Source of the DNA: Candidatus Saccharimonadota bacterium
GTDB lineage: Bacteria; Bacteroidota; Bacteroidia; Cytophagales; Amoebophilaceae
Length of the DNA: 32,000 nt
Direction: 5' to 3'
Assembly (NCBI RefSeq): GCF_936981045.1
Contig: NZ_OW441264.1
Span: forward strand, 1,050,001 to 1,082,000
Positions within the stretch are counted from its first letter, which is position 1, and each line of letters starts with the position of its first letter. Below the pieces are notes generated by a model, which made no database searches, was not told the origin of the DNA, and was given only the letters and a program-made list of their open reading frames with translations. A program made the position numbers and the translations under genes. Below, in pieces: positions 1-32,000 of the stretch.

Positions 1-906
1 TCCCACACTACCCCTAAGCTTATGTGATGCCACCAAGAAACCCAAGACAATAAGAATGATAATGGCAAAAGGTGCCATATACCGAATATGTTTCTCTGCT
101 GTGAAAAAACGTACAGTTTCGTTACCCTTATAGATCAATTTTTGAATATGTAACTCTAGTTCAGGTAAGGTCAGCCCGTCTTTTAGATTGGGGTTAATGG
201 AAAAATCTTCTGGATGTACTGCTAAAGCAATGATTAGGCGATCCCCTGCGGTAAGTTCTTCATGTCTTGGGAAAAGGACCCGCTTTTGCCAAGATCGCAC
301 CATCCAAGTTTGGTCCGTTGTACGCCATTGTATCTTTTCAGCATGCAATCGCTCTATTAGAGCATTATTTTTAAAAGTGTCTAAGGTTACATCATAGCCC
401 GTATTATTGTAACTATGGTATTTAGTGATATGGAGATATTGATCAGCGCCTACCTTGAGCTGTAGGTAGTCTGATCGAGCAAAGAAACCCATGTCGAGAT
501 ACTCTGTTTCAAACTGAACACGTGGCTTATTCCCACTAGCCAATAACCAACCCGTTAGATAAAAGTTGGCTCCAGCAAGTAGCAATGCAATGATTATATA
601 AGGTGTGATGATACGATCTAAACTAACACCACTGCTTAATAGGGCAATAATCTCTGACCGCTTTGCAAGTCTAGTCGTCACCCAGATGGTTGTCCAAAAG
701 ACAATAATAGGTGCTAAAAGGTTCACTATGTAAGGAATCAGTACACAGTAATAGTTAAATACCTGATAAAAGGGCAGGTGGTGTTTTTTAAAATCACTTA
801 CATGTTCCGCTGCGTGAATAACGATAATCACTAAGGTAACGATGATAAGCACAACAAAAAAAGTGGAAAAGAACTTCTTGAAAATGTATCGATCTAGTAA
901 CTTCAT
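1..906 (-). CDS. LptF/LptG (YjgP/YjgQ) family LPS export permease, partial; the C-terminus lies beyond the window start
   Basis: My own minus-strand translation from the ATG at 906-904 reads MKLLDRYIFKKFFSTFFVVLIIV...RLAKRSEIIALLSSGVSL, and stays open to base 1. This is the typical N-terminus and TM pattern of LptF/G permeases. It is missing from the ORF track because it runs off the window edge. Confidence 0.8.
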   Translation of the reverse strand, partial: MKLLDRYIFKKFFSTFFVVLIIVTLVIIVIHAAEHVSDFKKHHLPFYQVFNYYCVLIPYIVNLLAPIIVFWTTIWVTTRLAKRSEIIALLSSGVSLDRIITPYIIIALLLAGANFYLTGWLLASGNKPRVQFETEYLDMGFFARSDYLQLKVGADQYLHITKYHSYNNTGYDVTLDTFKNNALIERLHAEKIQWRTTDQTWMVRSWQKRVLFPRHEELTAGDRLIIALAVHPEDFSINPNLKDGLTLPELELHIQKLIYKGNETVRFFTAEKHIRYMAPFAIIILIVLGFLVASHKLRGSVG

Positions 907-911
907 TTTGA

Positions 912-2090
912 TTAGATTTTTTCCATGATGGTTCTAAGTATATGGTTTTTCCATGCAACAAAGTTATCCTGCTGAATTTGCGTCCTAGCTTGACGAACCA
1001 ACCATAGATAAAAAGTTAAGTTATGCACACTGGCCAATTGAGCGCCTAATAGTTCTTTAGAAGTAATCAAGTGGCGCAAGTAGGCTTTTGAATAATAGCC
1101 ACTAACTGGGCCGCCTAGTGCCGCATCTATGGGACTAAAGTCATACGTCCATTTTTTGTTTTTAATGTTTAATATGCCTTGCGTGGTAAATAAAGTACCA
1201 TTGCGCCCATTTCGAGTCGGCATCACACAGTCAAACATGTCTACACCTAAGGCAATGCATTCCAAAAGATCCAGCGGTGTACCAACCCCCATTAAATAGC
1301 GCGGCTTGGATCTGGGCAAAATCGAACAAACCAATGCTGTAATTTCATAGAGTTGACCAGTAGGATGGCATACCCCCCCTATCGCATTACCAGGCCTATC
1401 CGCTGCAGCGATGGTTTCCGAAGATTGGATACGTAAATCTTTATAAATGCTGCCTTGCACAATTGGGAAAAGGGTTTGATGCGCATACTGCTCCGTTAAG
1501 GTAGCATCAAAATAATCTATGCTCCTTTTGAGCCAGCGATGGGTACGTTCCATAGAATCTTTGGCATAGTTATAACTACAAGGGTAAGGTGTACATTCAT
1601 CCAATACCATCATCACATCAGAACCAATACTGCGTTGAATATCTACGACACCTTCTGGTGTAAATAGATGCTTGGATCCATCTATATGCGAACGAAAGGT
1701 AACACCTGCTTCTGTAAGTTTACGATTGCCTGCCAGAGAGTAGACCTGATAGCCCCCACTATCGGTTAATATCGGACGATGCCATCCCATAAAGGCGTGG
1801 AGCCCTCCTGCTGCATCCAATACCTTGGTGCCTGGACGCAGATAGAGATGATAGGTATTGCCCAAGATAATATCCGCATCGACCTGGTCCTGTAATACTT
1901 GCTGTGGAATGGATTTTACCGATCCGATTGTACCTACTGGCATAAAGATAGGGGTACGAATGGTTCCTTTACTAGTAGTGATCAGCCCTGCCCTAGCTTT
2001 GGAATGGGGGTCTTCATGTTCTACTAAAAATTGCAATGAAGTATGGATGAATATATTTAAAATATAGGTATCTATAAAAAACGTAGGCAA
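912..2090 (-). CDS. tgt: tRNA-guanine transglycosylase (queuine tRNA-ribosyltransferase)
   Basis: Contains KARAGLITTSKGTIRTPIFMPVGT, LGNTYHL, DSGGYQV and VDMFDCVMPTRNGRNG, all Tgt hallmarks. The true start is probably the TTG at 2036 (LQFLVEHED...), giving ~375 aa, rather than the upstream ATG at 2090. Confidence 0.95.
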   Translation of the reverse strand: MPTFFIDTYILNIFIHTSLQFLVEHEDPHSKARAGLITTSKGTIRTPIFMPVGTIGSVKSIPQQVLQDQVDADIILGNTYHLYLRPGTKVLDAAGGLHAFMGWHRPILTDSGGYQVYSLAGNRKLTEAGVTFRSHIDGSKHLFTPEGVVDIQRSIGSDVMMVLDECTPYPCSYNYAKDSMERTHRWLKRSIDYFDATLTEQYAHQTLFPIVQGSIYKDLRIQSSETIAAADRPGNAIGGVCHPTGQLYEITALVCSILPRSKPRYLMGVGTPLDLLECIALGVDMFDCVMPTRNGRNGTLFTTQGILNIKNKKWTYDFSPIDAALGGPVSGYYSKAYLRHLITSKELLGAQLASVHNLTFYLWLVRQARTQIQQDNFVAWKNHILRTIMEKI

Positions 2091-2355
2091 TCCCTACTTA
2101 CTTAGCATCCCTTTTGGATTTCAGGTCAAATATATGCTTTTTTACCTTTATCCTGCATGAAGTGTTGCTAGGGCCATCTGTAAAGTAGTAATAAATCCAT
2201 ATTTTCCCTTAAATTAGCGCTTTGAGCAGATCTACGTATCGTACATGTCTATGTCATCATTGCAACAAATGATGTGATGGTGCATTTGCTTTTTATCATT
2301 CAGTTAAACGGCCATACCATTTAATCTAGCGGGGAAGGGGGTGAAGGGAACCACA

Positions 2356-3120
2356 ATGGCAGAGGATACATTCAATACAAACATTTCTATGCAACTTCGT
2401 GCTGATTCATTAATCAAAGAATACAAGGGCCGTAAGGTAGTAAAAGACATCTCACTTACGGTGGCGTCTGGTGAAATTGTAGGGTTACTAGGTCCCAATG
2501 GGGCAGGCAAAACCACTACCTTCTATATGATGGTTGGGCTTATAAAGCCAAATAGTGGAAATATTTATTTAGATGAAACATGCATCACCCCCTTACCCCT
2601 ATACAAGCGTGCCCAAAAAGGTATTAGTTACTTGCCTCAGGAGGCCTCTGTCTTTAGACAATTAACGGTAGAGGAAAACATCATGGCAGTATTGGAAATG
2701 CGTGGTCTTTCCAAACAGGAACGCAAAGAAAAATTAGATGGTTTATTAGAAGAGTTTAGTATTACGCATATACGAAAAAGCAAAAGCAATGTACTTTCTG
2801 GTGGAGAACGTCGTCGAACGGAAATAGCTAGAGCATTGGCTACGGACCCTAAGTTTGTGTTACTAGATGAACCTTTTGCAGGTGTAGATCCTATTGCTGT
2901 AGAAGAAATCCAATTGCTTATCGTCAAACTGAAGCGTAATAATATTGGCGTCTTGATTACAGACCATAACGTAGATGAAACGCTTTCCATTACGAATAGG
3001 GCTTATTTGATGTTTGCGGGTACATTGCTTAAAGCAGGTACTGCAGAAGAATTGGCAGAAGACGAACAGGTACGGAGGCTTTATCTTGGCGAAAAATTTG
3101 AATTAAAGCGTTACGAATAA
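2356..3120 (+). CDS. lptB: LPS export ABC transporter ATP-binding protein LptB
   Basis: Walker [13 protein letters not shown] signature LSGGERRR and Walker [12 protein letters not shown], with length and N-terminal context typical of LptB. I prefer the ATG at 2356 over the GTG at 2341. Confidence 0.9.
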
Positions 3121-3310
3121 CCTGTATGATACAACCTGCATAGACACTTTGTAAGTGGCAAAACAGTAGCAGTAAAAAAGTCGTTCTACGATCTATATTA
3201 GATATATACTGCGTTTTATACGCAATCTAATGTATACGTGCAGTCAATGGCACTAAGTTAAGAAAAAATATTTGTGATTACTGCAGCGTATAGCATATTG
3301 AAAAAAACCT

Positions 3311-4768
3311 ATGCATGAGATTATAAAAGAGCAGTATCAAGTCGTTATTGGGTTAGAGATCCATATTCAATTGCTTACCGATAGCAAAATGTTTTCCTCA
3401 GATAGAGCTGAATATGGTGCCCTTCCTAACACGAACCTGAGTCCTATAACATTGGCCTACCCTGGTGCGTTGCCTAGGGTAAATAAAAAAGCATTTGACT
3501 ATGCTATAAAGTTAGGATTAGCGTGTGCATCCACCATTACAGATTTAAACTTTTTTGCAAGAAAAAGCTATTTCTATCCAGATTTACCCAAAGGCTTTCA
3601 AATTACACAAGATACCACCCCTATTTGCCGAGGTGGATTTGTAACCATTTATTCTAATGGGGGGGGGGGGAAAAAAATTCCACTGATTCGAATGCACTTA
3701 GAAGAAGACACAGGTAAATCTTTACATGGTATAGTGGAGGATATTACTTTATTGGATTATAACCGAGCAGGTACCCCTTTATTAGAGTTGGTAACAGCTC
3801 CAGAGATCACCACAGGAGCGGAAGCCTATCAATTTTTAGCTGAAATCCGGAAATTGCTTCGCTATTTAGACATCTGTGACGGTAATATGGAAGAGGCTTC
3901 TTTGCGTTGTGATGCCAATATTTCAGTAGCATCCAAAGGATCTCAGCGCCTTGGCACTAGAGTAGAGGTTAAAAATATGAATTCTATGCGCAACGTTCAG
4001 CTGGCCATAGCCTATGAGATCGATCGACAAATCGCACGATTAGAAGCAGGTGAATCAGTGATTGCAGAAACCAGAAATTTTCAAGCTGCTTCAGGGGAAA
4101 CGGTTAGCCTTCGTGCCAAAGAAACAGCCAGTGAGTACCGTTATTTCCCAGAGCCAGATATTCCCCCTATATGGGTTTCGCAGGAATGGATAGAAAGCAT
4201 TCGCAAGACCATGCCTTTATTGCCAAGAGCCTATTTCAAAAAATTTATAGAAGAATATGGTCTTTCGCACTATACCGCTTCTGTTCTTACTGAAAATAAA
4301 GCCTTTGCCATGTTATTTGATGCGCTATGCCAGCATACCACTTACTATACAGCTGCAGCCAATTGGTTGCTGGGCCCTGTCAAAGGCTATCTTAATGAGC
4401 TATCTCTTTCCTTGGAAGATTTTCCCCTTACGATAGACCGTTTCGTTGCACTGATCACATTAGTAGAAAGTGGCATGGTTAGTTTTTCCGTTGCGGCCAG
4501 CCAAATCTTTCCCCTATTGCTACAACAATTAGATATAACACCTATGGAACTGGCAAAAAAGATAGACCTGATACAGGACAGTGATGAAGCCAACTTAAAA
4601 GCACTGGTTACAGAAGTATTAGCAGCCTATCCAGACAAAGTAGAAGCATATAAAAATGGCAAGTCAGGGCTACTGGCCATGTTTATGGGAGAAATTATGA
4701 AAAAGAGCCAGGGAAAAGCCAACGCACCACTGGTAAGTAAGTTATTAGAAGAAGCTTTAAATAATTAG
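3311..4768 (+). CDS. gatB: Asp-tRNA(Asn)/Glu-tRNA(Gln) amidotransferase subunit B
   Basis: VIGLEIHIQL, HLEEDTGKS, DYNRAGTPLLELV, RCDANISV and a C-terminal GatB/YqeY tail are all present at full length (485 aa). Confidence 0.95.
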   Translation: MHEIIKEQYQVVIGLEIHIQLLTDSKMFSSDRAEYGALPNTNLSPITLAYPGALPRVNKKAFDYAIKLGLACASTITDLNFFARKSYFYPDLPKGFQITQDTTPICRGGFVTIYSNGGGGKKIPLIRMHLEEDTGKSLHGIVEDITLLDYNRAGTPLLELVTAPEITTGAEAYQFLAEIRKLLRYLDICDGNMEEASLRCDANISVASKGSQRLGTRVEVKNMNSMRNVQLAIAYEIDRQIARLEAGESVIAETRNFQAASGETVSLRAKETASEYRYFPEPDIPPIWVSQEWIESIRKTMPLLPRAYFKKFIEEYGLSHYTASVLTENKAFAMLFDALCQHTTYYTAAANWLLGPVKGYLNELSLSLEDFPLTIDRFVALITLVESGMVSFSVAASQIFPLLLQQLDITPMELAKKIDLIQDSDEANLKALVTEVLAAYPDKVEAYKNGKSGLLAMFMGEIMKKSQGKANAPLVSKLLEEALNN

Positions 4769-4929
4769 TCTTAAGCCTTGATTTTATATTTGTTATACTT
4801 AGATCTTTCGGAGAACCAACTATATTGCTTCTTAATTAATTGTAAAATCCTTTACCTGCATGAGCTGACCAAACTAGATTATGCTTATAAATTTTTAATT
4901 TTAAGTTTTATCAGACAAAATTTTAACCT

Positions 4930-6714
4930 ATGCCTTTGCCCACAGACTCCATACAGCTCGAACCCAAACTTAAATTAGCCATACAGGAAGCATTTTTAGA
5001 ACTCTACAATCTACCCTTATCAGAAGCCGCATGCAGCTTACAAGTTACCAGAAAAGAATTCCACGGTACCTTTTCACTTCCTGTATTTCCTTTTTGTAAA
5101 AGATGCAATGCACAACCGGCCGAATTAGCAGAAAAAATAGGCCAATGGCTGCAAACCCATACCGATCTAATAGCCAGTTATAATGTTATGGGTGGTTTTT
5201 TAAACCTTGTGATAGATGATGCCATCTGGATAACTATTTTAAGATCTATTGCACAAGATCCAACCCATGGCCGTTTGCCTAAACAAAGGCGGCATGTAGT
5301 GGTAGAATTTTCATGCCCTAATACCAATAAACCTCAACATTTGGGCCATTTGCGTAATAACTTTTTAGGCAGCTCTTTGGGAGCTATCTTAGATTCCGCT
5401 GGCTATACTGTAAATACAGTGAACCTGATCAATGACCGCGGCATTCATATTTGCAAGTCTATGGTTGCTTACCAACAATTTGGTAGGGATGAAACACCAG
5501 AAAGTACTGGCGTAAAGGGCGATCACTTAGTAGGAAAGTACTATGTAAAATTTGACCAAGTATATAAAGCAGAACTGGCCCTTATGGAAAAAAATGGGGA
5601 GAAGATCCCTCCTATTTTGCAACAGGCACAAAAAATGTTGGTGGAATGGGAAAAAGGGGACCCTGCTGTGATGGCTTTATGGAAAAAAATGAATCGATGG
5701 GTCTATGATGGATTCAACGTGACCTATGCCCAATTGGGCATCACTTTTGATAAGACCTATTATGAATCTGAGGCCTATCTGCTTGGTAAAACCATTGTAA
5801 AAGAGGGGTTGCATAAAAAAATATTCTATAGAAGAACAGATGGCGCAATTGCAGTTGATTTATCTAAACAAGGTTTAGGAGAAAAGGTGCTCTTGCGCAG
5901 CGATGGAACAGCTGTCTATATTACACAAGACCTAGGTATAGCCGATTTTCGTTATGCAGATTACTATTTTGATCAAATGATTTATGTCGTGGGCAATGAG
6001 CAAGCCTATCACTTTAAGGTTTTATTTGCCATTATGGCCCAATTGGATAGGCCATATGCATCTTTTATGCACCATTTTCCCTATGGCATGGTTGATCTCC
6101 CAGATGGTAAAATGAAATCCAGAGAGGGAAACGTAGTAGATGCCGATTACCTGATAGAAGAAATGGTGGGTACGGTGCGCCACTATATGGGAAACACCCA
6201 TAAGATTGAAGGATTATCTCGAGAGGAACTAGAAAAATTGCATCATACCTTAGCAATGGGCGCTTTAAAATTCTTCTTACTACGGGTAGCACCTCAAAAA
6301 AGGATGTTATTCAATCCTAATGAATCTATTGATTTTCAAGGTGATACGGGTATATTTATTCAATACACCTATGCTAGAATCTCTTCACTAGCGCGAAAGG
6401 CTAAGGAAGACCAAGCCCTTTCATTGGATCCCCTAAGCGCTCCACTAAGTCAGCTGGAGCAGGCCCTTATTTTCCAACTGTATAGGTTACCAGAAGCAAT
6501 AGAGGAGGCGGCAACCACCTACATGCCTTCTGTAATCGCCAATTACGCTTTAGAATTAGCCAAAGCCTATAATAGATTTTATGCAAGTTGTCCGATATTG
6601 CGGGAGCCTAATCTTAATATGAGTGCAGTTAGGCTATGGCTTTCCATTTGTGTGGGTAGGGTACTGAAAAAGAGCATGACACTCTTAACCATTGAACTGC
6701 CAGAGAAAATGTAG
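4930..6714 (+). CDS. argS: arginine--tRNA ligase
   Basis: Class I HIGH-type motif PNTNKPQHLGHLRN, a KMKSREGNVV (KMSKS-like) loop and a C-terminal DALR anticodon-binding region; 594 aa. Confidence 0.95.
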   Translation: MPLPTDSIQLEPKLKLAIQEAFLELYNLPLSEAACSLQVTRKEFHGTFSLPVFPFCKRCNAQPAELAEKIGQWLQTHTDLIASYNVMGGFLNLVIDDAIWITILRSIAQDPTHGRLPKQRRHVVVEFSCPNTNKPQHLGHLRNNFLGSSLGAILDSAGYTVNTVNLINDRGIHICKSMVAYQQFGRDETPESTGVKGDHLVGKYYVKFDQVYKAELALMEKNGEKIPPILQQAQKMLVEWEKGDPAVMALWKKMNRWVYDGFNVTYAQLGITFDKTYYESEAYLLGKTIVKEGLHKKIFYRRTDGAIAVDLSKQGLGEKVLLRSDGTAVYITQDLGIADFRYADYYFDQMIYVVGNEQAYHFKVLFAIMAQLDRPYASFMHHFPYGMVDLPDGKMKSREGNVVDADYLIEEMVGTVRHYMGNTHKIEGLSREELEKLHHTLAMGALKFFLLRVAPQKRMLFNPNESIDFQGDTGIFIQYTYARISSLARKAKEDQALSLDPLSAPLSQLEQALIFQLYRLPEAIEEAATTYMPSVIANYALELAKAYNRFYASCPILREPNLNMSAVRLWLSICVGRVLKKSMTLLTIELPEKM

Positions 6715-6727
6715 TACCCAATTCCTT

Positions 6728-7390
6728 CTACCATGCAATAGGCGTTTGGCCTGTAGCCAATAGATAGGCATTAGCTTTGCTAAAATGTTTGCATTGAAAA
6801 AATCCCCTATGCGCAGATAGCGAAGAAGGATGTGCCGATTTGAGTATGAGATGTTTCTGGGCATCAATCAACCCCTCCTTTTGCCCGGCATAACTCCCCC
6901 ATAGTATGAAGACAACCTGTTGTTTACCTTTCGCAATGGCTTTTATCACTGCGTCAGTAAAAAGTTCCCAGCCTTGGTTTTGATGAGACCCTGCTTTATG
7001 CGCTTCTACAGTTAAAGTGGCATTTAATAACAATACGCCCTGCTTGGCCCAATCATCTAATGCGCCAGATGTTGGCTTTGGGGTCCCAACATCTGCTTGT
7101 AGTTCCGAAAAAATATTCCTCAACGAAGGTGGAAAAGAGATGCCCAAAGGAACAGAAAAAGCCAATCCATCTGCCTGACCTGGGCCGTGATAGGGGTCTT
7201 GCCCTAAAATCACCACTTTTGTATGGGTAAAAGTAGAGAGCTCAAAGGCCCTAAATATATTTTTAGCTGCTGGGTAAACCATACGATTTCGGTAGGCTGT
7301 TCTTACATAATCCGTTAGCTTTTTAAAATAAGGCTTTTCAAACTCTGTGGTAAGTGCGTCTTTCCAGGATGATTCTATTCGTACGTTCAT
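6728..7390 (-). CDS. ung: uracil-DNA glycosylase (family 1)
   Basis: GQDPYHGPGQADGLAFSV and HPSSLSAHRGF motifs; 220 aa. Confidence 0.95.
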   Translation of the reverse strand: MNVRIESSWKDALTTEFEKPYFKKLTDYVRTAYRNRMVYPAAKNIFRAFELSTFTHTKVVILGQDPYHGPGQADGLAFSVPLGISFPPSLRNIFSELQADVGTPKPTSGALDDWAKQGVLLLNATLTVEAHKAGSHQNQGWELFTDAVIKAIAKGKQQVVFILWGSYAGQKEGLIDAQKHLILKSAHPSSLSAHRGFFQCKHFSKANAYLLATGQTPIAW

Positions 7391-7550
7391 GTTTGTAAGC
7401 GTTCAATCATACGCATAAGCTTATAAAACTTATAACATGGATACAATACAATGCATTAAAATTATACAAATAACTTGACTTTATCCATTTCTTTTTATAG
7501 CTTCGCTTTTGTTACCCAGGATCTAAGGTTAGGGATTATTTAATGATAAC

Positions 7551-7910
7551 ATGAGACATTACGAAACCGTATTTATACTATCACCAGTACTTTCTAACAA
7601 TCAAATAAAAGCATCTATAAGTAGGTACAGATCTTTTTTAGTGGGGCGTAATGCAACAATAGTACATGAAGAGGAGATGGGTTTAAAGCCATTAGCTTAC
7701 CCAATAAAGCATAAAAAAAGCGGTGTATATCACCTGATAGAATTTGCAAGTGATCCCAGCTTGATTAAGGAGTTGGAAATTACTTATGCACGAGATGAGC
7801 AGGTGTTGCGTTTTTTAACATTTGCTTTAGACAAGCATGCCTTGGCGCATAATATGGCAAGGAGGTCGGATGCTGGGAAAGAAGAACCTAAGAAAGCAGT
7901 AGCGCTATGA
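7551..7910 (+). CDS. rpsF: 30S ribosomal protein S6
   Basis: MRHYETVFILSP N-terminus, and first position in an S6-S18-L9 operon. Confidence 0.95.
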   Translation: MRHYETVFILSPVLSNNQIKASISRYRSFLVGRNATIVHEEEMGLKPLAYPIKHKKSGVYHLIEFASDPSLIKELEITYARDEQVLRFLTFALDKHALAHNMARRSDAGKEEPKKAVAL

Positions 7911-8158
7911 CTTTAGTAAACGAATCGATACAAAAAAAAACGATCACTAAGAAATTTTGTCGCTTCAAGCGGTATGGCATCAAGTATGTGGACTATAAGT
8001 GCGTTGAGTTTTTAATGAAGTTTCTCAATGAGCAAGGGAAAATACTACCTAGACGCATTAGTGGTAATAGTTTAAAGTATCAAAAAAAAGTGGCTTGTGC
8101 GGTAAAGCGTGCCAGGCAGCTTGCTTTGCTTCCTTATGTAGCAGATAACTTAAAGTAA
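7907..8158 (+). CDS. rpsR: 30S ribosomal protein S18
   Basis: CRFKRYGIKYVDYKCVEFLMKFLNEQGKILPRRISG...KRARQLALLPY is an S18 signature. It overlaps the rpsF stop by 4 nt. Confidence 0.95.
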   Translation: MTLVNESIQKKTITKKFCRFKRYGIKYVDYKCVEFLMKFLNEQGKILPRRISGNSLKYQKKVACAVKRARQLALLPYVADNLK

Positions 8159-8165
8159 ACCAAAG

Positions 8166-8609
8166 ATGGAAGTAATATTAAAGCGTGCACATAAAACATT
8201 AGGGAACAAAGGTGATATCGTTTCGGTTAAAGCTGGTTATGCTAGGAATCATCTGATTCCTGAAGGGCTTGCTGTTGTGGCTAATGCTGTGCATACAAAG
8301 GTTGCACGTGAAAATGCAAAACAAGCAGCCCACAAAATGTTAAAATTAAAAGCCGATGCTGAAGCACTTTTGCCTCTTTTAACAGCTGCTAAAGTAGTAG
8401 TGGCTGCAAAGGTAGGTGAGGGTAGTAAAATATTTGGTTCTGTCACTCCTTTGCAAATTGCTAAATCGCTTAAAGCACAGGGTATTATAGTAGACTATAC
8501 TAGAATAGCTATTGAATCACCTATTAAGCAAATAGGGACTTATCAGGCGGTGTTGTCTTTGCATGAAACGGTTTCCTATACATTAACTTTTGATGTAGTT
8601 CCTGCTTAG
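8166..8609 (+). CDS. rplI: 50S ribosomal protein L9
   Basis: MEVILKRAHKTLGNKGDIVSVKAGYARNHLIP N-terminal domain, 147 aa, third gene of the operon. Confidence 0.95.
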   Translation: MEVILKRAHKTLGNKGDIVSVKAGYARNHLIPEGLAVVANAVHTKVARENAKQAAHKMLKLKADAEALLPLLTAAKVVVAAKVGEGSKIFGSVTPLQIAKSLKAQGIIVDYTRIAIESPIKQIGTYQAVLSLHETVSYTLTFDVVPA

Positions 8610-9001
8610 GGGAACTGCTGTAATCTTGGGGCTTCGTATAGCGTGTGAAAGGGGGTTTGTTGCTAGGAACTCTTTTGCAGTATCATTTTTTTTTGTTTTT
8701 TTTGATAAAAGCTATAGGGGCCCCTTCCCTACTTGTTGTTAAAGAATTTATATGCTACTTTTTGATAAATCAATACCTATATATTCGATGTTACTGAAGC
8801 TTATAATGGTGCCATGAGTGGTGGCAATGCATTATTTGTTATTGCACTACGTAAAAGATAGGTGTAAGCGTAAGCAAGCAGGCCAAACGTAAGGCAAGCC
8901 TTGTTCTTTAGGCTAGTGGCAACTTTTTATATCAGTACTTGAGTTTTTTGATTGTTTTTTTTATAAGCGATCATGCAAATGCCTGAGCGTATGTCTATCA
9001 T

Positions 9002-9766
9002 ATGTATTCTACTTTAAGCAAAAAAAAAGCTACAGCCATCCGTCAGTTCGCGCTTAAAAAATACCGCCTAGCCCAGGCTGCTTTTGTCTTAGAGGGGAAA
9101 AAAGGTATTCAAGCATTGTTGGCTTCTGATTATGCTATAAAATATATAGTAGGGACATCTACTTTTTTTGAAGAGAATCAGGATATTCCTGCTTCTATTC
9201 GTAAAGAAACAGAGCTATTTGAGGTCAAAAAAGAGCTACTTTCTAGGTTAGGCTCCTTTGTTCACAACCATGAAGTACTAGCAGTAGCTGCTATACCCAG
9301 GCCCACTGCACCATGTTTATCACCCAGTGGTATGACCCTTGCATTAGATAGTATCCAAGACCCTGGGAATTTAGGCACGATCATCCGTATAGCAGATTGG
9401 TATGGTATAGCTACCATACTTTGTTCCCAAACAACCGTAGACCTATACAACCCAAAGGTACTACAAGCCAGTATGGGATCTTTTGTAAAGGTCAACCTAC
9501 ATTATGTAGATTTACCCCACTATTTACAAGGTTTAAACCTACCTATTCTAGGTGCTACGTTGGATGGAAAGCCCTTACATGATTTTTTATTTCCAAACTA
9601 TGGGGTATTGGTTATTGGGAACGAGTCCCATGGAATTCAGCCTGCCGTAAAAGAAACCCTTACAGCCGCTATTTCAATTCCTAGATATGGCCATGCTAAT
9701 TCCTTAAATGCAGCCACTGCTACGGCCATTTTATGTGACAATTGGAAACGCATATGTGCTGGATAA
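9002..9766 (+). CDS. TrmH/SpoU-family RNA 2'-O-methyltransferase
   Basis: SpoU motifs DSIQDPGNLGTIIR, VIGNESHGI and SLNAATATAIL; 254 aa. Confidence 0.85.
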   Translation: MYSTLSKKKATAIRQFALKKYRLAQAAFVLEGKKGIQALLASDYAIKYIVGTSTFFEENQDIPASIRKETELFEVKKELLSRLGSFVHNHEVLAVAAIPRPTAPCLSPSGMTLALDSIQDPGNLGTIIRIADWYGIATILCSQTTVDLYNPKVLQASMGSFVKVNLHYVDLPHYLQGLNLPILGATLDGKPLHDFLFPNYGVLVIGNESHGIQPAVKETLTAAISIPRYGHANSLNAATATAILCDNWKRICAG

Positions 9767-9806
9767 TCTGTGAATAAAAAAATGTAAGTGCATTAAAACC
9801 GGTCGT

Positions 9807-17973: not shown

Positions 17974-18106
17974 AAGTTTTAAGCTTAATTAATTTTTTAT
18001 AAGTGGTTTTTAGGTTAGATTAATGTCAAGGCATGTCGATTGTCTACTTGATCACGTTCCTTTGCTCAATATCTTAATTTTTGGAAAAAAATCATAGTTT
18101 AGGTAT

Positions 18107-21100
18107 ATGAATATTCAAGAAAAGCTTAACATTTTATTTGCCGGAAGAGGCACTTGCCACACTGAACGATTACTGCCTGAATTGGTAGAAAATAACCTAT
18201 TGATTAGTGATAGACAATTTAGTGATCACCTTCGATTCCTCTATTTATACACCGACTTACTAGCCTACTATGACAACAATAATCAACGCATAGATCAAAA
18301 TGTCTGGCGAAAGTTTTTAGAGCAGGATGATACCGTTATACGGTCTCTAATTCTACACACCAATATCGATACTTTAAAAAAAAGTATCCATAAACATTTT
18401 TTAACACTACGCAAGAATGCTACAGGGATTTCAGATACCCACTCTATGAATACTATCTTGGTAGTGGCTCAAGAATTAATCATATTGTTGGATTATTGGT
18501 ATAAGAATTTGTCTAATGAAGATGTGGTGCGCGCAAAATTAGATGCCATTATACATGAAGAAATCAATACCAATATCAGTAAAATATATAAGGTTCTACA
18601 ACAGCATCGTAAAGCCAGTTCTATGCAACCTTTTATAAACTTTTCTGTTTTTCTCTATCAGAAGTGTCATAACGCTTCCTTATGGCGATTAAGAACCGAT
18701 TTAATTTATGATGAAATCAATGGTACAGAACCTAATGATGAACAAGTGATCGATATCTTTGATGATTTTTTTGATGCTGTTTTTAATACTATTTATAAGT
18801 TAAAGGAGCTATCTGCTAGTGATTATTTTGATACCCTTTCCTCTCAAAATAAAGAACCACATGTGGCACTTTTGATCGCTTTTCTACAGCTACTTCAGTA
18901 TGCAGATGCGCATCTTAATTATATTCCACAAAGAACACTAGATCACTATTATAGACATGTACTAAAATTTAATAATAATCCTTCCATGCCGGATCAGGCT
19001 TATGTCCATTTTTTGCTTAGTCCTAATCATCCCTTTGCTTTTGTACGAGAGGGGACTCTTTTAGTTGCAAAACATCCAGTTAATGGGGAGGATATTTTAT
19101 TTGAAACACAAAGAAGTATAACGGTTAATAAGGCTAAGATTGCTCAGATTAATACCCTATTGATTACTAAAAAGTTTGATCAAGAAGGTTATAAAACAGT
19201 TGAAATATCTACTACTACCTATGATGGAAAGCTACTAAAAGCGCTTCCTTTTCAGTTGTTCCCTACGCCAAACAATCATGAAATAGTCAAAACACAGTCG
19301 AACGAACAATTGGCCGTATTAGTAGGCTCACCATTATTTTTCCTTTCTGAAGGTATGCGTACCATTTATGTAAAATGGAAATTTACCTTTGAATCCTTTC
19401 AGGTATTAATCAATCGTAACCCAAATAAGAAGATTCCTACTGCAAAGTTTTTAAAACAAGTGGCAGGTATGCTGTATACCATGTCACAGATACAAATTAC
19501 TACTAAAGATGGATGGTTAAGCATACCAGAAGCGTCTGTAACATTGGAATTTATTGATGAAGCGCGTTGCCTACATATGACTATATCTTTAAATACAGCA
19601 GTACCTCCAATAGAAATGCTGCCTCCTGGATACAAGGGTGAAGTAATGAATCCTGGTACCCCTGCCGTATCTGTTGGCCTACGTAATGAAACATCACTTA
19701 CTGGCTTGTATCTCTTAAACGGTTTATTGCTTGAAACAATAGATCTAAAGGTTAGTGTGCAGGGGTATCGTGGATTAGTGCTTCAGAATCAACTCGGTAT
19801 TATTGATAATAGTCAAATTTTTGAACCTTTTGGTCCATTAGCCAAACTGGACAGTAGTTTTTATATAGGTAGTGGAGAAATTTTCTCTAAGAACCTAACT
19901 GATTTAAAAATACATATCAAATGGGATAGCATTCCTACCGTAGAAGGGGGCTTTAAGGCTTATTATGATGCTTATCCTACCAAGGTAAATAACCATGACT
20001 TCAACGTAAATATTGCTTACTTAAATCATCAGCATTGGAATCCATTTTATGCCCAAAAGAGACAAACTGTACCTCTTTTTCAGGTTACAAAAAGTAACCA
20101 AGGTAGTGAGCAATTGGATTGCCTTAGAACCATTAGTGATATTGACGTAGCTGCATTACGGGTCACTAAATCAAACCATCCATTAGATGTTTCCGTCTAT
20201 GACCCTAAAACAGTAGCTGGCTTTTTAAAATTACAATTATGTGCACCAGAACAAGCCTTTGGCCATGCCATTTACCCCAGCTTGATGAGCAGTGTACTAG
20301 TTAAAAATGCTCAGAAAAAGGAAAACGAAGCTATAACTGTATTGAATGAGCCCTACACCCCTCGTATCAAATCCATTACGGTTGATTACGAGGCAGAGGA
20401 GTCTATGGTATTAACGTCCCCTCCTGGGGAAGAGGAAGAAAAGTACTTAAACAGCTTTTTTCATATTTCTTCTTTTGGCTATTTAAAGACATTTCCCAGC
20501 AAGTTAGCTACTCCAGCTACATTGTTGCCATTGGTAGAACAGAAACAATCATTTATAGCTTTTGGCATAGCATATCTAAATAGCACCCATCTGTTTATGC
20601 ATGTAGCTATTGGTGAAAACAACCCAGATCAAGAAACCCAGCGACCAAAATGGTTTTATTTGTCTGAGAATGTTTGGTTACCGTTTGAGGAGGCAATTGT
20701 TGTAGATGGCACCAATGGATTATCTAAATCTGGTATTATAATTTTTGATTTATCTAATTTACCCGGCCAGGTTAATGGCAACAATACCCGTATGACCCCA
20801 GGATTAACCTGGGTTAAAGCACAATTTATGGATAAAAAAGGCGCATTGCCTACTATAGTTGGGGTCTATACGCAAGCAGTTGCTGTCTCAAGGGTTATGG
20901 ATAAAAATGGTGTTTTTTCTGCTCCGGTACTACCTGCAAAAGCAATTCAAGAACTTCAGGATCCTATAGAGGGTATTGAATGGGTCCAACAACCTTTTCA
21001 AACCTTTGGTGGAAGGCAGTTCGAAAATCATCAAGCTTTTTACAGACGGGTGAGTGAGCGCTTAAGACATAAAAATAGAGCCATATCGGTGTGGGATTAT

Positions 21101-21883
21101 GAACGAATGGTTCTTGAAAGATTTCCAGAAATTTTCAAGGTAAAATGTATTAACCATACATCAAAAAGCACAAATAATATGGTCAATCCTGGCCATATAA
21201 CCCTTGTGGTCATGGCTAAAACAGATCCTAGTCTAGGTATGCCTTTCGTTAGTAGACAGCTGTTAACTGAAATTAAAACTTATATCCAAAGTGTAAGTAC
21301 ACCATTTATAAAATGTGAAGTAATAAATCCTGTTTATGAAGATGTTAAAGTTAACGTTACCGTTAAGTTCAAACCGGGATATGAAAAAGGATTATTCCTA
21401 AACTTGCTATACCAGGATTTACATAACTTTTTTTCTCCATGGATATTTAATCCATCAGCGGATGTCCAGTTGGGTGGGAATATACCTACTTCTAAAATTA
21501 TAGACTTCATTAATAACCGTTATTATGTAGAAGGCATAGGAAATTTTTCTATATTAAAGTATTCTGGTAAGCCCCCAGACTTAAAGCTAGATAAGGTGAC
21601 AACCTATGATAGTCATTTATTTGCCGGGTATCCGTGGTCTGTTATGGTTTCTTCAAAAAATCATAAGATGTCTGTTGTGGATAAATTCGATGCTGCTGTC
21701 AAATTACGTCATGGTAGTATAGGCGATATGGCTATTTCTGAAGATTTTATAGTAGGTCCATGGGAGTATCCTAAGGAAGAGGAATCTACACCATGCGTGG
21801 ATAAAGATGCAGCCATACCAAGTTTAGCAGAATACTGTTTAATCACTAAAAAATATATTAGCACCGATCATGGCAATCACTAG
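18107..21883 (+). CDS. large contractile-injection-system baseplate wedge protein, Baseplate_J/gp6-like (Afp11/Pvc11/Cis11-like) with a long unassigned N-terminal region
   Basis: Uninterrupted 1258-aa ORF. The block RHKNRAISVWDYERMVLERFPEIFKVKCI...NPGHITLVVMAKTD (about 21060-21240) matches my recollection of the RAVTxxDYExLxLxxPxV ... GxVxVVVxP signature of putative baseplate assembly proteins (TIGR02243/Baseplate_J type) of Afp/PVC-like systems. That it is coding is near certain; the functional call is moderate. Confidence 0.55.
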   Translation: MNIQEKLNILFAGRGTCHTERLLPELVENNLLISDRQFSDHLRFLYLYTDLLAYYDNNNQRIDQNVWRKFLEQDDTVIRSLILHTNIDTLKKSIHKHFLTLRKNATGISDTHSMNTILVVAQELIILLDYWYKNLSNEDVVRAKLDAIIHEEINTNISKIYKVLQQHRKASSMQPFINFSVFLYQKCHNASLWRLRTDLIYDEINGTEPNDEQVIDIFDDFFDAVFNTIYKLKELSASDYFDTLSSQNKEPHVALLIAFLQLLQYADAHLNYIPQRTLDHYYRHVLKFNNNPSMPDQAYVHFLLSPNHPFAFVREGTLLVAKHPVNGEDILFETQRSITVNKAKIAQINTLLITKKFDQEGYKTVEISTTTYDGKLLKALPFQLFPTPNNHEIVKTQSNEQLAVLVGSPLFFLSEGMRTIYVKWKFTFESFQVLINRNPNKKIPTAKFLKQVAGMLYTMSQIQITTKDGWLSIPEASVTLEFIDEARCLHMTISLNTAVPPIEMLPPGYKGEVMNPGTPAVSVGLRNETSLTGLYLLNGLLLETIDLKVSVQGYRGLVLQNQLGIIDNSQIFEPFGPLAKLDSSFYIGSGEIFSKNLTDLKIHIKWDSIPTVEGGFKAYYDAYPTKVNNHDFNVNIAYLNHQHWNPFYAQKRQTVPLFQVTKSNQGSEQLDCLRTISDIDVAALRVTKSNHPLDVSVYDPKTVAGFLKLQLCAPEQAFGHAIYPSLMSSVLVKNAQKKENEAITVLNEPYTPRIKSITVDYEAEESMVLTSPPGEEEEKYLNSFFHISSFGYLKTFPSKLATPATLLPLVEQKQSFIAFGIAYLNSTHLFMHVAIGENNPDQETQRPKWFYLSENVWLPFEEAIVVDGTNGLSKSGIIIFDLSNLPGQVNGNNTRMTPGLTWVKAQFMDKKGALPTIVGVYTQAVAVSRVMDKNGVFSAPVLPAKAIQELQDPIEGIEWVQQPFQTFGGRQFENHQAFYRRVSERLRHKNRAISVWDYERMVLERFPEIFKVKCINHTSKSTNNMVNPGHITLVVMAKTDPSLGMPFVSRQLLTEIKTYIQSVSTPFIKCEVINPVYEDVKVNVTVKFKPGYEKGLFLNLLYQDLHNFFSPWIFNPSADVQLGGNIPTSKIIDFINNRYYVEGIGNFSILKYSGKPPDLKLDKVTTYDSHLFAGYPWSVMVSSKNHKMSVVDKFDAAVKLRHGSIGDMAISEDFIVGPWEYPKEEESTPCVDKDAAIPSLAEYCLITKKYISTDHGNH

Positions 21884-22610
21884 TAGAGAGGCACTAAAGA
21901 AAAGCTTTGAAAAAGGATCTATCCCTACCCAACGTGATTTTGAGGATTTGATAGACTCAATGTTTCACAAACAAGATGATAAGATTATTTCTCAGGATCA
22001 TGGCTTAAGTTTATCTCCTAAAGGGAGCTCCGCTAAGTTGATAACGTTTTTCAATAATTTGAATGATTTTAAACCTACTTGGAGTATTGAACAATATCCT
22101 AAAAACACGCCAAATTTTGGATTTAATCTTGTGGATAAGCAAGGAGAGAGTAAGCTGCTTATTCAAACAAATGGATATGTTGGTATAGGTACTACCAATC
22201 CATTCGAAAGATTAACCGTAAATGGTAACATCAGCATACATGGACGTAGGGGCGCTTATGCTGCTGGTACAGTCCCCGGTGATGGTAATTGGTATAATAT
22301 TACGCCTCCATTAAATGCATGCCATGCATTTGAAGTAATTGCTAAAATTGGTAAACAGGGGCGTGGGTTATATGCTATGACCCACGCTATAGCACTGAGT
22401 ACATTTGGAGATTCCAATAATAAGATTAATACTGTAAAGGCCTATTATGGCAGTTTCAGAAATAAAATTAACCTTCGCTGGACGGGCGATACCTTTAATT
22501 ACACGTTGCAAATAAGAACACAACGTGATTATGGAGAAAATAGTATGATTAAATATTATGTGACCAATTTATGGTGGGAAGAAGAAGAGCATGAGGCCGT
22601 ACATCAATAA
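21870..22610 (+). CDS. tail-fibre-like / baseplate-attached protein (short fibre)
   Basis: Overlaps the upstream gene by 14 nt, which suggests translational coupling. The N-terminal KKSFEKGSIPTQRDFEDLIDS motif and NGYVGIGTTNPFERLTVNGNISIHG are, from memory, recurrent motifs of phage and CIS tail-fibre proteins in Bacteroidota. Confidence 0.5.
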   Translation: MAITSREALKKSFEKGSIPTQRDFEDLIDSMFHKQDDKIISQDHGLSLSPKGSSAKLITFFNNLNDFKPTWSIEQYPKNTPNFGFNLVDKQGESKLLIQTNGYVGIGTTNPFERLTVNGNISIHGRRGAYAAGTVPGDGNWYNITPPLNACHAFEVIAKIGKQGRGLYAMTHAIALSTFGDSNNKINTVKAYYGSFRNKINLRWTGDTFNYTLQIRTQRDYGENSMIKYYVTNLWWEEEEHEAVHQ

Positions 22611-22643
22611 CAAAGGAATTTTTGCCTTACTTTTTGTTTGATC

Positions 22644-22770
22644 AAAGGCATTTGTATGCTACTTTTTTCTTGACAAAGAACAAAAAATAAATCCTTAATG
22701 TAAAAAACTGTTGCAAGTCTACCCAGAAGGCTGGAAAATCAGAACCCGCCGAACGGCCCCCGTGTCTACC
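22644..22770 (+). repeat. intergenic repeat family, copy C1 (degenerate)
   Basis: aaaggcatttgtatgctacttttttcttgacaaag...ctggaaaatcagaacccgccgaacggccccc aligns with C2 and with the reverse complement of C3. The head motif is itself duplicated just upstream (22627-22645). Confidence 0.6.
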
Positions 22771-22939
22771 ACTGACTTCAACAGATACTATGTTTCTGGC
22801 ACCATTTCGTGAACGGGTAATAAAAAATAAGATAGGTAAACACTTATTTTCTAGATAAAGAGCTATTTAGAAAACTAAGAAACTTTCTTAAATTACCGGT
22901 ATCGTTCTATGTAAGAAATTATACTATTTTTATACACCC

Positions 22940-23209
22940 ATGAAAAAAGAGATTCATCCGGAATATAGGCCAGTTGTTTTTTTGGATACTTCTAGCGGTG
23001 CCAAGTTTATGACCCGTTCTACTATATCTACCTCAGAAACTATTGAGTGGGAGGATAAAAAAATATATCCTTTATTCAAAGTGGAAGTTAGCTATGTTTC
23101 CCATCCTTTTTATACAGGTAAGAAAATTTTTGTAGATACAGCAGGTAGGATTGAACGTTTCAATCAAAAATACAAAAAGAAAAATGTTGCCATTAAAATA
23201 GAGCAGTAA
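22940..23209 (+). CDS. rpmE2: 50S ribosomal protein L31, type B (no CxxC zinc motif)
   Basis: [14 protein letters not shown]...HPFYTGK with no Cys pairs; 89 aa. Confidence 0.9.
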
Positions 23210-23219
23210 ACAATGCAGT

Positions 23220-23370
23220 CATTTATATGCTACTTTTTGCTGGATCAAAAATTAGCTAAAAGATCAAGCCCTATGCAAGAATTTTCTGACAAGCTGTCCT
23301 TAAAGTTGGAAAATCAAAAGTCGCCCCGGGGCCCCATTAAACTGGTTTTCTACTTATCTTTAAGGATAAC
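23220..23370 (+). repeat. intergenic repeat family, copy C2, with palindrome GCCCCGGGGCCCC
   Basis: About 75-80% identity by eye to the reverse complement of 24628-24780 over ~150 nt. The palindrome is at 23323-23335. The 86-aa track ORF across it is probably spurious. Confidence 0.65.
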
Positions 23371-23487
23371 CTTCCTACTGGCAATTTTTACAGAGGATAT
23401 TTTTCTTGTTTTTACGCAGTGTGGCCAGGTAGCTGAATCAGTACAAAACCACTTGCCTAAACAGATGCCTTAAAGTTATCATTTGAA

Positions 23488-24609
23488 ATGCAATTTGCAG
23501 AGATACCTAAGCACCATGCTTTTAAAAACACTTTAATAAGAATGGCGGTTACAGGTAAGGTGGCTCATGCACAGCTTTTTGCAGGTCCTGCTGGTTCTGC
23601 AAGTCTTGCTTTAGCATTAGCTTTTGCTACTTATTTAAATTGCAGTGGCCGCCAGGAAGCTGATGCCTGTGGGAATTGTTTTTCTTGTGCGAGCATGGCG
23701 CAGTTTACCCATCCAGATTTGCAACTCGTATTTCCTAAAAAGGCGAGTAGTGCTGTTTCGGAAACGCAATCAACCTATTTAGAAGCATTCCGTAATTGCC
23801 TTAAGGAAAATCCTTTTTTGACCCTAGAGGAGTGGGTTAGTGCCATGCATTATGATCGTAAACAGTGCCAAATTAGTAGACAAGAGGTCAGTAAGATTAT
23901 CCAACAACTTAGCTTAAAACCTTTTATGGGGCCCTATAAAATCGTCTGCATATGGCTACCAGAATATCTTCATCATACAGCGGCTAATGCACTGTTGAAA
24001 ACCCTAGAAGAGCCACCTATAGATACTGTCTTTTTGTTGGTCAGTTCCAATAGAGACAAAATTTTATCCACCATTAGGTCCCGCAGTCAACAGCACACCA
24101 TTCCTCCGTGTTCCGAAGAAGCTATTCAGCAGGTGCTGCAGCATAAATATAGAGACTTAGACGTGCATCGATGCAAAGAAATCACATTTTTGGCTCAAGG
24201 AAATCTGTCTAAAGCTTTTCAATTGATCAACCAAGGCGTTGAGGATAATTTTGAACGTTTTAGCCATTGGATGCGTAGTTGCTATAGTGGTGATTTGATT
24301 AAGTTGGTGGAACAGTCTGAAACATTTTACAAGCTATCTGTTGATACACAAAAAAGTTTTTTTACTTACGCACTACAACTGACCAGGGTTACTTTATTAA
24401 GCAAGTTGGAGTGCCCCCTTCTGCCAATACATTTAACCGCTGAGGAAGCGTTTAGCAAAAAATTTGGCCTTAATGTGACCATGAGTCAACTAAAAGATAT
24501 TATAGCAGAATTGGCTCAGGCCTATGCTTATTTAGAACGAAATGCCAATGCAAAAATGGTTTATGCCCATGCCTCTATTCAAATCGTAAATATTTTTGGT
24601 TCTGTGTAG
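23488..24609 (+). CDS. holB: DNA polymerase III delta' subunit
   Basis: AHAQLFAGPAGSASLALA (degenerate P-loop), the Zn module CSGRQEADACGNCFSC, HPDL, LLKTLEEPP and SRSQ are the clamp-loader delta' pattern. Confidence 0.85.
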   Translation: MQFAEIPKHHAFKNTLIRMAVTGKVAHAQLFAGPAGSASLALALAFATYLNCSGRQEADACGNCFSCASMAQFTHPDLQLVFPKKASSAVSETQSTYLEAFRNCLKENPFLTLEEWVSAMHYDRKQCQISRQEVSKIIQQLSLKPFMGPYKIVCIWLPEYLHHTAANALLKTLEEPPIDTVFLLVSSNRDKILSTIRSRSQQHTIPPCSEEAIQQVLQHKYRDLDVHRCKEITFLAQGNLSKAFQLINQGVEDNFERFSHWMRSCYSGDLIKLVEQSETFYKLSVDTQKSFFTYALQLTRVTLLSKLECPLLPIHLTAEEAFSKKFGLNVTMSQLKDIIAELAQAYAYLERNANAKMVYAHASIQIVNIFGSV

Positions 24610-24627
24610 CCTTTAGAAAGGCTACAC
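24604..24627. terminator. perfect 11-bp inverted repeat (hairpin) overlapping the holB stop codon; possible terminator
   Basis: gtgtagccttt-ag-aaaggctacac read directly from the sequence. No flanking U-tract on either strand, so intrinsic-terminator function is uncertain. Confidence 0.3.
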
Positions 24628-24780
24628 TTAGAAAGGCATAGAAAATCAATTTAATGGGGCCCCGGGGCGGCTGCTGATTTTCCAGCTTTAAGGGAACACT
24701 TTCAGCAACTTTTTGCACAGGACTTGATTTTTTGCATACTTCTTTATCAAGAAAAAAGTGTGATATAAATTCCTTTTTTA
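24628..24780 (-). repeat. intergenic repeat family, copy C3 (inverted relative to C2), with palindrome GGGGCCCCGGGGC
   Basis: The reverse complement aligns with C2 (..tcaagtcctgtgcaaaaagttgctgaaagtgttcccttaaagctggaaaatcagcagccgccccggggccccattaaattgattttctat). The palindrome is at 24657-24669. Confidence 0.65.
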
Positions 24781-24792
24781 TAAGCCCTTCCA

Positions 24793-26886
24793 CTAGCATA
24801 ACCAAAAATTAATATGTCGTTTGTCCAAATCGCAATTTTTGACTTTGACCTTTACGATATCCCCTAATCGGTAACATTTTTTAGTGTGTTTTCCAATTAC
24901 TTGAAAGTTGTTTTCTTTAAAGGTATAGCTATCATCAGTAAGGTCTGATAAGCGCACCATACCTTCACAGCCATTAGATAGGATTTCTATGTAGATATTC
25001 CATTCGGTTAGGCCGCTGATGATGCCTTCAAATATTTCGTCTTTTAGGTTTTGTATAAACTCTACTTGCTTATACTTTATAGATGCCCTTTCTGCATTTG
25101 CAGCAAGGTATTCTCGTTCTACAGCATATTGACATTTTTTTTCATAGAATGCTACATCATAGATGCGTTCACCTTTTAAATATTTTTTCAAAAGACGGTG
25201 TACCAATACGTCTGAGTATCTTCTAATCGGGGAAGTAAAATGGGTATAATGTGCAAAGGCCAATGCAAAGTGCGGATTGGGTTTTGTAGTGTAGAGCGCC
25301 TTGGCCATAGACCGAATGGCTAGTGATTGTATAATATTCTCTTCTTGCTTGCCCTGAATGGCCCGTTCTAGATCATGCATGGCTTTATATATAGGTGCTG
25401 TATTTATTTTATAGCCTAGTTGAATTACAAATAAAAAGAATTCATCTAACTTATCTGGATCCGGATGGTCATGGGTTCTATATATAAAAGTAGGTCCTAG
25501 TTTTTCCTGTTTTTGTTTTAGTTTGGCTACATAGGTGGCTACTTCTTTATTAGCCAGTAACATAAACTCCTCAATAAGCTTATGCGCATCTGTACGGACC
25601 TTTGGCACCATATCTAGTGGTTTGCCATTGGCATCCAGTTCGAACACTAGTTCTCTGGTTTCAAAATTAATCGCTCCTTTTTGTAAGCGTTTTGCTCGAA
25701 GCTGTTTGGCTAGGTTATTCAATACTGTAAGCGCTTGGTAACAATCTCTCGTTTGTGCATCTATTGCCGCTTGGGCTTCTTCGTAAGTAAATCTTTTATT
25801 AGAATAAATAATGGTTTCTCCCAACCATTTGTCATAAATTTTTCCTTGTGCATCCAATTCGAAAATTGCTGAAAAGGTTAATTTAGTTTCGTTTGGGCGT
25901 AAAGAACATAGTTCATTAGAAAGTAGTTCTGGAAGCATCGGAATACAACGATCTACTAGATAAACAGAGGTATTGCGCGCATAGGCTTCCCGATCTAGGG
26001 GACTGTCTGGTAAAACATAATAACTTACGTCTGCAATATGAATCCCTACTTGATGGGCGCCATTGGCTAATGGTTGGTAGGAGAGGGCATCATCAAAATC
26101 CTTGGCGTCTACTGGGTCTATGGTAAAGGTAGGTATATGCCGAAGGTCTCTTCTTTTACTTATTTCCGCTTCAGTAATAACCGTAGGTATGTTTTTGGTA
26201 TGTTCAAGAACACTTTCTGGAAAGGTATCCTTTAAACCAAACTCAGCCATAATGGCATGCATCTCTACCTCATGTAGACCAGCCTCACCTAGATGTTGCA
26301 CTACTTTACCCGTCAATTGATTATGGGCATTAGGAAAAGAAGTGAACGCAATGACCACTTTATCATTTTCTTGAAGCATAGAGCTATTTTCCTGTTCTAA
26401 TAAAACGGTGTAAGCAGTGCGTTTTTGTTGAACTATGGCTTGGGGTTGGTTTCCAGAAACAGTGATGCGCCCAATTACAGATGCCGTGTTGCGTTCAATA
26501 ATTTCCACTACCACACCCTCTGGTCGCTTACCACGTCGGCTTGGAAACAAGCAAACTTTAACCAAATCTTTGTCTAATGCAGATAGCAGGTCTTTTTGAC
26601 GTACCAATACATCTTTGGGTTGATCCGGTGCCACAATATAAGCATATTCAGCACGCACATAATCTACTCGGCCTGTGATGTAAATAGGTGCGCCAGCATG
26701 TAGATAACCTCCTTTGCTTACTTTTTTAATGGTACCCTCATGTAAAAGATCTAATAAAGCCTTTTTCACTTTTGCTCTATCTGATTTGCCTGTGACCTTT
26801 AGCACCCTATAGAGTTGTTGTAGGGTGTAGGCTTGATTTGGATCCTGTTGTAAGGTAGTAACAATAGGTGTAGTATAGTTTTGCAC
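24793..26886 (-). CDS. rnr: ribonuclease R (RNB-family 3'-5' exoribonuclease)
   Basis: N-terminal HTH/cold-shock-like region, an RNB domain (TIDPVDAKDFDDALS, VYLVDRCIPMLPE, FTSPIRRYSDVLVHR) and a C-terminal S1 domain. GTG start at 26886. Confidence 0.95.
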   Translation of the reverse strand: MQNYTTPIVTTLQQDPNQAYTLQQLYRVLKVTGKSDRAKVKKALLDLLHEGTIKKVSKGGYLHAGAPIYITGRVDYVRAEYAYIVAPDQPKDVLVRQKDLLSALDKDLVKVCLFPSRRGKRPEGVVVEIIERNTASVIGRITVSGNQPQAIVQQKRTAYTVLLEQENSSMLQENDKVVIAFTSFPNAHNQLTGKVVQHLGEAGLHEVEMHAIMAEFGLKDTFPESVLEHTKNIPTVITEAEISKRRDLRHIPTFTIDPVDAKDFDDALSYQPLANGAHQVGIHIADVSYYVLPDSPLDREAYARNTSVYLVDRCIPMLPELLSNELCSLRPNETKLTFSAIFELDAQGKIYDKWLGETIIYSNKRFTYEEAQAAIDAQTRDCYQALTVLNNLAKQLRAKRLQKGAINFETRELVFELDANGKPLDMVPKVRTDAHKLIEEFMLLANKEVATYVAKLKQKQEKLGPTFIYRTHDHPDPDKLDEFFLFVIQLGYKINTAPIYKAMHDLERAIQGKQEENIIQSLAIRSMAKALYTTKPNPHFALAFAHYTHFTSPIRRYSDVLVHRLLKKYLKGERIYDVAFYEKKCQYAVEREYLAANAERASIKYKQVEFIQNLKDEIFEGIISGLTEWNIYIEILSNGCEGMVRLSDLTDDSYTFKENNFQVIGKHTKKCYRLGDIVKVKVKNCDLDKRHINFWLC

Positions 26887-26922
26887 TGCTCTTGTACGTT
26901 TGGTCTTATGAGTAGGGGATAG

Positions 26923-32000: not shown

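Follow-up and report, generated by a model that had tools for sequence, protein, structure and literature searches.

The window, a stretch of 32,000 nucleotides from a Cardinium (Amoebophilaceae) genome, contains two overlapping genes of a contractile injection system (CIS). The first, cis11 (ORF1, 18107-21883, + strand), encodes an Afp11-like, gp6-type baseplate wedge protein of 1258 aa with an N-terminal extension, orthologous to CAHE_0037 and Aasi_0557. The cis13-like gene (ORF2, 21870-22610, + strand), whose start overlaps the stop region of cis11 by 14 nt, encodes a short fibre or "adhesin" of 246 aa, orthologous to CAHE_0036 and Aasi_0556. Divergently from cis11 lies the gene of a polytopic membrane protein of 187 aa, the CAHE_0038 orthologue (17410-17973, - strand). 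The other ORFs correspond to tgt, an ABC ATPase, gatB, argS, udg, rpsF/rpsR/rplI, a SpoU methylase, a UCH hydrolase, cdaA, a transketolase-like subunit, tpiA, rbfA, rpmE, holB, RNase R and holA, and to mobile elements, i.e. transposases (IS6 family, Mutator) and a group II intron reverse transcriptase that is broken. Scanning of the window revealed no further CIS structural gene besides cis11 and the cis13-like gene. The first-pass annotation had described a 1258-aa ORF and a second one overlapping it by 14 nt, flanked by housekeeping genes and IS debris in a symbiont and detached from any sheath, tube or spike gene, and all of this was confirmed.

The Pfam profile Baseplate_J (PF04865) matched ORF1 residues 942-1109 (20930-21433, + strand) with an E-value of 1.7e-11 and 44.3 bits, above the cut-off of 21.1 bits, which supports the earlier Baseplate_J/Afp11-type call, whereas TIGR02243, another profile proposed for this check, gave only a partial match of 31.9 bits, under its cut-off of 155.8 bits. 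The motifs quoted for ORF1, RAISVWDYERMVLERFPEIFKVKCI and NPGHITLVVMAKTD, were found from residues 991 and 1027, and those quoted for ORF2, PTQRDFEDLIDS and GIGTTNPFERLTVNG, from residues 19 and 105, respectively. The statement that about 950 N-terminal residues of ORF1 match nothing proved wrong, as phmmer aligned nearly the full length of the protein with solved Cis11 proteins. Residues 17-423, 545-732 and 745-1149 aligned with Anabaena All3317 (7b5h; E 4.7e-85), and residues 248-611 and 712-1200 with AlgoCIS Alg11 (7aeb; E 2.1e-82), the latter two segments corresponding to Alg11 110-479 and 550-1042 in the HMMER alignment. The Baseplate_J region also aligned with Afp11 254-587 and Pvc11 374-686. 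From its sequence, the long N-terminus is the Cis11 extension noted earlier in T6SSiv (PMC8894135), and includes a region that would correspond to the spike-cage domain. Extrapolation from the Alg11 alignment offsets and the published cage domain IV (Alg11 residues 278-643, PMC8894135) puts this putative region at residues ~416-805 (19352-20521, + strand), its limits being approximate and not measured. At the other end of the protein, residues ~1150-1258 (21554-21880, + strand) form a C-terminal extension, into which the Alg11 alignment runs on to residue 1200. In the Anabaena thylakoid-anchored CIS (tCIS) the Cis13 trimer is contacted by the C-terminal extension of Cis11 (PMC8894136), and by analogy the Cardinium extension may be the docking site of a Cis13-like trimer. 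ORF1 shares 77-89% identity with Cardinium "baseplate J/gp47 family" proteins and 41% with an Amoebophilus sp. protein, and a scan of Cis11 for hydrophobic segments found none.

ORF2 is 88% identical to a Cardinium hertigii "adhesin", which is also the NCBI family name, and 68% identical to an Amoebophilus sp. protein. Its residues 1-40 (21870-21989, + strand) form an N-terminal baseplate-adaptor motif of two short helices, spanning residues 6-14 and 21-31 in the AlphaFold2 monomer model (mean pLDDT 81). The ORF2 family profile matched the N-terminal residues 1-40 of All3316, the Cis13 of tCIS (E 1.5e-5), and the motif also showed weak matches to AfpX13 residues 38-66 (E 0.05-0.09) and to the tail fibre 9qgo. 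The same profile matched the Bdellovibrio fibre Bd2133 with an E-value of 2.2e-11. In Foldseek, the best matches of the model were trimeric fibres, tailspikes and T4 gp9, with low TM-scores of 0.25-0.34, as expected when one chain taken out of an intertwined trimer is compared, the model being a monomer, and a search of BFVD returned phage tail fibres, with 115 matches at E<=1e-3. No hydrophobic segment or membrane helix was found in ORF2 (maximum KD19 0.54). The All3316-like N-terminus and the fibre matches support the earlier fibre call, and both sequence and model point to a Cis13 baseplate-docking motif followed by a fibre-like fold.

The pair is that of the published Afp11-like and Afp13-like genes of the phage-tail-derived, AFP-like secretion system (T6SS subtype iv, T6SSiv) of the Amoebophilaceae, since CAHE_0037/CAHE_0036 and Aasi_0557/Aasi_0556 are listed as its Afp11-like baseplate and Afp13-like fibre genes (Penz 2012, PMC3486910), and Aasi_0556 was named Cis13 of T6SSiv in earlier literature. 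This system comprises 16 genes across five genome regions (PMC3486910, including Table S5), and the splitting of its genes over five or six regions is documented (PMC3486910, PMC6232779). Among the three options then offered for the pair, a module serving a CIS encoded elsewhere was the correct one. The pair is neither an orphan nor a new baseplate architecture, and the N-terminus is the known Cis11 extension. As both genes are published and the scattering of the system genes of Cardinium, an insect symbiont, is known, the find is real but ordinary, an already known pair of a known scattered-gene system.

In free-living Bacteroidota the cluster order is gp25-cis11-cis13-cis12-tape measure, and the full clusters of Mangrovivirga (L001), a Cyclobacteriaceae MAG (L020) and a cyanobacterial MAG (L021) have the pair flanked by gp25 and cis12. 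We consider it very probable, at about 90%, that the two ORFs are the cis11 and cis13-like genes of the Cardinium T6SSiv, detached by rearrangement and assembling in trans with the rest. This reading builds on the observed homology, domain correspondence, synteny history and purifying selection; going by published genomes of other Cardinium, this strain would be expected to encode sheath, tube, spike, gp25 and cis12 elsewhere in its genome. The contiguous ancestral cluster would have been broken up in the IS-rich Amoebophilaceae symbionts, and such a split by genome rearrangement would explain why sheath, tube and spike genes lie apart from the pair, whose products would still assemble with the remaining machine. 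Cis11 and Cis12, the latter encoded elsewhere in the genome, probably pair up to form six baseplate wedges, and the N-terminal extension of Cis11 is probably the cage surrounding the VgrG/PAAR spike. The likely trimers of the Cis13-like protein would dock on Cis11 via its N-terminal two-helix motif, resulting in six short fibre-like connectors per baseplate, which in Amoebophilus-type systems would face the inner membrane of the cell itself, not a target cell. For Cardinium itself, both the contact between Cis11 and Cis13 and a role in anchoring are proposed by analogy. Work on T6SSiv found both a cage and an extension of the Alg11 type; a fibre-like binding site located at the cage fastens the apparatus to the inner membrane (PMC8894135). 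Six anchoring densities are described for the Amoebophilus and Aureispira T6SSiv, and transcription, cage and membrane-anchored arrays have been shown for relatives in the literature. Counting against this model, the Cis13-like protein has no counterpart of the anchoring transmembrane helix of Anabaena Cis13.

The constant divergent position of the 187-aa protein gene beside cis11 is the one possibly new point. This protein presents three to four hydrophobic segments (maximum KD19 2.66) and gave no match in a Pfam search. Its homologues are restricted to Cardinium/Amoebophilaceae, its profile finding only 31 representatives among 1.84 billion proteins, and where free-living relatives have a complete cluster, the family is missing from it. 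The gene adjoins cis11, in the conserved order membrane protein/cis11/cis13-like, in 13/13 other Amoebophilaceae-type genomes with upstream sequence and additionally in L029. The adjacency is kept in Cardinium despite loss of the thrS linkage of the Amoebophilus clade, and though IS fragments abut the gene, which is under purifying selection (dN/dS 0.12-0.22) and is transcribed in cEper1 (CAHE_0038). These features, together with the lack of a hydrophobic segment in both Cis11 and the Cis13-like protein, would fit a three-gene anchoring module, in which the 187-aa protein is the inner-membrane partner bound by Cis13-like trimers; its function would then match that of the C-terminal membrane helix in Anabaena Cis13, or of CisA in Streptomyces. 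However, the farthest family members (L030, L026) lie amid housekeeping genes with no cis11 nearby, the Amoebophilus clade has the gene between thrS and cis11, and L012 carries an APH kinase gene between it and cis11, the last two arrangements being explicable by a simple inherited neighbourhood. Its expression in cEper1 is also approximately ten-fold below that of cis11, and its AlphaFold model is poor (pLDDT 62). We therefore regard such a module as unlikely, and membership of the protein in the system as weakly indicated.

Of the three genes, the cis13-like one shows the highest conservation (68% identity to the Amoebophilus protein, compared to 41% for Cis11), with a dN/dS of 0.07-0.13; that of cis11 is 0.07-0.19, and the neighbouring holB, at 0.16-0.24, lies above both. 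A diversifying receptor-binding protein would show the opposite pattern, which makes it very improbable that the pair is an exchangeable specificity cassette, a satellite receptor-binding pair retargeting a CIS elsewhere like phage or PVC tail-fibre cassettes, as had been proposed, even though ORF2 has a fold like that of fibres, contains sequence repeats similar to those of phage tail fibres and Bdellovibrio adhesive fibres, and belongs to a family named "adhesin". Moreover, Cis11 is a core wedge protein and not an accessory, the system of the characterised relative acts from within the cell against the cell's own membrane, and a search of representative bacterial and archaeal genomes gave 22 distinct loci in 22 different assemblies, with no second copy per genome in that scan. 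The third option, a decaying and now functionless relic of a lost phage-tail-like element, has next to no chance: IS copies and a broken group II intron surround the pair and pseudogenes are numerous in symbiont genomes, but the strong purifying selection speaks decisively against it, both ORFs and their orthologues in >13 deeply diverged genomes are intact and full-length, and both genes are transcribed in cEper1, where CAHE_0037 counts as highly expressed and expression is also seen for CAHE_0036.

The T6SSiv pair, read as detached by rearrangement, has its nearest counterparts in Amoebophilus asiaticus (Aasi_0557/0556) and cEper1 (CAHE_0037/0036), whose orthologous genes of ~1260 and 246 aa stand in the same order and are likewise detached from the main cluster (PMC3486910; Mann 2017, PMC5698495; Brown 2018, PMC6232779). 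Within Cardinium the synteny is kept, with rpmE-holB downstream of the pair. The cBtQ1 and C. hertigii loci have the same architecture and differ by strain-level divergence only (77-78% identity for Cis11, 88-89% for the Cis13-like protein), the gene order of the cBtQ1 locus (L007) being identical to that of the window. The Anabaena tCIS (Weiss 2022, PMC8894136) shares a Cis11 homologous over near full length, including domains absent from Afp11 and Pvc11, a cis13 adjoining cis11, and the N-terminal baseplate-binding motif common to All3316 and ORF2. However, Anabaena Cis13, of 154 aa, ends in a triple helix and a transmembrane helix inserted in the thylakoid membrane, while the 246-aa Cardinium protein is modelled as a beta-rich fibre with a head and has no hydrophobic segment. 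AlgoCIS (Xu 2022, PMC8894135) has in Alg11 a similar six-domain Cis11 with a cage-forming insertion, but is extracellular, with contiguous genes and Alg19 fibres on Alg12, and sequence and profile searches of ORF2 against the Alg proteins gave no match. Serratia Afp11 (607 aa; E 4.2e-22) and Photorhabdus Pvc11 (728 aa; E 3e-33) share the Baseplate_J core, and AfpX13 weakly shares the adaptor motif of ORF2. In contrast, Afp11 and Pvc11 are without the cage and the other extensions, the Afp13 and Pvc13 fibres are long, resemble adenovirus shafts and recognise targets, and the Afp and PVC systems are extracellular and encoded in a single operon. The Bdellovibrio mosaic adhesive trimer fibres (Bd2133, Bd2439, Bd1334; PDB 8ond, 8ol4, 8oml) are predator surface fibres and not CIS baseplate parts, with only one to two repeats in common with ORF2, but they share with it the beta-helix repeat "n-G-x-V-G-I-G-T-x-x-P-x-x-x-L-x-V-x-G" and the fibre fold (profile E 2.2e-11, Foldseek E 1e-5).

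The window carries, on the forward strand, cis11 (18107-21883, 1258 aa; ORF1), a gene for an Afp11-like, gp6-type baseplate wedge protein and, directly 3' of it, a cis13-like gene for a short fibre (21870-22610, 246 aa; ORF2), the two overlapping by 14 nt. The first-pass annotation had reported both ORFs with these positions, sizes and overlap, and all were borne out; the four peptide motifs that it quoted were likewise found, at residues 991 and 1027 of ORF1 and residues 19 and 105 of ORF2. It had also guessed correctly that the genes encode a baseplate protein and a fibre. The nearest relatives of both proteins are found in Cardinium endosymbionts, followed by other Amoebophilaceae and Amoebophilus sp. 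36-38. With the Cardinium "baseplate J/gp47 family protein" ORF1 shares 77-89% identity, and with the Cardinium "adhesin" ORF2 shares 88%. The pair is orthologous to Aasi_0557/Aasi_0556; against the syntenic genes in Amoebophilus sp. 36-38, full-length identity is 41% (Cis11) and 68% (Cis13-like).

Residues 942-1109 of ORF1 match the Pfam Baseplate_J model PF04865 (E 1.7e-11, 44.3 bits), above the curated cut-off of 21.1 bits, which upholds the initial domain call. The other profile proposed for this ORF, TIGR02243, failed: it matched only residues 942-1095 and reached 31.9 bits against a cut-off of 155.8 bits. TIGR02243 represents a shorter subfamily; the Cis11 assignment is not affected. The ~950 N-terminal residues had been thought to match nothing, which proved wrong. 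In a phmmer search of solved structures, residues 17-423, 545-732 and 745-1149 aligned to All3317, the Cis11 of the Anabaena thylakoid-anchored contractile injection system (tCIS) (7b5h, E 4.7e-85), and residues 248-611 and 712-1200 to Alg11, the Cis11 of AlgoCIS (7aeb, E 2.1e-82). Matches were also obtained with 9rce, Pvc11 and Afp11, but Pvc11 and Afp11 are shorter and only the C-terminal third of ORF1 matches them. Compared with these two, Cis11 presents three extra domains: one for the Cis12 contact, one that encloses the spike in a cage and, at the C-terminus, an extension touching a Cis13 trimer (PMC8894136). The cage of Alg11 is domain IV, residues 278-643, and Xu et al. described the same Cis11 extension and cage in the T6SSiv, the AFP-like phage-tail-derived secretion system, of Amoebophilus (PMC8894135). 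The extra length of ORF1 is therefore explained by the extended Cis11 domains of the published structures; by extrapolation from the alignment offsets, the cage region of the Cardinium protein would lie roughly at residues 416-805. A PHROGs scan returned generic baseplate-wedge and tail-fibre matches only.

The pair is not new: it is the cis11/cis13 of the T6SSiv of Cardinium, a system already known to be dispersed, and the extended architecture of its Cis11 is known as well. Penz et al. (Table S5) listed Aasi_0557/CAHE_0037 as Baseplate_J, Afp11-like, phage baseplate, and Aasi_0556/CAHE_0036 as Afp13-like, virus fibre protein, with CAHE_0037/CAHE_0036 apart from the sheath-tube block CAHE_0456-0463 and from the VgrG-PAAR-gp25-Afp12 block CAHE_0760-0763 (PMC3486910). 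The identity between Cardinium cEper1 and A. asiaticus is 42% for the Afp11-like and 64% for the Afp13-like protein (Penz 2012, PMC3486910). Brown et al. 2018 found three blocks in Amoebophilus and up to six in Cardinium, blocks 1 and 2 keeping their flanking synteny (PMC6232779). Sheath, tube, VgrG, PAAR, gp25, cis12, tape-measure and ATPase genes are documented for the Cardinium strains cEper1, cBtQ1 and cPpe (PMC3486910, PMC6232779), fibril arrays have been seen in Cardinium by electron microscopy (PMC3486910), and expression values of ~1345 for CAHE_0037 and ~610 for CAHE_0036 were reported (Mann et al., PMC5698495). A 2025 metagenomic survey named Aasi_0556 as the Cis13 of T6SSiv, with homologues in Bacteroidales injection systems. 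Publications of 2010-2012 already cover the pair, its detachment and its expression, and the extended Cis11 architecture was added in 2022.

No dedicated protein secretion system other than the T6SSiv has been reported for cEper1 (for cBtQ1, a putative type I system is known too), and the effectors behind cytoplasmic incompatibility are presumed to be delivered through the T6SSiv, which makes its baseplate genes biologically important. What is added here is an explicit link from the ORF2 family to the baseplate-binding N-terminus of a structurally solved Cis13, the conservation of ORF2 above that of Cis11, an ancestral gene order reconstructed from free-living Bacteroidota, and a low-probability candidate membrane anchor for the T6SSiv.

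The history of the gene order was drawn from 22 loci, recovered with an ORF2 family search of representative genomes (17-sequence alignment), and from individually looked-up loci. The cis13-like gene follows cis11 in the same order in 20 related loci. In the free-living Mangrovivirga cuniculi the order is sheath, tube, DUF5908, CIS_tube, VgrG, PAAR, gp25, cis11 (1239 aa, 27% identical over the full length), cis13-like (247 aa), a 64-aa ORF, cis12 (935 aa) and tape measure; the core order is common to a Cyclobacteriaceae MAG and a cyanobacterial MAG, with cis11 between gp25 and cis12. This is not the position of cis11 in the window, where, as first noted, there is no further contractile-injection gene: none was found within ~18 kb upstream or ~9 kb downstream of the pair. 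Across all Amoebophilaceae-type loci the pair is on its own, surrounded by housekeeping genes; these loci come from nine Cardinium genomes (one with only the 3' end of cis11 on the contig, L010), two Amoebophilaceae MAGs, two Cytophagales MAGs, Amoebophilus sp. and a 1.45-Mb "Roseivirga" MAG. Within Cardinium, the window included, rpmE and holB lie downstream of the pair. Therefore, the detachment is an ancient rearrangement inherited across the family and is not peculiar to this genome.

Cluster break-up took other forms in two more MAGs. An uncultured Cytophagales MAG (L017, 6319-10708) holds a divergent detached cis11+cis13 pair (29% and 45% identity) between mutS/ABC-F and rho/hemN, and another (L015, 6271-6987) a lone cis13-like gene between gatB/a Mur-ligase gene and gyrB, cis11 being absent from the surrounding 6 kb. 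In Mangrovivirga and the Amoebophilus-clade loci, the cis13-like gene is followed by an ORF of 48-64 aa with the core ...EVNxIIKALSExPFxEVYELxGKIxxQ..., which also occurs in a cyanobacterial CIS cluster (L001, 10744-10938; L002, 14788-14958; L012, ~10775-10897; L021, ~4529-4654); it was not found beside the pair in Cardinium.

The neighbours of the pair in the window (GC ~37%) are housekeeping genes (tgt, gatB, argS, rpsF-rpsR-rplI, cdaA, tpiA, rbfA, rpmE, holB, RNase R and holA) and transposases, again as first described; Rfam and tRNA scans of the window gave no match. A ~160-nt intergenic repeat in three copies (22699-22760, 23221-23382 and 24609-24770; 74-75% identity, one inverted) flanks rpmE and holB; it matches no Rfam family and makes spurious ORFs of 76-86 aa at 23213-23473 (+) and 24575-24805 (-). 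An IS6-family (DDE_Tnp_IS240) transposase is present as one intact copy and several fragments, 83-97% identical among themselves (14705-15512, 17064-17265, 26923-27835 and 29044-29275). At 15574-16951 (+) a frameshift divides the gene of a group II intron reverse transcriptase/maturase, probably a pseudogene, into two ORFs that overlap (RVT_1, then RVT_1 and GIIM); no Rfam match to a group II intron RNA reached the gathering threshold. A Mutator-family transposase (29981-30631, -, 216 aa) is truncated to profile positions 42-247 of 379. A 368-aa UCH/USP protein (9807-10913, -) with a eukaryote-type ubiquitin C-terminal hydrolase domain (PF00443, E 1.2e-27) is a likely host-interaction effector and plausibly a T6SSiv substrate.

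Divergent from cis11 lies the gene of a 187-aa polytopic membrane protein (17410-17973, -), the orthologue of CAHE_0038, with three to four hydrophobic segments, a signal-like N-terminus and no Pfam match. An IS6-family fragment lies directly beyond its 3' end. Inspection by eye of the 133-nt divergent intergenic region yielded only near-matches to the TAnnTTTG motif, which are not evidence of a promoter. The gene is under purifying selection (dN/dS), its product is 29% identical to the same-position ORF in Amoebophilus sp., and CAHE_0038 is transcribed at ~1/10 of the cis11 level (Mann et al., PMC5698495). It adjoins cis11 in 13/13 other Amoebophilaceae-type genomes with upstream sequence, and on the contig L029. 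The family is confined to the Amoebophilaceae clade (31 representatives among 1.84 billion proteins) and missing from the complete clusters that free-living relatives carry. A 229-aa ORF divergent from cis11 in L017 was rejected as a member, having no HMM match.

T6SSiv cryo-ET data come from Amoebophilus only, according to the citing literature. The comparisons cited there describe six anchoring densities and a cage that contact the inner membrane; these statements on array and anchor in Amoebophilus are drawn second-hand from PMC8894135, the ixotrophy preprint and PMC12210884. Six Cis13-like trimers would be the obvious candidates for the six densities. Because Cis11 and the Cis13-like protein both lack a hydrophobic or membrane segment, the 187-aa protein becomes a candidate anchor: it would be an unrecognised T6SSiv component, an inner-membrane receptor on which the Cis11 cage or the Cis13-like trimers, themselves helix-less, dock. 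Such a receptor would account for the six "anchor" densities in Amoebophilus and for the gene staying by cis11 while the cluster scattered. We nevertheless consider this role improbable, and the poor AlphaFold2 model (pLDDT 62) counts against it. The protein may simply be an inherited neighbour of cis11: in the Amoebophilus clade its gene sits between thrS and cis11, once with a kinase gene between it and cis11, and the most distant members of the family are encoded away from cis11.

Pairwise comparisons of the window with seven relatives gave dN/dS values of 0.07-0.19 (cis11) and 0.07-0.13 (cis13-like gene), lower than those of the adjacent housekeeping gene holB (0.16-0.24), and, judged by these substitution patterns, both genes retain their function. 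Identity to the Amoebophilus proteins is 68% for the Cis13-like protein but 41% for Cis11, so that ORF2 is the better conserved of the two; a receptor-binding cassette under diversification would show the opposite, and the suggestion of an alternative specificity cassette is thereby contradicted. This difference argues for a structural or anchoring role and not for target recognition, and would fit a structural role inside the producing cell.

ORF2 has no match among the Pfam and NCBIfam models and belongs to a well conserved family of ~245 residues, widespread in Bacteroidota and named "adhesin" by NCBI. A 45-member profile of the family aligns over its first 40 residues with residues 1-40 of All3316, the Cis13 of tCIS (E 1.5e-5), and more weakly with AfpX13 and with 9qgo, another tail fibre; its central "GxVGIGTxxPxxxLxVxG" segment matches beta-helix repeats found in the adhesive trimer fibres of Bdellovibrio (E 2.2e-11). 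The AlphaFold2 monomer model (mean pLDDT 81) starts with two helices, continues with a short beta segment and ends in a beta-rich C-terminal domain that is modelled with confidence. In the PDB it comes closest to Bdellovibrio fibres, phage tailspikes and T4 gp9; trimeric fibres and tailspikes match with a probability of 1.0 but TM-scores of ~0.3, low values such as would be expected for one chain of an intertwined trimer. In BFVD, 115 matches at E<=1e-3 are to phage tail fibres and virion proteins.

In tCIS the Cis13 trimer binds the baseplate via its N-terminal domains (PMC8894136). The Anabaena Cis13 carries a membrane-anchoring C-terminal helix, whereas ORF2 has no hydrophobic segment (maximum 19-residue Kyte-Doolittle value 0.54, no window >1.6) and is therefore not a membrane-inserting Cis13 of the tCIS type. 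Profile and model together point to ORF2 being a short fibre of the Cis13 type that docks on the baseplate and differs from the Anabaena protein in its distal domain.
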